NCBI GenBank assembly: GCA_029547265.1
Contig: JAKPPP010000332.1
Location: 2,090 to 66,089 of the forward strand
DNA: 64,000 nt
Reading direction: 5' to 3'
From: Bacteroidota bacterium
GTDB taxonomy: Bacteria > Bacteroidota > Bacteroidia > AKYH767-A > OLB10
The notes beneath the pieces are model-generated. The model was not told the DNA's origin, did no database searches, and worked only from the letters and a program-made list of their open reading frames with translations. The position numbers were made by a program, and so were the translations under genes. Position 1 is the first letter of the stretch. The number at the start of each line of letters is the position of its first letter. This document shows, piece after piece, positions 1 through 64,000 of the stretch.

Positions 1-468
1 TAAATCTTTTAACTCATCGGGTTTTGAAATGTAATTCACATAAACTGTGTATTCTTCATTGTTTTTATAAGCCCTGCCAAGTTTTATATTTAAGCTGTCG
101 TGATCATAAGAATAAGCCGCATCAATACTATCTTTCCCATTAATCAATTTCACGGCTTTAATTTCCATGCCTCGTGCATCGAGCCAAACATCTTCAACAG
201 GATGAAAATGTGGTTTTAAGCGAATAGTAGCCTTGCCGTACAAATATTTTTTATCCCAATTGAAACTTACGTCAAGCTTTGTGTGAACCAAGTCTGAAAG
301 TTTGGTAATACTGCCTCTATAAGTTTTATTGACTTCAAGTTCAGGAGAGACTTCTATTTCAGGAAGCGACTGTACTATTGTTTCTACTACTGGTTTCTTG
401 GTTGGTTTGCAAGAAGATAAACAAGCAGCAGAAAATAGTATGGCTGTGATATATCGAATTCCGGACAT
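1..468 (-). CDS. M1-family aminopeptidase (aminopeptidase N-like), N-terminal fragment; gene continues beyond window edge
   Basis: Absent from the ORF track because it is open at position 1. Hand translation of the minus strand from the ATG at 468-466 gives MSGIRYITAILFSAACLSSCKPTKKP, a lipoprotein-type signal. It continues ...LVHTKLDVSFNWDKKYLYGKATIRLKPHFHPVEDVWLDARGMEIKAV..., which resembles the N-terminal beta domain of Bacteroidota M1 aminopeptidases. There are 156 codons with no stop. Confidence 0.55.
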   Translation of the reverse strand, partial: MSGIRYITAILFSAACLSSCKPTKKPVVETIVQSLPEIEVSPELEVNKTYRGSITKLSDLVHTKLDVSFNWDKKYLYGKATIRLKPHFHPVEDVWLDARGMEIKAVKLINGKDSIDAAYSYDHDSLNIKLGRAYKNNEEYTVYVNYISKPDELKDL

Positions 469-561
469 ATTGGATTTTTTTTTCAAAAATAAAATTTAAT
501 AAACAGTATTCAGCATTTATTCGATAAGTATAGGCATTTATTCGACCTACGTATCGATTAT

Positions 562-594
562 AAAGAAAAAGGCCCCCTAATAAAGGGAGCCTTT
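562..594 (-). terminator. Rho-independent terminator downstream of the TonB-like gene
   Basis: Minus-strand hairpin GGCTCCCT-TTATT-AGGGGGCC (plus 571-591, one G-U pair) followed by a T-run (plus-strand A-run 566-570). It lies about 20 nt after the stop at 613. Confidence 0.6.
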
Positions 595-612
595 GTTATT
601 CTGCAATAACTT

Positions 613-1419
613 TTACCTTAAACTAAACTTCACAGGTAAAATGTATTGCACTCGCACTGCGTTGCCGTTCATTAGGCCCGGCGACCAATGCGGCATCGAT
701 TTTACAACTCGCATCGCTTCTTCTTCACAACCTGAGCCAATTCCTCGCTTAGTTTCAATATCAGTGATTTCTCCGTTTTTATTGACTACAAAAGTGATAT
801 AAACCGTTCCTTGTACATTCGATTCTTTGGCTAATTCAGGATAGCGAATATGAGACGAGATATATTGCATCATTTCAGCTTCTCCTCCCGGAAACGCCGG
901 CATTACCTCAACCCAACCTGAGTGAATATTATTGTCGGGTCCCGTTTTTGGATCGGGGTCAATGTGTGGATCAGTGATCGTAGTGTCGCCTTTAGTGGTT
1001 TTTGTCCCGGTATTCACTTTTGAGAGATCATCTTGTGTAAGCGTTGTATCGGTAGTTTGATGGTTTACCACTATAGGAACAACATCACGTTGAGTAGGGG
1101 TGTTAGGATCTTTAGCAGGAGGTTCTTCTTTTTTTACTTCCTCCGGTTTTATGATTTTGTCGGGTTCGATGAGGTCAACAACAATGCTTTTTTCGGGAGC
1201 AGTTAGCAGCATTTCTGCAGGGAATAAATAGCCTTTAACGCTGGGTGAAATAGCAAGTGAAAAGCCAACCAAACAGGTTATGAAAAATGCTTTAAGTATT
1301 GTCTTGTCGTAATTTCTTCTCAGAGTATAAGCTCCATATTCACGGTTGCGTTGAGCGAAAACAAGCTCGAGGCGGTTCTGAGATACCGGGTTCTCCCAAT
1401 TTTCAAATAATGTTCTCAT
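613..1419 (-). CDS. Energy transducer TonB-family protein
   Basis: N-terminal anchor helix (ILKAFFITCLVGFSLAI), a Pro/Glu/Lys-rich spacer (KPEEVKKEEPPAKDPNTP) and a C-terminal TonB domain (MPAFPGGEAEMMQYISSHIRYPELAKESNVQGTVYITFVVNKNGEITDIE...PGLMNGNAVRVQYILPVKF). Confidence 0.85.
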   Translation of the reverse strand: MRTLFENWENPVSQNRLELVFAQRNREYGAYTLRRNYDKTILKAFFITCLVGFSLAISPSVKGYLFPAEMLLTAPEKSIVVDLIEPDKIIKPEEVKKEEPPAKDPNTPTQRDVVPIVVNHQTTDTTLTQDDLSKVNTGTKTTKGDTTITDPHIDPDPKTGPDNNIHSGWVEVMPAFPGGEAEMMQYISSHIRYPELAKESNVQGTVYITFVVNKNGEITDIETKRGIGSGCEEEAMRVVKSMPHWSPGLMNGNAVRVQYILPVKFSLR

Positions 1420-1592
1420 ATCGTTAAGATTATAGGTTATTATACCTCAACGATGCAAAGAGGGGCAATATTCCATAAAGAAGTCAGTAATTTGTCATAA
1501 ATGATTGTTTATGCGGCAGTAACAATACGGTAAAAAGGATTTTTTCCCCCTCATCGATAGTTTTCTTAACTTTGGCCATCAAATAAAAAGAT

Positions 1593-2051
1593 ATGTATAT
1601 AGGCTTACTTCACTTTCACTCTTTAGTACGATGGATTCTGTTACTACTAATGGTAGTTTCGGTTGTTAAAGCATTTGGCGGACAAAAAAGCGGTATTGCA
1701 TATACCGATAGCGATCGCAAGAGAACTATGTTCACGATGATATTCGGACATATTCAATTGGTGATGGGTTTAGTATTGTATATGGTTAGTCCTGCAGTGC
1801 AAGCAGCCACTGCCGATATGGGTGCGGCTATGAAAGATCCAATTCTTCGCTTCTGGGCTGTAGAACACGTAATGATGATGGTAATAGCAATTGTGCTTTT
1901 AACTATCGGAAATATAAAATCAAAGAAAGCATCAACCGATGCTGCAAAATTCAAAACAGTTGCAATCTGGTACGGAATTGCATTGGTACTTGTTCTGGTA
2001 ACAATACCTTGGCCGTTCAGAGCTGTTGGTGCAGGTCGCGGTTGGTTTTAA
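1593..2051 (+). CDS. Small integral membrane protein (4 predicted TM helices), function unknown
   Basis: 152-aa ORF with hydrophobic segments. The N-terminal LLHFHSLVRW motif is seen in conserved Bacteroidota membrane proteins. Confidence 0.55.
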   Translation: MYIGLLHFHSLVRWILLLLMVVSVVKAFGGQKSGIAYTDSDRKRTMFTMIFGHIQLVMGLVLYMVSPAVQAATADMGAAMKDPILRFWAVEHVMMMVIAIVLLTIGNIKSKKASTDAAKFKTVAIWYGIALVLVLVTIPWPFRAVGAGRGWF

Positions 2052-2087
2052 TTTTAAATAATGATGAATAGGGGAATGATACTTTAG

Positions 2088-3347
2088 GTGCCTTCCCGTG
2101 TTCATAAAAACCAAAAGAATAATTTGCCTCATACTCCATTAACTGTAGGACAAGTTCCCGAAAGAGTAGTGTTAATCGGTCTAATCACTCGCACGCAGAG
2201 TGCCGATCAAGTACAGGAATACCTCGATGAATTAGCTTTTTTATCGGAAACTGCAGGAGCCGAAACGGTTCGAATTTTTACGCAGAAGCTGGATCATGCT
2301 GATTCAAGAACATTTGTTGGGAAAGGAAAGCTCGAAGAAATTATTGAGTTTAATAAAGCCAATCAAATTCAAATTGCAATATTCGACGATGAGTTAACTC
2401 CGTCGCAACTTCGTAACCTCGAAAAAATAATGGGCTGTCGTGTGCTCGACAGAACCAATTTGATTCTCGATATTTTTGCGAAGCGCGCGCGTACCGCTCA
2501 AGCTAAAACTCAAGTTGAATTAGCGCAGTACAAATATCTTTTACCACGACTTACCAAAATGTGGACCCACCTTGAGAAACAACGTGGAGGTATCGGTATG
2601 AGAGGTCCCGGTGAATCGGAAATTGAAACCGATCGTCGTGTGATTCGTGATAAGCTAAGTAGGCTTCGTGTGAGATTACAAGAGATCGATAAGCAAAATT
2701 CAACACAAAGAAAGAAGAGAGGAGAAATGATTCGTGTGGCATTGGTAGGATATACTAATGTGGGTAAGAGTACTATCATGAATGTGTTGAGTAAGAGTGA
2801 AGTTTTTGCAGAGAATAAATTGTTTGCGACATTAGATACTACTGTAAGAAAAATAGTGTGGGAGAATATTCCGTTTTTACTTTCAGATACCGTAGGATTC
2901 ATTCGTAAGTTACCGCATGATTTAGTTGAATCGTTTAAGTCGACACTCGATGAAGTGCGTGAAGCAGATATTTTAGTGCATGTGGTTGATATATCACATA
3001 AAAATTTCGAAGAGCATATTCGCGTAGTGAATGAAACACTAGCTGAAATCGGCGCTATCGATAAGCCGATCTTAATGGTATTTAATAAAATTGATGCCTA
3101 TAAGTATGTCGAGAAAGAAGAAGATGATTTAACTCCTTCAACTCGAGAAAATATTTCGTTGGAAGAAATGAAAACGCATTGGATAGCTAAGAATAATTAC
3201 ACTTCTGTTTTTATCTCTGCTATCAACAAGAAAAATATTGATGAGTTACGTGCTGCATTGTCGGGATTAATTAAACAAATTTATTTTGTGCGCTACCCGA
3301 ATAATCAGAACTATATTCAAGATACTTACGATTTCGAAGAACAATAA
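2088..3347 (+). CDS. hflX: GTPase HflX
   Basis: HflX N-domain (ERVVLIGL...EYLDELAFLSETAGAE...GKGKLEEI), linker helix (QVELAQYKYLLPRLT...GGIGMRGPGESEIETDRR) and G-domain motifs (GYTNVGKST, DTVGF, NKID). The track start is GTG at 2088; an in-frame TTG at about 2124 is an alternative. Confidence 0.9.
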   Translation: MPSRVHKNQKNNLPHTPLTVGQVPERVVLIGLITRTQSADQVQEYLDELAFLSETAGAETVRIFTQKLDHADSRTFVGKGKLEEIIEFNKANQIQIAIFDDELTPSQLRNLEKIMGCRVLDRTNLILDIFAKRARTAQAKTQVELAQYKYLLPRLTKMWTHLEKQRGGIGMRGPGESEIETDRRVIRDKLSRLRVRLQEIDKQNSTQRKKRGEMIRVALVGYTNVGKSTIMNVLSKSEVFAENKLFATLDTTVRKIVWENIPFLLSDTVGFIRKLPHDLVESFKSTLDEVREADILVHVVDISHKNFEEHIRVVNETLAEIGAIDKPILMVFNKIDAYKYVEKEEDDLTPSTRENISLEEMKTHWIAKNNYTSVFISAINKKNIDELRAALSGLIKQIYFVRYPNNQNYIQDTYDFEEQ

Positions 3348-3413
3348 ACGATTGTAATTATTTGTGGTCGCTTAATTGCTTTTAAGTGATGTAGGTTTGC
3401 GCAAAATCTAATC

Positions 3414-4121
3414 ATGAAGGCAGTTGATTTTATTCGGCAGGTATTACAAGACACGATTTCTATTTTATATCCTTCATTATGTGCGGCCTGCGATGAATTA
3501 TTGTTGCAAGGAGAAGATGTCATTTGCACGCATTGCATGGTTAATTTACCACGCACTTATTTTCATCAAATGCCCGATAACCCTGTGGCAAAGCAGTTCT
3601 GGGGGAAAGTTCGCCTTGAAGGAGCTACTGCCTTGTTTCATTTTCATAAAGGAGAGAAAGTACAAACGTTGATGCACCGATTGAAATACAATAATCGTCC
3701 TGAAATAGGGAATAAGTTAGGAGCGGTATGCGCAACTGAAATCATGAAATCAGAATCCTTTAATCAAGTAGATTATATTATTCCCATTCCGCTTCATAAA
3801 AAGAAGCAAAAAATCAGAGGCTATAACCAAGCATATTGCTTTGCACAAGGCATGGCCGATATTTATGGTAAAGAAGTATTGAAAGACGGACTTAGGCGCA
3901 TTAAGTTTACCGATACTCAAACCCGAAAAAACAGGTTCGACCGACATAAAAACGTGAAAATGGTGTTTCGGGTCACTAAGCCCGACCGATTTATAGGTAA
4001 AAAAGTAATGATTGTTGACGATGTGTTAACTACCGGGTCGACATTAGCAGCCTGTATTCAGCTTTTTAACGCGATTGAAGGCACAAAAGTAACCGTAGCT
4101 ACAATTGCCTATGCAGAGTAA
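3414..4121 (+). CDS. comF: ComF-family protein (amidophosphoribosyltransferase-like)
   Basis: N-terminal Cys pairs (CAAC...CTHC) and a C-terminal PRTase motif (VMIVDDVLTTGSTL). Confidence 0.8.
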   Translation: MKAVDFIRQVLQDTISILYPSLCAACDELLLQGEDVICTHCMVNLPRTYFHQMPDNPVAKQFWGKVRLEGATALFHFHKGEKVQTLMHRLKYNNRPEIGNKLGAVCATEIMKSESFNQVDYIIPIPLHKKKQKIRGYNQAYCFAQGMADIYGKEVLKDGLRRIKFTDTQTRKNRFDRHKNVKMVFRVTKPDRFIGKKVMIVDDVLTTGSTLAACIQLFNAIEGTKVTVATIAYAE

Positions 4122-4151
4122 AAATTGATGGTTATCTTTGCCGTGAAAATT

Positions 4152-4652
4152 ATGGCAGAAAACCTCATAAAAGCGGCAGCAGACGCTAGCAAAGAAGATC
4201 GGTACCAAGTGATGATTCCGCAAATTAAAGCGTTGGTGGAGGGGGAAACCGATTTAATTGCCAATATTTCTAATGTGATGGCTGTCCTAAAAGAGACAAT
4301 GAATTTCTTTTGGGTTGGGGTTTACTTTGTAAAAGCTGAAGAGCTGGTTTTGGGACCTTTTCAAGGTCCGCTGGCTTGTACTCGCATCGGTTACGGCAAA
4401 GGTGTATGCGGTAAAGCATGGCAAGAAGGAAGAGTGATTATTGTTCCTGATGTGGAGCAGTTCCCCGGACATATTGCTTGCAGCTCATTGTCGAAGTCTG
4501 AAATTGTATTGCCTGTAATTATTAACGATCGAGTAAGAATGATACTTGATGTTGATAGTGATCAGCTCAACGACTTTGATGCAATAGATGCAAAATATCT
4601 TTCAGAGGTTACGGCAATTATTAGTGATGTTTTTAAAGCAACGATGATATGA
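4152..4652 (+). CDS. GAF domain protein (free methionine-R-sulfoxide reductase-like, YebR/MsrC family)
   Basis: WVGVYFV...LVLGPFQGPLACTRIGYGKGVCGKAW...VIIVPDVEQFPGHIACSSLSKSEIVLPV is the typical fRMsr GAF signature. ATG 4152 (MAENLIK) is preferred over the upstream TTG 4125. Confidence 0.75.
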   Translation: MAENLIKAAADASKEDRYQVMIPQIKALVEGETDLIANISNVMAVLKETMNFFWVGVYFVKAEELVLGPFQGPLACTRIGYGKGVCGKAWQEGRVIIVPDVEQFPGHIACSSLSKSEIVLPVIINDRVRMILDVDSDQLNDFDAIDAKYLSEVTAIISDVFKATMI

Positions 4653-6253
4653 AAAAATTATTGATGCTTATTTTGAGTGTTCTATTTATTGCATCTTGTG
4701 CCAATAAAGTTACACCTACCGGAGGAGAGAAAGATATTAAACCTCCAGTGGTGAAAGAGTCGGAACCGATAAATCCTGCAATCGATTTTCATGGACGAGA
4801 AATTAAATTGAAGTTTGATGAGTATGTGCAGTTGACTGATTTAAACGGACAGCTATTAATATCACCGTTAATGCCATCAACTCCCGATATTAAAGCATTG
4901 AAAAAGGAAATTCTTATAAAACTTCCTGATTCATTAAGAGAGAATACAACGTATACTATTAATTTTGGAAAGGCGATATCCGATATTCACGAGAGTAATG
5001 CAATTGAGAACTATAAATTTATTTTCTCTACCGGACCAATTATTGATTCTTTATTCATTCAAGGTACAGTTCGAAATGCAAAAAACAACGAGACCTTGAA
5101 AGGAGTATCGGTAATGATGTACCGAAAAGAAGGTGTAGAGAATGCGGATTCACTTGTGTTCGTAAAACGCCCTGATTACTTCTCTAAAACTGACGATAAA
5201 GGAGCATATACTATTTCCAATGTTTCGGGAGGAGAATATTATGTATTTGCATTTGAAGATAAGAACAATAATTACAAATGCGAAGAAGATGAATTGCTCG
5301 GTTTTATTGATCGTATAGTTAAGCTGCCCGGAGAATCGACCGTCGATTTTAAATGTTCTTTGCAAGAGCTACCTGTTGTGAGAGTAGCAAAGGTTTCCAA
5401 GAAAGATCGTTATTATTTCTCTGTGGGATTAAACAAGCCTGATTCTACTGTGAAAGTAGAAGAGTTAAATGGAGTAGATAAAAGTAAAATCATTCAAGAG
5501 TGGAATGCTAATCATGATACCTTAATGGTATTTACGAATGATACTTTGCAAGAAGCAATTAAGTTAAGGATTTTCGACGGTAAAACGTTAAGTGATACTG
5601 TAGATGTGAAAATGATATCCGGAACATCGAAGAAAAAAGAACAAGAGAAGCTGAATTTGTTTGTTTATCAAACGCCTGAATCATCTGATACAAGTGTGAG
5701 TATGATGCTTAAAAGTGAACATCCGATAAAGTCAAGCAAAGGATTTGCCTATATTTATCGTGATACATTATTGGTAGATTCAGTTACTCCGGCAATAAAG
5801 AAGGGCGAATATCAAAGAGAATTCAATATTAATTATAAGTGGAAGAGAGGCGATCAGTATAGAGTGATGATTCCTTCCGGTGTATTTACCGATATCTATG
5901 GGTTAACGAATGATACGCTGAATAAATCTTTTACTATGACAACAGATCGATTGTCGGGGGTGTTGATTGTGAAAGTACGCGGATTATTTCCCGATAAAAA
6001 ATATCTGCTACAACTGACATCGGAAAAGTTAGACGTAATAAAGCAATTAGAAATTAAAGTCGACGGAGATTATAAATTCGAATATATCAATCCTTCAAGT
6101 TATAAAGTAAGGTTGGTTGACGATGCTGACCAAAATAAAGAGTGGACGCCGGGTAATATCCGCAAGAAGCAACAACCGGAGCGAATTGCTGTTACCGACA
6201 ATTTGCAAGTTCGTAAAAACTGGGAATTAGAAACTGAAATAACAATACAATAA
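4649..6253 (+). CDS. Ig-like (SbsA/Big_5-type) domain lipoprotein
   Basis: Lipobox LFIASC followed by TPTGGEKDIKPPVV...IDFHGREIKLKFDEYVQL, the conserved N-terminal Ig-like module of this Bacteroidota lipoprotein family. The start overlaps the upstream stop (ATGA). Confidence 0.65.
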   Translation: MKKLLMLILSVLFIASCANKVTPTGGEKDIKPPVVKESEPINPAIDFHGREIKLKFDEYVQLTDLNGQLLISPLMPSTPDIKALKKEILIKLPDSLRENTTYTINFGKAISDIHESNAIENYKFIFSTGPIIDSLFIQGTVRNAKNNETLKGVSVMMYRKEGVENADSLVFVKRPDYFSKTDDKGAYTISNVSGGEYYVFAFEDKNNNYKCEEDELLGFIDRIVKLPGESTVDFKCSLQELPVVRVAKVSKKDRYYFSVGLNKPDSTVKVEELNGVDKSKIIQEWNANHDTLMVFTNDTLQEAIKLRIFDGKTLSDTVDVKMISGTSKKKEQEKLNLFVYQTPESSDTSVSMMLKSEHPIKSSKGFAYIYRDTLLVDSVTPAIKKGEYQREFNINYKWKRGDQYRVMIPSGVFTDIYGLTNDTLNKSFTMTTDRLSGVLIVKVRGLFPDKKYLLQLTSEKLDVIKQLEIKVDGDYKFEYINPSSYKVRLVDDADQNKEWTPGNIRKKQQPERIAVTDNLQVRKNWELETEITIQ

Positions 6254-6257
6254 AGAT

Positions 6258-6686
6258 ATGGCTGATTCAAACGAGTTAATCAATTCATCGAAAGCGCCTG
6301 AGCCTGTAGGATTATATCCGCACGCGCGCAGAGTTGGAAATTTATTATTCTTATCAGGTGTTGGTCCTAGAGAAAAAGGAAGCAAAAAAATACCGGGAGT
6401 TGAATTAGATGAGAATGGAAATATTGTGTCATACGATATTGAAACGCAATGTCACTCTGTTTTCAGAAACATCCGCTATATTTTAGAAGATGCAGGAAGC
6501 AGCTGGGATAAGATTGTTGATGTAACGGTATTTTTAACCAATATGAAAGACGATTTTAAAACCTATAATCGTTTGTATGCCGAATATTTCAAAGACAATC
6601 AGCCTTGCAGAACTACTATTGAAATAAATTGTTTGCCGACACCTATTGCAATTGAATTAAAAGTGATTGCAACTATAGGAGATTAA
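6258..6686 (+). CDS. ridA: RidA-family (YjgF/L-PSP) enamine/imine deaminase
   Basis: APEPVGLYPHARRVGNLLFLSGVGPR...DVTVFLTNMKDDFKTYNRLYAEYF...PCRTTIEINCLPTPIAIELKVIA matches the RidA fold signature. Confidence 0.85.
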   Translation: MADSNELINSSKAPEPVGLYPHARRVGNLLFLSGVGPREKGSKKIPGVELDENGNIVSYDIETQCHSVFRNIRYILEDAGSSWDKIVDVTVFLTNMKDDFKTYNRLYAEYFKDNQPCRTTIEINCLPTPIAIELKVIATIGD

Positions 6687-8005
6687 GGATTAAAAACACG
6701 TGATGCGGGTAGTTCTCTTTCGAGGATTACTCGCATTTCATTTTTAAATAAATTGTCGTCACTGCTTTCCATTGCTCCTTTAATCAGTGAATGATTGTTT
6801 TTGTTTTCTGCCAATAGCAAACGAGCCGCACAGCAACGAACATATAATGGTTGAGAAAGGTTATTGAAAATGCGGTGAAGAGAATCTGAAATCGTTTTTG
6901 GAATAGGGGCAGGGTAGTCAATCATAAAATGCAATGCACAATACAATTGATAGCTGAATTCGATTCTATTTGAAACAAGAAAACTGGCTAACGATTTATC
7001 AATATTGATTTCGTTGTTTCTATAATGCATTAGGTAGCCTGTTATGGCCTCAGGGCGAGCCAGTAAGCGTTCCTCGCAATTGACCATTCCTAATGCTTCT
7101 TCTATTGAATAATAATATTTTGAAAGTCCTGCAGGCAATTCTTTGATTGTAGATTTAACTTTATCCTTGAATGTTTTTTTTCCGGCTAAAGCATTCTTAA
7201 TAGGTTGCGCCGACACAAACTTTGTTTTTTCTTCCTTCAAGTACATTCCGCGTTTCGATATGAAAGCTACTACTTCAAAGTATGCTTTTCGAGCATCTGA
7301 TTTTGAATGACAAAAGATTTCAATATTATCAATATAGCGAGCAAAAGAGTAGTTGCTATGTCGTAAAAAATTGTCGAAAGGGAATAAATAAAACTCAGCT
7401 AAGATATCACTAGCCCAAAATATTTGAGGTAATCCTCTGCCGGTTAAAGCAGCCCAAGCCGACATAGCTTTGCATAATGAAGTTGCGTAGTTAGCAGGTA
7501 CACCGCAATCAATCAATTCTTTCTCTAAAATTTTGTGGTCAACACTCGTGTAGAAATTGGTGATGTCGGATTGAAACACAAACTGATGTTCCGGCTTTAA
7601 ACTTTGATAAACATATTCAAGTTCTTCTAAGTTGTTTCGGAATAACTTCTTTTTCCAATTAATATCTACGGGATACTCTTCTAATACACTTTGAGGTGAA
7701 GCAATTTCCGGTTTGATCTTTTTTATAATGAATGGGAAACATTTAATTGTTAACCAACAAAAGTATAACTGATCTTTTATGTCAAGCACAGAATAGTAGC
7801 GAAACATTCCACGCTCTTTCGGTACTTCAATTAATCGGCAAGGTTGAATTGAGTAAGAACCGTTTTCGAATGATTGTTCAAGTTCATCTAAGAATGTAAG
7901 ATCGCTATGATACAACACTTCCAAGTCAGATGGAAGTTCGATCATATAGCAATCACGTTCTCTGAATGCTTTAATAATAGATACGGCTAATTGAATATCC
8001 CGCAT
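6683..8005 (-). CDS. Reverse transcriptase, orphan UG/Abi-like type, with non-canonical motif C (YIDN) and an alpha-helical repeat C-terminal domain
   Basis: RT motifs were read by eye. Motif 1-2 is IEVPKERGMFRYYSVLDIKDQLYFCWL. Motif A is FVFQSDITNFYTSVDH (D147, nt 7565-7567). Motif B is GRGLPQIFWASDILAEFYL (GRGLPQ at nt 7424-7441). Motif C is FARYIDNIEIF (YIDN at nt 7325-7336, verified codon by codon). Motif D/E is GMYLKEEKTKFV. The C-terminal ~170 aa is helical and HEAT-like (...LYVRCCAARLLLAENKNN...). Confidence 0.8.
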   Translation of the reverse strand: MRDIQLAVSIIKAFRERDCYMIELPSDLEVLYHSDLTFLDELEQSFENGSYSIQPCRLIEVPKERGMFRYYSVLDIKDQLYFCWLTIKCFPFIIKKIKPEIASPQSVLEEYPVDINWKKKLFRNNLEELEYVYQSLKPEHQFVFQSDITNFYTSVDHKILEKELIDCGVPANYATSLCKAMSAWAALTGRGLPQIFWASDILAEFYLFPFDNFLRHSNYSFARYIDNIEIFCHSKSDARKAYFEVVAFISKRGMYLKEEKTKFVSAQPIKNALAGKKTFKDKVKSTIKELPAGLSKYYYSIEEALGMVNCEERLLARPEAITGYLMHYRNNEINIDKSLASFLVSNRIEFSYQLYCALHFMIDYPAPIPKTISDSLHRIFNNLSQPLYVRCCAARLLLAENKNNHSLIKGAMESSDDNLFKNEMRVILERELPASRVFNP

Positions 8006-8010
8006 AAAAA

Positions 8011-9708
8011 CTATTTAGAATTGCTTTTTAAATAAAATTTGTAATCAATACTGAATTTCCCCGGTCCTGTAAGTAATAAGAATACGAACACAGCCAACAA
8101 AGATAGTGGATGTAATGCCGCATCGATGCCTTGACCCGAAAATAAATGCTTTGAACTGGCTATAATCATATTAAAGCACAACATGAATGCTACAGGACGA
8201 GTTAATAATCCTAAAACAAGTAATAATCCACCAATTGTCTCTGTTGCAGCAGCCATATAACCCCATGCAACCGGATGAAAGAAGATACCGAAGTTAGCTA
8301 AAGTTTGTCCAAGGGATAACCATGCCGGCAATCCTCCTAAAATTTTCGGTACTCCGTGGTATATCATTATAATTCCAATAAGAACTCTAACCAAGAAGAT
8401 AGCATTGTTCTCGGAAGTCTCTCGATAGTTGAACGCCCATCGTGGTTGCTTCCATAAGAAAAACACTAAGCCTACTATGATTAGCAATGTACAGAATAGC
8501 ACATCGGGATATTTCCACGATTGTAAGCGATTGACAATTTTTTCTGATACAGTTCTCTTTTGGTTAAATATTTTCCAACTATAAAAATTGCCGATTCCTA
8601 TTGCTAGTTGCAGTGAATAGTCGAGAGAAATTGTTCCCGGTAAGTATGCTGTATTTTCATTTGCATTTACATTGAACCAGCTCAACCTTTCTTTTGTTGT
8701 ATTTGTTTCTGAAGGAGCTCCTTCCATAATAAAAGGGAAAGAAGCTGAACCATGACAGGAGATACAAGATGATTGCGGATTGTCAATCATTCCATTTAAT
8801 CGCCCCGCCCATCCTAAATGAGCAATAGGTCGAATAGAAGGATTGATATACGTTTGATAAAGCGGTTTGTCTTTTACGTTTTCGGGAGTCACTCCTGCAT
8901 CATTTCCCCATGATAATCCGACAGGCATAACACGTAACCACGGATTTTCATTTTTCACATCTCCATTATACACTAAGTTTCCCATTATCCAACCGGTAGT
9001 TGATTTCGCTCGTGAATCTTTAACAGAAAAATCAATTTGCAATAAATGCATCTTCTTAAGTTCACGTTTAGTGCTATCCCATGCTTTACGATAAACATAA
9101 GCAGTTGTTGATGGTGCTCCTTTTAAATAAGGCACTTCTGTTGAATCAGCTTCAGTAAAAATAACTTTAGCTGATACTGTTCCTTCAGGGAAAAGAGCTT
9201 TGCTAGGATCAGGATGGTTATGGTCTTTCCAAACTTGTCCTACAGTATAACCTCCGGCAGGATTGTAAAATCCTACAGCCCAATTTTGATAAACTGTTTC
9301 TTGAACGGGACTTAATTCATGGGGACGAGAATCTCGTTCACGAGTAATTCCGTTTAATGGTTCACGAGCCATATCAACACCACCCGATATGCGATAATGC
9401 ATCCATGGTGCATGATACCATTTACGAACTTTGTTGTCTTGCACAATCCAGTCAGCTTCGATATTACCTTCGAGTATATAATTATAAACTGCCATAATGT
9501 ATTCGGTAGGCTGTGTTTTATAATCATACTTTAACCAAGGAAGATTTTTTTCAGGTGTAACAGATGTTGGGTAATCTTGACTTAAATGAAATATCTTTCC
9601 CGTCCATTCTTTAGGAGCCGGAACACTAGCATCAGGAAATCGTTGGGCGATTCCCTGAATTGAGAATAATACTGTTAAAAACAGCAATACTATTTTTTTG
9701 TAATACAC
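8011..9708 (-). CDS. Exported protein with a single CxxCH heme-c motif fused to a C-terminal DoxX membrane domain
   Basis: Signal peptide MYYKKIVLLFLTVLFSIQGIAQ (GTG start). A ~390-aa soluble domain contains CISCH (aa 315-319, nt 8752-8766, verified). It is followed by one TM helix and a DoxX-like 4-TM region (VRVLIGIIMIYHGVPKI...ETIGGLLLVLGLLTRPVAFML...LLLTGPGKFSID). Confidence 0.6.
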   Translation of the reverse strand: MYYKKIVLLFLTVLFSIQGIAQRFPDASVPAPKEWTGKIFHLSQDYPTSVTPEKNLPWLKYDYKTQPTEYIMAVYNYILEGNIEADWIVQDNKVRKWYHAPWMHYRISGGVDMAREPLNGITRERDSRPHELSPVQETVYQNWAVGFYNPAGGYTVGQVWKDHNHPDPSKALFPEGTVSAKVIFTEADSTEVPYLKGAPSTTAYVYRKAWDSTKRELKKMHLLQIDFSVKDSRAKSTTGWIMGNLVYNGDVKNENPWLRVMPVGLSWGNDAGVTPENVKDKPLYQTYINPSIRPIAHLGWAGRLNGMIDNPQSSCISCHGSASFPFIMEGAPSETNTTKERLSWFNVNANENTAYLPGTISLDYSLQLAIGIGNFYSWKIFNQKRTVSEKIVNRLQSWKYPDVLFCTLLIIVGLVFFLWKQPRWAFNYRETSENNAIFLVRVLIGIIMIYHGVPKILGGLPAWLSLGQTLANFGIFFHPVAWGYMAAATETIGGLLLVLGLLTRPVAFMLCFNMIIASSKHLFSGQGIDAALHPLSLLAVFVFLLLTGPGKFSIDYKFYLKSNSK

Positions 9709-9767
9709 GGTAATACAGTTTAAAAGGCTGATCGGTTAAAATACGCAGAAGAGCCTAATTTGTTACG

Positions 9768-9794
9768 ATTGCAATTTGCAATTTTACAAAGATA
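9768..9794 (-). promoter_or_regulatory. Putative Bacteroidota -7 promoter box followed by a 15-bp perfect palindrome (candidate operator) upstream of the CxxCH-DoxX/RT gene pair
   Basis: The minus strand reads TAtcTTTG (plus 9787-9794), matching TAnnTTTG. A few nt downstream is ATTGCAA-A-TTGCAAT (plus 9768-9782), with 7-bp arms and a 1-nt centre. Confidence 0.35.
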
Positions 9795-9817
9795 ACTCTT
9801 TGTAAATCAGCGAGTAA

Positions 9818-10570
9818 TTAGATGTTGAACCATCTAACTAGGTCATCGGCGATAATTGTCTTTTTTTCGCTCTCAGAATAATCCTTTTCGATACTCCCTT
9901 CTCTCATCATTATCAGACGGTTACCGTAATTAGAGGCGTCTTTCATCCGATGAGTAACCATTATAGCAGTAAGGTTTCCTTCACGAATTATTTTTTCTGC
10001 TAATTCCATGACAATTGCAGCCGATTTCGGGTCGAGGGCGGCGGTTGGCTCATCGAGTAGCAGGATTTTGCTTTCATCCATCACCGACATTAATAATGTT
10101 AAGGCTTGTCGTTGTCCCCCCGACAAACTACCCATTAATGCCTCCGGTTTGTTTTCAAGGCCCATATTGAGGGTCTTTAATTTATCACAAACGTTTTTTC
10201 TGAATGATTTAGTGTTCCCTATTGAGAGTGATTTCGATCGTGTTCGCAAAGAAGCCAATCTGAAGTTTTCGAGAATGGATAATTCGGATGCTGTACCTGC
10301 TAAAGGATTTTGGAAAATGCGACTGATATATTTGCTGCGTTTATAATCGGGTAGCTTTGTTACATTACTACCGTTAAATATAATCTCGCCGCTATCAGCA
10401 ATCAAAGAACCCGAAATTAAATTCAATAAAGTAGATTTTCCTGATCCGTTGAAACCAACAACAGTAATAAAATCACCTTCATTGATTTTTAAACTCAAGT
10501 TTTTTAGTGCAACTATTTCATCAGCACTACCTCTGTTAAAAGTCTTCGATATATTTTTAATTTCTATCAT
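9818..10570 (-). CDS. ABC transporter ATP-binding protein (COG1101-type, partner of the ABC_sub_bind system)
   Basis: Walker A GFNGSGKST, signature LSGGQRQ, Walker B ILLLDEPTAALD, H-loop VTH. The start overlaps the permease stop by 4 nt. Confidence 0.85.
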   Translation of the reverse strand: MIEIKNISKTFNRGSADEIVALKNLSLKINEGDFITVVGFNGSGKSTLLNLISGSLIADSGEIIFNGSNVTKLPDYKRSKYISRIFQNPLAGTASELSILENFRLASLRTRSKSLSIGNTKSFRKNVCDKLKTLNMGLENKPEALMGSLSGGQRQALTLLMSVMDESKILLLDEPTAALDPKSAAIVMELAEKIIREGNLTAIMVTHRMKDASNYGNRLIMMREGSIEKDYSESEKKTIIADDLVRWFNI

Positions 10571-11427
10571 GCCTTCGAGGTGAATTTTATTTTTCCGAAA
10601 GCAATAATTGATAATACTAATACCGCAGTAATCAATTTTAAATAGTTTGGATCGATACCGATATTTAGAGCCGTAGCTAATATCAATCGAAATAAAATAC
10701 AGCCTAAAACTACAGCGATCAATTGCAAATATATTTTGCGTGATACTGCATTTCGCAAAACAACATCTCCTATCATAACAGCACCTAAGCCTGATATAAC
10801 AATTCCGATACCCATATTTATATCACCGAATCCTTGATATTGAACAATGAGCGATCCGCTTAATGCAGTTAACGAATTTGAGATTCCTAAGCCGATAATT
10901 TTCATTTTATCAGGATTTACTCCCATCGATTTTACCATTGACTCACTATTGCCTGTTGCTCTTAATGCTATACCCATATCACTTTTGAGGAATGCATTAA
11001 TAAGAATAATAAGAACAACAGAAAATACAAATAAAATTATAGAGCTATGATCTGAATTCGTCGAAGGACTCATTAACAAATTATCGATGTTAATGAGTGG
11101 TTGATTGGGTCTGCCTAAAATGGCTAGGTTTATAGAGTATAATCCGGTCATAACAATTATGCCGGCAAGTAAAGGATGAACTTTTAATCGTGTGTGAATT
11201 GTTCCGGTAATAATGCCAGCAATAGCTCCTGCTATCATCGCTGCAAAAACTGCAATCACCGGCGACCATCCGTTCACTAACATCCACGCAGTGATAATCC
11301 CTCCCGAAGTATAACTTCCATCGGTAGTAATGTCAGGAATATTCAAAATTCTCAAGCTTAAAAAAATTCCCAAGCCCAATGCAGCAAATGCAAGGCCTTG
11401 GTGAATAGCTGTGAGGTAGAATTCCAT
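10567..11427 (-). CDS. ABC transporter permease (COG4120-type)
   Basis: 286-aa polytopic membrane protein in an operon between the binding protein and the ATPase. It overlaps its neighbours by 1 nt and 4 nt. Confidence 0.75.
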   Translation of the reverse strand: MEFYLTAIHQGLAFAALGLGIFLSLRILNIPDITTDGSYTSGGIITAWMLVNGWSPVIAVFAAMIAGAIAGIITGTIHTRLKVHPLLAGIIVMTGLYSINLAILGRPNQPLINIDNLLMSPSTNSDHSSIILFVFSVVLIILINAFLKSDMGIALRATGNSESMVKSMGVNPDKMKIIGLGISNSLTALSGSLIVQYQGFGDINMGIGIVISGLGAVMIGDVVLRNAVSRKIYLQLIAVVLGCILFRLILATALNIGIDPNYLKLITAVLVLSIIAFGKIKFTSKA

Positions 11428-12392
11428 TATTGAATTTGTGTAAATGATGAATCAGGTTGAATGTTGAATACTTGAGCTACTTTAGAATTCATCACTTTCA
11501 ATCGAATATTTACAATTTCAGGCTTGAGCGTTATAATATTCTTATCTTTTAAAAAAGTTGCTGCTTGCAATCCCGATTGATATCCCCATTGGTACATATC
11601 AGCACCAAAACTTGCCAATGCTCCTCTGGAGACTAGTCCCGCTTCAGACGTGAGAATCGGAATATGTTTATCGTTACAACTTTTAACAATAGTTTCGAAG
11701 CTCGAGAAAATTACATTGTCGGGTAAAGCAAAGAATACATCAATATTTTTATCGAGAAGTGATTGCGTGATTAATTGCGTTTCCGATGAATTGGTAACAG
11801 GAATGGCAATTACTTCAATCCCTTTTGTAGCACAAACTTTCTTTAGTCGATTTAATGCATCAACTGATTGCGATTCCGACTGACTATAAACGGTTCCAAC
11901 TTTTTTTGCTTTCGGGAATAATTCATTTACCAAGGCTGCTGAAGTATCAATATAGTCGAGTGTTTCATAGGTCCCGAAGAGATTTGATGGGGCATTACCT
12001 GATTTATCTGTTAGTCCGGCAATATCGGGACGAGGAGCTACCATCATGAAAACCGGAATTCCCTTCGATCTTTGAACCGCATTAATTGTGGCTAGTGTAG
12101 TATTACTAGCAATTAAGTCGGGCTTTTCAGAAACCATTAAGTCGATTGCCTGTAATAAAGTTGGCTGATCTCCTTGAGCATTCTTGTAATTTATCTTCAA
12201 AGTGTTATTCTCCTCTGAAAATCCGTTTTTTGACAAAGCATCGATAAATCCTTGTTTCGCTTTGGCTAACGTTGCATCTTCAACAAAATCGATAAAGCCT
12301 ATTGAAGGGATTTCTTTTTTATCTGTTTTAGAATTACAAGCAGAAAACGATAAAAATGCTAAAAGCAATAATAAGCGATTATTAATTTTCAT
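11427..12392 (-). CDS. ABC transporter substrate-binding lipoprotein (ABC_sub_bind / COG2984-type)
   Basis: Lipobox LSFSAC, then IGFIDFVEDATLAKAKQGFIDAL...KPDLIASNTTLATINA, typical of the PF04392-like periplasmic binding family. Confidence 0.7.
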   Translation of the reverse strand: MKINNRLLLLLAFLSFSACNSKTDKKEIPSIGFIDFVEDATLAKAKQGFIDALSKNGFSEENNTLKINYKNAQGDQPTLLQAIDLMVSEKPDLIASNTTLATINAVQRSKGIPVFMMVAPRPDIAGLTDKSGNAPSNLFGTYETLDYIDTSAALVNELFPKAKKVGTVYSQSESQSVDALNRLKKVCATKGIEVIAIPVTNSSETQLITQSLLDKNIDVFFALPDNVIFSSFETIVKSCNDKHIPILTSEAGLVSRGALASFGADMYQWGYQSGLQAATFLKDKNIITLKPEIVNIRLKVMNSKVAQVFNIQPDSSFTQIQ

Positions 12393-12455
12393 GATAAGGA
12401 GTTTAATTTATAACAGAACAAACTCTTTAATGTTTTTAAAGAATCGGAATTCTAA

Positions 12456-13973
12456 TTATTCATCTTTTAAGATGGCTTCTTTATTACTCTTGAAGTGCTT
12501 TTCACATAAATCGATTAAGTCGGAACATGCCGAGCGATAAAACGGTGCTTTGCTATTTATGAGAGCCTCTTTAAAATCGGTTGTTTTGCCTTTTTTGGAA
12601 GCTCCTTTCAAGAGTTGAATGAAGTACGAATTCAAAAGATAACGAGGATGATCAATTGCATCGCATCGGTAGTTGTTTGCTTTCTCGAAGTTTTCTAGTG
12701 CTTGATCTCTTCGGTTGTCGATGAAATAGCGAAGGGCATTTAATTCAAGAGATATAATAGCACTGTCATGGCGATGCATTGAAGAATCGTTGACTACTTT
12801 TTCGAGATCATTAAATAGTAAAGTCGTGTAATGCTCCTCACCTCTAAGTGTCATGATAGTAAATATCAAGCTTCTCCACTCGCAAATTTGGATCCATGCA
12901 TTACGACCTAACGCTTGCTTCCATGATGAACGGAATACTAAATGTTCTGCCTCGTTTAATGCTTTTAGCGCTGTATTATAATCTTGAACATCAAGTGCAA
13001 TTAAGGCCTTGTTGATTTTAATAAAAGCTCTTTCTGATTCCTTGCCGCTATCTTTAGTGAAAGCTTCAGCTCTTTGCAATAATTTATAACGGTGATCTAT
13101 ATCCGAATTTTGATGATACAAAGCTACAAAGCTGCAAAGTAATTGTTCAGCTTCTGTATGCTGAGCAATAATTGTATCTAAATTCTCCGCCACATGGTCG
13201 ATATAACTTGCAAGGGTTATCGAAGGATTAGGGAAAATTAATCCCAAGCGAATGATCTTGCTAAGCAAATCACTTTTCGTAAATCGGTTAGGCTCTAACG
13301 TTAGTAACTGTCCGAATTCCTCGAAAAGTTCATTTATGGCCTGATAATTAAATTTGCCAAGTAATGCGTCTTTTTCATGCTTAATAAGAACTAACGACCC
13401 TCTCGATTGACGATATAATTGGTGAGTTCGCGCATAAGCGCTATCGTACATCGATAGAAAATCGTCGAGGTTGTCGCCATTTCTGGTGTCGTTGAAGAAA
13501 GGTTGATTCGTGCGATAGAAGTGAATCAAAAGTTCATACGCTTCTCTATGATTCAACTTTTTCTCGAAGTCTTCCACCTCATTGGTCATGGAATAAGGCG
13601 GGTGAATTGCCAATGATTCCGTCAAGCTCGAGAACTCCTCAAACAACGGTTGGTAGTTCATCTGCTTTGCTACCAGCTGTTTATACTGATCAGAATGGAT
13701 GATAGTGTCAAGATCTTTTTCGATCTCACCAATCATTGCTTTATATTCTGTTGCCTTAATTCTTCTGAATCGTCCTTTTGATAAAGCTAATGGATTAAAA
13801 CCGGTAGATGTTCTATACATATCGAAAAGCGAGACAATCAGATCGTACCTTTCCGGCGAACTGTTCTCCCCGAGACGCGACAACACATAATCTAACACCA
13901 GCTTGTTTTTAGGCAACTGGTGGATATTTAGGAGGGTGTCTTTGGTCGGTTTCAGTTCTTGCATAAATCCCAC
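12456..13973 (-). CDS. Hypothetical all-alpha protein with TPR-like C-terminal half
   Basis: 505-aa ORF with no signal peptide or TM helix and no catalytic motif that I can recognise. The C-terminal half has TPR-like helical hairpins (DYNTALKALNEAEHL..., DQALENFEKANNY...). Confidence 0.5.
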   Translation of the reverse strand: MGFMQELKPTKDTLLNIHQLPKNKLVLDYVLSRLGENSSPERYDLIVSLFDMYRTSTGFNPLALSKGRFRRIKATEYKAMIGEIEKDLDTIIHSDQYKQLVAKQMNYQPLFEEFSSLTESLAIHPPYSMTNEVEDFEKKLNHREAYELLIHFYRTNQPFFNDTRNGDNLDDFLSMYDSAYARTHQLYRQSRGSLVLIKHEKDALLGKFNYQAINELFEEFGQLLTLEPNRFTKSDLLSKIIRLGLIFPNPSITLASYIDHVAENLDTIIAQHTEAEQLLCSFVALYHQNSDIDHRYKLLQRAEAFTKDSGKESERAFIKINKALIALDVQDYNTALKALNEAEHLVFRSSWKQALGRNAWIQICEWRSLIFTIMTLRGEEHYTTLLFNDLEKVVNDSSMHRHDSAIISLELNALRYFIDNRRDQALENFEKANNYRCDAIDHPRYLLNSYFIQLLKGASKKGKTTDFKEALINSKAPFYRSACSDLIDLCEKHFKSNKEAILKDE

Positions 13974-14056
13974 AACATGCCGTTAAAATGTAAAATTGAC
14001 CACATCCTAACAACGATATAAAACTATTACCTTCGTGTTGCAGCTTTTTAAAGCCT

Positions 14057-17000
14057 ATGAAGAAAATACTAACATTGTTATTCACGGTAAACCTAGCCGT
14101 TAGTTCATTGTTTGCCCAGAGCACTTCTCCTGTGCAAGCACTCTCAAATGAGAAGGAAAACACCTTTGTTTTCACCCACGCAACGATCTGGCAAGACCCG
14201 TCGACTCGACTAACCGACGCCTCGATGGTCGTCAGAAAGAACAAAATTGTAGCCGTTGGCGCAGGGGTGGCAATACCTCCGGGAGCCATCATAATTGACC
14301 TGAAAGGCAAAAATGTTTATCCTGCATTTATTGATCTATATACCGGTTACGGACAGCCGGAAGTCAAGAAATCGGGAAATGATAACCGCGGTCCACAGTT
14401 TAATACCAACACTAAAGGTGCTTATAGCTGGAATCAAGCATTAAAGCCTGAATATAATGCCGCTGCTAATTTTGTTATCGATGATAAGAAAGCCGGCGAA
14501 TACCGCCGAAATGGATTTGGTACTGTTCTTTCAATTCAACGTGATGGCATTGCTCGAGGAACAGCTGCCTTGGTAACATTAATGGATCAAACGGAAGGCG
14601 ATGCCATATTGAAGGCTAATGCAGCTGCAACTTATTCGTTTAAGAAAGGAAGCTCAACGCAAGATTATCCGAGTTCATTAATGGGGACAATCGCTTTGTT
14701 GCGACAAACATATATCGATGCTGAATGGTATCGCACAAGTACTGCAAAGGATTTCAATATTTCATTGGAAAGTTGGAATGTAAACAGTAAGCTTCCTCAA
14801 ATATTTGAAGTTGATAATTATAAATCTGCTTTGAGAGCTGATAAAGTAGGTGATGAATTCAATGTTAAATATATTATCAAAGGTGGAGGTGATGAATACA
14901 AACGTCTCGATGAAATCGTTAAGACCGGAGATGCTTTTATAATTCCTCTAACTTTTCCTGAAGCTTACGATGTGTCGAATCCATTTGATGCTATGAATAT
15001 TAGCTTAGCTGAAATGAAAAATTGGGAGCTAGCTCCTTATAACGCTTCAATGTTGAGTAAAGCAGGAGTAACTTTTTGTATTACATCTGCAGGATTGAAA
15101 GAGCCTAAGTCGTTTCTGAAAAATCTACAGAAAGCAGTTACCTGTGGATTATCAAAAGAGAATGCATTAAAGGCATTAACCACAACTCCCGCGCAGCTGA
15201 TGAATGTTTCTGATCAAACAGGAAAAATTATGCCGGGAATGTTGGCTAATTTCTTTGTAAGTACAAATGATATTTTCGAGAAAGATGCAATTATCACTGA
15301 TACATGGATTGAAGGAAAGCAATTCGATGTTAATGTACAAGATAGTACTGATATAAGAGGGAAATATACTCTTGTCCTGGATACTTTAAAGGGCTATTCA
15401 CTGCAGTTAGGAGGGAAAGCCATTAACCCTGAATGTACGCTGTTGAAGGATACCTTAAAGATAAAGGCAGATTTTGATAAGGACGTATATCAGTTTACTA
15501 TCAAGATTGAACCTCTAAAAGGGAAAGGTGTTTATCGCTTAAATGGGCAATACAATAGTGAAGCAAGAAAGTTATTCGGTAATGCTCAAACTCCGGATGG
15601 TAGTTGGGTAAATTGGACAGCTGATTTTAAAGAAAGTTGGGAAGAGAAGAAAGACACATCAAAGAAGAATGATGTAGTTACTGCTCCCGGAAAAATTTGG
15701 TATCCTTTGAATGCATATGGTTTTGATACTTTGCCTACAGCCAAGAATGTGCTAATTAAAAATGCAACGGTATGGACCAATGAAGATGCCGGTATACTTT
15801 CCGAGGCAGATGTGCTTATTAGCAATGGTAAAATTATTAAAGTTGGGAAAGCAATAAATCTTACTGTTTTTAAAATTGGCGATTTACAAATTATTGATGG
15901 AACAGGTAAGCATGTTACTGCCGGAATTATCGATGAGCACTCGCATATAGCAATTAATGAAGGCGTAAATGAAGGAACTCAATCGGTTACTTCAGAGGTA
16001 AGAATTGGAGATGTATTAAATCCGGATGATGTAAATATCTACCGACAATTAGCAGGTGGCGTAACTACATCTCATTTGTTGCATGGAAGTGCCAACGCTA
16101 TCGGCGGACAAACAGCGCTGATTAAATTGAGATGGGGAAAAAGTGCAGAGCAATTGAAGTTCGAAAATGCTGATGGATTCATCAAGTTTGCATTAGGAGA
16201 AAATGTTAAGCAAAGTAATTGGGGCGATAATAATACTACACGTTATCCTCAAACTAGGATGGGAGTAGAGCAAGTGTACATGGATGCATTTACTCGAGCT
16301 AAAAACTATGATATGGCGAGAAAGAATGCCGCTTCTTCAAAAAGTTCGGTAATGCCTCGCCGTGATCTTGAATTAGATGCGTTAGCAGAAATCATCAATA
16401 AGAAAAGATTTATCACTTGCCATAGTTATGAGCAAAGTGAAATTAATATGCTAATGCATGTAGCAGATAGTTTTGGATTTAGAGTAAACACTTTTACTCA
16501 TATACTAGAAGGGTATAAAGTTGCCGATAAAATGAAAGCTCATGGTGTTGGTGCTTCTACCTTTAGTGATTGGTGGGCTTATAAGTACGAAGTAATGGAA
16601 GCAATTCCTTACAACGGAAAGATAATGCATGACATGGGCTTAGTGACAGCTTTTAACAGTGATGATGCGGAGATGGCTCGTCGATTAAATCAAGAGGCAG
16701 CGAAAGCAGTAAAATACGGACATGTTTCAGAAGAAGAAGCATTGAAATTTGTAACGCTTAATCCGGCGAAGCTTTTGCATATTGATAATCGAGTAGGAAG
16801 TATTAAAGAAGGGAAAGATGCAGATATTGTAATTTGGAACGACAATCCATTAAGTGTATATGCTAAACCACTCAAAACATTTGTCGACGGAATCTGCTAT
16901 TTTGATATTGATAGAGATAAACAAATTAGAGAAAGAAATAAAGTTGAACGAGCACGATTAATTAAGAAAATGATGGATGAAAAATTATCAGGAGGTGCAG

Positions 17001-17068
17001 TTCAAAAGGCAACATTAACTATTGACGAATTATATCACTGTAATGATAATGAAAAATCACCGAGATAA
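14057..17068 (+). CDS. Secreted two-module amidohydrolase-family protein
   Basis: Signal peptide. The C-terminal module carries the metal-binding HxH (GIIDEHSHIA, CAC TCG CAT at 15938-15946) and the distal GSIKEGKDADIVIW motif. The N-terminal module is amidohydrolase-like, but the HxH position reads FIDLYTGY (14327-14350). Confidence 0.75.
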   Translation: MKKILTLLFTVNLAVSSLFAQSTSPVQALSNEKENTFVFTHATIWQDPSTRLTDASMVVRKNKIVAVGAGVAIPPGAIIIDLKGKNVYPAFIDLYTGYGQPEVKKSGNDNRGPQFNTNTKGAYSWNQALKPEYNAAANFVIDDKKAGEYRRNGFGTVLSIQRDGIARGTAALVTLMDQTEGDAILKANAAATYSFKKGSSTQDYPSSLMGTIALLRQTYIDAEWYRTSTAKDFNISLESWNVNSKLPQIFEVDNYKSALRADKVGDEFNVKYIIKGGGDEYKRLDEIVKTGDAFIIPLTFPEAYDVSNPFDAMNISLAEMKNWELAPYNASMLSKAGVTFCITSAGLKEPKSFLKNLQKAVTCGLSKENALKALTTTPAQLMNVSDQTGKIMPGMLANFFVSTNDIFEKDAIITDTWIEGKQFDVNVQDSTDIRGKYTLVLDTLKGYSLQLGGKAINPECTLLKDTLKIKADFDKDVYQFTIKIEPLKGKGVYRLNGQYNSEARKLFGNAQTPDGSWVNWTADFKESWEEKKDTSKKNDVVTAPGKIWYPLNAYGFDTLPTAKNVLIKNATVWTNEDAGILSEADVLISNGKIIKVGKAINLTVFKIGDLQIIDGTGKHVTAGIIDEHSHIAINEGVNEGTQSVTSEVRIGDVLNPDDVNIYRQLAGGVTTSHLLHGSANAIGGQTALIKLRWGKSAEQLKFENADGFIKFALGENVKQSNWGDNNTTRYPQTRMGVEQVYMDAFTRAKNYDMARKNAASSKSSVMPRRDLELDALAEIINKKRFITCHSYEQSEINMLMHVADSFGFRVNTFTHILEGYKVADKMKAHGVGASTFSDWWAYKYEVMEAIPYNGKIMHDMGLVTAFNSDDAEMARRLNQEAAKAVKYGHVSEEEALKFVTLNPAKLLHIDNRVGSIKEGKDADIVIWNDNPLSVYAKPLKTFVDGICYFDIDRDKQIRERNKVERARLIKKMMDEKLSGGAVQKATLTIDELYHCNDNEKSPR

Positions 17069-17069
17069 T

Positions 17070-18365
17070 ATGAGAGTAATCTTAAGCATACTATGTGTTT
17101 TTATATCGGGAGTGATATATGCACAAAATCCTGCTCCGGCAGATACGGCTACAAAGAGAATACTTCTATTAGGAGGATATGCACATATTGGAAACGGTAA
17201 AGTAATTCCTCAAAGTGCTATCGGGATTGCAAACGGAAAAATCACGTTTGTGATGGATGGCAAGAATTTTAAACCAAGTCGATTAGCATTTGATACTATA
17301 ATTGATGTGTATGGCAAGCAGGTATATCCCGGATTAATTGCTATGAATACTTCTTTAGGATTAAGTGAAATAGAAGCGGTAAGAGCAACAAACGATTACA
17401 ATGAAACAGGATCGTTGAATGCAAGTGCAAGATCAATTATTGCTTACAATACCGATTCGAAAGTTACTCCTACAGTTCGTTCCAATGGAATACTGTTAGC
17501 GCAAATTACTCCACGTGGAGGATTAGTTTCAGGGCAATCGTCGGTAGTAGAACTCGACGGATGGAACTATGAAGATGCAGCTTATAAAATGGATGAAGGT
17601 ATCTGGTTGAATTTTCCATCCTTGCAAACGGTAAAAGCTTGGTGGGTCGATTCAGAAGATGATCAGAAGAAGAGAAGTGAAAAGCAAATGGCTGACTTAA
17701 ATGAATTGTTCTATGAAGCGCAATCATATGCTGCGGGAAACAATGCGGTGTATAATCCGAATTTCGAGGCGATGAAAGGACTGTTTAGCAAATCCAAAAC
17801 TTTATATGTAAGATGTAATTATGTGAAAGATATTTTAGCAGCAATTGCCTTTGGAAATAAATTCAAGTTAAGAATGGTTTTAGTCGGTGCTCGTGATGGA
17901 TGGATGGTTACAAAGGAGATAAAGGAAAATAATATTCCTGTAATAATAATGCGTACGCATGTATTGCCTGAACGCGATGATGATGATATAGATATGCCAT
18001 TTAAACTTCCCGTACTATTAGTAAAAGAAGGAATAGATGTGGCGATTACTGATGATGGTTTCTGGCAAGATAGAAATGTGCCTTTTCAAGCGGGAGAGAC
18101 AGTGGGTTACGGAATGGATAAAGAAGATGCACTTAAATCTATAACGTTAACGCCTGCCCGAATATTAGGAATTGATGCAAGTGTAGGTTCATTAGAAGCC
18201 GGAAAAGATGCAACAATAATTGTTTCGAGCGGTGATATATTGGATATGAAATCGAGCGATGTGCAGATGGCGTATATACGTGGGAAGGAAATAAATCTCG
18301 ATAATATACAAAAGCAACTTTACAGAAAGTATATGAAAAAATACGGATTGAAAGAAGCTGAATAA
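17070..18365 (+). CDS. Amidohydrolase-family protein lacking the HxH metal motif
   Basis: Signal peptide MRVILSILCVFISGVIYAQ and amidohydrolase-like ends (GNGKVI...GKITFV; GSLEAGKDATIIV). The HxH position reads PGLIAMNTSLG (17340-17354). ATG 17070 was chosen, 1 nt after the upstream stop. Confidence 0.7.
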   Translation: MRVILSILCVFISGVIYAQNPAPADTATKRILLLGGYAHIGNGKVIPQSAIGIANGKITFVMDGKNFKPSRLAFDTIIDVYGKQVYPGLIAMNTSLGLSEIEAVRATNDYNETGSLNASARSIIAYNTDSKVTPTVRSNGILLAQITPRGGLVSGQSSVVELDGWNYEDAAYKMDEGIWLNFPSLQTVKAWWVDSEDDQKKRSEKQMADLNELFYEAQSYAAGNNAVYNPNFEAMKGLFSKSKTLYVRCNYVKDILAAIAFGNKFKLRMVLVGARDGWMVTKEIKENNIPVIIMRTHVLPERDDDDIDMPFKLPVLLVKEGIDVAITDDGFWQDRNVPFQAGETVGYGMDKEDALKSITLTPARILGIDASVGSLEAGKDATIIVSSGDILDMKSSDVQMAYIRGKEINLDNIQKQLYRKYMKKYGLKEAE

Positions 18366-18403
18366 AAGAAAAGCCCTGAATGAAACTTCAGGGCTTTTCT
18401 TTT
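18364..18403. terminator. Bidirectional rho-independent terminator between convergent genes
   Basis: Perfect 17-bp stem AAAAGAAAAGCCCTGAA / TTCAGGGCTTTTCTTTT with loop TGAAAC, and T-runs on both strands. Confidence 0.8.
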
Positions 18404-18689
18404 ATTTCGATTTTAAATAATCTTGTAGAGCAGATACGTAATTTTCAAAGGCGGATATTCCTTGTTGGGTAATCTTGCAAGTAGTCAAGGGGTAATTATC
18501 TCTAAAAGATTTAGCAATCGTAATATATCCTGCATCGGCTAACTTATTCAGCTGAACGCTAAGGTTACCTGCAGTAGCATTAGTTTTGTCTTTAAGAAAC
18601 CCAAATTCAGCTTCTTTGGTGCTCACTAAAAGTGAGATCACCGACAAACGCAATTGCTGATGAAGTAATGGGTCTAAATCTTTAAACAT
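18402..18689 (-). CDS. Winged-helix transcriptional regulator (HTH_34/ArsR-like small regulator)
   Basis: LDPLLHQQLRLSVISLL...FGFLKDKTNATAGNLSVQLNKLADAGYI is the typical wHTH pattern. It is paired with an upstream membrane protein. Confidence 0.7.
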   Translation of the reverse strand: MFKDLDPLLHQQLRLSVISLLVSTKEAEFGFLKDKTNATAGNLSVQLNKLADAGYITIAKSFRDNYPLTTCKITQQGISAFENYVSALQDYLKSK

Positions 18690-18691
18690 GA

Positions 18692-19285
18692 TTAAGCAGC
18701 ATTCAACGACTGTTGATTAGAGTATTTGCGTTTTAATAAATATCCCGGAATAATGTATCCACCAAGAACAGCTCCTGCTAAGATCAATAGTTGAATTTCA
18801 AATGATACATTGAATGCAATAAGAGCGGCTATCCAGTTGAGTGCTCCACCAAATCTCAAAGGGTTGAATTCAATCGCACTTCCACACGTATAAAGGAATA
18901 TTCCATATAACACAAGGATCATTGGGTAACATGATTCTTGAAGGTGAGGCATTGAGAATAACACAATTGTAAGTGAAATTAAAAAGGCTGTTGAAATATG
19001 ATTGATAAATTGTTCAACGAACGATTTTGCTTTCCTTCCTTTGTTTTGTTTTCTAGAGTGTAAAGCAGAAACTATTCCTCCAACTGGCATTAATAGCCAT
19101 ACTAACGATGCATATTCATAGTTTAATTGGATTAGAGTGTAGTGAATAATTGCAGCACTAAATACCAGCCATCCCCAAAATAGGTACTGGAAACTATCAT
19201 CTTCAAAATCACTCTTCACCGATTGAATCATGTTTTTGATGAGACGAAGACTTTCTTCGTGTGTCATCTCTTTAGTTGCGCTCAT
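18692..19285 (-). CDS. Integral membrane protein, function unknown
   Basis: 197-aa ORF with about 5 hydrophobic helices, 2 nt upstream of the wHTH regulator gene. Confidence 0.55.
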   Translation of the reverse strand: MSATKEMTHEESLRLIKNMIQSVKSDFEDDSFQYLFWGWLVFSAAIIHYTLIQLNYEYASLVWLLMPVGGIVSALHSRKQNKGRKAKSFVEQFINHISTAFLISLTIVLFSMPHLQESCYPMILVLYGIFLYTCGSAIEFNPLRFGGALNWIAALIAFNVSFEIQLLILAGAVLGGYIIPGYLLKRKYSNQQSLNAA

Positions 19286-19304
19286 TGAAAAGTTTTTTTA
19301 GTGG

Positions 19305-20003
19305 TTATTTTAATTTCTTAGCTTTTTCAAGAATGCTCTTTGCACGTTCTTCTCCCCAATGTGGAAGTAATGGATCACTGTATTTGAAAGTTTTGAATTT
19401 TTCAACGGCCTTCGTTAAGTTATCTACTGCAACCTTTTTTCCACCACCATATTGCTCAGGTGTATACATTGCCGACTCTCCGAGTTCTAGATATACGCGA
19501 GGGTTTTCAGGGTTTAATTTTTTAGCTTCTGCATATAACATAGTAGATTGTGGTCCTAATGTTCTGCCCAGCTCAGGATTTGATCCTATTTTCATTCCTA
19601 GTATCATTCCTTTTAATAAAACCGATTCAGATTCTTTTGGTTGAAGTTTAATTGCGCGATCAGCATACATTAGAGCTCTTTCATACCATTTTTCTTGACT
19701 AGCTGAATCGATATAAGAAAATGTCGTGAGTGCTAGGTAAAATGCTGCATAATATTGGGTTGTCCAATAATTCGTGTCTTTTACTGCTAATTGTTCGAAT
19801 CCACGATATAATTGTGTTTTTACTTTCGGATTCGAGCATGTATCCCATGTTGCCAAATATCGTTTCAAGAAACGGTCTATTTTTTCACGTTCAGTTAACG
19901 GCTTAGGTTTAGAAATTGGAGCTCTGCGAGCATTGGTTGAATCTTGTGCAATTGCTTGACCGGTACCGATCAGCAACATTAAAGCAATAATGTACTTGTT
20001 CAT
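19305..20003 (-). CDS. Secreted helical (TPR-like) protein, function unknown
   Basis: Signal peptide MNKYIIALMLLIGTGQAIAQ. The remainder looks helical. No recognisable catalytic motif. Confidence 0.5.
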   Translation of the reverse strand: MNKYIIALMLLIGTGQAIAQDSTNARRAPISKPKPLTEREKIDRFLKRYLATWDTCSNPKVKTQLYRGFEQLAVKDTNYWTTQYYAAFYLALTTFSYIDSASQEKWYERALMYADRAIKLQPKESESVLLKGMILGMKIGSNPELGRTLGPQSTMLYAEAKKLNPENPRVYLELGESAMYTPEQYGGGKKVAVDNLTKAVEKFKTFKYSDPLLPHWGEERAKSILEKAKKLK

Positions 20004-20118
20004 AGTGTTTTAATTTTTAACAAATGTAAAGTAGTTTATATCATAAACTAAAATAATAGTTTCAATTAAATCACAATGAATTGATTTTCAGCAATAAAAA
20101 TATGAACAGGAGGGCGCC

Positions 20119-21075
20119 TTATTTCTTAAAAAGGTCTTCAACCCATGTTTTACCCCATTCTTCGATCTCCATTTCAGACCAAATTTCAGGATAAAAAATA
20201 CGCTTTTGGAAACGTGGAGGCAGGTATTTCTGCCAATTTGTTCCTCCGGTTGCAGCAATATCTTCCGGGTTCTTGTGTAAATATCTGACAGCCGATTTAT
20301 AATGAGAAAGCGGCCAATTGATATTAACATTAACGTCGAGTTGTTTTAACGCGAGGATTAATTCAGGTTTTTGCTGTTCTTCTTTCGACAAAGTGTTATA
20401 AAGTGTCCAAACATTAGAAGAAACCTTGTTCTCAGCAAGTTCAGTTAGCTCTTTCGAGTATTTTTCTTCGAACTGGATCAGCGTTAATGTTTTCTTTCCT
20501 GTAGCAAGTTCAGTTGCTCCTGCTTTCCAATAAATATGCTCAAACATTTCTTTTATAGAAGCATTTGCAGCATTCATTTTCTCTCTGAAATCTTTGGAAA
20601 CTAAGCGTTGAAATTCTGTTGCATAAATTTCAATCGCACGGTATTGTGCCGATTGAAATCCTGATGCTGGAAGAAGGCTCATTCTGAATTTTTGAAATTG
20701 CTCAGGCTCCATTCCGTCAACCATAATAGAGAACGAATCGGTTAAAGAAACAAAGTATCTATTGATTCGCTGAAGTCGCTTTGTCAAGAAATCTCCTGTT
20801 AGCTTCTCTTGAACCGCAATCTGTTTGAATTCGTGAATCGAAAGCTTGAAGTATAATTCCGTAATCTGATGATACATAATAAACACTTCTTCATCGGGAA
20901 ATTTCGTTTTCGGCGATTGAAGGCTTAAAAGGGTGTCTAAATGGATATAATCCCAGTAAGTTAAATAATCAGCATAAAGCAATCCATCGAGATAAGAACT
21001 AAGGTCTTGTCCCATGGCATTGAACTTCTCTTCCAGCTGTTTTATTCTCGAAACAATATTCTCAGGTAGGCTCAT
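20119..21075 (-). CDS. kynA: Tryptophan 2,3-dioxygenase family protein
   Basis: YLDGLLYADYLTYWDYIHLDTLLSLQSP...DEEVFIMYHQITELYFKL...SGFQSAQYRAIE matches bacterial TDO signatures. Confidence 0.75.
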   Translation of the reverse strand: MSLPENIVSRIKQLEEKFNAMGQDLSSYLDGLLYADYLTYWDYIHLDTLLSLQSPKTKFPDEEVFIMYHQITELYFKLSIHEFKQIAVQEKLTGDFLTKRLQRINRYFVSLTDSFSIMVDGMEPEQFQKFRMSLLPASGFQSAQYRAIEIYATEFQRLVSKDFREKMNAANASIKEMFEHIYWKAGATELATGKKTLTLIQFEEKYSKELTELAENKVSSNVWTLYNTLSKEEQQKPELILALKQLDVNVNINWPLSHYKSAVRYLHKNPEDIAATGGTNWQKYLPPRFQKRIFYPEIWSEMEIEEWGKTWVEDLFKK

Positions 21076-21137
21076 TCGCCAAAAATAGCACTTCCCGCTT
21101 AAAATTGGACAATTTGAGGAATATCAGCAAGAAAAAA

Positions 21138-21156
21138 GGCCGGAAATTTCCCGGCC
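21138..21156 (-). terminator. Rho-independent terminator after the zinc metallopeptidase gene
   Basis: GGCCGG-AAATTTC-CCGGCC hairpin followed on the minus strand by TTTTTT (plus A-run 21132-21137). Confidence 0.6.
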
Positions 21157-21179
21157 CTATTCGTTAAAAAGTTCTTTTT

Positions 21180-21860
21180 TTAGTCGCGACGACCCATATA
21201 AATCATTACATAGTACATCAAAGTAGCAATGGCAGAAAGTGCAGCTACCACGTAAGTCATTGCAGCCCACCAAAGAGCGTCTTTCGATTGTGCATGCTCT
21301 TGAGGAGTTGAAACTCCGGATGTTTCTAACCATGCCAATGCTCTGTTGCTAGCGTCAAATTCAACCGGAAGTGTAATCAAACTGAACAAAGTTGTCATTG
21401 CAAATAAGGCAATTCCGAATAATAATAGTCCCGGAAATGTATTCACCATCATAATTCCCGCTAACAATACCCAGTGCATCCATCCCGAAGCAATATTTAC
21501 GATTGGCACTAATGCCGAGCGCACTTGAAGCATTGAATAGGCTTTAGCATGTTGGACAGCGTGTCCGCATTCATGGGCAGCTACCGCAGAAGCAGCAGCA
21601 TTCCTTCCGTAAAATACATCGTGACTTAAATTAACCGTTTTATCTAATGGATTGTAATGGTCAGTTAATCGTCCTTCTACCGATATGACTTTTACGTCTT
21701 GAATCCCATTATCGCGAAGCATTCGCAAAGCGATATCTTGTCCGGTTAATCCGGAACTAATGGGAGTTTGTGAATATTCTTCAAATTTTCTCTTCAACTT
21801 ATTGCTGACCATCCACCCGATGATCATAAATACGATGGAGATGAAATAAATACCTAACAT
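21180..21860 (-). CDS. Putative neutral zinc metallopeptidase (Zn_peptidase_2 family, membrane-bound)
   Basis: HECGHAVQH motif, with one N-terminal and several C-terminal TM helices. Length is 226 aa. Confidence 0.75.
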   Translation of the reverse strand: MLGIYFISIVFMIIGWMVSNKLKRKFEEYSQTPISSGLTGQDIALRMLRDNGIQDVKVISVEGRLTDHYNPLDKTVNLSHDVFYGRNAAASAVAAHECGHAVQHAKAYSMLQVRSALVPIVNIASGWMHWVLLAGIMMVNTFPGLLLFGIALFAMTTLFSLITLPVEFDASNRALAWLETSGVSTPQEHAQSKDALWWAAMTYVVAALSAIATLMYYVMIYMGRRD

Positions 21861-21996
21861 ATCTTTTTACGTTTTTAGTTTAACAATATAAATACTATTC
21901 AGTTTTCGATCGTATTGAAATCAAATACGAATGAAACGCAAAAATATTGTCAAACACAACGCCAAAGTCGGAAAATCTGACAAACCGTCATTTTTT

Positions 21997-23091
21997 TTAC
22001 TCCCAGCGGAAAACTTTTACTGCTATAGCGTAAATGATGACACCCCATAAGGTAATTACTGCCAACTGAGGACCAAGATCCAGTAAACTCGCTCCTTCAA
22101 ACGCTACTTTTCGCATTGCATCGTTTAAATAGGTAAGAGGAAGCATTTTGCAAATAGGTTGTAGCCAAGTGGGGAAATTTTCAACTCCAAAGAAAGTCCC
22201 AGAGAGTAGAAACTGAGGAAGTGTAATGATGTTAGCTAGCGGCGGAATAGTACTTTCACTTTTAGCAATCCCGGAAACCACAAATCCGAATCCCATGAAA
22301 ACGATCAAGCCCATAGCACTTAATACAAGCATTTCGGCTACGGTGGCTAAACCATTAATTAAAGTGAATCCGAATGCATAATGTCCTAATGCAATTAAAA
22401 AGGCAGCACCCAACATTGCAAAAACCATTCTCGCCAATGCTTCACCCATCACGATAAAAGGTTTGCGGATAGGAGTTGCAAAGAAGCGCTTTATTACTAA
22501 TGTTTGACGTAGATTAAAAAACACAAAGGCCGTTCCGAATACTCCGGTACTCAATAACGAGAAACCAAGTTGTCCGGGAAGTATAAAGTCTATAGTGGAA
22601 TAAGTTCTTCCTTTTAACTCTTGTTGCTTAAGAGTAGCCATAGGAGAAATTATTTTTGCTGCCGATAAATTTGATTTATCAATAAGATGCTCAAGCATAG
22701 AACGAACAATGATTCCTTTTTCTGCAGAAGCCATTGTAGTATATAAATTCACATCATAAGTGCTTGATGAATCAAGTTGAACTTTTTGGATATCGATAAT
22801 GGCATCTAATTTTCCTTTTAATAACAAGGTACGTTGCTCAACAGAATCCATATCATGATGGACTGAAAAAGCAGGATTACTGATTAGTCCAATGTAAACC
22901 GAATTTTGCTGATCGCTATGCGATGACAATGCAACGTTTAACGTGACACTTCCACCTTTCAAGAATCCGAAAACGGTAATAAAAATAAGAGGAAAAACGA
23001 GCGTAAATACAACTGCCGAAGGGCTGCGGGTGATAGACCTAAAGCTAGCTTTAGCAATGGCCATCATGGCTTTAAATTGACTATATTTCAT
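21997..23091 (-). CDS. ABC-2 type transporter permease
   Basis: 364-aa protein with an N-terminal TM helix, a large loop and a C-terminal 5-TM ABC-2 membrane domain. It lies immediately downstream of an ABC ATPase gene. Confidence 0.75.
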   Translation of the reverse strand: MKYSQFKAMMAIAKASFRSITRSPSAVVFTLVFPLIFITVFGFLKGGSVTLNVALSSHSDQQNSVYIGLISNPAFSVHHDMDSVEQRTLLLKGKLDAIIDIQKVQLDSSSTYDVNLYTTMASAEKGIIVRSMLEHLIDKSNLSAAKIISPMATLKQQELKGRTYSTIDFILPGQLGFSLLSTGVFGTAFVFFNLRQTLVIKRFFATPIRKPFIVMGEALARMVFAMLGAAFLIALGHYAFGFTLINGLATVAEMLVLSAMGLIVFMGFGFVVSGIAKSESTIPPLANIITLPQFLLSGTFFGVENFPTWLQPICKMLPLTYLNDAMRKVAFEGASLLDLGPQLAVITLWGVIIYAIAVKVFRWE

Positions 23092-23100
23092 CGTAGTTGA

Positions 23101-23883
23101 TTATTCGTCTCTCCATTCCTGTCCTGTAAGCGACAGAAACACATCTTCGAGATTAGCTTTTTTAACTTCTTTTTTTCTTTCAAATCCACTCGCTACCAAG
23201 TTGTCGATTAGTGTATCAGGAGTGTCTAGTGCAATAACTTTTCCTCCTTCCATCACTGCAACACGATCACAAAGTTGTTCGGCTTCATCCATGTAGTGGG
23301 TAGTAATAACTACAGTTGTGCCCATCGCTTTTACTTCACGAATTAAATCCCAAAGATTTCTACGCGCTTGAGGATCTAATCCCGTAGTCGGTTCGTCAAG
23401 GAAAATAATTTTTGGTTTATTAATAAGCGTAGTAGCAATCGAAAATCGTTGTTTTTGTCCTCCTGAAAGTTCCTTGAATTTTGCTTTCGCTTTATCTTCT
23501 AATCCGACACGCGATAACATTTCAAGTGTATTAATCGGCATATTGTAAAGTCCGGCAAATAACTCAAGTAATTCAGTTAGTGAAAGACTTGGATAATAAC
23601 CTGCAGCTTGCAATTGCACGCCTATAATTTGTTTTATATCGTTAGCTTGCGAATCGATATTCAAACCGTCAACTATAACAGTACCTCCCGATTTCTCGCG
23701 AAGAGTTTCGATAATTTCCAGCGTGGTAGTTTTTCCTGCACCGTTGGGGCCTAGAAGACCAAAGATTTCTCCATTGTAAACTTCAAAGGAAATGCCTTTC
23801 ACGGCATGAAAGTCCCCGTAGCTCTTTTGTAAATCCTTAACGGTAATTATTGGTTTTGTTTGCACGACGCAAAAGTATAGCAT
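23101..23883 (-). CDS. ABC transporter ATP-binding protein
   Basis: Walker A GPNGAGKTT, signature LSGGQKQR, Walker B IIFLDEPTTGLD, H-loop TTHYM. Confidence 0.9.
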   Translation of the reverse strand: MLYFCVVQTKPIITVKDLQKSYGDFHAVKGISFEVYNGEIFGLLGPNGAGKTTTLEIIETLREKSGGTVIVDGLNIDSQANDIKQIIGVQLQAAGYYPSLSLTELLELFAGLYNMPINTLEMLSRVGLEDKAKAKFKELSGGQKQRFSIATTLINKPKIIFLDEPTTGLDPQARRNLWDLIREVKAMGTTVVITTHYMDEAEQLCDRVAVMEGGKVIALDTPDTLIDNLVASGFERKKEVKKANLEDVFLSLTGQEWRDE

Positions 23884-24010
23884 TATTTTCTTGAAAATCC
23901 CTAATTAACCACGTTAATCTGAATAGTTAAGTAAAACTTCATGTTTGTATGATAAGGATTGGGGAATCCGGATGATCAAACTCAATATTTTATAAGAAAA
24001 AGCGAAAGAG

Positions 24011-24349
24011 TTAGTTCCTGTAGTTTAAAAAAGCAAACATCTTCCTATTGAATAAATAAGCAGGGCTTGATTGATTAATGTAAGCTTCTTTTTCAAACGC
24101 AATTGATCGGTAGGCTTTTTGATGATCTTTTAAAACTACAATTAAGTAAAGGTAGTTGAGAAGGTAAAAAACATAGAAAAAAACAATAAGCAATTCCGCT
24201 TGTTGTAGCAGGTGAATACGCTCGTGTTGTAGCCAACTTTTTATAACCGGCAACTTCGATTTTTTCAGAAAGATAAAAGGGAAAATAGTAATTGCGTCAA
24301 CCGGTAAATAGTTTACGCTAATTACAAAGCCCTTAAAATTTTTTAGCAT
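24011..24349 (-). CDS. Small membrane protein with HExxH motif, function unknown
   Basis: 112 aa with HERIH followed by a TM helix (LLIVFFYVFYLLNYLYLIVVL) and FEKEAY. Its ATG shares one nucleotide with the receptor stop codon (TGATG at 24347-24351, minus strand). Confidence 0.5.
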   Translation of the reverse strand: MLKNFKGFVISVNYLPVDAITIFPFIFLKKSKLPVIKSWLQHERIHLLQQAELLIVFFYVFYLLNYLYLIVVLKDHQKAYRSIAFEKEAYINQSSPAYLFNRKMFAFLNYRN

Positions 24350-26628
24350 CAGAAGTTAAATGATAACTGAGCTGAATAGGAGCGTGGTGCTTGCATGTCT
24401 GCGGGACGAGTAACATAAATGTTATTCGTAATGTTTTTTCCTATTAATGCGAATTTAACTTTCTTGCTGAATGCATAAGCTAATCTTGTGTCGAATACCC
24501 ACTCTCCACTATGATTGTTTTCACGATAATGTTTTACACCGGGGATTACTCCTTCAAAAACTTTATCGATGTTTTCCATATAGCTATAGTAGCGTGCACT
24601 AATTCCAAATGAAAATCCTTTGAATGTTGTTTCGCTGTCAAACTTAAACATTGTTTTGTAGCGATATTTAAGAATGTTCACCTTCGACGAGTTTGTAGAG
24701 CTGTCGCGCGAAAGTAAGAAGTCAGTTTGATATGGATCAATCATTGTAATTCCTCCCATAAATGCTTCTTGAACTTTGCCGATATTTCCTTCTCCCGATA
24801 GCGTTAATTCCATGCCATCAATTCTGGTGTTTCCGATGTTTTTCGATTTAAATCCTAATCCGTAAAGCGGATCTACAAACGGATTACCCCATGGTCCAAA
24901 AGTGAATTCCATCATGTCTTTATATTCTTGTCGGAATACACTAAAATCGAGCATTCCGGAAATATTTGATATCTTAAACATTTGACGAATTCCAATTTCA
25001 ATTGATGATCCTCTTTCAATCGTTAATGAATCATTAGGATAAATTACAATATCTCCTACTCGTGTTTTGATGAACTTTTCTGCAATGGTAGGGAATCTGA
25101 ATCCTTGACCGTATGATGCTCTCAAATAAGTGTATTTGAATGCTTGATAGTTTACTCCAAATCGTAATAGTTTTTCTGTATCGAATTTTTTTCCGCTGAT
25201 CTTTCCGTTTTCAAATCGTATTCCCGATGAAACATTCCACTTGCCGTATTTTAAATCACCTTGAAAATAAAGTGAGTTATTATTTCCTGTTTGTGAGTTA
25301 AATAAATCTCCTTTTACATTCGTTGAGAATGATGAGATTCCTCCCGAAAGAGTGAGTAGGTTTTTGAAATTATATTGAGTTAAAAATTCAACAAAATATG
25401 TTTGAGCTTTTGATCCTTGATTTGTGTTATTTTTATTGTTGGTAATAAAATATCTCGATCTTAACTTGTAGCTCATATTTTTCCCCGTGTAATTAATTGA
25501 TGGGTCGATATATGTTCTTGCAGTATTATATTTACTTGCTGTAGATCCCACAGTATCCATTCCTCCTAAAGGCAAATATGCTCCTGCGGTATCGTTTTGC
25601 CAGATTAAATAATTATATCCTCCTGCTCTTTGTGTATTCACAGCAATACCGGCATTTAATCCCGTGATTTTTTTGAAGTGATACCTTAAGTTTACATTTC
25701 CTCTCCAACGTTCCTCATTATCTCCTAAGCGATATCCATCTTCTGATAGATGATGTCCGCCAATTGTTAAATCGAGATTTTTAATTTTTTCTCTATGGGA
25801 GAAATTTACTCCACTAGTCATTTGTGTTTTGTCGCCCCACCATTTCATAGTTTTATCAGCGGGAGTATCATAAAATCCGCTGTATAAAGATAGATTCGTT
25901 ACAGCGCTATCTGTTGGATAGGCGGTGCGTAAGTTAATCACTCCGTTAAGTGCCGACGATCCGAAAAGTGCAGATGACGCACCTTTGATAACTTCAACTT
26001 GTTCGAGATTTTCAATCGGTAGGAAGCTCCACTTTGCATCACCGGCATCACCGGCTAGCAAAGGAAGGTCGTCAACTAAAATCAATACACGACTTCCTGC
26101 TCCGTAACTGAATCCCGATCCTCCTCTGATATTTGCTTGTCCGTCGATTACCGTCACTCCCGGAATTTGCTCAGCCGCCGTTTCCATACTTGTTTGGTTT
26201 GTGTTTTCAATGTAAGACGGTTTTAATACATCCATTGAGACCACAACTTCTTCCAATTTTTGTTCGTGCTTACCGGCAGAAATAACAATTGTTTCTAATG
26301 TTTGAGCGGCACGTTTAAGAACAATGTTAAGTTTTATTTCTTGTCCTTCAGTTACCGTTACTGTTTGTGAAAATCTTTCATATCCGACATAATTTACTTC
26401 TAAGAGATAAGTTCCGGGAGATAACTTTAATTCATAAACTCCATTCATATCTGTAGAAGTTCCTTGATTCACTTTTTTTACTCCAACAACCGCTCCGAAT
26501 AAATATTCCTTATCGGTTCCATCCATAATAGTTCCTTTGATTGTTCCTTTTTGAGCATGGCTTTCGAATGATGAAAATAGGAATAGAATTACCGGGATTA
26601 GATATAATTTAAGTAGCGATTTAGTCAT
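24349..26628 (-). CDS. TonB-dependent receptor with carboxypeptidase-regulatory-like N-terminal domain
   Basis: Signal peptide, CarbopepD_reg-like region (GTIKGTIMDGTDKEYLFGAVVGV...YLLEVNYVGYE), plug (VTVIDGQANIRGGSGFSYGAGSRVLILVDDLPL) and a terminal aromatic residue (LSFNF). Confidence 0.9.
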   Translation of the reverse strand: MTKSLLKLYLIPVILFLFSSFESHAQKGTIKGTIMDGTDKEYLFGAVVGVKKVNQGTSTDMNGVYELKLSPGTYLLEVNYVGYERFSQTVTVTEGQEIKLNIVLKRAAQTLETIVISAGKHEQKLEEVVVSMDVLKPSYIENTNQTSMETAAEQIPGVTVIDGQANIRGGSGFSYGAGSRVLILVDDLPLLAGDAGDAKWSFLPIENLEQVEVIKGASSALFGSSALNGVINLRTAYPTDSAVTNLSLYSGFYDTPADKTMKWWGDKTQMTSGVNFSHREKIKNLDLTIGGHHLSEDGYRLGDNEERWRGNVNLRYHFKKITGLNAGIAVNTQRAGGYNYLIWQNDTAGAYLPLGGMDTVGSTASKYNTARTYIDPSINYTGKNMSYKLRSRYFITNNKNNTNQGSKAQTYFVEFLTQYNFKNLLTLSGGISSFSTNVKGDLFNSQTGNNNSLYFQGDLKYGKWNVSSGIRFENGKISGKKFDTEKLLRFGVNYQAFKYTYLRASYGQGFRFPTIAEKFIKTRVGDIVIYPNDSLTIERGSSIEIGIRQMFKISNISGMLDFSVFRQEYKDMMEFTFGPWGNPFVDPLYGLGFKSKNIGNTRIDGMELTLSGEGNIGKVQEAFMGGITMIDPYQTDFLLSRDSSTNSSKVNILKYRYKTMFKFDSETTFKGFSFGISARYYSYMENIDKVFEGVIPGVKHYRENNHSGEWVFDTRLAYAFSKKVKFALIGKNITNNIYVTRPADMQAPRSYSAQLSFNF

Positions 26629-26758
26629 GTTGCAACAGATTCGGCTGATGTGTTAATAAGATCGGTTAAAATTGCAACCAATTTCTGACATAGAAAAGTA
26701 TTTTTGCCGCATCCGCTAAAAGTGATTTTTATTTCTCCTGCAAGGCGGTTTTAACGTG

Positions 26759-27868
26759 ATGAATAAAGAAGATAAGATTTTATATCAGATTGCCTTAACC
26801 ATGATTCCGAATGTCGGTCCTGTTTTGGCTCGTATACTCTTAAGCTATTGCGGTAGCTTAGAAGAAGTTTTCAAGCAAAAGGCGTCTCAGCTGGAGAAGA
26901 TTCCGGATATTGGTCCGAAGACAGCAAGGAGTATAGCTCGTCAGAAAATTTTCCATCTGGCTGAAGCCGAGTTGAAAAACGTTCTTAAGAAAAAAGTGCA
27001 AGTGCTTTTCTTTTTAGATGATGATTTCCCTGCTCGATTAAAAAATTGTAACGATGCTCCTATTTTGCTGTATTTCAAAGGAAACATGGACTTTAACAAA
27101 CACCGATATTTAGGTGTTGTTGGAACAAGGAAATCTTCGGAATATGGGCGATATCTAACCGAAAAATTGGTGGAGGAATGCGCCGGTAAAGACATTATAA
27201 TTGTTAGTGGCATGGCATACGGAATTGATATTTGCGCTCACAAAGCGGCATTAAAATTCGGATTACCAACGGTTGGGGTAATGGCTCATGGGCTCGATAG
27301 AATTTATCCTCCTGAACATACAGAAGTGGCTAGAGATATGACCGTTAAAGGGGGAGTATTAACCGAATACCCATTTAATACTGAACCGGATCGTGAAAAT
27401 TTTCCCTCTCGAAACAGAATTGTTGCCGGTCTTTGTGATGCAATCGTTGTTGTTGAAGCTGCAGAAAAGGGTGGAGCCTTGATTACGGCTGATATCGCGA
27501 ATAGCTATTCGAGAGACGTTTTTGCCTTTCCGGGGAGAGTAAATGATCCCTATAGTTTAGGATGCAATAAGTTTATAAGAGATAATCGAGCAGGATTGAT
27601 TTCCGGCGCAGCCGACCTACTTCGAATGATGAGCTGGGACGAAGACGAGAAAGGGAAAAAGAAGAAGCCTGCTCAGCAGCAATTATTCGTGGAGCTATCG
27701 GAGGAAGAGGAAAAGTTGATGAAGGTTGTTACCCGCGAAAAGCGTGATATCGATAGCATTGCCATTGATGCCGGAATGCCCATGAGCAAGGTTTCGTCGC
27801 TATTGTTTGCTTTAGAAATGAAAGGAGTGATAAGGGCTTATCCCGGAAAACAGTTCGTTCAGGTGTAA
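26759..27868 (+). CDS. dprA: DNA-processing protein DprA
   Basis: IALTMIPNVGP...LGVVGTRKSSEYG...VSGMAYGIDICAHKAAL...TVGVMAHGLDRIYPPEH...FPSRNRIVAGL is the DprA Rossmann-like core. Confidence 0.9.
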   Translation: MNKEDKILYQIALTMIPNVGPVLARILLSYCGSLEEVFKQKASQLEKIPDIGPKTARSIARQKIFHLAEAELKNVLKKKVQVLFFLDDDFPARLKNCNDAPILLYFKGNMDFNKHRYLGVVGTRKSSEYGRYLTEKLVEECAGKDIIIVSGMAYGIDICAHKAALKFGLPTVGVMAHGLDRIYPPEHTEVARDMTVKGGVLTEYPFNTEPDRENFPSRNRIVAGLCDAIVVVEAAEKGGALITADIANSYSRDVFAFPGRVNDPYSLGCNKFIRDNRAGLISGAADLLRMMSWDEDEKGKKKKPAQQQLFVELSEEEEKLMKVVTREKRDIDSIAIDAGMPMSKVSSLLFALEMKGVIRAYPGKQFVQV

Positions 27869-27906
27869 TGAATAATCATTAATTTTGTCGACTTAAATAA
27901 AAGAAG

Positions 27907-29094
27907 ATGTACAATACTCTGAAGCCTGTTCTTGATCAGGAATTAAACGAAATACGCGAAGCAGGATTATATAAGGCAGAACGAATTATCAGTACGCCGC
28001 AAGCTGCCGATATTACAGCAAATGGGAAAGAAGTAATTAATTTCTGTGCAAATAATTACCTCGGATTATCATCTCATCCTAAAGTAATTCAAGCGGCAAT
28101 TGATGCTATTCATACTCACGGATTCGGAATGTCGAGTGTGCGTTTTATTTGTGGAACACAAGACATCCATAAAGATTTAGAGAAAAAAATTGCCGGCTTT
28201 TTAGGCACTGAAGATACAATTCTTTACGCAGCAGCTTTCGATGCAAATGGAGGTGTTTTTGAACCTTTACTCAGCGAGCAAGATGCAATTATCAGTGATG
28301 AGTTGAATCATGCTTCTATCATCGACGGAATTCGTTTGTGCAAGGCACAGCGTAATCGTTATAAGCATAACGACATGAACGATTTAGAGGAGCAATTGAA
28401 AGCTACTCAGCATTTACGTCATCGAATGATTGTTTCTGATGGTGTTTTCTCGATGGATGGAACAATTGCTCAATTGGATAAAATTTGCGATTTGGCCGAT
28501 AAATACAATGCTTTGGTGATGATTGACGAGTGCCATGCAAGCGGATTTATGGGTAAAACCGGACGCGGAACTCACGAATACAGAAATGTAATGGGAAGAG
28601 TTGATATTATAACAGGAACATTAGGGAAGGCATTAGGCGGAGCTATGGGCGGATTTACATCGGGCAAGAAGGAAATTATTGAAATGCTTCGCCAACGTTC
28701 TCGCCCTTACTTATTCTCTAACTCATTGGCACCGTCAATTGTAGGCGCATCAATCGCTGTAATCGATATGTTAAGCGAAACGACTGCTTTGCGTGATAAA
28801 TTATGGGAAAACACCGCTTATTTCAGAAGTGAAATTACAAAAGCAGGATTCGATATTAAGCCTGGTGAGCACCCAATTGTTCCTATTATGCTGTATGAGG
28901 CTAAGTTAGCTCAAGAATTTGCTGCAAAACTCTTAGACGAAGGCATTTATGTTATAGGATTCTTCTACCCGGTAGTTGCTAAGGGGAATGCTCGTATTCG
29001 TGTTCAGATTTCGGCAGGCCATGAACGTCATCATTTGGAAAAAGCGGTAGCAGCTTTTACTAAAATCGGTAAGGAACTCGGTGTAATTAAATAA
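27907..29094 (+). CDS. kbl: Glycine C-acetyltransferase (2-amino-3-ketobutyrate CoA ligase)
   Basis: [14 protein letters not shown]...[16 protein letters not shown]...[13 protein letters not shown]...[10 protein letters not shown] (PLP lysine context). Confidence 0.9.
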
Positions 29095-29117
29095 GTTAGC
29101 ATAACAATTCGGGATTC

Positions 29118-29148
29118 TTTGCGAGATTGGTCAATTTCATTAATTTTG
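29118..29148 (+). promoter_or_regulatory. Putative Bacteroidota-type promoter for the tRNA gene
   Basis: TTTG at 29118-29121 and TAATTTTG at 29141-29148 (TAnnTTTG) are separated by 19 nt. The tRNA 5' end lies 14 nt downstream. Confidence 0.45.
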
Positions 29149-29161
29149 CAATCCCAATTCG

Positions 29162-29238
29162 GGGCCTATAGCTCATTCGGTTAGAGCAACAGACTCATAA
29201 TCTGTGGGTGCCTGGTTCGAATCCAGGTGGGCCCACCA
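29162..29238 (+). tRNA. tRNA with CAT anticodon (elongator tRNA-Met, or tRNA-Ile2 if C34 is lysidinylated), CCA encoded
   Basis: Hand-folded cloverleaf: acceptor GGGCCTA/TGGGCCC, D-arm GCTC..GAGC, anticodon arm ACAGA-CTCATAA-TCTGT, T-arm CCTGG-TTCGAAT-CCAGG, discriminator A, then CCA. It is not an initiator, because it has a G1-C72 pair and no GGG/CCC anticodon stem. Confidence 0.85.
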
Positions 29239-29244
29239 ACTAAC

Positions 29245-29279
29245 AAGGAGAAATACATACAAAGTGTTTCTCCTTTTTT
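29245..29279 (+). terminator. Rho-independent terminator after the tRNA
   Basis: AAGGAGAAATAC / GTGTTTCTCCTT stem (12 bp including one G-U) with a 7-nt loop, followed by TTTTT. Confidence 0.75.
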
Positions 29280-29549
29280 ATGACTTTTCCAAAAGATTGC
29301 TCATCTTTACAAAGCTACACTTGCACTATTTGTATAATCAAAAGATTTAAAGTGATAATGTTGTTAATTTTCATTGATTTCGGTCATTTTAAAAAGAGCA
29401 ATAGTATATTTACTTTGAAGATTGATATAAAGCGCAGAGACAGAAGCAATTATTTTTTAGTTAACTTTATAACGATGCTTCTTCTCATGTTTGAGGAGAT
29501 TATGTGATCCTTTGGCTTGCATCGATATATTTGAAAAAATGATATTTGT

Positions 29550-30734
29550 ATGTTAAGTTTTAAATCAGCCAGTGCTAGAGTGGTAAACACCAAAAGAGGT
29601 GTTATTGAATGCATGGAAATTGCTTTGGGGAATCAATATAATGATTGCGATTTGGCAATCTTTCATGCTTCCATCGGACATAATTTTAGTGAGTTAATCA
29701 CTCAAGCCCATGAAATGGCTCCCAATGCAAAAATTTTAGCAGCATCTTGTTGTGGAGTAGTAGGTCGAGAAGGGGTCAGCGAATCAATGAAGGATATTGC
29801 CGTAATGACAATTAAAGGCAATGAATTTACCGTTGCTCATGTTGATGGAATATTCGGACATAATTCTTATGAAAAGTGTTTAGAGATGTCCAAAGACCTC
29901 AAAGCTCGTTCCGGAAAAATTAATATGATTTACTTTTTAGCTTCCGGAATTGACATTGCAAATGATGATTGTATATCAGCTATTGAATCTGTGTTTGGAT
30001 CGGAAGTAACAATTTTCGGAGCAACATCATCAGATAACATGAAAGGATTTATCAGTTATCAAGCAGTAGACAATAAAGTGTATGAACATGCTGCTTTTGC
30101 TATTGGATTTTGGGATGAAACATTAAAAGTAGAAACACAAGCAACACATGGATTTGTAGCTGTTGGTGAGCCAATGATTGTAACAAAATCAGAAGGGCAT
30201 ATAATAAAAGAAATTAATCACAAACCGGCGTGGGAGGAATATCTTACCAAGTTGGTATTGCCAACCGATTCAACCTGTGGCGATTCAATTCCTGTTGGAG
30301 CTTTGGGTGAAAAGTTGTCGCCTAAACTTGCACAAGAATATGGGAATAATCATATTCTTAGAGTTGTAACCAAGCATGTTGGTAGTGAAATGTATTATGC
30401 TACAAAATGTCCGGTAGGAACTGAACTTTGGCTCACATCACGTGATGAGGAATTAATATTTAGTGAGATGGAGCGGATGGTAAATGAAATGAAAAAAAGA
30501 TTGGGAGATAGGAAGACCGTTGCGGTTTTTCACGCCGATTGCCTTGCACGAGGAAGATTCTTGTTTAATAAAATTATTAAAGAAGAATTGGTGAATACTA
30601 TGCAATTTCCATTTTATTCAGACGGCAACTGTCCCCCATGGTTAGGAATGTACGGTTTTGGGGAATTTGCTCGATTAGGTGGCGCTAATACTTACCATAA
30701 TTATACAACAGCTTTGTATGTATTGTACAGATAG
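29550..30734 (+). CDS. FIST domain signal-transduction protein
   Basis: 394-aa soluble protein whose organisation and conserved stretches (FHASIGHNF..., ...IFGATSSDN..., AVFHADCLARG...) fit FIST_N/FIST_C. It lies directly upstream of a sensor kinase. Confidence 0.55.
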   Translation: MLSFKSASARVVNTKRGVIECMEIALGNQYNDCDLAIFHASIGHNFSELITQAHEMAPNAKILAASCCGVVGREGVSESMKDIAVMTIKGNEFTVAHVDGIFGHNSYEKCLEMSKDLKARSGKINMIYFLASGIDIANDDCISAIESVFGSEVTIFGATSSDNMKGFISYQAVDNKVYEHAAFAIGFWDETLKVETQATHGFVAVGEPMIVTKSEGHIIKEINHKPAWEEYLTKLVLPTDSTCGDSIPVGALGEKLSPKLAQEYGNNHILRVVTKHVGSEMYYATKCPVGTELWLTSRDEELIFSEMERMVNEMKKRLGDRKTVAVFHADCLARGRFLFNKIIKEELVNTMQFPFYSDGNCPPWLGMYGFGEFARLGGANTYHNYTTALYVLYR

Positions 30735-30764
30735 TCGATTAGTGACTAACCAAAGTGGAGATAT

Positions 30765-33728
30765 ATGGAAGCTGCATCAGATTATAATAAGCTATTAGGT
30801 GAATATCGAGAATTGCAATTGCGCACTTCTAAATTCGCAAATATTGAGCAGCAACTTATTAATACTCGTGATCGATTAGATCATGAATTAGATCTTTATA
30901 AGCGACTCCATGCATTTAATTCAGAAGCGTTAAAAGATCTTAGTAATCGAAATTTTTCAAGCCTAATTGCAGACGCAATAGTAGATATTTTTGAAATTGA
31001 ATCGGCTATTGTTGTTTATGAAAGTACTGGAAATGAAAAAGAAAAAGTTATAAGTATTGAGGGTCCATTTTTAGATGATTACAACAATGATCAAATTGTT
31101 GATGCAATGTATGTTTTGTCGGAGGTGGTTGACAAAAAACAAACGATTATTGTAAGGAATGATTTAATAAAAAAAATCTCTGTTCTAAATAAATTTAAAG
31201 AAGGACTATTCTTTAGTTTTATAGATAAAGAATTGAACTATTCGGTGTGTCTTGGTGGATTTGTTTCAATAGAAAACTCTCCTCTTTATCAAAAGTTAGC
31301 AGAACGGCATGAAGCGTTTTTTGGAGTTTTCTCTCAGCAAATTCAATCGTTATATTCTAATCGTCAAAAAGGTGAAAAAATTAAAAGTCAAATAAGAAGG
31401 ATATCTGCTTCCGAACTTGAGTTAAGAAAGTTATCTCTTATTGCTACTAAAACTAAGAATGGAGTAATTATTACGGATGACGAAGGACGAATAGAGTGGG
31501 TAAATGAATCTTTTGAAATTACAACCGGGTATAGTCTTTCAGAAATATCAGGGAAAAAACCAAAGGATTTTTTACAACGCAGAGGTGTTGATGAGGATTC
31601 TGCTAAAAAGATTTCATTAGCTTTAAGTAAGAAGGAAAATATTGAGTTGACAATCGTAAATTTTAATAAAGAAGGAAAACAATTTTACAATCAGTTAGAA
31701 ATTACACCTGTTTTCGATAATAATGGAGATCTGATAAATTTCATTGCTCTGCAAAAAGACATAACTGAAGAAACATTAATTAAACAGGAGCTGGTAAAAG
31801 CAAACACTCGATTCGAATTAGTTACAGAAAAAGCTAATATCGGTATTTTTGACCATAATTTCATTACCAATGAATTAGTTTGGAGTGATTTGCTATATTC
31901 ACTTTATGGTATAAAGGCGGAAGAGTTTGACGGAGACTTGTTTGAATTTTGGAAAAATGCAATCTATGAAGGTGACCGTGAAATGATGTTGAATGACCTT
32001 GGAAATGTAATTTCCGGCGAAATTGAAATGAACAATCAGGAATTCAGGATTGTAAGGGGAAGTGACAAATCTATTCGTATTGTCAGAGGATCTATTATTG
32101 CCGAAAAAAACGAAAATGGTGAAGTAATACGGTTACTTGGCTCATCTCAAGATATTACTGAGACAAGACTTGCTGAAAATAAATTAAAAGCTAGTGAAGA
32201 GAAGTATCGAAATATAATCGATAATATGAACTTGGGATTGGTCGAGGTTAGTAAAGATGGGAATGTTTTATTTAGCAATAAAAAATTTGAAGAGTTAACA
32301 TTTTTAGAGAATCCGGAAACACTTGGGCTTCATGGTGATTATGAAGTAGCATTGAATGAAAAAGTGATTTCTAAGATTATAAAATCATATCGAAAAATTT
32401 CAGATAGTGTTTTTGAAATTGAATTTTTAAGAAACGATTCGAAAATAATTTATCTTCTAGTTAGCGCAGCACCTGTTATTAATCAACAAGGAAATATTGA
32501 GGCATATATTAGTATTTACCTCGACATAACTCCAATGAAAATCCTACAGAAGAGTCTGGAAGAAGCGGTTAAAGAAAGAGATGCTGTTCTCGAAATTGTA
32601 AATTCAATGAAATTGTTTTACGAGGGAATTTTGAACCATTCCCCGGCTGAAATTAAGGTTTTAGACCCTGATTTATTTTTGACCTATGCTAATAAAATTA
32701 TGCTTGAGAATGAACCCGCACTTCAAAACAAATTCGGGAGTAACTTTAAAGATATTGAAGTTCCGAATGCTCAAGAAAGATTAAGGTTCGATCGCGTAAT
32801 AGAAAATGTGGAGCAAGCATTAAAGTTGAATAGTATGGTTCAAATGGAAGAGTTAAGGGTTGATAAAAATGGTGAAGAAAGGTGTGTGTTGAAAAACATC
32901 TTGCCCCACTACAACGCCGATGGTGAACTTGATCATATTGTTATTTCAGGTGTCGACATAACTGATTTAAAACGTGTACAAGAGGACGTTTTGAAAAAAA
33001 ATGAGGAGCTTAAAAAAATCAATTCTGAACTCGATAATTTTGTTTATAGTGTTTCACACGATTTGCGTTCTCCATTGTTGTCAATTAAAGGAGTATTGTC
33101 TTTGGTTTTAAATTCCGAAGGACAGAGCGAAAAGAATACACAGTTTTTAAAGTTAGCTGAGAGTTCAGTAATGCGTTTAGATGGAACTATTCAGGAGATA
33201 TTAGAATACTCAAGAAATGCGCGTTTAGATATTGTTCCTGAAAAATTTTATGTGAGCGAAATGGTGAATCATATTTTTAGCGACTTGAAATTTTCTTCAA
33301 AGGATCATATTGATTTCGTTCTTGATATAAAGGGTTCTGATGAAGTTATATCTGATAAATCAAGAATAAACACCTTGTTGAAGAACCTAATTGGGAATTC
33401 AGTGAAGTATCGTCGTACCGATATTCCTGACCCGTATGTGAGCGTAGAGGTGGCGCCCCTCAATAATTATTATGTAATTATAGTATCCGACAATGGAGAA
33501 GGAATCTCTTCGAAAAATATAAATAAAATATTCGACATGTACTATCGAGGATCAAGTTCCAGCGTAGGTACCGGATTAGGATTGTATATTTGTAAAGAGA
33601 TATTAAATAAATTGAATGGTGCCATTACAGTTAAGTCCGAAGTAGGGGTAGGAACCATAATGACGATTACTATTCCCAAAACTAAATTTAATCCAGAAGA
33701 TCAAAATGAAACGATATCTGTTAATTGA
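30765..33728 (+). CDS. Cytoplasmic multi-PAS sensor histidine kinase
   Basis: No TM helix. There are at least four PAS/PAC-like units (e.g. NGVIITDDEGRIEWVNESFEITTGYSLSEISGKKPKDFL; YRNIIDNMNLGLVEVSKDGNVLFSN). HisKA H-box is FVYSVSHDLRSPL. HATPase_c boxes are NLIGNSVKY, DNGEGIS and GTGLGLYICKEIL. Confidence 0.85.
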   Translation: MEAASDYNKLLGEYRELQLRTSKFANIEQQLINTRDRLDHELDLYKRLHAFNSEALKDLSNRNFSSLIADAIVDIFEIESAIVVYESTGNEKEKVISIEGPFLDDYNNDQIVDAMYVLSEVVDKKQTIIVRNDLIKKISVLNKFKEGLFFSFIDKELNYSVCLGGFVSIENSPLYQKLAERHEAFFGVFSQQIQSLYSNRQKGEKIKSQIRRISASELELRKLSLIATKTKNGVIITDDEGRIEWVNESFEITTGYSLSEISGKKPKDFLQRRGVDEDSAKKISLALSKKENIELTIVNFNKEGKQFYNQLEITPVFDNNGDLINFIALQKDITEETLIKQELVKANTRFELVTEKANIGIFDHNFITNELVWSDLLYSLYGIKAEEFDGDLFEFWKNAIYEGDREMMLNDLGNVISGEIEMNNQEFRIVRGSDKSIRIVRGSIIAEKNENGEVIRLLGSSQDITETRLAENKLKASEEKYRNIIDNMNLGLVEVSKDGNVLFSNKKFEELTFLENPETLGLHGDYEVALNEKVISKIIKSYRKISDSVFEIEFLRNDSKIIYLLVSAAPVINQQGNIEAYISIYLDITPMKILQKSLEEAVKERDAVLEIVNSMKLFYEGILNHSPAEIKVLDPDLFLTYANKIMLENEPALQNKFGSNFKDIEVPNAQERLRFDRVIENVEQALKLNSMVQMEELRVDKNGEERCVLKNILPHYNADGELDHIVISGVDITDLKRVQEDVLKKNEELKKINSELDNFVYSVSHDLRSPLLSIKGVLSLVLNSEGQSEKNTQFLKLAESSVMRLDGTIQEILEYSRNARLDIVPEKFYVSEMVNHIFSDLKFSSKDHIDFVLDIKGSDEVISDKSRINTLLKNLIGNSVKYRRTDIPDPYVSVEVAPLNNYYVIIVSDNGEGISSKNINKIFDMYYRGSSSSVGTGLGLYICKEILNKLNGAITVKSEVGVGTIMTITIPKTKFNPEDQNETISVN

Positions 33729-34098
33729 TGATGATGAAATATTTAATTTCTTACATGCGGAGCTTATTCGTAAAGCTGATGATTCTGCCATTATTGATGC
33801 CTTTACTTCTAGTATTGAAGGACTAACATATCTGACAGATTGTGTCAATAAAAAAGAACCACTGCCTGACTTCTTATTCCTCGATATAAGGATGCCTGAA
33901 ATGAATGGCTTTGAATTCCTTAACGAGCTTCTGAAACTCCCAGCAAGTCGTATCGATAACATCAAAATCTTTATGCTTACTTCCTCTTTAGATGAAAGAG
34001 ATCGTAAGACAGCAACCAGTTATGCTGTCGTAAAAGGATTTATTGGTAAGACCTTTTCTATTGAAAGATTAAATGAAATTATTGAGGAGTATAGCTGA
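33706..34098 (+). CDS. Stand-alone response regulator receiver protein
   Basis: LLIDDDE..., the phospho-acceptor context FLDIRMPEMNGFEFL, and MLTSS...K. It overlaps the kinase gene by 23 nt. Confidence 0.85.
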   Translation: MKRYLLIDDDEIFNFLHAELIRKADDSAIIDAFTSSIEGLTYLTDCVNKKEPLPDFLFLDIRMPEMNGFEFLNELLKLPASRIDNIKIFMLTSSLDERDRKTATSYAVVKGFIGKTFSIERLNEIIEEYS

Positions 34099-34164
34099 TT
34101 AGTCCTTAGTGCAAATGGAATTTTGTGATATGCCTGTTGAACTTATTTTCATATTTTCGCAGTC

Positions 34165-34797
34165 ATGAATATTAAGAATATTATTTTCGATTTAGGTGGA
34201 GTAATTATCGACATTGATTATAACCTAGCCGCTGCTGCATTTAAAAATTTAGGTATTGTTGATTTTGATAATTTCTATTCAAAAGCAAAGCAAAGCACTT
34301 TGTTCGACGATTTTGAAAAGGGCATTATTACAAATGCAGAGTTTAGAAGTAATTTGCGTCAATATTTACCTGATAATATTTCCGATCATCAGATCGATGA
34401 TGCATGGAATGCTATGCTTATGGGTATTCCTTCTCATCGAGTTGATTTTTTACGGAAAGTTGCTGAGAAATACAGAATCTTTTTACTGAGCAATACCAAT
34501 CGAATTCATATTGATGCCTTTACTCAGTATAATGACGAGAAGTTCGGTAAAGGATATTTTGAAGATATTTTTGAATATTGCTATTTCTCAAGCGATATTG
34601 CCATGCGTAAACCGGATGCAGAAATCTTCGAATTTGTATTAACAGAGAATGGATTAACAAAAGAGGAAACAATTTTTATTGATGATAGTATTCAGCATGT
34701 TCAAGGTGCTTTAAGCACAGGCATATATGCCGAGCTGTTAAAAGTTGAAGCAGGTGAAACTATCGAGAATAAATATGCTTATCTAATTGAAAATTGA
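34165..34797 (+). CDS. HAD-superfamily hydrolase (subfamily IA)
   Basis: Motif I IIFDLGGVI, motif II LLSNTN, motif IV FIDDS. Confidence 0.75.
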   Translation: MNIKNIIFDLGGVIIDIDYNLAAAAFKNLGIVDFDNFYSKAKQSTLFDDFEKGIITNAEFRSNLRQYLPDNISDHQIDDAWNAMLMGIPSHRVDFLRKVAEKYRIFLLSNTNRIHIDAFTQYNDEKFGKGYFEDIFEYCYFSSDIAMRKPDAEIFEFVLTENGLTKEETIFIDDSIQHVQGALSTGIYAELLKVEAGETIENKYAYLIEN

Positions 34798-34799
34798 TT

Positions 34800-35201
34800 T
34801 TACATTTCTTGGCATAATTCTACCAATACTCCATTCGTGCCTTTAGGGTGTAAGAAACAAACCAATTTATTGTCAGCGCCGTTTTTAGGCTCTTTGTTGA
34901 GTAAAACAAAGCCTTCTTCTTCCAACCTTTTCATTTCTGCACGAATGTCTGCAACATCAAATGCAATATGATGAATTCCTTCTCCCTTTTTTTCAATAAA
35001 TTTAGCAATAGGTGAGTCAGGGTTTGTTGCTTCTAAGAGCTCAATTTTATTCTCTCCAACTTGAAAAAATGATGTCATTACACCTTCCGACTCAACTCCT
35101 TCCATTTTGTAATGAGGAGCATTAAATATTTTCGCGAATAGGGCGTTAGAGTTTTCGAGATTTTTTACTGCAATTCCTATATGTTCAATTTTTAACATCA
35201 T
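34800..35201 (-). CDS. mce: Methylmalonyl-CoA epimerase (VOC/glyoxalase fold)
   Basis: MLKIEHIGIAVKNLE...IELLEATNPDSPIAKFIEKKGEGIHHIAFDV...HPKGTNGVLVELCQ. The internal ATG at 35201/35198 is preferred to the track start 35231. Confidence 0.8.
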   Translation of the reverse strand: MMLKIEHIGIAVKNLENSNALFAKIFNAPHYKMEGVESEGVMTSFFQVGENKIELLEATNPDSPIAKFIEKKGEGIHHIAFDVADIRAEMKRLEEEGFVLLNKEPKNGADNKLVCFLHPKGTNGVLVELCQEM

Positions 35202-35952
35202 CGTTGTTTGGTTCTTTGGGTTTGAAATCATATTGGATTTTTATACTATCCATTGTTTCTTCCGATTCGATTTCGGGTTTTGGTATTTCCTTAGGCGAAG
35301 ATAATTGTTCATCTTGAATAGGTGGCTCTCCTTCAATGAAAATCATTTCAGGTCCATCGTCGTCTTCTAATTCCCAATCATATACTTGTCGTTGAATTCC
35401 GGATTTACGATAATACCATGCAAGTAATGCTCCTGATAACGCACCGAATAAATGCGCTTCCCAACTCATGCCTTCGAATAGCGGAAATAATCCCCATACC
35501 ATACTCCCATAAAGAAATACCACTAAAAGTGATAAAGCCATCATCCCTTTTTCTCTACGAAATACTCCTCCGAAAAATATAAATGAAGCTAGACCGTAAA
35601 TTATACCGCTGGCGCCAATATGATATGCAGGCCTGCCTCCAACCCAAAGCCAGATTCCATGCAATAGCCATATCGAAAAGAATACGCGTAAATATACGTC
35701 ACGGTAAAAGGTAACCATGGCTCCTCCTAACACTAACAAAGGAACAGTATTCGAAAATAAATGTTTTAAGTCGTCGTGTAGGAAAGGCATGAATAAAATT
35801 CCATCGAGATTTTCTAGTGATCGAGGAAATACACCGTGTGCTGCAAATGAAATATTGAAATGCATTTCAATACCTTTTACAATCCATAGAATTGCAACGA
35901 AAATCAGTGGAGGTATAAAATTCTTTATGAGTATTTGCTCTTCTTTTCTCAT
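35185..35952 (-). CDS. Rhomboid-family intramembrane serine protease
   Basis: Six TM helices, HLFSN motif, catalytic GASGIIYG and a downstream AHLFGALSG. It has an acidic C-terminal tail. Confidence 0.85.
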   Translation of the reverse strand: MRKEEQILIKNFIPPLIFVAILWIVKGIEMHFNISFAAHGVFPRSLENLDGILFMPFLHDDLKHLFSNTVPLLVLGGAMVTFYRDVYLRVFFSIWLLHGIWLWVGGRPAYHIGASGIIYGLASFIFFGGVFRREKGMMALSLLVVFLYGSMVWGLFPLFEGMSWEAHLFGALSGALLAWYYRKSGIQRQVYDWELEDDDGPEMIFIEGEPPIQDEQLSSPKEIPKPEIESEETMDSIKIQYDFKPKEPNNDDVKN

Positions 35953-36033
35953 GATTACCGGATTCTGTAAAATTACAACAAAAACAGCGACCCTTATTCG
36001 GAGTCGCTGCCAGTTTGGTTTATATAATGAGTA

Positions 36034-37572
36034 TTACTCTTTGATAAACTTATTATGTTGAAGTATTTTCCCATCTTGACTCTTGATTTCATATAGATAA
36101 AGCCCTGAAGGAAGTCTTGATATGTCAATTTGAGGCCTAATGTTTCCAAATGATTTACTCACAATCTTTCCTTCTGTTGAATAGATAGTCGTATATACTT
36201 CGGTATTTATTTTAAGTGTCGTTGAAATAAAGTTTTGTCCAGGGTTAGGGAAGAGATGTAATGCTTCTGAAATTGTGTTTTCTTGAACTCCAATAGTTGT
36301 GCATAGTACTGTGGATCCTGTAGTTAAAGATGTGAGGGTAGGGTTTATTGCTGTTAAAATTGGGGTATTCCCTCCATTATAACTATGCTGTGTTGCGCTA
36401 TTTGTTGTTGCACTTGCTGTTGCAAGTGTGAAGCCGGATGTGTTGCATTGAACAAGTCCCAATGAATCGATTTTTGTAACCAAGATTGTTGTCGATGTAC
36501 CGCCTTCTGATCCTACGGCAATAAATCCGCCATCGGCTGTTCTTTTTAGATCGTTGATTTTACTTCCTGCTGATCCTGTTGGAGTGTATTTCTTAGCCCA
36601 TTGAAGTAAACCGGTTGAATCGGCTCTGAAGATAACCCCTGTGTAATTGCCATTTGATAGCGATAAGGCATTAGCGGCTATAATATATCCTCCTGAATTG
36701 TCAGATAATATTTTTACAGGAATAAAATCATTTCCCGAACTTTTAAATTTCTTAGAGGCAACAACAGTGTTTCCTGTCGAATCAAATGTATTTAACGATG
36801 TTGTTCCACCTTGAATACTTCCGTAATCTGAATACGCAAGTAACGAAGGCTTGTTGCCTGGCATTAACATTGCATCTGAAGTGTAAATGCCGAAATTTGT
36901 TGAGTTGTTTTTAATTATTGTTCCATTCGTATCAACTATACATAAAGAATTAGTGAGATTGCAAAATGCAAAGGTTCCGTTGTTTAAATAAACAGCTTTG
37001 AAATTAGGACTAGCAAATTGATTGGTGTTTAAATGATATTCTTTAGCAATAGTTCCACTGTCATCTAAAATCATGAATGAAGGCTTAGCACTTCCTCCAA
37101 TAGCTGTTGTACCTGTAATGGCATATCTCCCTTGACTTATTTCGTATACACTGTTTACATAATCATTGCCTCCTATTGTTCCAAGATGCTTTACCCAAAT
37201 TGTATTGAAGTCGGTGTCTATTTTTGCAACTAATAAATCATAATCGCTGGTTGAGGAAAAATATGAACCGGCAATAATGAAATTCCCATCATATGTTCTG
37301 CACATCGCTTTAGCCAATTCTCCATTAGTTGTTCCAAATGTTTTCGATTTTACTAGGCCCCCTGCAAATGTAATTTCAGATATTACAATATCCATGTCTA
37401 TTCCGCTTACATACTTAGAACTCAATACAACGAAGTTGCCATTGGGCAGTTCCGTCACAGCAACAGCCTCTTCAGACCCGTTACCACTTAACTTAACTTG
37501 GAAGGTGTTTTGAGCTTGTAATGCAAGACTTTTCAATAGTAATACACATGCTATTAGTAAAATTCTATTCAT
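36034..37572 (-). CDS. Secreted beta-propeller-like repeat protein with T9SS C-terminal sorting domain
   Basis: Signal peptide, repeated G-x-Y/F-I/V-x-G/A strands, and a C-terminal LFPNPGQNFISTTLK...LPSGLYLYEIKS...KFIKE, typical of a type A T9SS CTD. Confidence 0.75.
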   Translation of the reverse strand: MNRILLIACVLLLKSLALQAQNTFQVKLSGNGSEEAVAVTELPNGNFVVLSSKYVSGIDMDIVISEITFAGGLVKSKTFGTTNGELAKAMCRTYDGNFIIAGSYFSSTSDYDLLVAKIDTDFNTIWVKHLGTIGGNDYVNSVYEISQGRYAITGTTAIGGSAKPSFMILDDSGTIAKEYHLNTNQFASPNFKAVYLNNGTFAFCNLTNSLCIVDTNGTIIKNNSTNFGIYTSDAMLMPGNKPSLLAYSDYGSIQGGTTSLNTFDSTGNTVVASKKFKSSGNDFIPVKILSDNSGGYIIAANALSLSNGNYTGVIFRADSTGLLQWAKKYTPTGSAGSKINDLKRTADGGFIAVGSEGGTSTTILVTKIDSLGLVQCNTSGFTLATASATTNSATQHSYNGGNTPILTAINPTLTSLTTGSTVLCTTIGVQENTISEALHLFPNPGQNFISTTLKINTEVYTTIYSTEGKIVSKSFGNIRPQIDISRLPSGLYLYEIKSQDGKILQHNKFIKE

Positions 37573-37666
37573 GAAGTAGGTGGGTTGTTTTTTTGTGAAA
37601 TTAAAAATATTTTTAGTTTGTCAATCTTATTCCTTATAAATTTCGTCATTTAAGTACTTTTGCGGC

Positions 37667-38578
37667 ATGGAAAAGTTGTTTTCAATGAGTAGTCGCTTCA
37701 CCGGACATCAAGGTAGTGTTTATTCGATGATTAGAGGTGAGGGTAATTCCTTTTATAGTGGCTCAGGAGATAAGCTCGTTGTTAAGTGGAATGCAGATTT
37801 GCCCAATGAAGGGGAAGTTGTAGCACGCGCTTCTGATGCGGTTTACGGGCTATTAATACTTCAAGAAGAGAATGTGTTGCTTGTTGGTCAAGCAGGAGGA
37901 GGAATTCATGTCATCAATTTACATGAGCGTGCAGAGAAACGTTTATTGAAAATTACACATACTTCTATCTTTTCAATGCAACTTAGTCCTGATGGGAAGT
38001 TTATTTTTGTCCTTACCGGCGATGGTTCTTTTTACGTATTGGAAAGAGGTACTCTTGATCAACTGGCAAACGTTAAGATTTCTAGCAGTAAGGTTCGTTG
38101 CATGATATTTAATGCCGATGCTTCGAAAGCCTATTTCGGATGTGGTGAAGGCGCAGTGCAGGAGATCAATATGAACGGATTTTCTTTCGGTAAAAGATGG
38201 CAAGCGCATCAACAAGGATTCTCGGTAAATGCATTGACTTTAACGCCTGATAATGAATTTGTGTTAACTGGAAGTCGTGATGCCCATATCAATAAATTTT
38301 CTTTGAGTAATTATAAGCTTGCTCAATCTGTTCCGGCTCATAATTATGCAATTTATGATTTGTCGATTAATAAAGATTCGTCTATGCTTGCTTCTGCAAG
38401 TAGAGATAAAACGGTTAAAATTTGGGATCCGGAATCGTTAGAAGTCATTATTCGCTTAGAAAAGCAAGAAGCCGACGGACATGTGAATTCGGTTAACAAG
38501 CTTTTATGGCTGAATAATACAGATTTACTGTCGGCAGGCGACGATCGTTCAATTGCTTTGTGGAAAATGACGGTTTAA
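37667..38578 (+). CDS. WD40 repeat protein
   Basis: GHQGSVYSM...[12 protein letters not shown]; [13 protein letters not shown]; [12 protein letters not shown]. Confidence 0.8.
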
Positions 38579-38604
38579 TACTTTGCTTTCCTTATTTTTG
38601 TTCT

Positions 38605-39642
38605 ATGCTTAACCAAAATCTTGATCCCGATAAAGACCGTTTGAATAGTGCGGAAAAGGATATTGAAAAAGTCCTTAGACCGGGCGATTTTAATGACTTT
38701 ACCGGTCAGGATAAGGTAATTGAGAACCTCAAAATTTTCGTAAAGGCAGCTGGTCAGCGTGGAGAGCCTTTAGATCACGTATTGCTTCATGGCCCTCCCG
38801 GATTAGGGAAAACAACGCTAGCCTATATCATTTCCAATGAATTAGGAACAAATATCAAAACAACTTCAGGCCCTGTTTTAGACAAACCGGGCGACCTTGC
38901 AGGCTTACTTACAAATCTTGAACCAAATGATGTTTTATTCATCGATGAAATTCATCGTTTGAGTCCTGTTGTTGAAGAGTATCTTTATTCTGCGATGGAG
39001 GATTTTCGCATTGATATAATGATCGAAAGTGGCCCTAATGCCAGGTCGGTTCAAATTCAATTAAATCCTTTTACATTGGTTGGAGCTACAACCCGCTCCG
39101 GATTACTTACTGCTCCTTTAAGAGCGCGATTTGGTATCACTTCGCGATTGGAATATTATGATGCTAAACGATTAACCTTAATTGTTCAACGTGCTTCTGA
39201 TATTTTGAAAATCGGAATTGCCGAAGATGCTGCTTTCGAAATTGCAAGACGTAGTAGAGGTACCCCTCGTATAGCAAACGCTCTCTTGCGTCGCGTTCGC
39301 GATTTTGCTCAAATAAAAGGCAATGGATTTATTGATTTGTCAATCGCTCAGTATTCATTGGCGAACTTAAATGTTGATGAATTCGGATTAGATGAAATGG
39401 ATAACAGAATTCTTTCTGCAATAATCGATAAATTCAAAGGCGGCCCTGTAGGATTAACTACTATTGCAACTGCAGTAGGAGAGGAAGGAGGAACTATCGA
39501 AGAAGTGTATGAGCCTTTCTTAATTATGGAAGGTTTTCTTGTGCGTACTCCTCGAGGTAGAGAAGTGACTGAAAAAGCATATCGACATCTAGGTAAGTCA
39601 TTTAGAAAGTCGAAAGGAACATTGTTCGAAGGTCTAGAATAA
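38605..39642 (+). CDS. ruvB: Holliday junction branch migration DNA helicase RuvB
   Basis: [15 protein letters not shown]..., Walker [10 protein letters not shown], Walker [10 protein letters not shown], and sensor/arginine finger regions ([35 protein letters not shown]). ATG 38605 chosen. Confidence 0.95.
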
Positions 39643-39673
39643 TTTATTCTTGATTTAAATATTTTTTGATACA

Positions 39674-40612
39674 ATGCAGACGAAGAATAATCGTGAATTA
39701 ATTCGTAACGAAGCTCTTCGCCTAGGATTCGATCATGTAGGATTTTCTCGCGCTGATTTTTTAGAGGAAGAAGCTCCTCGTCTAGAACAATGGCTCTCGA
39801 AAAATTATCACGGTAAGATGAGTTATATGGAGCGTTGGTTTGATAAACGTCTCGATCCACGACTTTTAGTTGATGATGCTAAAACTGTAGTGTCATTGTT
39901 GTTAAACTATTTTCCCGAAGAAAGTACAACTATTGACAATCCGAAAATCTCTAAGTATGCATACGGAGAAGATTATCACTTTGTAATTAAAGATAAATTG
40001 AAAATCTTATCTGACTTTATTAAGAAAAATATTGGTGACGTAAACGGCAGAGCTTTTGTTGATTCAGCACCTGTACTTGATCGCGCTTGGGCTAAGAAAA
40101 GTGGATTAGGCTGGATTGGCAAAAACGGAAATTTAATCCATCCAAAGCACGGATCTTTTTTCTTTATTGCTGAATTGATAATTGATTTGGAATTAGAACC
40201 CGACGGTCCTATTCGCGATTATTGTGGAACGTGTACCAAGTGTATTGATGCTTGTCCAACACAAGCTATTGTAGCTCCGAAAATCGTTGATGGAAGTAAA
40301 TGTATATCGTATTTTACAATCGAACTGAAAGAAGCAATACCGAATAGTTATCAAGGGAAATTCGATAACTGGGCATTTGGTTGCGATACGTGTCAAGATG
40401 TATGTCCGTGGAACAGATTTTCAAAACCAACATCCGAAAAAGCTTTTGCTTCTGCCAATAAATTGCCAAATATGAGCTACTCAGATTGGGAAGAAATAAC
40501 AGAAGAAATATTCAAGGAAAAATTTAAATCATCTCCGCTTTTAAGAACGGGATATGGAGGAATTAAAAGGAACCTAAAGTTTATTTCACTACGTGGCGAA
40601 ACGCCTGCATAA
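39674..40612 (+). CDS. queG: Epoxyqueuosine reductase QueG
   Basis: [22 protein letters not shown]...[13 protein letters not shown]...CISYFTIE...[13 protein letters not shown] (two 4Fe-4S motifs). Confidence 0.9.
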
Positions 40613-40772
40613 TAACATCGCTGTACTTATTTCCGAAGGTCGCCAAGCACCACATCATCAGTAACTTACGCTCATCGGCTTTTAACCATTTGATGGCCTT
40701 TACCAACTCTTTGTTAAATAGAGTTCTATCGAAACTAACTTTCGTGAGAATTTCTTTTGAGTATTCGAACAT
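40581..40772 (-). CDS. Small hypothetical protein (63 aa)
   Basis: Non-repetitive, helical-looking ORF ([47 protein letters not shown]...). It overlaps the queG 3' end by 32 nt in convergent orientation. I recognise the pattern only loosely as a conserved Bacteroidota small protein. Confidence 0.4.
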
Positions 40773-40872
40773 AAATGTTTTTTATTGCTGAATGGAACTC
40801 TAAATTACAATAACCTGAAACGAAATAACGCAATAAATAGCAAAATCTTGCACATTGGGTAGTGTAAAACTC

Positions 40873-41439
40873 TTAATCCTCACTCCATCTGTAAGTTACG
40901 TTATCAACTCCGGCTAAATCCAGCACCCGATCCACCACTGTAGCAGCTAAAGCGTCGAAAGAGTCTGGGCGGCTGTAGAAGCTTGGACTGGCAGGGACAA
41001 TAATTCCCCCCGCAAGTGTAACAGTCTTCATGTTTTCAATGTGAATCAAACTAATAGGTGTATCTCGAGTAACCAGAATTAATTTCCTGCGCTCTTTTAG
41101 TATTACATCCGCTGCTCTCGTAGTTAAATCATTGCTGATTCCTTGTGCAATCCTCCCAAGAGTTCCCATTGAGCAAGGGCAAATAATCATTGTGTCATAT
41201 TTAGCTGAGCCGGATGCAAAAGGCGCCATAAAATTATTCTTATCGTATATGGTATAAGGGATTTTCTCAAAGTCACGATTGCCTAATTCAAATTCCCAAA
41301 CTGCTTTCGCGTTGTCGCTGAAAACCATTCCTACAGTTTCAATTTGAGCACTCAATTGCTGTAACTTTTCCAGTAACACTTTTACATAAATAGAGCCACT
41401 GGCTCCCGTTACTGCTACAATGATTTTTTTCTTTTTCAC
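40873..41439 (-). CDS. ubiX: UbiX-family flavin prenyltransferase
   Basis: IIVAVTGASGSIY...MIICPCSMGTLGRIAQGISNDLTTRAADVILKERRKLILVTRDTP. Confidence 0.9.
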   Translation of the reverse strand: MKKKKIIVAVTGASGSIYVKVLLEKLQQLSAQIETVGMVFSDNAKAVWEFELGNRDFEKIPYTIYDKNNFMAPFASGSAKYDTMIICPCSMGTLGRIAQGISNDLTTRAADVILKERRKLILVTRDTPISLIHIENMKTVTLAGGIIVPASPSFYSRPDSFDALAATVVDRVLDLAGVDNVTYRWSED

Positions 41440-41448
41440 GATGTTTTT

Positions 41449-42063
41449 TTATTTGCTTCCAAAAGTCTTCAGGAATTCAAAGGTAATAACAGTATTGTAT
41501 TGCCCTTTGTTTAATCTATAGGTCGATCCTGAGCCATGTTCTCGTATCGGAAGAACAGATTGTATCAATCCGAATTGAAAATCCCAGTTTTTGCCCAATG
41601 GGTAGCCTAATATGCCGTTGGCACTAAGATCGAACTTTAAAAAAGGCTTCATATATGGCATGTCGCCCAGTTGATCTTCTTCATGAGCTGAGAAGAGATA
41701 TCCAAGCGATGGTCCAGCCTCGAAATAAAGTTTTTTGCCCATTCGATAACGGTAAAGAATTGGCATTTCTATGTAATGAAGACGCATAAGGTAAAAAGAA
41801 GGAATTCCGTCAACTTCTCCACTGGGCTTTCTGCTCCCCTTTTGAATATATCCAAGGCGAAAACCGATACTTGATTTTTCATCAATTGATAATCTGACAC
41901 CTGCACCTATGGAAAAACCTCCCTTGTTGAATCCCGAAAGCTCATCACCAGAAACTTGGCTGCCCACCACTCCCCCGAACAACTCGGCTTTGAAGTTTTG
42001 AGCATTAACTCCTAGGTGAAAAGTTAAAATCAGAATGGTCGTAAATAACGATAAACTTCTCAT
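41449..42063 (-). CDS. Outer-membrane beta-barrel (porin-family) protein
   Basis: Signal peptide, alternating beta-strand pattern and a terminal aromatic-rich strand. Length is 204 aa. Confidence 0.65.
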   Translation of the reverse strand: MRSLSLFTTILILTFHLGVNAQNFKAELFGGVVGSQVSGDELSGFNKGGFSIGAGVRLSIDEKSSIGFRLGYIQKGSRKPSGEVDGIPSFYLMRLHYIEMPILYRYRMGKKLYFEAGPSLGYLFSAHEEDQLGDMPYMKPFLKFDLSANGILGYPLGKNWDFQFGLIQSVLPIREHGSGSTYRLNKGQYNTVITFEFLKTFGSK

Positions 42064-42240
42064 TCAGCAAAGATGAGAAAATCTTATCAATGGACATTTA
42101 TATACATGTTTACACCTTGATTTGTTGGAATCCATGATATAATTTGACTAAAATAAGTCGTTGTTTTAAAAATTATACCTAATTTTAAATTCTTATATCT
42201 CAATTTAGTATCAGATATAGGGCCGACCAACCTGTTTGCT

Positions 42241-42609
42241 ATGATGTATCGAAAGCTATTCTTGATAGTGATTTTAGTGTGCCTTAATGTTTTTAAGTCT
42301 TTTTCACAGGCAAACGCTAAGTCGTATAATTTAGTTGTAGAGATTCCTACTTTCACAGAAGAGAAAACATTACCGTATTTATTAAGTGCTATTTCATCAA
42401 CTACCGGTGTTGTGTTAAAGGAATATTGCGCTTATCAAGGTTGGATTGTTATTGAAGTTAATAACGAAAGATTTTCATGTACTGAAGATCCAATGTATTT
42501 GTTGAAACAACTGCAAATTGAAGGGATATTAAAAGTTGGTGCTACAAAGGAACAAGTAGAAGCATATTGTAAGGGAGGATTGAATTCAAGTCCGAACATT
42601 AAAAAGTAA
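42241..42609 (+). CDS. Small secreted protein, paralog A of a two-member family in this window
   Basis: Signal peptide, then LVVEIPTFTEEKTLPYLLSAISSTTGVVLKEYC... and ...EAYC. It aligns by eye with the 47093-47449 product and lies 7 nt upstream of the large cargo gene. Confidence 0.6.
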   Translation: MMYRKLFLIVILVCLNVFKSFSQANAKSYNLVVEIPTFTEEKTLPYLLSAISSTTGVVLKEYCAYQGWIVIEVNNERFSCTEDPMYLLKQLQIEGILKVGATKEQVEAYCKGGLNSSPNIKK

Positions 42610-42616
42610 TTACTGC

Positions 42617-45600
42617 ATGAAGAAATTATACTTTATCATAAGTTGCTTTTTATACTTGGTGTTTTTTTCTTCAAGTACAAAAGCTCAATGCACAGGAGGC
42701 AATCTGGGAGGAGCAATTACTCCAACTACATCTTGGCAATCTGTAGGAACTACAAATATTAACGGTAATAGGTATTTTACTTTTGTTGCCGCAGCAGGGT
42801 TTAACTATTACTTCTCTTTTTGTTCTGTCGACGGTGGAAGTTCAACTTATGACACTGAATTAACAATTTTAGATAATTCAGGTAATCCGGTTGCAGGTGG
42901 ATATAACGACGATAATTGTGGTTCTCAGTCATATTTGAATTGGACTTGTGTTACCGCCGGAACATATAGAGTACTAGTGACAAAATATAGTTGTGCCAAC
43001 CAAGCCAATATCGGCACTTTCGTTTACAAGATGGCGGCGCCGCTAAGTTGCCCCTCGGGATTAGGAGGAGGTACGATTGCAGTTGCATCTTTACCTTATG
43101 CGTCGGGTGCAGGAACTACATGTGGAAAGGGTAATGACCTAAATTCCTCAAACGTTACTTCTTGTGGATCTTCATTTTACCTAGGTGGAGAAGATATGGT
43201 TTGGGTTTTTACTCCTGCTATAACCGGTACTGTTACTATCAATTTAACATCATCAGGTTCATACAATGGTTTGATGTTGTACGATGGATGTCCTCTTAAT
43301 GGACAAGGTGGTTCATGTGTTCAGGTTTCGCAAAGTTCAGCCGGTAATCAAGCCATCACAGCTTGCTTAACCGGAGGAAGAACATATTATCTTATTTTGG
43401 ATGTATTCCCTTCACCGAATTGTAACCCTTTTACAAATCTCACAATTTCTGCACCTATTGCGGTTGGTGGATGTGCTCTAGGAACCGGAGTAAATAATAT
43501 TACACTTCCTTATTCCTCTACAGGAAGAACAACGTGCGGAAAAGTAGATGATATCACTTCTGCCTCTGCAATTACTTGTGGTAGTACGTTATATTACACC
43601 GGAGAAGATGAAGTCTTTGTTTTTACTCCGTCGGTAACAGGAAATATTTCGATTGTATTAAATTCTTCGGGATCATACACCGGAATAACATTGTTCGATG
43701 GTTGCCCGTCAACTGCAAGTTGTTCAGGTACCGCCGGAACTTGTGTTGCGTATGAGCAAAGCTCAACAGGAAGCAAATCATTATGTGCTAATGTTACCGC
43801 CGGTCATACCTATTATTTAGTAATCGATTCATGGTCAACTCCTACTTGTAATCCTTATGATATTTCAATAACTGCACCTGTTGCGTTATTGCCCGGTGCC
43901 ACATGTGGAAGCCCTGTAAATATTGCATCATTACCTTATTCGGCTAGTAATGAAACTACTGCTTGTATGGGAAATGATTATACTAATGCAAGCCTTGGCT
44001 CATGTGGTACTTTGTACGAATCAGGAGAAGATAAAGTGTATGCTTATACTGCTTCAGGAGCTGAATGTATTGGTATAACGATTAACGGTTCAAGTACAAA
44101 TTCGATAGGCTACCAAGTATATAGCGGCTGCCCCGGAAGCGCAGGTGCAACTTGTATTACTGGCGGTGGCGGAGCTAACTCCGGAACATTAACAGGAAGT
44201 ATTATTTTACCTGCTGCCGGAACATATTATATCATCGTTGATACTTGGGCAACTCCTAATAATGCACAGTATAATATTACTTTAACATCATTTGGTGCAG
44301 GTGCCACGAATGATCTTCCTTGTAATGCAACTCCTTTAATTTTAGGTATCCCTTACAGTGGTGCAAATAATTGCTCAGGAGGAGCAGGGGAGCCTGCAGC
44401 CCCTGCATGTTGGGTTACCCCAAATACAATAAATACAGTTTGGTATTCGGTGCAAGCTCCTGCTAGCGGACAATTACGAGTTCGGGTAATTCCTAATTCA
44501 TTAACTAATCCTCAAGTAGCTGTGTATAGTGGCACTTGCGGTAATGCGATGCCGTTAGTAGGGTGTAATGACGATGCAGTAAGTTGCGGAACTACCACCA
44601 ATTATAGTTGTGATTTAAATTTAACGGGTCTTACTTCAGGCGCAAATTATTTTATTGCTGTTGATGGATATGCCGGACTAACGGGGACTTTTTCTGTGCT
44701 GGCAATGGATGGAACACAAGCATTAACGCCACTAAATAACGGACAAGACTGCGGAATATATTTGCCGGTTTGTGATACCTCGATGAGCTTTGGTGATCCC
44801 GGATTTCAATCGTTCGGGAATATTTGTGATTTCCCGGGAGGAGGAACAAATTGTTTGCTTTCGGGAGAGAGAAGTTCCGTTTGGTTTGAAATTCCAATTA
44901 ATGCAAATGGAAATTTAGCATTTAGTATAGTTCCTAAAGATTGGCCTGGTGCTCCTAGTACTGTTGGTACCGATTATGATTTTGCTGTTTGGAAAACAGT
45001 GGGTGCAGGTGCTGTTACTTGTTCTGCTATTGCAGCAGGAAGTACTCCTGTGTCCTGTAATTATAATTTCTTAGGAGTTACAGGTTGCTATGGAAATGTT
45101 GTAGGTGCTCCACCTCCTGCATATCCCGGTTTTGGATCTTCATTTAATACTGCAATTCCTGTCGTGGCAGGTGAAACATACGTGCTCGTAGTGAGTAATT
45201 TCACTAATAGTACTTCAGGGTTTGATATTATTTTCGGAAATACCGCTCCGGTAAATTATAGCGCAACAGGAACACGTTCAACGTGGTCGGGTGGTATCGA
45301 TACCGATTGGTTTAAAAGTGCTAACTGGGGAGGCTGTCCGGTGCCTACATGCTCTCGCGATGCTATTATCAATGGAGGAATTGTTATTCAGCCTACGGTG
45401 GCAGCAGCAGGAGCTACTTGCAAAACATTAACAATAAATCCTGGTGCTACTTTAACATTGAATGCCGGTCTTACTCTTTCTGTTTGTGAGCATTTTATCA
45501 ATTATGGAGGATTTACTGCATCTCCGACTTCTACTGTTTTATTTGGCAACGCAGCCGTAAATCAGAATATGGATGGAAACTTAACAGTGCCAAATGCATT

Positions 45601-47038
45601 CGGTAATTTAACGGTAACAAAAACCGGAGGAATGGTTACTATGCTACAGAATACCGATGCTAAAGGAAATTTAAGTATTACAAATGCTACTTCATCTTTT
45701 ACGATGAATACAAAAAATCTTAAAGTGGGCGGAAATTTCTCGAACGTTGGAACTTTTATTCCTTCTACAGGTGTTTTAGAATTTAATGGAGTTGCACCTC
45801 AAACATATTCGAATACAGGATTAGCCGGAGCAGAAGTAGGTAAAGTAAAAATGAATCATAGCTCTACCGGACTAACACTACTTTCTAATATGACAATAAA
45901 TACAGGTGGTAGTCTTGATTTGACGCTTGGTAAAATTGTAACTAATGCATTTGAAGTAGCTGTGAAAAATAGAGCTGTAAGTGCAGTAACTACAGGTAAT
46001 GGTACAAGTTTTGTTCAAGGATTCTTACGCAGATATTTGTTTACTCAAGGTTCGTATGATTTTCCTGTTGGTGAAGCAACAAAAGGATATCAAAGAATGA
46101 ATTTGAATTTTAATAATCCTTCTTTCCCAACTTCAATAGATAATATCGTTACTAACTTTTTAGTCCATCCTGTTTTGCCTATTGCTCTGGGAATTACTGA
46201 ATGTGGTGCCACATATAGTAGTCCGGCATTGAATAATGGTTATTGGAATCCTGTCGCTTCTGCAACGCCTAATTCAGGACAATTCGATATCACACTTTAT
46301 AATACAAATTATACCAATGCTGCTAACCGCTGGACTATTCAAACAAATAATAGTGGCTCTTGGGTAGCAGCTACGGGTTCTTGTGTGGTTTCTCCCGTTA
46401 CTGCTGTGCAGAGGTTGGCGGTTACCGGCATTGCTCCGTTTAGCACTGCACAAGGCCCTTCGCCATTAGCTATCGATTTCGTTAATATTTCTGCAGAAGC
46501 TGTGTCAAATGCAATAAGTTTGAATTGGAATATTTATGATGTGAATGGCTTACTTGGATTTGATTTACTTAGATCTACTAACGGTATCGACTATGAGAGG
46601 ATTAGTTGGATTGATGCTTTGAGTGGAGTACAAAATAATGGTCGCTTTGGATTTAATAATGCAGATTATGATGTTGAATCGAATGTTTTATATTTCTATA
46701 AAGTCAAAAGTATTTCTTCTAATGGGCAGGAGAAATATTCAGCTGTAGTTTCTGCTTCAATTGCTGCAAGTGAATCTCGAATAAATCTTTTCCCTAATCC
46801 ATTAACCGGGAGTTCCGTTCTGACCACGTATTTGAAGAATGATGTGAATTTAAAGGTTGAACTTACCGATCTTGAAGGACGATTAATAAAAGTACTTTGC
46901 AATAAGCAATGCCGAAAAGGACTTCAAGAGCTTACCATTGTAAAGGACGACTTGAATTTAACTCCGGGACTCTATTTTTTAAAGGTTTCTGAGGGTGAAA
47001 GCATCGCGTTTGTAAAATTATTGGTCGCAGACAAATAG
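42617..47038 (+). CDS. Very large Cys-rich secreted protein (1473 aa) with PPC-like N-domain, three tandem Cys-rich beta-sandwich-like domains and a T9SS C-terminal sorting domain
   Basis: Signal peptide. The N-domain is YYFSFC...ELTILDNSGNPV...NDDNCG...YRVLV. There are three copies of a ~135-aa unit (C-x-G...SLPY...GED.V..FTP...GCP...TYYL(I/V)(L/I)D). The C-terminus (INLFPNPLTGSSVL...LTPGLYFLKVS...VKLLV) is T9SS CTD-like. Confidence 0.8.
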   Translation: MKKLYFIISCFLYLVFFSSSTKAQCTGGNLGGAITPTTSWQSVGTTNINGNRYFTFVAAAGFNYYFSFCSVDGGSSTYDTELTILDNSGNPVAGGYNDDNCGSQSYLNWTCVTAGTYRVLVTKYSCANQANIGTFVYKMAAPLSCPSGLGGGTIAVASLPYASGAGTTCGKGNDLNSSNVTSCGSSFYLGGEDMVWVFTPAITGTVTINLTSSGSYNGLMLYDGCPLNGQGGSCVQVSQSSAGNQAITACLTGGRTYYLILDVFPSPNCNPFTNLTISAPIAVGGCALGTGVNNITLPYSSTGRTTCGKVDDITSASAITCGSTLYYTGEDEVFVFTPSVTGNISIVLNSSGSYTGITLFDGCPSTASCSGTAGTCVAYEQSSTGSKSLCANVTAGHTYYLVIDSWSTPTCNPYDISITAPVALLPGATCGSPVNIASLPYSASNETTACMGNDYTNASLGSCGTLYESGEDKVYAYTASGAECIGITINGSSTNSIGYQVYSGCPGSAGATCITGGGGANSGTLTGSIILPAAGTYYIIVDTWATPNNAQYNITLTSFGAGATNDLPCNATPLILGIPYSGANNCSGGAGEPAAPACWVTPNTINTVWYSVQAPASGQLRVRVIPNSLTNPQVAVYSGTCGNAMPLVGCNDDAVSCGTTTNYSCDLNLTGLTSGANYFIAVDGYAGLTGTFSVLAMDGTQALTPLNNGQDCGIYLPVCDTSMSFGDPGFQSFGNICDFPGGGTNCLLSGERSSVWFEIPINANGNLAFSIVPKDWPGAPSTVGTDYDFAVWKTVGAGAVTCSAIAAGSTPVSCNYNFLGVTGCYGNVVGAPPPAYPGFGSSFNTAIPVVAGETYVLVVSNFTNSTSGFDIIFGNTAPVNYSATGTRSTWSGGIDTDWFKSANWGGCPVPTCSRDAIINGGIVIQPTVAAAGATCKTLTINPGATLTLNAGLTLSVCEHFINYGGFTASPTSTVLFGNAAVNQNMDGNLTVPNAFGNLTVTKTGGMVTMLQNTDAKGNLSITNATSSFTMNTKNLKVGGNFSNVGTFIPSTGVLEFNGVAPQTYSNTGLAGAEVGKVKMNHSSTGLTLLSNMTINTGGSLDLTLGKIVTNAFEVAVKNRAVSAVTTGNGTSFVQGFLRRYLFTQGSYDFPVGEATKGYQRMNLNFNNPSFPTSIDNIVTNFLVHPVLPIALGITECGATYSSPALNNGYWNPVASATPNSGQFDITLYNTNYTNAANRWTIQTNNSGSWVAATGSCVVSPVTAVQRLAVTGIAPFSTAQGPSPLAIDFVNISAEAVSNAISLNWNIYDVNGLLGFDLLRSTNGIDYERISWIDALSGVQNNGRFGFNNADYDVESNVLYFYKVKSISSNGQEKYSAVVSASIAASESRINLFPNPLTGSSVLTTYLKNDVNLKVELTDLEGRLIKVLCNKQCRKGLQELTIVKDDLNLTPGLYFLKVSEGESIAFVKLLVADK
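43049..44293 (+). repeat. Three tandem, diverged copies of a ~135-aa Cys-rich domain inside the 1473-aa gene
   Basis: The units are aa 145-280 (nt 43049-43456), aa 286-421 (nt 43472-43879) and aa 430-559 (nt 43904-44293). They share the SLPY, TTCG/ACMG-ND, CG..(Y/F)..GED.V..(F/Y)T, GCP and TYY(L/I)(I/V)(L/I/V)D landmarks. Confidence 0.7.
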
Positions 47039-47092
47039 GCTGAAACTTTTCTTGTAGCTATACGTAAGAATGCTATTAACGTGTAGCTTACC

Positions 47093-47449
47093 ATGAAGCC
47101 ATTTCTGCTTTTACTACCATTTCTTGTGCTCTTTTATGCGTCAAGTGCGCAAAAGACCGAGGTTGTGCGTGTTCGCAAATATGCAGTTGAATTTCCATAT
47201 GCGGAGATAACTAAGACCATACCGGTTCTTAAAAAGAAAATCTCGAGCATTTCAGGAGTTTCTATTTCAGGATATTGTCCCACGGTTAAAACAGTCTTCT
47301 TTTCTTCAACGGATGAGTCTTATTTTAATTTGTTGATAGCCTTTAAAGAGTTAGAACTTGTTTATTACATCCGACCTTCCGATAAAGATGTAGCTTATTG
47401 CCAAGATATGGGAGATGTAGAATACGAAAGCTCTTCTCAAAATCACTAG
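47093..47449 (+). CDS. Small secreted protein, paralog B of the 42241-42609 product
   Basis: Signal peptide, then YAVEFPYAEITKTIPVLKKKISSISGVSISGYC... and ...VAYC. It lies 4 nt upstream of the second cargo gene. Confidence 0.6.
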   Translation: MKPFLLLLPFLVLFYASSAQKTEVVRVRKYAVEFPYAEITKTIPVLKKKISSISGVSISGYCPTVKTVFFSSTDESYFNLLIAFKELELVYYIRPSDKDVAYCQDMGDVEYESSSQNH

Positions 47450-47453
47450 AACC

Positions 47454-48884
47454 ATGAAAACATACTTATACATTACGGGTTTTGCAGCTTTGCTATTATT
47501 TAGCAAGTCAACTGTAAACGCTCAAACAACTTCGGCATCTTCAGTTTCTGAAATTGCACCTACCAATACTTGGAAGTTATTGAAGGATGTAGAAGCTAAT
47601 AAAGGCTATTCGTTTAACGGTACTGCCGGAAAAACTTATCGTTTTTCTTTTTGTCATGATATCGGTGGAGGACGTTGTAAAGGCGACGCGCAAATTACAA
47701 TCTTGAATAAAGATGGCAATAAGGTGTTAAATGGATCAAACGACGACTATTGCGGAACTAGTCCGTATTTAGTTTGGAAGTGTAATGAAACAAGTACTTA
47801 TCGTTTACTTATAACTGCAGTAAATAATGAAGATATTCCTGATTTAGGAACGTTAGCGTATTCAATTGCTGAACCTGTATTTTGTCCACAAGGCTTAGGT
47901 AAAGGTGTGGTAAATGTTGCTTCCTTACCATTCTCAAGCGGTGCAGGTACAACTGCGAATATGTCGAATGATATGGAATGTACAACCACAGGATTTGCTG
48001 CGCTTGACAAAGGTGAGGATCAAGTTTTTGTTTTTTCTCCGGTTACTACCGGATTGTTAAAAGCTGAATTGAATTCATCTGCCGAAAATGTAACTCTAAC
48101 GTTATTTGAAGGATGTCCTTTAGTCGGAAACAAATCGGTTGTTGTTGCTCGTTCAGAAGGGAATTTAGTTCAATCTGTTTCTGCTGATGTACAACGAGGG
48201 TTGTCATATTATTTAGTAGTGGATTCAAAACTTCCTACGATGAATTTTTCGTACGGGAATATTAAAATTTTAGCTCCTAATTATCGTGATACTAAGGTTG
48301 TTCTTTCTTCAGCTTCACCAACAAATAAGGCAAAAGATGCAGAGCAATTTACTGTTGATGTAAAGACTGCTTCTATTACTTGTAAATGGGTTCCTCAAGC
48401 AGGTAGTATGTATGAACTTCAACGCAGTGAAGGAGGGGAATTCTCGACTTTCTACAAGTCAGCTTATATTGAAGATGGAAAACCTCAAACAGAATTTAAA
48501 TTCGATGACAAGAAAATTACTTCAGGTTTAAAATATTATTACCGATTGAAAGTAATTAAGGATGATTCTAAAGTGGCCTATACAGGTGCTGTAGCCGCTA
48601 TGATGAAAGATAAAGGTGTTGCCGTACTTGAAACACATCATGATAAAGCTAGTGATGTAACTACAGTAAATTATGTTATTAGCCGCCCTTCTTTAATTAC
48701 TATTGAGATTACGGATTTGTCAGGTAAAACGATTAAGCAATATAATCAAGGATTACAAAAGTCAGGCCAATATTCATTCCCTTTTTCTGTTGCAGAAAAC
48801 AATCTAACAGAAGGAACTTATAATGTTAGTGTCTGGGTAGATGATGATAAATATACTGCTACTTTATCGAGCGAGGAATATTAG
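47454..48884 (+). CDS. Secreted Cys-rich protein (476 aa), short paralog of the 1473-aa protein, with T9SS CTD-like C-terminus
   Basis: The N-domain TYRFSFC...AQITILNKDGNKV...NDDYCG...YRLLI is colinear with the large paralog. It has one Cys-rich unit (aa 144-275, nt 47883-48278: FCPQGLGKG..ASLPF..GEDQVFVFSP..GCP..SYYLVVD). It also has an FN3-like region and a terminal beta-sandwich (ITIEITDLSGKTIK...GTYNVSVWV). Confidence 0.75.
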   Translation: MKTYLYITGFAALLLFSKSTVNAQTTSASSVSEIAPTNTWKLLKDVEANKGYSFNGTAGKTYRFSFCHDIGGGRCKGDAQITILNKDGNKVLNGSNDDYCGTSPYLVWKCNETSTYRLLITAVNNEDIPDLGTLAYSIAEPVFCPQGLGKGVVNVASLPFSSGAGTTANMSNDMECTTTGFAALDKGEDQVFVFSPVTTGLLKAELNSSAENVTLTLFEGCPLVGNKSVVVARSEGNLVQSVSADVQRGLSYYLVVDSKLPTMNFSYGNIKILAPNYRDTKVVLSSASPTNKAKDAEQFTVDVKTASITCKWVPQAGSMYELQRSEGGEFSTFYKSAYIEDGKPQTEFKFDDKKITSGLKYYYRLKVIKDDSKVAYTGAVAAMMKDKGVAVLETHHDKASDVTTVNYVISRPSLITIEITDLSGKTIKQYNQGLQKSGQYSFPFSVAENNLTEGTYNVSVWVDDDKYTATLSSEEY

Positions 48885-50136
48885 TAGGAATCGCTTTTAT
48901 CTCAATAAACGATTTTAGTAAAGTAAAAACCTCATTGAATTTCGTGAGCGGTAACGTACTTGAAATATCGTAAATGTCGTGGTAAGCTGTTCGACCTCCT
49001 AGTGTATAGCAAAAGAAGGAAGGCACATTCTTTTCAGTGAAGTAATAATGATCGCTATTATGTGCTTTGCCACGCTTACCAATTTTCGGTAATAAATGAA
49101 GTTTGGTGTTAAGGCTGTCAATAATTTTAAAATCGTTTTCATAAACACTGCCATTAACTACCATTATACCTTCATCTCCTGTTCCCATTAAATCCACATT
49201 CAGTAAAAATTTGATATTTGATAGTGGAATTGTTGGCGATTCTGTATAATAATATGAGCCTAATAAACCTGCTTCTTCTCCTGCAAATGCAATGAATGCA
49301 ACTGAATAGGGTAATGAGTGATTGATATTAGTAAAGTACTTCGCAATATTTAACATCATTGCCGTTCCCGATGCATTATCATTTGCTCCCGGGAAAATTG
49401 TTTTCTTTCCCATCATTCCTAAATGATCATAATGAGCCGTAATTACTAAAAAGGAATCCGGGAAAAGTGTGCCCGGAATTATTCCTATAATATTGTTCGC
49501 TTTATAATTGATCAATTCCGCTTTTATATTGAGCGAGATTTTTGTAGGCTTCGAAGGAATAGAATTTCTAAGTATATGAATAATGGGCGCACTCTGTACA
49601 TCAGCAACTGTCCATGTTAATTTTTTTTCCTCGATGAAAATAAATCCCCTTGCTCCATTTTTATCATTGATAAAATTTTTAATGAAGTTCTTGTCCATTG
49701 CTCCATTGCTGCTCAAAGTATCAAGTAAAACAAATTTGTTAGCAACAGATGGTAAGTTCTTGAAATTACTTGAGTCTATTGTAACGATTGAGAAGGTGCC
49801 TTTTATAGAAGGGCACGATGCTGAAACAATGTAGTCAGCTCCGGGAGTTAGTGTGCGTTTATTAATCGCTACCGACATTTTACCCGGAAATGTATTTACA
49901 GGAAAAGTAAATGGCTGAAAATAGCTTTCGCCATTTTCTTTTTTTAATTGTAGTTTCTCGAATTCACCGGCTATGAATTCACCTGCTCGATTACATCCAT
50001 TTAGCACATAGCCTCTGCCGTTATATTGGTCAGAGGCTAATGTATTCACAATCGATCTTGCGTATGCAGTATCTTGTGCCGATGATATTTTAGTTGCTAG
50101 TATAAATGCAAATAAGACAATCAGTTGTAATCTCAT
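48859..50136 (-). CDS. M28-family aminopeptidase
   Basis: Signal peptide, ITAHYDHLG, GANDNASGTAMML, FAGEEAGLLGS and a distal His context (AYHD). The 3' end overlaps the convergent cargo gene by 26 nt. Confidence 0.8.
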   Translation of the reverse strand: MRLQLIVLFAFILATKISSAQDTAYARSIVNTLASDQYNGRGYVLNGCNRAGEFIAGEFEKLQLKKENGESYFQPFTFPVNTFPGKMSVAINKRTLTPGADYIVSASCPSIKGTFSIVTIDSSNFKNLPSVANKFVLLDTLSSNGAMDKNFIKNFINDKNGARGFIFIEEKKLTWTVADVQSAPIIHILRNSIPSKPTKISLNIKAELINYKANNIIGIIPGTLFPDSFLVITAHYDHLGMMGKKTIFPGANDNASGTAMMLNIAKYFTNINHSLPYSVAFIAFAGEEAGLLGSYYYTESPTIPLSNIKFLLNVDLMGTGDEGIMVVNGSVYENDFKIIDSLNTKLHLLPKIGKRGKAHNSDHYYFTEKNVPSFFCYTLGGRTAYHDIYDISSTLPLTKFNEVFTLLKSFIEIKAIPTNIPRSIK

Positions 50137-51086
50137 GATGCACTAAAGCGACGTTTAACTAATTCGTCAAGATCACTAAAAGTTTTAGCTTTTGTATTCC
50201 AATTCATTTTTCCTGCTAACTCTTCATAAAGAACTCTTCTTGCGTCATCATACACCGGCATGTTGTTTAATTTGTCGATGCTCTCCATGAACAACTGTTG
50301 ATTTCCTTCAAACAATTCGTTGATAAAGGCAAAACGTTCGTTGATGCCAATCGATTTTCTTAAGTCAATAACAGGCTTTGCCGAAAGTTTTTCTGCAATA
50401 GTAGCACCTTGCTGATTCTTCGAAATTTTATCGTATAATGTTTCTTGCTCTTTGTATTTGCTAGCAACCGTAGGAGTAACATCATCAAATAAGCTGGCAT
50501 TAACAACAACTTTTTTCGCTTCCTCAACAACACGGGGAGTTTCAACAACTGCAGCAGCTATTATCTCCGCCTTTTCTGATGGAGAACTTAAAATCACTTC
50601 CGGTTGAATTTCTTTTTTAGTCTCAATAACGGGTTGTGCAGCTATTACCGGTTCTTCAATTTCTGTTTCAATAACAACAGGCTTTTCTTCAACTACAATT
50701 GTTTCAGATATTGCTGTAACAGTTTCTTCAATTTCCGGTTCAGGCATTATATCATTCATTATAATTACTTCGGGAATTTGAGGTTCCTCAAAGTGAACTT
50801 CAGGCTCAGGTTCAGAAATGATTATTGGAGCTTGCTTTTCAGTAATTTTTTGTTTTACAGCAAGTGGTTGTTGAATATGTAGAGTTTCAGGTTCCATCGG
50901 ACGCTGACTCACAATCTGAAGCTCGTGTAATTGTTGGTATAAATTGCGAACAGTATGCTTCATTAAATCGATCTCAATTAACGGAATTGGTCCGCCATTT
51001 TCAGCAGCCATTAAAAATTGTTCAGTGAAAGTTTCAATCTGATGGTTTATCGATTGAATGATGATTTCGCGTTGATTCATGTTCAT
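50133..51086 (-). CDS. Hypothetical protein with Glu/Pro/Val/Ile-rich central linker
   Basis: 317 aa with structured N- and C-terminal ends flanking an acidic low-complexity region (EPEPEVHFEEPQIPEV...EIEETV...VVEEKPVVIETEIEEPV). Its stop overlaps the M28 start (ATGA). Confidence 0.55.
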   Translation of the reverse strand: MNMNQREIIIQSINHQIETFTEQFLMAAENGGPIPLIEIDLMKHTVRNLYQQLHELQIVSQRPMEPETLHIQQPLAVKQKITEKQAPIIISEPEPEVHFEEPQIPEVIIMNDIMPEPEIEETVTAISETIVVEEKPVVIETEIEEPVIAAQPVIETKKEIQPEVILSSPSEKAEIIAAAVVETPRVVEEAKKVVVNASLFDDVTPTVASKYKEQETLYDKISKNQQGATIAEKLSAKPVIDLRKSIGINERFAFINELFEGNQQLFMESIDKLNNMPVYDDARRVLYEELAGKMNWNTKAKTFSDLDELVKRRFSAS

Positions 51087-51232
51087 AGGATTAAAACTAT
51101 AATTCTTTTGACATTATTGTGCCAAATGGAGGTTTGATACAAAAATGGCTGAAAATCACCCTCTGTTTACATGAAGAAAGGAGCAACTATTAACAAATTG
51201 CCGTTAATTGTACTTTTCTAAGATCGAACCTT

Positions 51233-51278
51233 CATTGTCAGCACTTTGTCAGAATCCCTGAAAAATGACAATGGTCAG
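51233..51278 (+). promoter_or_regulatory. Candidate regulatory element: repeated T(T/G)GTCAG heptamers and an 8-bp inverted repeat covering the annotated ATG of the TonB-dependent receptor
   Basis: TTGTCAG occurs at 51235-51241 and 51246-51252 (11-bp phasing), and TGGTCAG at 51272-51278. The arms CATTGTCA (51233-51240) and TGACAATG (51266-51273) are exact reverse complements. Confidence 0.3.
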
Positions 51279-53541
51279 CCGTTCTGTTACTAATCGACCC
51301 AAAAACCGACCGTATTTTCGCAACGTGATTAAAAGAGGGCTTATTATTAATGTTTTGATTTTATTGTTCACCTTGCACTTTTCAAAGGCTCAAGGCTTGA
51401 AAATAAAATCCTCTGATGGGAAACCGTTGGAAGGAGCAGTGGTGCTGTTTGCTTCCATCGCCGGCCATCAGGCTGAGGCTCGATTTACCGACAACGAGGG
51501 AGAAGTAAAAGTTCCTTCATTCCCTTATCCTATGATTCGTAAAGTGAATTTAATTGGGTTTGTTCAGCATATCGATACAGTTAAAACTGCTTCTGAGGCA
51601 TTGACAATCATTCAGTTAAAGTCGGCGAATGTGAATTTCGACGAGGTAACCGTTACCGGAAGTTATATCCCGGGATACCAGTCAAATTCGGTTTATAACA
51701 TCGATGTAATCAATAGCAAAGAGATTGAACAACGTGCAGCAAATAATGTGAAAGATCTTTTGTCGCAAGAAATGAATGTAAATATTGCGAATGATGGCGT
51801 TTTGGGAAGTAGTATGTCGATTCAAGGTACCGGTGGTCAAAATGTTAAGTTTTTAATTGATGGAGTTCCCGTTATTGGCCGCCAAAATGGAAATATCGAT
51901 ATCAGTCAGTTGAATTTATCGAATATTGAACGAGTTGAAATTGTTAAAGGTCCGATGAGTGTTTTGTACGGTAGCGATGCACTGGGTGGTGTGGTAAACT
52001 TAATTACTAAAACTTCTTCCGATCAAAAGTTGACAGGTAGCTTAACAGGTTATTATGAAAATGTAGGACACTATAATCTAGATGCTAATGTAGGTTGGGG
52101 ATTTAAGAAAAGATCTCTTTCATTAGATATAGGTCGCAACTTTTTTGCTGGATGGAGTGAGTACGATTCATTACGTAGTCAGCAATGGCATCCAAAAGAA
52201 CAGTACTACGGTAATTTTAAATATTCGGGTACTGTGAATGGTTATAAAATGATTTTGCAAAGTTCTATTTATGATGAGAAAGTAATCAATAAAGGTGATC
52301 CTATTATTACTCCTTATTTCGCTTATGCGAACGATCAAAATTATTTGACAAGAAGAATTACTAATGCGTTCTCTACAGATAAAAGAATTAATGATAAAAG
52401 TTCATGGCAAATGAATTTGTCATATTCTTATTACAGATATGTAAAAAATTCATACATCAAAAACATGGTTGATCTTACCGATCAATTAACTGCGGATCCT
52501 GGCGATGATGATACTACAACTATGAATGGCTTTTTTGGTCGTACAGTATATAATCATAATTTTTCTGAAAAATTCGTATTGTTAACAGGAGTAGATGTTA
52601 ACTACGAAGGCGCTAAAGGAAAGAAAATTGATAATAGCACACATTCAATGACTGATGTTGCTGCATATGCTAGCCTCGATTATAAACCAATCGAAAATTT
52701 AACACTTCGCCCTTCGCTACGAGGAATTTACAATTCTCAATTTAATGCGCCTTTAGTTCCATCTTTAAATGTACTTTTTAAAGCATGTAATACATTGTCA
52801 TTAAGAGCTAGTTGGAGTAAAGGATTTAGAGCTCCTTCAATTAAAGAACAGTATTTGTTTTTTGTAGATATATCACATAATGTTAGAGGTAATAGCGATT
52901 TAATTGCTGAAAAATCTGATAATTATAATTTATCGCTTGAGTTTAAAAAAGCATTCGGTAAAAGAGTATTCAGTATCGAACCCGGTGTATTCTATAATAA
53001 TATCTTCGATCAAATTTCTTTGGTAGAAGTAGATGCCAATACTGCATTATACACTTATGTCAATCTTGATGAATTTATTTCGAAAGGTGGTGATGTGAAA
53101 GCTCGTTTTGTAACAGAAAGATTCCAAATTACAGGTGGGGCAGCATATACCGGAACTTGGTCGACTTTCGAGGGAGATCTCGATCAACCCGAAACTGCTT
53201 GGTATAGTGAGTTTAATGGTTCTGCCGATTATAAATTTACTAAGTTGAACTTTACTGTTTCAGCATATTGGAGATATATCGGTGAAAAACCAGTATACCT
53301 TTTGGAAGGAAGTAATGAATTGGTTAGAACAATGAATCAGGCATATCAATTAGTTGATTTCTCTGTAAGAAAACCATTGTTTAAAAATCATGTTACATTA
53401 AGTACAGGAGTAAAAAATATTATGGATGTTACAAATGTTAGATCTGCAGCTTCAGGTGGTGCACATTCTGGAGGAAACGACGGAACAACATCTATCGGAA
53501 TGGGAAGCTCTTATTTTGTTAAATTAATACTTAGCTTGTAA
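51265..53541 (+). CDS. TonB-dependent receptor (CarbopepD_reg-like N-domain, plug, barrel)
   Basis: GLKIKSSDGKPLEGAVV..., plug (IDVINSKEIEQRAANNVKDLL...IDGVPVIGRQNGNIDISQL...VEIVKGPMSVLYGSDALGGVVNLITK) and a long beta-barrel. The signal peptide begins near aa 21, so the in-frame GTG at 51325 may be the true start. Confidence 0.85.
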   Translation: MTMVSRSVTNRPKNRPYFRNVIKRGLIINVLILLFTLHFSKAQGLKIKSSDGKPLEGAVVLFASIAGHQAEARFTDNEGEVKVPSFPYPMIRKVNLIGFVQHIDTVKTASEALTIIQLKSANVNFDEVTVTGSYIPGYQSNSVYNIDVINSKEIEQRAANNVKDLLSQEMNVNIANDGVLGSSMSIQGTGGQNVKFLIDGVPVIGRQNGNIDISQLNLSNIERVEIVKGPMSVLYGSDALGGVVNLITKTSSDQKLTGSLTGYYENVGHYNLDANVGWGFKKRSLSLDIGRNFFAGWSEYDSLRSQQWHPKEQYYGNFKYSGTVNGYKMILQSSIYDEKVINKGDPIITPYFAYANDQNYLTRRITNAFSTDKRINDKSSWQMNLSYSYYRYVKNSYIKNMVDLTDQLTADPGDDDTTTMNGFFGRTVYNHNFSEKFVLLTGVDVNYEGAKGKKIDNSTHSMTDVAAYASLDYKPIENLTLRPSLRGIYNSQFNAPLVPSLNVLFKACNTLSLRASWSKGFRAPSIKEQYLFFVDISHNVRGNSDLIAEKSDNYNLSLEFKKAFGKRVFSIEPGVFYNNIFDQISLVEVDANTALYTYVNLDEFISKGGDVKARFVTERFQITGGAAYTGTWSTFEGDLDQPETAWYSEFNGSADYKFTKLNFTVSAYWRYIGEKPVYLLEGSNELVRTMNQAYQLVDFSVRKPLFKNHVTLSTGVKNIMDVTNVRSAASGGAHSGGNDGTTSIGMGSSYFVKLILSL

Positions 53542-54560
53542 TGAGAAATATCGTTTTAATATTCGTCTCTGCTTTGTTTTTGTTCTCTTCTTGTATGAAA
53601 GAAGATGATGCTATAACATTGCCTGCGCCCGGATCCGTTAAGCAAATGACTGCCGTGATGGGTAATAATTATGAAACCCAAATTTATGTGAATCTCGAAA
53701 CAGGTGCGTCAGTATCTCGACCTTATAAAGCGTATGATCTAGCTTTTGAAGCTTCGCCGCAAGGAATGAGAATTTATTTGAATAGCGGTAAATACATGTT
53801 TGCTTGTAATACAGGTAATGATCAAATGACTGTTGCAGATTCAGTAGGAAAAGAATGGAATATCGATGATGAACAATTGCTTGATGATAGTTTAGCAATG
53901 AAATATTATTGGCAGAATTCTTCATTTAACGCTGGCGGAAGTAATGTTTATGTAATTGATAGAGGTAAACCAGAACATACTGGTTCTGCTCGTTGGAGAA
54001 AGTTTAAAGTGCTTTCAGTTACAGCTACCGAATACAAAATTTGTTTTAGTAAATATGATAATTCGGCTTATGATACCGCTGTGATTACTAAAGATCCTGC
54101 GTATGCATTAATGTATTTTAATTTCGATACACCTCATCAACTTGTTCAGCAAGCTCCTCCGTCAGCCGATTGGGATGTGGTGTTTACGAAATATACACAC
54201 GTGTTCTTTGAAGAACCTATTGGCTCACCATTTAGATATTATCCTGTATGTGGAGCACTAAATAATATTTGGGTCGGAACTCAAGCATTGCGTCAGCAAA
54301 AAGATTCTGTAGCGAATTATATTCCTATGGAACAATGTACATATTCGCTTCTTAATAGTTATCAGTTTAGCAATGATGCAGATGTGGTAGGTTATAATTG
54401 GAAGTATTATGACTTTAATGATGCTCACTATCATGTGTATCCTGATTTATACTTTGTTGTAAAAGCAGCATCAGGTTACTATTATAAACTTAGAATGGTC
54501 GATTTTTATAATCAACAAGGCGATAAAGGTACAGTGACCTTTGAATCACAAAGAATGTAA
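53541..54560 (+). CDS. HmuY-like lipoprotein
   Basis: Lipobox LFSSC and an AYDLAFE motif (the WDLAF-like hallmark of the HmuY family). It lies immediately downstream of the TonB-dependent receptor, with a 1-nt overlap. Confidence 0.5.
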   Translation: MRNIVLIFVSALFLFSSCMKEDDAITLPAPGSVKQMTAVMGNNYETQIYVNLETGASVSRPYKAYDLAFEASPQGMRIYLNSGKYMFACNTGNDQMTVADSVGKEWNIDDEQLLDDSLAMKYYWQNSSFNAGGSNVYVIDRGKPEHTGSARWRKFKVLSVTATEYKICFSKYDNSAYDTAVITKDPAYALMYFNFDTPHQLVQQAPPSADWDVVFTKYTHVFFEEPIGSPFRYYPVCGALNNIWVGTQALRQQKDSVANYIPMEQCTYSLLNSYQFSNDADVVGYNWKYYDFNDAHYHVYPDLYFVVKAASGYYYKLRMVDFYNQQGDKGTVTFESQRM

Positions 54561-54601
54561 ACAAAAAATCAAAATTATATCAACATCAATACCTTAAAAT
54601 A

Positions 54602-55861
54602 ATGAAGTCAAAATTACAAACCTTGCTTAGTGCGGTGATGTTAATTGTATTCGCATCTTTTAATTCTTCTGCACAAACCCCCGATACAGTTTCTATCCAA
54701 CAGAGTTATACTCATCAAGCTTTTTACAGCTTTACCAACGGAACTGTAGTTAGTCATGTAAACACTGATTGGGATCTTGCATTCCAATTAAGAGGTTTCG
54801 CAGCATCTATCCTTATTAACTCTAAAAACAATGTTCATCTTTGGAAAGCAAATAAGGAAGCCGGCGATTGGTCTACAATGACATCTTACGATACTACAGG
54901 TATCGTAAGTAATCCTTCATATGAATTGTATAACACTGATACTTCATGGAATTACGGAGCATTTAATGTTACCAATAATCCTGCAGATCAGTTCGATTTA
55001 GGATGGGGAAATTATGATTTCTTATCACATACAATCGTTGGTGATTCTATTTACTTCATTAAACTTGGGGCAGACTATAAAAAATTATGTATCGTTGATT
55101 TAGCTAGCGGAATCTATACTTTCAAATGGGCTAATCTTGATGGAAATAATGAAACTACAGCAACATTGAGTAAATCAAATTATACAGGGAAGTTCTTTGC
55201 GTATTATTCATTGGTTAATAATTATGCAATTGATCGTGAGCCTACGTATAATGCTTGGGATTTAAGTTTCGCTCAGTATATGGCTGTAACGCCATTTGTT
55301 TATAAAGTAACAGGTGTGTTAAGTAATGATTCTGTTCTTGTTGCTAAAGCTTACCCTGTTGATGTTACTACAGCTACCCCTGCCGGTTTAACTTCAACGT
55401 ATACCATTAATAATATTGGTTACGATTGGAAAGCTTATGATTTCGGAACTAACACTTGGACATTGGCTGATTCAACTGTTTACTTCGTTACTGATCGTGC
55501 CGGAACAACATGGAAAATGGTATTTACCGGTTTCGATGGCGCTTCAACAGGTAACTTCTATTTCAATAAATCAGTTTCAACTGGAACAGGTCTAATTGAG
55601 AATTCTTCAATTCAAACTTTTGATGTTTATCCGAATCCTGCTCAAGGAATAACTCGAATGATGCTTTCTGCTAAAAATGCAGGCTATGCTCATGTTTCAT
55701 TAGTTGATGTTAGCGGAAGAGTAGCAATGACCACTCAGGTGTCACTTAATTATGGTGTTCAAGGTGTTAACCTCGACCTAAATGGAGTAACTCCGGGCTT
55801 ATATCAAGTCGTAGTTCGTCAAGGTAATGAACAACAGGTTTCAAGAATAATTGTGCAATAA
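54602..55861 (+). CDS. HmuY-like protein with T9SS C-terminal sorting domain
   Basis: Signal peptide, a TDWDLAFQ motif, and a C-terminal FDVYPNPAQGITRMML...VTPGLYQVVVRQGNEQQVSRIIVQ (T9SS CTD). Confidence 0.5.
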   Translation: MKSKLQTLLSAVMLIVFASFNSSAQTPDTVSIQQSYTHQAFYSFTNGTVVSHVNTDWDLAFQLRGFAASILINSKNNVHLWKANKEAGDWSTMTSYDTTGIVSNPSYELYNTDTSWNYGAFNVTNNPADQFDLGWGNYDFLSHTIVGDSIYFIKLGADYKKLCIVDLASGIYTFKWANLDGNNETTATLSKSNYTGKFFAYYSLVNNYAIDREPTYNAWDLSFAQYMAVTPFVYKVTGVLSNDSVLVAKAYPVDVTTATPAGLTSTYTINNIGYDWKAYDFGTNTWTLADSTVYFVTDRAGTTWKMVFTGFDGASTGNFYFNKSVSTGTGLIENSSIQTFDVYPNPAQGITRMMLSAKNAGYAHVSLVDVSGRVAMTTQVSLNYGVQGVNLDLNGVTPGLYQVVVRQGNEQQVSRIIVQ

Positions 55862-55881
55862 TTCACATTTAATTGATTAGT

Positions 55882-55912
55882 AGAGGGTTGTCGGGAGGCA
55901 GCCCTCTTTTGT
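55882..55912 (+). terminator. Rho-independent terminator ending the receptor/HmuY-like operon
   Basis: AGAGGGTTG / CAGCCCTCT stem (one G-U) with loop TCGGGAGG, followed by TTTTGTTTT. Confidence 0.7.
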
Positions 55913-55982
55913 TTTCTAGGTTATTAACAATTGATTTAGGCAGTCACTTCCTTGCTTAATTTAGAGGCAGAAATTACCTACC

Positions 55983-56588
55983 ATGTTTCTTGAGCAAACC
56001 CGTAAAAATCTTCCTAAAAAGGGATGGATTGAAGTAATAGCCGGCAGTATGTTTTCCGGCAAAACAGAGGAATTGATCCGACGATTGAAAAGAGCAAAGA
56101 TCGCTAAACAACAAGTCGAGATTTTTAAACCAGGAATCGATCAGCGTTATGATGAAACAAATATTGTTTCGCATGATTCAAACTGGATTCAAAGTACTCC
56201 CGTGCCTTCTTCGTCTAATATTTTGTTACTTGGACATGAAGTAGATGTTATTGGTATAGATGAGGCTCAATTTTTTGATGATAACCTTCCTGCCGTGTGC
56301 GAACAATTAGCAAATAACGGTACACGTGTAATCATTGCCGGACTAGATATGGATTACCTTGGTAAACCATTCGGTCCTATGCCTCATTTGCTCGCAGTGG
56401 CCGATTATATTACTAAGGTTCATGCTATCTGTATGCATTGTGGTGATCTTGCAACGCATTCTCATCGTACTGTTGAGGATGATGCTTTAGTTTTGCTTGG
56501 GGAAAAGGAAAGTTATATTCCTCTTTGTCGTTCATGTTTTGTAAAACAAACAAAAAATAATTCTGTGAATTCTCAACATCACGCTTAG
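55983..56588 (+). CDS. tdk: Thymidine kinase
   Basis: [21 protein letters not shown] (P-loop), IGIDEAQFF, and the zinc ribbon C..C...C..C (ICMHCG...PLCRSC). Confidence 0.9.
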
Positions 56589-56611
56589 TGGTGTAGATTG
56601 TTCTAATAACC

Positions 56612-59107
56612 ATGTCACACCCTGTATATCAACTTCAGGAATTAGCAGGCGTAGTAGGTGCAGCTTTTAAAGCAGGCGATTTCGATCACGCCTCTATTTC
56701 GTTTTTAATTACGGATAGCAGGAAAGTTGTTAGTCCAGAATTGTCGCTGTTTTTCGCAATTAAAGGCGAACGACGCGATGGTCATGATTTTATTCCTGAT
56801 TTATATGCTTCAGGTGTAAGAAATTTTGTTGTTTCTGATCCTGATGTAGTTCAGTATTTTTCAGATGCAAATTTTATTGTTGTCCCCGACCCTTTAAAGG
56901 TCATGCAACAATTGGCTACTTGGCATCGAAATAAGTTTCATATTCCCGTTATCGGCATCACTGGTTCTAATGGAAAAACTATTGTTAAAGAGTGGTTGTT
57001 CCAATTGCTGCGTGAAGATTATTCAATAGTTCGTAGTCCGAAAAGTTATAATTCACAAATTGGTGTTCCTCTTTCTGTTTGGCAAATTGAAGAAGGGAAT
57101 ACTTTGGGCATCTTTGAAGCGGGTATCTCGCAACCTGATGAGATGATGCAGTTGGGTTCTTTGATTCAACCAACTATCGGAGTGTTTACTAATATTGGTT
57201 CTGCTCACGATGAGAATTTCGATAATTCTGATTCGAAAATCAGAGAGAAACTAAAGTTGTTTATTCATACTAGTAAACTTATTTATTGCAAAGATTATTC
57301 AGGTCTTCATGAGCAAATAGCCGGAAGCACTATTCTTCCAACCACCTGCTCTTTGTTTACTTGGTCGAAACGCTTGAAAGCAGATTTGCAAATAGGTCGA
57401 ATTACTAAGCATGAGCATGAAACAGAAATTCAAGGTATCTATAAGAATGATTTTATAAGTATACGAATTCCTTTTTCGGATGAAGCTTCTATCGAAAATG
57501 CTATTCATTGCTGGGCAGTAATGCTGTTTTTGAATCATTCAAATGAGGTAATTTCTCAACGCATGGAATTCCTTAGTCCGGTGGCTATGCGCCTCGAAAT
57601 GAAAGAGGGAATTAATAATTGCTCAATCATTAATGACTCGTATAATTCTGATCTTGGTTCACTAACAATCGCGCTCGATTTTATGAATCAACAGAAACAA
57701 CATAGTAAGCGAACTATTATTTTAAGCGATATTCTTCAGAGTGGAAAAAATGAAGCTGATCTCTATAGAGAAGTTGCAGCTTTGTTGAAGAAGAAAAATA
57801 TTTCACGCCTCATTGGAGTTGGTGCGGCTATAAATAGACAAGCTGCTTCTTTCGATATTGAAAAGGTATTTTATTCTACTACCGAAGATTTTTTACGTGA
57901 CTTAAATTATAATTCATTTAATAGTGAAACAGTTTTAATCAAAGGAGCTCGTTCTTTTGGCTTCGAAAGAATAAGTAAGTCGCTTCAACAAAAAGCTCAT
58001 GAAACTATTCTCGAAATTAATCTGAATGCAGTAGTCCATAATTTAAATTTATTTAGATCTCGCCTAAAACCTGAAACTAAGTTGATGGTAATGGTAAAGG
58101 CTTTTTCTTATGGTAGCGGAAGTTTCGAAATAGCTAATATTCTTCAATTTCATCGTGTCGATTATCTCGCTGTAGCTTACGCCGATGAAGGTGTAGAACT
58201 TCGTAAATCCGGAATTACTTTGCCTATAATGGTAATGAATCCAGAGGAACAAAGCTTCGATGCGATGATTAGCTATAAACTTGAACCCGATATTTATAGC
58301 TTCCGAATTTTAAATCAATTTACGGAAGCATTGAAACGTAGAGCAAACGAGAATAATATTTCTAAATTCCCGGTTCATATCGAATTTGATACCGGTATGC
58401 ACCGCCTAGGATTCGATGAAAGTGATTTGAACGAATTGATAATTCGACTTAAAAATAATAAGTACATCCGAATCGCTTCCGTGTTTTCTCATTTAGTTGC
58501 TAGCGATGAACAAGTGCATGATTCTTATACAAAAGATCAAGTTGCTTCGTTTAATAAAATGAGTTCTACTTTGCAATCGCACTTTACTTATCCAATACTT
58601 CGTCATATTCTTAATTCTTCAGGTATATTACGTTTCCCTGAAGCACAGTTTGATATGGTTCGATTAGGAATCGGATTGCATGGAATTGCTTCTACTCCTA
58701 ATGATCAACGCCAGTTACAAATGGTAGCTACTTTGAAAACTACTATTTCTCAATTGAAACATATTAAAGCAGGAGATACTATTGGTTATAGTAGAAGAGG
58801 TGTAGCTGCAAAAGATATGACTATAGCTACTGTTGGTATCGGTTATGCAGATGGACTAAATCGCCGCCTGGGGAATGGAGTAGGGAAGATGCTTGTAGCC
58901 GGTGAATTGGTTCCTGTTGTAGGTAGCATTTGCATGGATATGACTATGATTGACGTTTCCGGTTTGCAAGTGAGAGAAGGAACTGAGGTGGTTGTGTTCG
59001 GACAAGATTATTCTATCTTAGATATCGCTGCTGCTATCGAAACTATTCCTTATGAAGTTTTAACAGGAGTGTCCGAGAGAGTTAAACGTATTTATTTCCA
59101 CGAATAA
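56612..59107 (+). CDS. murF/alr: Bifunctional UDP-N-acetylmuramoyl-tripeptide--D-alanyl-D-alanine ligase (MurF) / alanine racemase (Alr) fusion
   Basis: The N-terminal half has Mur ligase features (ITGSNGKTIVKEW...NDSYNSD). The C-terminal half has the Alr PLP site (MVMVKAFSYGSG) and the C-terminal beta domain (GYSRRG...IGYADG...VVGSICMDM). Confidence 0.85.
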   Translation: MSHPVYQLQELAGVVGAAFKAGDFDHASISFLITDSRKVVSPELSLFFAIKGERRDGHDFIPDLYASGVRNFVVSDPDVVQYFSDANFIVVPDPLKVMQQLATWHRNKFHIPVIGITGSNGKTIVKEWLFQLLREDYSIVRSPKSYNSQIGVPLSVWQIEEGNTLGIFEAGISQPDEMMQLGSLIQPTIGVFTNIGSAHDENFDNSDSKIREKLKLFIHTSKLIYCKDYSGLHEQIAGSTILPTTCSLFTWSKRLKADLQIGRITKHEHETEIQGIYKNDFISIRIPFSDEASIENAIHCWAVMLFLNHSNEVISQRMEFLSPVAMRLEMKEGINNCSIINDSYNSDLGSLTIALDFMNQQKQHSKRTIILSDILQSGKNEADLYREVAALLKKKNISRLIGVGAAINRQAASFDIEKVFYSTTEDFLRDLNYNSFNSETVLIKGARSFGFERISKSLQQKAHETILEINLNAVVHNLNLFRSRLKPETKLMVMVKAFSYGSGSFEIANILQFHRVDYLAVAYADEGVELRKSGITLPIMVMNPEEQSFDAMISYKLEPDIYSFRILNQFTEALKRRANENNISKFPVHIEFDTGMHRLGFDESDLNELIIRLKNNKYIRIASVFSHLVASDEQVHDSYTKDQVASFNKMSSTLQSHFTYPILRHILNSSGILRFPEAQFDMVRLGIGLHGIASTPNDQRQLQMVATLKTTISQLKHIKAGDTIGYSRRGVAAKDMTIATVGIGYADGLNRRLGNGVGKMLVAGELVPVVGSICMDMTMIDVSGLQVREGTEVVVFGQDYSILDIAAAIETIPYEVLTGVSERVKRIYFHE

Positions 59108-59111
59108 TATT

Positions 59112-60257
59112 TTGAAGAAGGAATTCTTGTCCGGTCATGAGGTTTCGCTGGTACATAGCGGAAAAGAATTTTTTGATTTACTCGTGAAATTAATTGATGC
59201 TACTCATTCATCAATTCACTTCCAAACTTATATTTTCGATGATGACATTACCGGTAATTTAATTGCTGATGCTTTAAAGCGCGCGTCTTTACGGGGAGTT
59301 AAAATCCAATTAATTGTAGATGGTGTCGGTTCGTATAGCCTTAGCCGTGAGTTTATTGATAGACTGAAATCTGTTGGGATTGACTTTCGATTTTTTTCTA
59401 AATTACCTTGGCAGGGAATCACTCAAGCAGGTCGACGATTACATCATAAAGTGGTTGTGTTTGATCAATCGTCAACTCTTATAGGAGGCATTAATATTGC
59501 AAACAAGTATAATGATGTCGATGGTAAAGCTTGGCTAGATTATGCTTTGCTTGTAAAAGGACCAATCGTTCGTCAAGCTGAAATTATTTGCCAACAAATT
59601 AATCGCCGTAGGTTTTATAAATTTCCGAAAGAGAAATTGCAAAATCATGTGAGTGGTGGAGTGAAAGTGCGTTTAATGCAGAACGATTGGTTTCGTAGAA
59701 AAAATGAAATTTCTTCCGCATATAAAACAAATCTTAAAGAGGCAGAAGAAGAAATAATTATCGTTGCAAGCTATTTTATTCCTTCTCCTCGTCTTTTGAG
59801 AATATTGTTAGTAGCAGCAAATAAGGGACGAGCTATAAAAATTGTCCTGTCAGGTCAAAGTGATGTTGCTTTAATGCGGGCTGCTATGTACTATTTGTAC
59901 AGAAAGTTACTTATAAATAAGGTTAGGATTTTCGAATACAAAGCTTCTGTTTTGCATGCTAAAGTTTGCATTATTGATAGAAAAACAGTTTCAGTAGGTT
60001 CGTTTAATATTAATCACCTAAGTGAGTTTCTTAGTGTAGAAATGAATGTTGATGTGCTCGATAATAGTTTTGCCCAACATTTTGCCAACGAACTAAATTT
60101 GTTAATGCAGAATGATTGCGACGAAATTTTGTTGCAGGATTTTGCAAGACGACATACTCTTCTGCGCCAATTCTCAACTTTTATTTCTTTTAAACTTATT
60201 AGTTGGTCAATGCGGCTTCTTTCGCTTTTCTATAAAGGTGATAGCCGAAAGAAATAA
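59112..60257 (+). CDS. Phospholipase D-family protein (cardiolipin/phosphatidylserine synthase-like)
   Basis: Two HKD motifs: HHKVVVFD...GGINI and LHAKVCIID...GSFNIN. TTG start codon. It has a hydrophobic C-terminal segment. Confidence 0.75.
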   Translation: MKKEFLSGHEVSLVHSGKEFFDLLVKLIDATHSSIHFQTYIFDDDITGNLIADALKRASLRGVKIQLIVDGVGSYSLSREFIDRLKSVGIDFRFFSKLPWQGITQAGRRLHHKVVVFDQSSTLIGGINIANKYNDVDGKAWLDYALLVKGPIVRQAEIICQQINRRRFYKFPKEKLQNHVSGGVKVRLMQNDWFRRKNEISSAYKTNLKEAEEEIIIVASYFIPSPRLLRILLVAANKGRAIKIVLSGQSDVALMRAAMYYLYRKLLINKVRIFEYKASVLHAKVCIIDRKTVSVGSFNINHLSEFLSVEMNVDVLDNSFAQHFANELNLLMQNDCDEILLQDFARRHTLLRQFSTFISFKLISWSMRLLSLFYKGDSRKK

Positions 60258-60262
60258 TACAC

Positions 60263-61639
60263 TTAACTGAATAGTTGCTCAAATACTTCTTCTACTTTTC
60301 CTACACCAATTACTTGTATTCCGTTTTCTTGTTTTAGTTCAAGCCCTTGAAGATTATATCGGGAAACAAAAATTTTCTTGAATCCTAATCGCGCTGCTTC
60401 TCTTATTCGCGGTTCAATTCTATTTACCGGTCGAATTTCTCCTGTCAAACCTACTTCTCCCGCAAAACATACAAACGGATCTATCGGTAAGTCTTCCGAT
60501 GATGATAGTATCGAACAAATAATAGCTAAATCAATTGCAGGATCTTCTACTCTAATACCTCCGGCAATATTTAAAAATACATCTTTTATTCCAAGCTTAA
60601 ACCCACACCTTTTTTCAAGCACAGCAAGTAAAATATGTAATCTTCGTAAATCGAATCCTGTTGTGGTTCTTTGAGGAGTTCCATATACTGCACTGCTTAC
60701 TAAGGCTTGCGTTTCTATTAAAAATGGACGAACGCCTTCTAATGTACAAGCAACTGCTGTGCCGCTTAGTAATGCATCTCTTTGCGATAATAATAGTTGT
60801 GAAGGATTCGCTACTTCTACTAGTCCTGCTCCTTGCATTTCGTAAATTCCTAATTCTGCTGTTGACCCAAATCGATTTTTTGCTGCTCTCACAATTCTGT
60901 AAACATGATGTCTATCACCTTCGAATTGTAAAACAGTATCTACCATGTGTTCCAAAACCTTCGGACCTGCAATCGTTCCGTCTTTGGTGATATGACCTAT
61001 TAGTAATACAGGCGTTGCAGTCTCTTTTGCAAAGCGTAAAAGTTCTCCTGCACATCCTCTTATTTGTGATACTGTTCCGGGTGCCGATTCATATGTCGCC
61101 GAGTATAAAGTCTGTATCGAATCAACAATTACTATCTGTGGTTGAAGCGCTTCAATTTGTTTGAATATTTGTTGTGTTGATGTCTCCGTTAAAATGTAAC
61201 ATTCACTTTGTAGCTTGCCGATTCGCTCAGCTCGCATTCTTACTTGTTGTTCGCTTTCTTCACCGGAGATGTAAAGGATTTTTTTGTCTTTTAAATTAAT
61301 TGCTAATTGTAAAAGCAACGTCGATTTACCGATTCCCGGTTCTCCTCCTAATAGTGTTAATGATCCGGGTACTAATCCTCCGCCTAATACTCTGTTTAGT
61401 TCTTGGTCGGGAAGTACTATCCTCGGACTAGATTCCAATGCAATATCGCTGATCAATCGAGGACGAGAGGCTTTCGTCTCTCTAGGACTCTCTGTCTTCC
61501 ATTTATTATGCTCATTCGCTGGTTGAATTACTTCTTCAACATAGGTGTTCCATTCGTTGCACGAAGGACATTTTCCAATCCATTTTGGAGATTGAGCGCC
61601 GCACGACTGACAGTAAAAAACTGTTTTTGTTTTTGCCAT
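60263..61639 (-). CDS. radA: DNA repair protein RadA
   Basis: Zinc finger CQSCG...CPSC, Walker A GGEPGIGKST, KNRFG motif and a Lon-like C-terminal domain. ATG 61639 is preferred over the TTG at 61645. Confidence 0.95.
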   Translation of the reverse strand: MAKTKTVFYCQSCGAQSPKWIGKCPSCNEWNTYVEEVIQPANEHNKWKTESPRETKASRPRLISDIALESSPRIVLPDQELNRVLGGGLVPGSLTLLGGEPGIGKSTLLLQLAINLKDKKILYISGEESEQQVRMRAERIGKLQSECYILTETSTQQIFKQIEALQPQIVIVDSIQTLYSATYESAPGTVSQIRGCAGELLRFAKETATPVLLIGHITKDGTIAGPKVLEHMVDTVLQFEGDRHHVYRIVRAAKNRFGSTAELGIYEMQGAGLVEVANPSQLLLSQRDALLSGTAVACTLEGVRPFLIETQALVSSAVYGTPQRTTTGFDLRRLHILLAVLEKRCGFKLGIKDVFLNIAGGIRVEDPAIDLAIICSILSSSEDLPIDPFVCFAGEVGLTGEIRPVNRIEPRIREAARLGFKKIFVSRYNLQGLELKQENGIQVIGVGKVEEVFEQLFS

Positions 61640-61737
61640 ATGCAAAGGAAGCTATTTATTTTTATTTCTACGAGCAAACTTATTAACGGATAGGCCATTC
61701 TCGTTAAACATTTTTATTTTAGCTGAAAATTATTCCA

Positions 61738-62232
61738 ATGCTTACCATCCGTCAGGCTACTGTAAATGATATGGGAATTGTTGCTGATATCTACAATGAT
61801 GCAATATTGAATACTACAGCAACTTTTGATACCGAAATTAAAACACTCGAAAACAGAATTCAATGGCTGAATCAACATTCTGCTATGAACCCTGTGATAG
61901 TAGGAGAACTGGATGGTATTGTTGTTGGTTGGGCTTCATTGAGTAAATGGAGCGACCGCTGCGCCTATGATACTACTGCCGAAGTCTCGGTTTATGTACA
62001 TAAAGATTTTCGTGATCGTGGCATAGGAAGAAAATTATTGGAGGTTATTACCCTCGAGGGAGAAAAAGCCGGTCTACATACCATTTTGTCGAGAATTACG
62101 CAGGGGAATGAGAAAAGTATTCACCTTCACGAAATATTCGGATATGAACATGTCGGAGTGCTAAGGGAAGTCGGAATGAAATTCGGACAATTCCTCGATG
62201 TACATATGATGCAAAAAGTGTTTGCTAAATAG
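61738..62232 (+). CDS. GNAT-family N-acetyltransferase (phosphinothricin acetyltransferase-like)
   Basis: IRQATVNDMGIVADIYNDAILNTTATFDTE...VYVHKDFRDRGIGRKLL is typical of PAT-like GNAT enzymes. Confidence 0.75.
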   Translation: MLTIRQATVNDMGIVADIYNDAILNTTATFDTEIKTLENRIQWLNQHSAMNPVIVGELDGIVVGWASLSKWSDRCAYDTTAEVSVYVHKDFRDRGIGRKLLEVITLEGEKAGLHTILSRITQGNEKSIHLHEIFGYEHVGVLREVGMKFGQFLDVHMMQKVFAK

Positions 62233-63286
62233 CAACAACCGGATCAATTCCAAGTCCCGGCGTTTCGTGTTGTACAATCATTCCGTTTTTATAGTTTACA
62301 CCCGAAAACGGATCATTAGCGATTAATAAAGGCCCATCTAAATCTACCCAGTCAGCCCAACCCGATAGTTCTGATGCAGCCGCTGCACCACAACTGCTTT
62401 CCGACATACAACCAATAAGGACTTTTTTGCCTGAACGCTTGGCTATTCGCATCAACTCTTTTGCCGATGCAAGCCCTCCGCATTTCACTAGTTTAATGTT
62501 GATACCATCGCAATAAGGAGCTAAATCCATTAAGTCACTTAGCTTTTGTATCGATTCATCAAGAATGATCGGAAGTTTTATTAATGATCGCAATTCATTC
62601 AATTGTTGATTCATCGCAACTGGTAATGGTTGTTCAACGAATAAGCATCCTTGCTCTGCTAATAAGTTGATTTCTTTCGCAGCTTCTTCTATACTATGCC
62701 ATCCTTGGTTTGCATCAACACAGAACGACGCATTTGTTGCTTGTTTAAAGGCTAATATTCGCTCTCTGTCGTTGTCTCCTCCTAGTTTATGCTTAAATAA
62801 TGTGAAGCCTTCTGCCTCTTTTATTTTTTCAAACATCTCGTCAACGCTACTAATGCCTAAAGTGAAACTGCAGCGTACATCTTTTGCATCGGGAATCTCA
62901 AGTAGTTTTCGTACAGGCATACCCGTTAGTCGACCACATAAATCATGTATTGCTATATCGGTTGCACATCGAATAGGAGAAGGAATAGAAAGATTGCTGT
63001 TTATTATCATCCTTAATACCGTTTGGATTCCGTCCATTCCCGAAGGAATACTGCTGAAATATTCTCCAAAGGAATTGCAAAGTATATTTACATCATAGCC
63101 TAAATATGGTGGCAATGCCGCTTCTCCATAGCCGGTAACGCCATTTAGCGTTGCTTTAACAAGTAATGTGTCTGTTGTATTGCGTGTCCCGTGAGCGATG
63201 CCGAAAGCATGTCGGAACTTTAAAATATAGGCGGAAGATGATAAACTGAGTTGCACAGCGTAAATATCAGCTTTTTTTGAATTCAC
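62225..63286 (-). CDS. Dipeptide epimerase (enolase superfamily, L-Ala-D/L-Glu epimerase-like)
   Basis: The organisation is of the MR/MLE type: FCVDANQGW, LFVEQPL, ILDES, IKLVKCGG, and MSESSCG in place of the usual catalytic Lys context. Confidence 0.7.
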   Translation of the reverse strand: MNSKKADIYAVQLSLSSSAYILKFRHAFGIAHGTRNTTDTLLVKATLNGVTGYGEAALPPYLGYDVNILCNSFGEYFSSIPSGMDGIQTVLRMIINSNLSIPSPIRCATDIAIHDLCGRLTGMPVRKLLEIPDAKDVRCSFTLGISSVDEMFEKIKEAEGFTLFKHKLGGDNDRERILAFKQATNASFCVDANQGWHSIEEAAKEINLLAEQGCLFVEQPLPVAMNQQLNELRSLIKLPIILDESIQKLSDLMDLAPYCDGINIKLVKCGGLASAKELMRIAKRSGKKVLIGCMSESSCGAAAASELSGWADWVDLDGPLLIANDPFSGVNYKNGMIVQHETPGLGIDPVVAI

Positions 63287-63338
63287 AAATCAAAACAATA
63301 TCCTCTTTTATCTGTTTTCATTACTTTCACCTCGTAAA

Positions 63339-64000
63339 ATGAACCTCAGTCAGCTAAAATCAGGTAAATGGATAGTGCCGGCATTATTTGTAATGCTGCA
63401 CATTCTCTTTTATTTGTTTGCAATCAACAACGGACACCCATTCACAAAAGATTCTTCAGAATATCTTTGGCAATCGTTCAATATAGCCGATCATTCGTCG
63501 TTTTATTGTGGCGATTTAAATGCCCCAATTGTTGAAGCTTGGTTCAATCAAAGACCTCCCGGTTATGGGTTGTTTTTATCGGTTTTAGGAATAAATCAAA
63601 TTCATTTCAATTATAGTTTATTGCTGGCCGTACAACTTTTATTGAGTATGTTAAATGGAGTAGTTGTTTATCGATTTGTAAGATTGTTGGCTGGAGATGG
63701 TTTTTCTTTATGGTTGTTGTTAATTCCTCTTATCGGATTCCCTACTCAATTTGTTTATTCAGGAATGGTAATGTCGGAAATCTTATTTCAATCATTGTTG
63801 TTGCTCTCGGTTTATTTCATTGCTATTTTGCTTAAGAAAGGTGAAATGCAATTTCTTTGGTGGTCACAATGGTGTATCACTGCTTCATTCTTAGTAAAGC
63901 CCGTGGCGTGGATGTTTCCATTCGTAGCCTTCGTCAGTTTTTTAATTTATTGGTTTAATAAAAAAGTGAAGTTAATGGCCATTGTTACTTTTGCAATTCC
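63339..64000 (+). CDS. Polytopic membrane protein, probable GT-C (ArnT/PMT-like) glycosyltransferase, 5' fragment continuing beyond the window
   Basis: Hand translation from ATG 63339 gives 220 codons with no stop (MNLSQLKSGKWIVPALFVMLHILFYLF...). It contains several TM helices and an extracytoplasmic loop with DSSEYLW...NQRPPGYGLFL, reminiscent of the first loop of GT-C enzymes. Confidence 0.45.
   Translation, partial: MNLSQLKSGKWIVPALFVMLHILFYLFAINNGHPFTKDSSEYLWQSFNIADHSSFYCGDLNAPIVEAWFNQRPPGYGLFLSVLGINQIHFNYSLLLAVQLLLSMLNGVVVYRFVRLLAGDGFSLWLLLIPLIGFPTQFVYSGMVMSEILFQSLLLLSVYFIAILLKKGEMQFLWWSQWCITASFLVKPVAWMFPFVAFVSFLIYWFNKKVKLMAIVTFAI

Follow-up and report, generated by a model that had tools for sequence, protein, structure and literature searches.

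Can a reverse transcriptase (RT) that carries an asparagine in its catalytic motif C still be a working enzyme, and what would keep such a gene in a genome? This question is raised by a gene in a 64,000-nucleotide stretch of a Bacteroidota genome (contig JAKPPP010000332.1; the whole stretch is referred to as the window), which a sequence-only reading had singled out as an orphan RT with YIDN in place of the catalytic YxDD box. N227 replaces the second metal-binding aspartate of motif C.

All the RT motifs quoted in that reading were recovered from the translation in the correct order, namely PKERGMFRY/DIKDQLYF, QSDITNFYTSVDH (motif A, with D147), GRGLPQIFWASDILAEFYL (motif B), RYIDNIEIF and GMYLKEEKTKF (with K260), and the minus-strand codons of motif C were re-read and found to be as reported. 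The Pfam RVT_1 profile matched the protein with E=1e-13 and 52 bits against a cut-off of 29.6, and the match is therefore far beyond chance. Since six independent assemblies show no nucleotide difference over the RT gene, the YIDN sequence is not an assembly error. The features of the locus are collected in the table.

Table. Features of the RT locus and its upstream partner gene PX (positions in the window)
Feature	Position	Strand	Basis
RT gene (440 aa, ATG start), UG21-like 'DN clade' Class 1 UG/Abi RT	6683..8005	-	ORF and translation, RVT_1, RT_UG21, AF2 and Foldseek
C-terminal helical (alphaRep-like) domain of RT, aa 294-429	6719..7126	-	AF2, Foldseek
Y298-Y299, candidate priming residues in the low-confidence RT/helical linker	7109..7114	-	invariant in all lineages
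Fingers and palm of RT, aa 27-290; the sole part matching the UG21 profile	7136..7927	-	PADLOC
Motif D Lys260	7226..7228	-	invariant across DN clade, UG21 and UG13a
Motif C Y224-I225-D226-N227 (TAT ATT GAT AAT)	7325..7336	-	codons read directly
Motif A catalytic Asp147 (GAC)	7565..7567	-	invariant in DN clade
5-nt junction, PX stop (TAG) to RT ATG	8006..8010	-	sequence read
PX (565 aa): signal peptide, exported CxxCH domain, DoxX membrane domain	8011..9708	-	Pfam, AF2
DoxX membrane domain of PX, aa 437-563	8020..8400	-	Pfam DoxX and DoxD, Foldseek
C315-I-S-C318-H319, c-type haem-attachment motif of PX	8752..8766	-	homolog alignment
109-nt AT-rich spacer upstream of PX, contains TATCTTTG	9709..9817	-	sequence read

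The protein is a Class 1 UG/Abi reverse transcriptase that consists of an RT core and a helical C-terminal domain. The best PADLOC profile was RT_UG21 (8.9e-55, 184 bits), with further matches to Drt8 (2.6e-37) and, all below 1e-29, to UG22, UG32, UG20, UG19 and UG23. When the AlphaFold2 (AF2) model (pLDDT 82, pTM 0.80) was compared with known structures by Foldseek, the top matches over the full length, C-terminal helical domain included, were DRT4/UG15, DRT6, Abi-P2, AbiK and AbiA, in alignments of 460–500 columns at 13–18% sequence identity. Because of these profile and full-length structural matches, membership of the UG/Abi family, previously argued by exclusion, is now assigned positively. 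The helical repeats proposed for the C-terminus are likewise real; however, since the nine helices of the model span residues 294–429, the domain is about 150 residues long and not about 170. The linker between the RT core and the helices is modelled at a pLDDT of 50–62.

The relatives that share the Asp-Asn pair, which we call the DN clade, are only UG21-like and do not reach a full-length, family-level UG21 match. The best stretch of our protein, residues 27–287, aligns to profile positions 28–288 of 503, which is about half, and other members of the clade score 191–244 bits over the RT domain alone, compared to 472–510 bits over positions ~5–502 of 503 for the true UG21 proteins P0016, P0023 and P0113. 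In a neighbour-joining tree of the RT domain, built without bootstrap and without a reference UG21 set, the DN clade is monophyletic and is sister to, not nested in, 83 UG21-type representatives. The likeness to UG21 consists of the best HMM match, the sister position in this tree and the shared architecture of an RT domain with a helical C-terminal domain. True members, in contrast, are ~520 aa long, score 470–510 bits over the full profile and carry PQG in motif B and Y/W-x-D-D in motif C, whereas the protein described here has 440 aa, 184 bits over the RT domain only, PQI and x-x-D-N, and is coupled to a partner gene rather than standing alone. With x-x-D-N, the clade also departs from the triad canonical for Class 1 UG/Abi RTs (the motif A aspartate plus YxDD). 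Among the matches listed in a profile-based homolog search, most were UG13a proteins. According to Mestre et al. 2022 (PMC9226505), UG21 has no experimental characterisation and its defence prediction is 'inconclusive', and it is absent from the groups listed there with associated genes.

A classical retroelement RT, whether of a group II intron, a retron, a DGR or a CRISPR-associated system, can be set aside, as the sequence-only reading had done: the matches to group II and retron RT models are weak and at domain level (TIGR04416 at 72.6 bits versus a cut-off of 300, in the palm region only; NF038233 at 28 versus 235), Rfam yields no intron or msr match, intergenic space for a retron RNA is lacking, the sole repeat in positions 3000–13000 is a 31-nt pair of 71% identity inside another gene and not a TR/VR pair, and no cas genes lie nearby. 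The lack of room for msr/msd was borne out, with PX ending 5 nt before the RT start codon and a convergent RidA gene overlapping the RT stop codon by 4 nt. A non-coding RNA partner was rejected on the same lack of intergenic room, an Rfam search of positions 6000–10600 at permissive E-values that returned no match, and the spacers upstream of PX at 11 loci, which share neither sequence nor structure. Downstream of the RT gene the gaps run from −4 to ~108 nt.

The motif C column was inspected across 158 relatives. The aspartate pair DD is present in 144 and DN in 13, and 12 of those 13 form the single DN clade, the exception being the true UG21 protein P0113, which acquired the pair independently. 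Within the clade D226-N227 is invariant in 12 lineages at identities down to 29%, with the asparagine encoded by AAT or by AAC, while the first position of the motif can be Y, L, I, Q or E, giving the clade pattern x-x-D-N. The gene has a dN/dS of ~0.05 at a dS of ~1.2, with values of 0.05–0.17 in the RT and C-terminal domains alike and of 0.03–0.12 for the C-terminal helical domain by itself, and all lineages have kept an intact reading frame. K63, R69, D147, F151, Q194, D226, N227 and K260 are invariant in the clade at 26–31% overall identity, as are Tyr111, Tyr298 and Tyr299; all of the first group other than N227 are invariant, or nearly so, in UG21 and UG13a as well. DN is fixed throughout the lineage and under strong purifying selection, which supports a real variant clade. 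The idea that the gene is a recently inactivated copy, or a pseudogene in decay, had in its favour that a single GAT-to-AAT transition would suffice to turn Asp into Asn, and is refuted by the clade-wide asparagine with its two codons together with the low dN/dS. The change in motif B is a separate matter: PQI is found here, and UG13a relatives with DD also have QI, QM or QV as a rule, so the QG-to-QI and DN changes are unlinked. A literature search for the YxDN motif returned nothing relevant.

The description of the RT as an orphan did not survive examination of its neighbourhood, because the gene that we call PX adjoins it upstream in every lineage examined. PX orthologs of 546–583 aa immediately precede the RT gene in 12 of 12 lineages and in at least four different core-gene neighbourhoods, and the junction between the two frames, determined in ten lineages, measures −4 to +6 nt. 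Even where the flanking genes are entirely different the pair is kept, its frames overlapping or nearly abutting. Between lineages, the pairwise identity of the RT correlates with that of PX (r=0.97), the RT being the faster to diverge (29–44% versus 47–61% identity among the more divergent ones). Together they make up a closely linked operon of two genes, with PX first and the RT second. The spacer upstream of PX probably holds the operon promoter, since TATCTTTG fits the −7 promoter consensus of Bacteroidota, TAnnTTTG.

PX itself combines an exported haem-binding motif with a membrane domain. The residues C315, C318 and H319 of the CxxCH motif are invariant in 34 homologs. Pfam DoxX (PF07681) matches the C-terminal part with 1.2e-13 and 51.9 bits against a gathering threshold of 23.6, DoxD matches too, and in the AF2 model of PX (pLDDT 89) this part resembles the DoxX-fold protein NACHO/TMEM35A (Foldseek, TMt 0.66). 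The exported domain points less firmly to Cytochrome_P460 (PF16694), which matches weakly (E=0.016, 16 bits versus a cut-off of 27); a P460 family assignment is precomputed on several PX homologs, and Foldseek relates PX to P460 with a probability of up to 0.8 but an E-value of 0.17 and a TMt of ~0.35. When PDB sequences were searched with a PX profile, no match was obtained. The haem domain is ~48% identical to standalone proteins of many phyla, and no RT is adjacent to these standalone P460-like homologs. A literature search for a link between RTs and DoxX found nothing relevant, and the pairing of an RT with a haem/DoxX protein has not been previously described. The RT is cytoplasmic and PX is largely periplasmic or in the membrane, a point that counts against contact between the two products.

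The operon is situated among core genes, which across its different contexts encode HflX, RidA, a PRTase, an ABC transporter, enolase, citrate synthase and others. The locus stays syntenic as RT identity falls from 100% to 41%, and fixation of the pair in the population is shown by all ten places where the identical RidA protein occurs, each of which also has PX and the RT. Within ~10 kb of the pair we found no defence or mobile genes, the PADLOC matches being generic and at domain level only. The setting is thus a core, vertically inherited one and not a defence island, and neither the defence islands nor the patchy, mobile distribution associated with Class 1 UG/Abi RTs were observed. Two neighbours were considered as further parts of the system and rejected: RidA, which matches PADLOC PD-T4-2_B, is a highly conserved housekeeping gene that accompanies the pair in one genomic context only, and the upstream ABC transporter is absent from the other contexts. 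The DN clade as a whole is small and found only in uncultured Bacteroidota.

These observations bear on whether the RT is an ordinary stand-alone UG21 anti-phage DRT which tolerates the Asp-to-Asn change and lies next to PX by incidental synteny. This would agree with RT_UG21 as the best HMM, with the single-gene nature of many Class 1 RT defence systems and with the independent gain of DN by P0113. However, the constancy of the PX–RT pair through wholly different flanks, the lack of defence and mobile genes around it, its fixed and syntenic position and the coverage of only half of the UG21 profile make this explanation improbable.

Other RTs are also encoded next to a membrane protein, as in UG17/DRT10, in AbiA or UG23 with SLATT and in retrons with 2TM effectors. 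In these systems the partner is a small effector of the pore type, encoded at a variable defence locus, unlike PX with its 565 aa, its signal peptide and its exported CxxCH motif. For DRT4/UG15, AbiK, Abi-P2, AbiA and DRT6, which as the best full-length structural matches suggest template-independent, tyrosine-primed synthesis of single-stranded DNA, no haem/DoxX partner is reported in the literature searched. As for host use of an RT, the G2L4 group II-like RT, which acts in DNA repair, is comparable in being retained by its host for a cellular purpose; it belongs to a group II-like lineage (PMC11761039) and is not known to have a membrane partner.

What the asparagine would do to catalysis can be considered from better-known enzymes. 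In DRT4, a single-gene phage-defence system, motif C is YIDD and both aspartates (D240/D241) bind metal, while the aromatic residue Y238 stacks on the primer 3′ end. By motif position Asp147 would be the counterpart of DRT4 D149, and N227 corresponds to D241, a direct metal ligand, which counts against activity. Asp-Asn in motif C is compatible with polymerisation in nature, since the mononegavirus L protein (GDN) and birnavirus VP1 (ADN) are right-hand polymerases active with this pair, although both are RNA-dependent RNA polymerases unrelated to our protein at the family level. In retroviral RTs, mutating the second motif C aspartate destroys activity (PMC2148107). A precedent for retained activity is the D211N mutant of the Ty1 RT, in which, as here, the second Asp of YXDD is Asn: it keeps its dNTP Kd and processivity, has a kpol lowered 223-fold, prefers Mn2+ and does not support transposition (PMC2148107). 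That substitution was engineered in a eukaryotic LTR-retrotransposon enzyme, whereas the one described here is natural and selected.

A loss of catalysis altogether is a possibility we regard as less probable, though worth serious consideration. The RT fold would then be a non-polymerising scaffold or sensor that binds nucleotides or nucleic acid and regulates or assembles with PX. The replaced metal ligand fits this, as do the loss of the motif C aromatic, with L, I, Q or E in its place in most DN lineages, the shortened C-terminal domain that no longer matches the UG21 profile and the faster divergence of the RT relative to PX. Against it stand the seven invariant residues K63, R69, D147, F151, Q194, D226 and K260, whose conservation at such low overall identity would be unexpected were the chemistry dispensable, and the Ty1 mutant, which with the equal substitution still polymerises.

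On balance, we lean towards a domesticated Class 1 UG/Abi RT that forms a two-gene module with PX and has kept a slow, protein-primed nucleotidyl transfer. PX, which is inherited together with the RT, would contribute a P460-like haem-c domain that is secreted and tethered to the membrane through DoxX. Since all the other dNTP-binding and catalytic residues are kept, the RT would still be a nucleotidyl transferase. Class 1 RTs carry out untemplated, tyrosine-primed synthesis, and AbiA primes from Tyr298/Tyr303 in its RT–alphaRep linker. Like these relatives, the RT may work template-free and prime from a tyrosine of its own, for which Y298/Y299, invariant and at the corresponding place in the linker, or Y111 would be the candidates by analogy. 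The invariance of these three tyrosines and the negative ncRNA searches lend this mode of synthesis indirect support. The chemistry would be slowed and probably favoured by Mn2+, and its products would be short stretches of covalently attached DNA, not long ones; the loss of the motif C aromatic in most lineages likewise suggests that processive extension has not been preserved. The DNA-bound or assembly state of the RT could then be coupled to PX as its output or its anchor. As for the role of such a module, an abortive-infection-type function and a function in redox or envelope stress appear about equally likely to us. A more specific and clearly more tentative proposal is that the module is not immune at all, and that the RT, domesticated for a cellular function specific to this lineage, is tied to a periplasmic haem-c/DoxX protein of quinone-linked redox function, either by slow self-primed DNA synthesis or by a remodelled x-x-D-N site occupied by nucleotide.

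In the current view, UG/Abi RTs are mobile anti-phage enzymes that need an intact YxDD. The DN clade breaks three of the expectations that follow from it, in its fixed Asp-to-Asn change at the metal site, its strict co-inheritance with PX and its stable seat in the core genome, and it thus constitutes a natural experiment on the second motif C aspartate in untemplated, protein-primed RTs. The PX–RT pair is a candidate example of a DRT-type enzyme working outside defence, or else of a membrane effector of a new kind and, if the redox reading is true, it would be the first link of an RT-family enzyme to the redox and stress physiology of the cell envelope.

Translation of the minus-strand ORF recovered every reverse transcriptase (RT) motif that the sequence-only reading had quoted, and codon-by-codon reading of motif C, Y224-I225-D226-N227, gave the reported TAT ATT GAT AAT (nt 7336–7325). 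The protein scored 52 bits on the Pfam RVT_1 profile (E = 1e-13; gathering score 29.6). The nucleotide sequence of the gene shows no differences among six independent public assemblies, so sequencing or assembly error does not account for the Asn227 codon.

The protein had been placed among the UG/Abi RTs by exclusion; this placement now has positive evidence. In the PADLOC library its top model was RT_UG21 (8.9e-55, 184 bits), followed by Drt8, UG22, UG32, UG20, UG19 and UG23, and the NCBIfam group II intron, retron and Drt2–5 models scored far under their cut-offs. The predicted helical C-terminus is likewise present: in an AlphaFold2 model (26-sequence alignment, pLDDT 82.3, pTM 0.80) the RT core is followed by nine helices at aa 294–429, with a low-confidence linker at approximately aa 270–310. 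Foldseek against the PDB found this fold closest to DRT4/UG15, DRT6, Abi-P2, AbiK and AbiA (460–500 aligned columns). Class 1 UG/Abi RTs carry an alphaRep domain fused to the RT, and UG21 is one Class 1 group, its defence prediction being ‘inconclusive’ (PMC9226505). True UG21 proteins (the homologs P0016, P0023 and P0113) score 472–510 bits over essentially all 503 RT_UG21 profile positions, and relatives of about 600 aa are UG13a (615–719 bits); the window protein and every close relative reach only 184–244 bits against RT_UG21, with the best stretch covering only positions ~25–290. Taken together, these sequence comparisons indicate that the RT is UG21-like and not a typical UG21, and automated annotation would probably label it ‘DRT, UG21’.

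A full HMMER scan of 1.84 billion representatives gave 13,598 matches. As the sequence-only reading had proposed, the motif C column was inspected: in the best 158 aligned matches the pair is DD in 144 and DN in 13, with 12 of the latter in one clade (the DN clade) and the remaining one being P0113. In a neighbour-joining tree without bootstrap, built from 181 RT-domain sequences, the DN clade comes out as monophyletic and sister to the 83 UG21-type representatives. With orthologs from fetched loci added, all 12 lineages (mutually less than 90% identical) keep D226-N227, the most divergent sharing 29% identity with the window protein. Some lineages use AAT for the Asn and others AAC, and dN/dS is 0.048 against an 89% ortholog and 0.069 against a 77% ortholog, with constraint on both the RT and the helical domain. 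The clade-wide invariance, the two codons and the low dN/dS rule out the earlier suggestion of a recently inactivated copy; the D-to-N change is old and selected.

The remainder of the active site is retained. The DN clade has no variation at K63 and R69 of the fingers, D147 and F151 of motif A, P193-Q194 of motif B, D226 of motif C and K260-T261 of motif D, residues that are likewise invariant or nearly so throughout UG21 and UG13a. At the first position of motif C, where nearly all DD relatives have an aromatic residue, DN-clade proteins have Y, L, I, Q or E. The motif B change noted previously (QG > QI) is real, but it is unrelated to DN because DD-bearing UG13a proteins also have QI, QM or QV. 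Among true UG21 proteins, P0113 (542 aa, 510 bits) has RYSDN and P0021 has RYVAD, so one motif C Asp has been lost more than once in this region of the family.

The RT is not the orphan it was taken for. The gene for a partner protein, PX, lies directly upstream in all 12 distinct lineages; the junctions, measured in ten of them, overlap by up to 4 nt or leave a gap of up to 6 nt, and in the window the junction reads stop TAG, TTTTT, then ATG. Every DoxX-fused PX with downstream sequence available is followed by a DN-clade RT, and every DN-clade RT with upstream sequence available is preceded by PX. At least four unrelated flanking contexts occur, with core genes throughout: an ABC transporter with RidA; enolase with citrate synthase, multicopper oxidase and MscL; an Mrp-type ATPase; and an amino-acid permease with transaldolase. 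Across ten lineages the pairwise identities of RT and PX correlate with r = 0.97, as expected from co-inheritance.

PX has an N-terminal signal-like helix, a beta-rich exported domain of ~360 aa whose C315-x-x-C318-H319 motif does not vary among 34 homologs, and, at its C-terminus, a membrane domain of the DoxX family (Pfam 1.2e-13). In its AlphaFold2 model (pLDDT 89), Foldseek matched the DoxX part to NACHO/TMEM35A (TMt 0.66) and found a weak resemblance of the exported part to cytochrome P460; the Pfam P460 model is sub-threshold on PX and on record for several homologs. DoxX-fused PX is confined to ~19 sequence clusters. Standalone exported-domain proteins of ~400 aa occur in many phyla at ~48% identity to the PX domain, and no RT was found beside such P460-like genes at two loci examined. 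This large, apparently uncharacterised family (homologs P0195–P0295, ~45–50% identity, invariant CxxCH) is recognised only marginally by Pfam Cytochrome_P460, with hosts including Fimbriimonas, Methylococcaceae and Kentrum. At three loci with another flanking context (L015 3979–4425, L016 3967–4413 and L018 1406–1852) a separate 148-aa DoxX gene, encoded on the strand opposite to PX, lies 0.5–1.6 kb upstream of it, and the DoxX module of PX could derive from such a neighbour.

Features of the window around the PX-RT pair
Feature	Position	Strand	Remarks
152-aa syntenic ORF	1593–2051	+	conserved; no Pfam on record, no PADLOC match
HflX GTPase	2088–3347	+	PADLOC LeoA, LeoBC, ~1e-9
Phosphoribosyltransferase	3414–4121	+	PADLOC PsyrT, ShosT, ~1e-12
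RidA/L-PSP gene	6258–6686	+	convergent with RT, 4-nt overlap of RT stop codon
RT ORF	6683–8005	-	ATG start, 440 aa
PX gene	8011–9708	-	565 aa, 5 nt upstream of RT gene
Spacer upstream of PX	9709–9817	-	contains TATCTTTG, match to TAnnTTTG
505-aa syntenic ORF	12456–13973	-	conserved; no Pfam on record, no PADLOC match

A 14-gene block including PX and RT is kept at one homologous locus (L008, RT 44% identity) and, except for one gene without a match, at another (L012, RT 41%). Where the RT is 44% identical, HflX is 83%, RidA 89%, PX 58%, Big_5 43% and TonB 47%; the neighbours diverge in parallel, indicating vertical descent. The RT is among the faster-evolving genes of the block but no outlier. 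Of the two conserved syntenic ORFs, for which Pfam was read from the corresponding called genes, the 505-aa one matches the RT in rate of divergence (43% where HflX is 83%). No mobile-element genes were seen within ~10 kb of the RT gene, and PADLOC matches of neighbouring genes reflect generic domain similarities only; those of the phosphoribosyltransferase and HflX look like generic likeness in a conserved core-gene block. RidA matches PADLOC PD-T4-2_B (1.1e-18) over the C-terminal RidA-like part of the model; being 88–99% conserved at syntenic loci and absent from other PX-RT contexts, it is probably a housekeeping gene. An identical RidA protein occurs in ten places from different samples, with PX and RT in 10/10. 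The DN clade is rare: among 185,579 species-representative genomes it was found in five, each a Bacteroidota MAG, and among 241 million metagenome records in four.

Rfam at permissive thresholds gave no match in window 6000–10600. As the sequence-only reading had held, there is no room for msr/msd (a 5-nt gap to PX, and an overlapping gene or a gap of at most ~108 nt 3′ of the RT), and a search for TR/VR-type repeats was empty. The lack of a detected RNA component fits Class 1, whose characterised RTs need no template for DNA synthesis. Spacers upstream of PX are AT-rich, 96–173 nt long and not conserved between lineages; a short block, TTTGCGTATTTTAA, is common only to closer relatives. TAnnTTTG is the Bacteroidota -7 promoter consensus, and the spacer sequence suggests that PX and RT have their own promoter, apart from the ABC transporter operon.

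DRT4 binds its catalytic metals through D149 and, within YIDD, through D240 and D241; N227 occupies the D241 position (ungapped match, offset +14). The sole direct experimental precedent we found for D-to-N at this position in RTs is Ty1 D211N, which keeps dNTP affinity and processivity, lowers kpol 223-fold and prefers Mn2+ (PMC2148107). By this analogy, and because the other catalytic and dNTP-binding residues are all conserved, we favour, with somewhat better than even odds, a slow but real nucleotidyl transferase. A dead scaffold, retaining the RT fold without nucleotidyl transfer, is less likely: it must contend both with that conservation and with the activity that Ty1 retains under the same substitution. 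Class 1 RTs self-prime on tyrosines (AbiK Y44, Abi-P2 Y61, DRT4 Y125, AbiA Y298/Y303), those of AbiA being located in the RT-alphaRep linker. A slow transferase might be primed from the invariant Y298-Y299 in the equivalent flexible linker or from the invariant Y111 upstream of motif A, both candidates by analogy. Loss of the stacking aromatic of motif C in most DN-clade lineages suggests that its products would be short rather than long. PX could be the output of the RT, by analogy with RT systems having membrane effectors. Its haem domain, though, is highly conserved and resembles a working redox protein. We consider it about as likely that the pair is a fixed abortive-infection-type module as that it serves in redox or envelope stress.

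In mode of working the window RT is closest to Class 1 UG/Abi RTs, but it departs from them in having no YxDD motif and in a setting that is neither a defence island nor mobile; from UG21 it differs in matching the profile over part of its length, in protein length and in not standing alone. We found no literature on an RT-DoxX link or a natural YxDN RT. The scope is narrower than that of the sequence-only reading, since the RT class itself is already known and one of the three readings it offered is excluded. Three things are new: the DN site is conserved, PX is an obligate partner, and the RT gene is inherited with the core genome. The finding is real and of more note than a lone degenerate RT.
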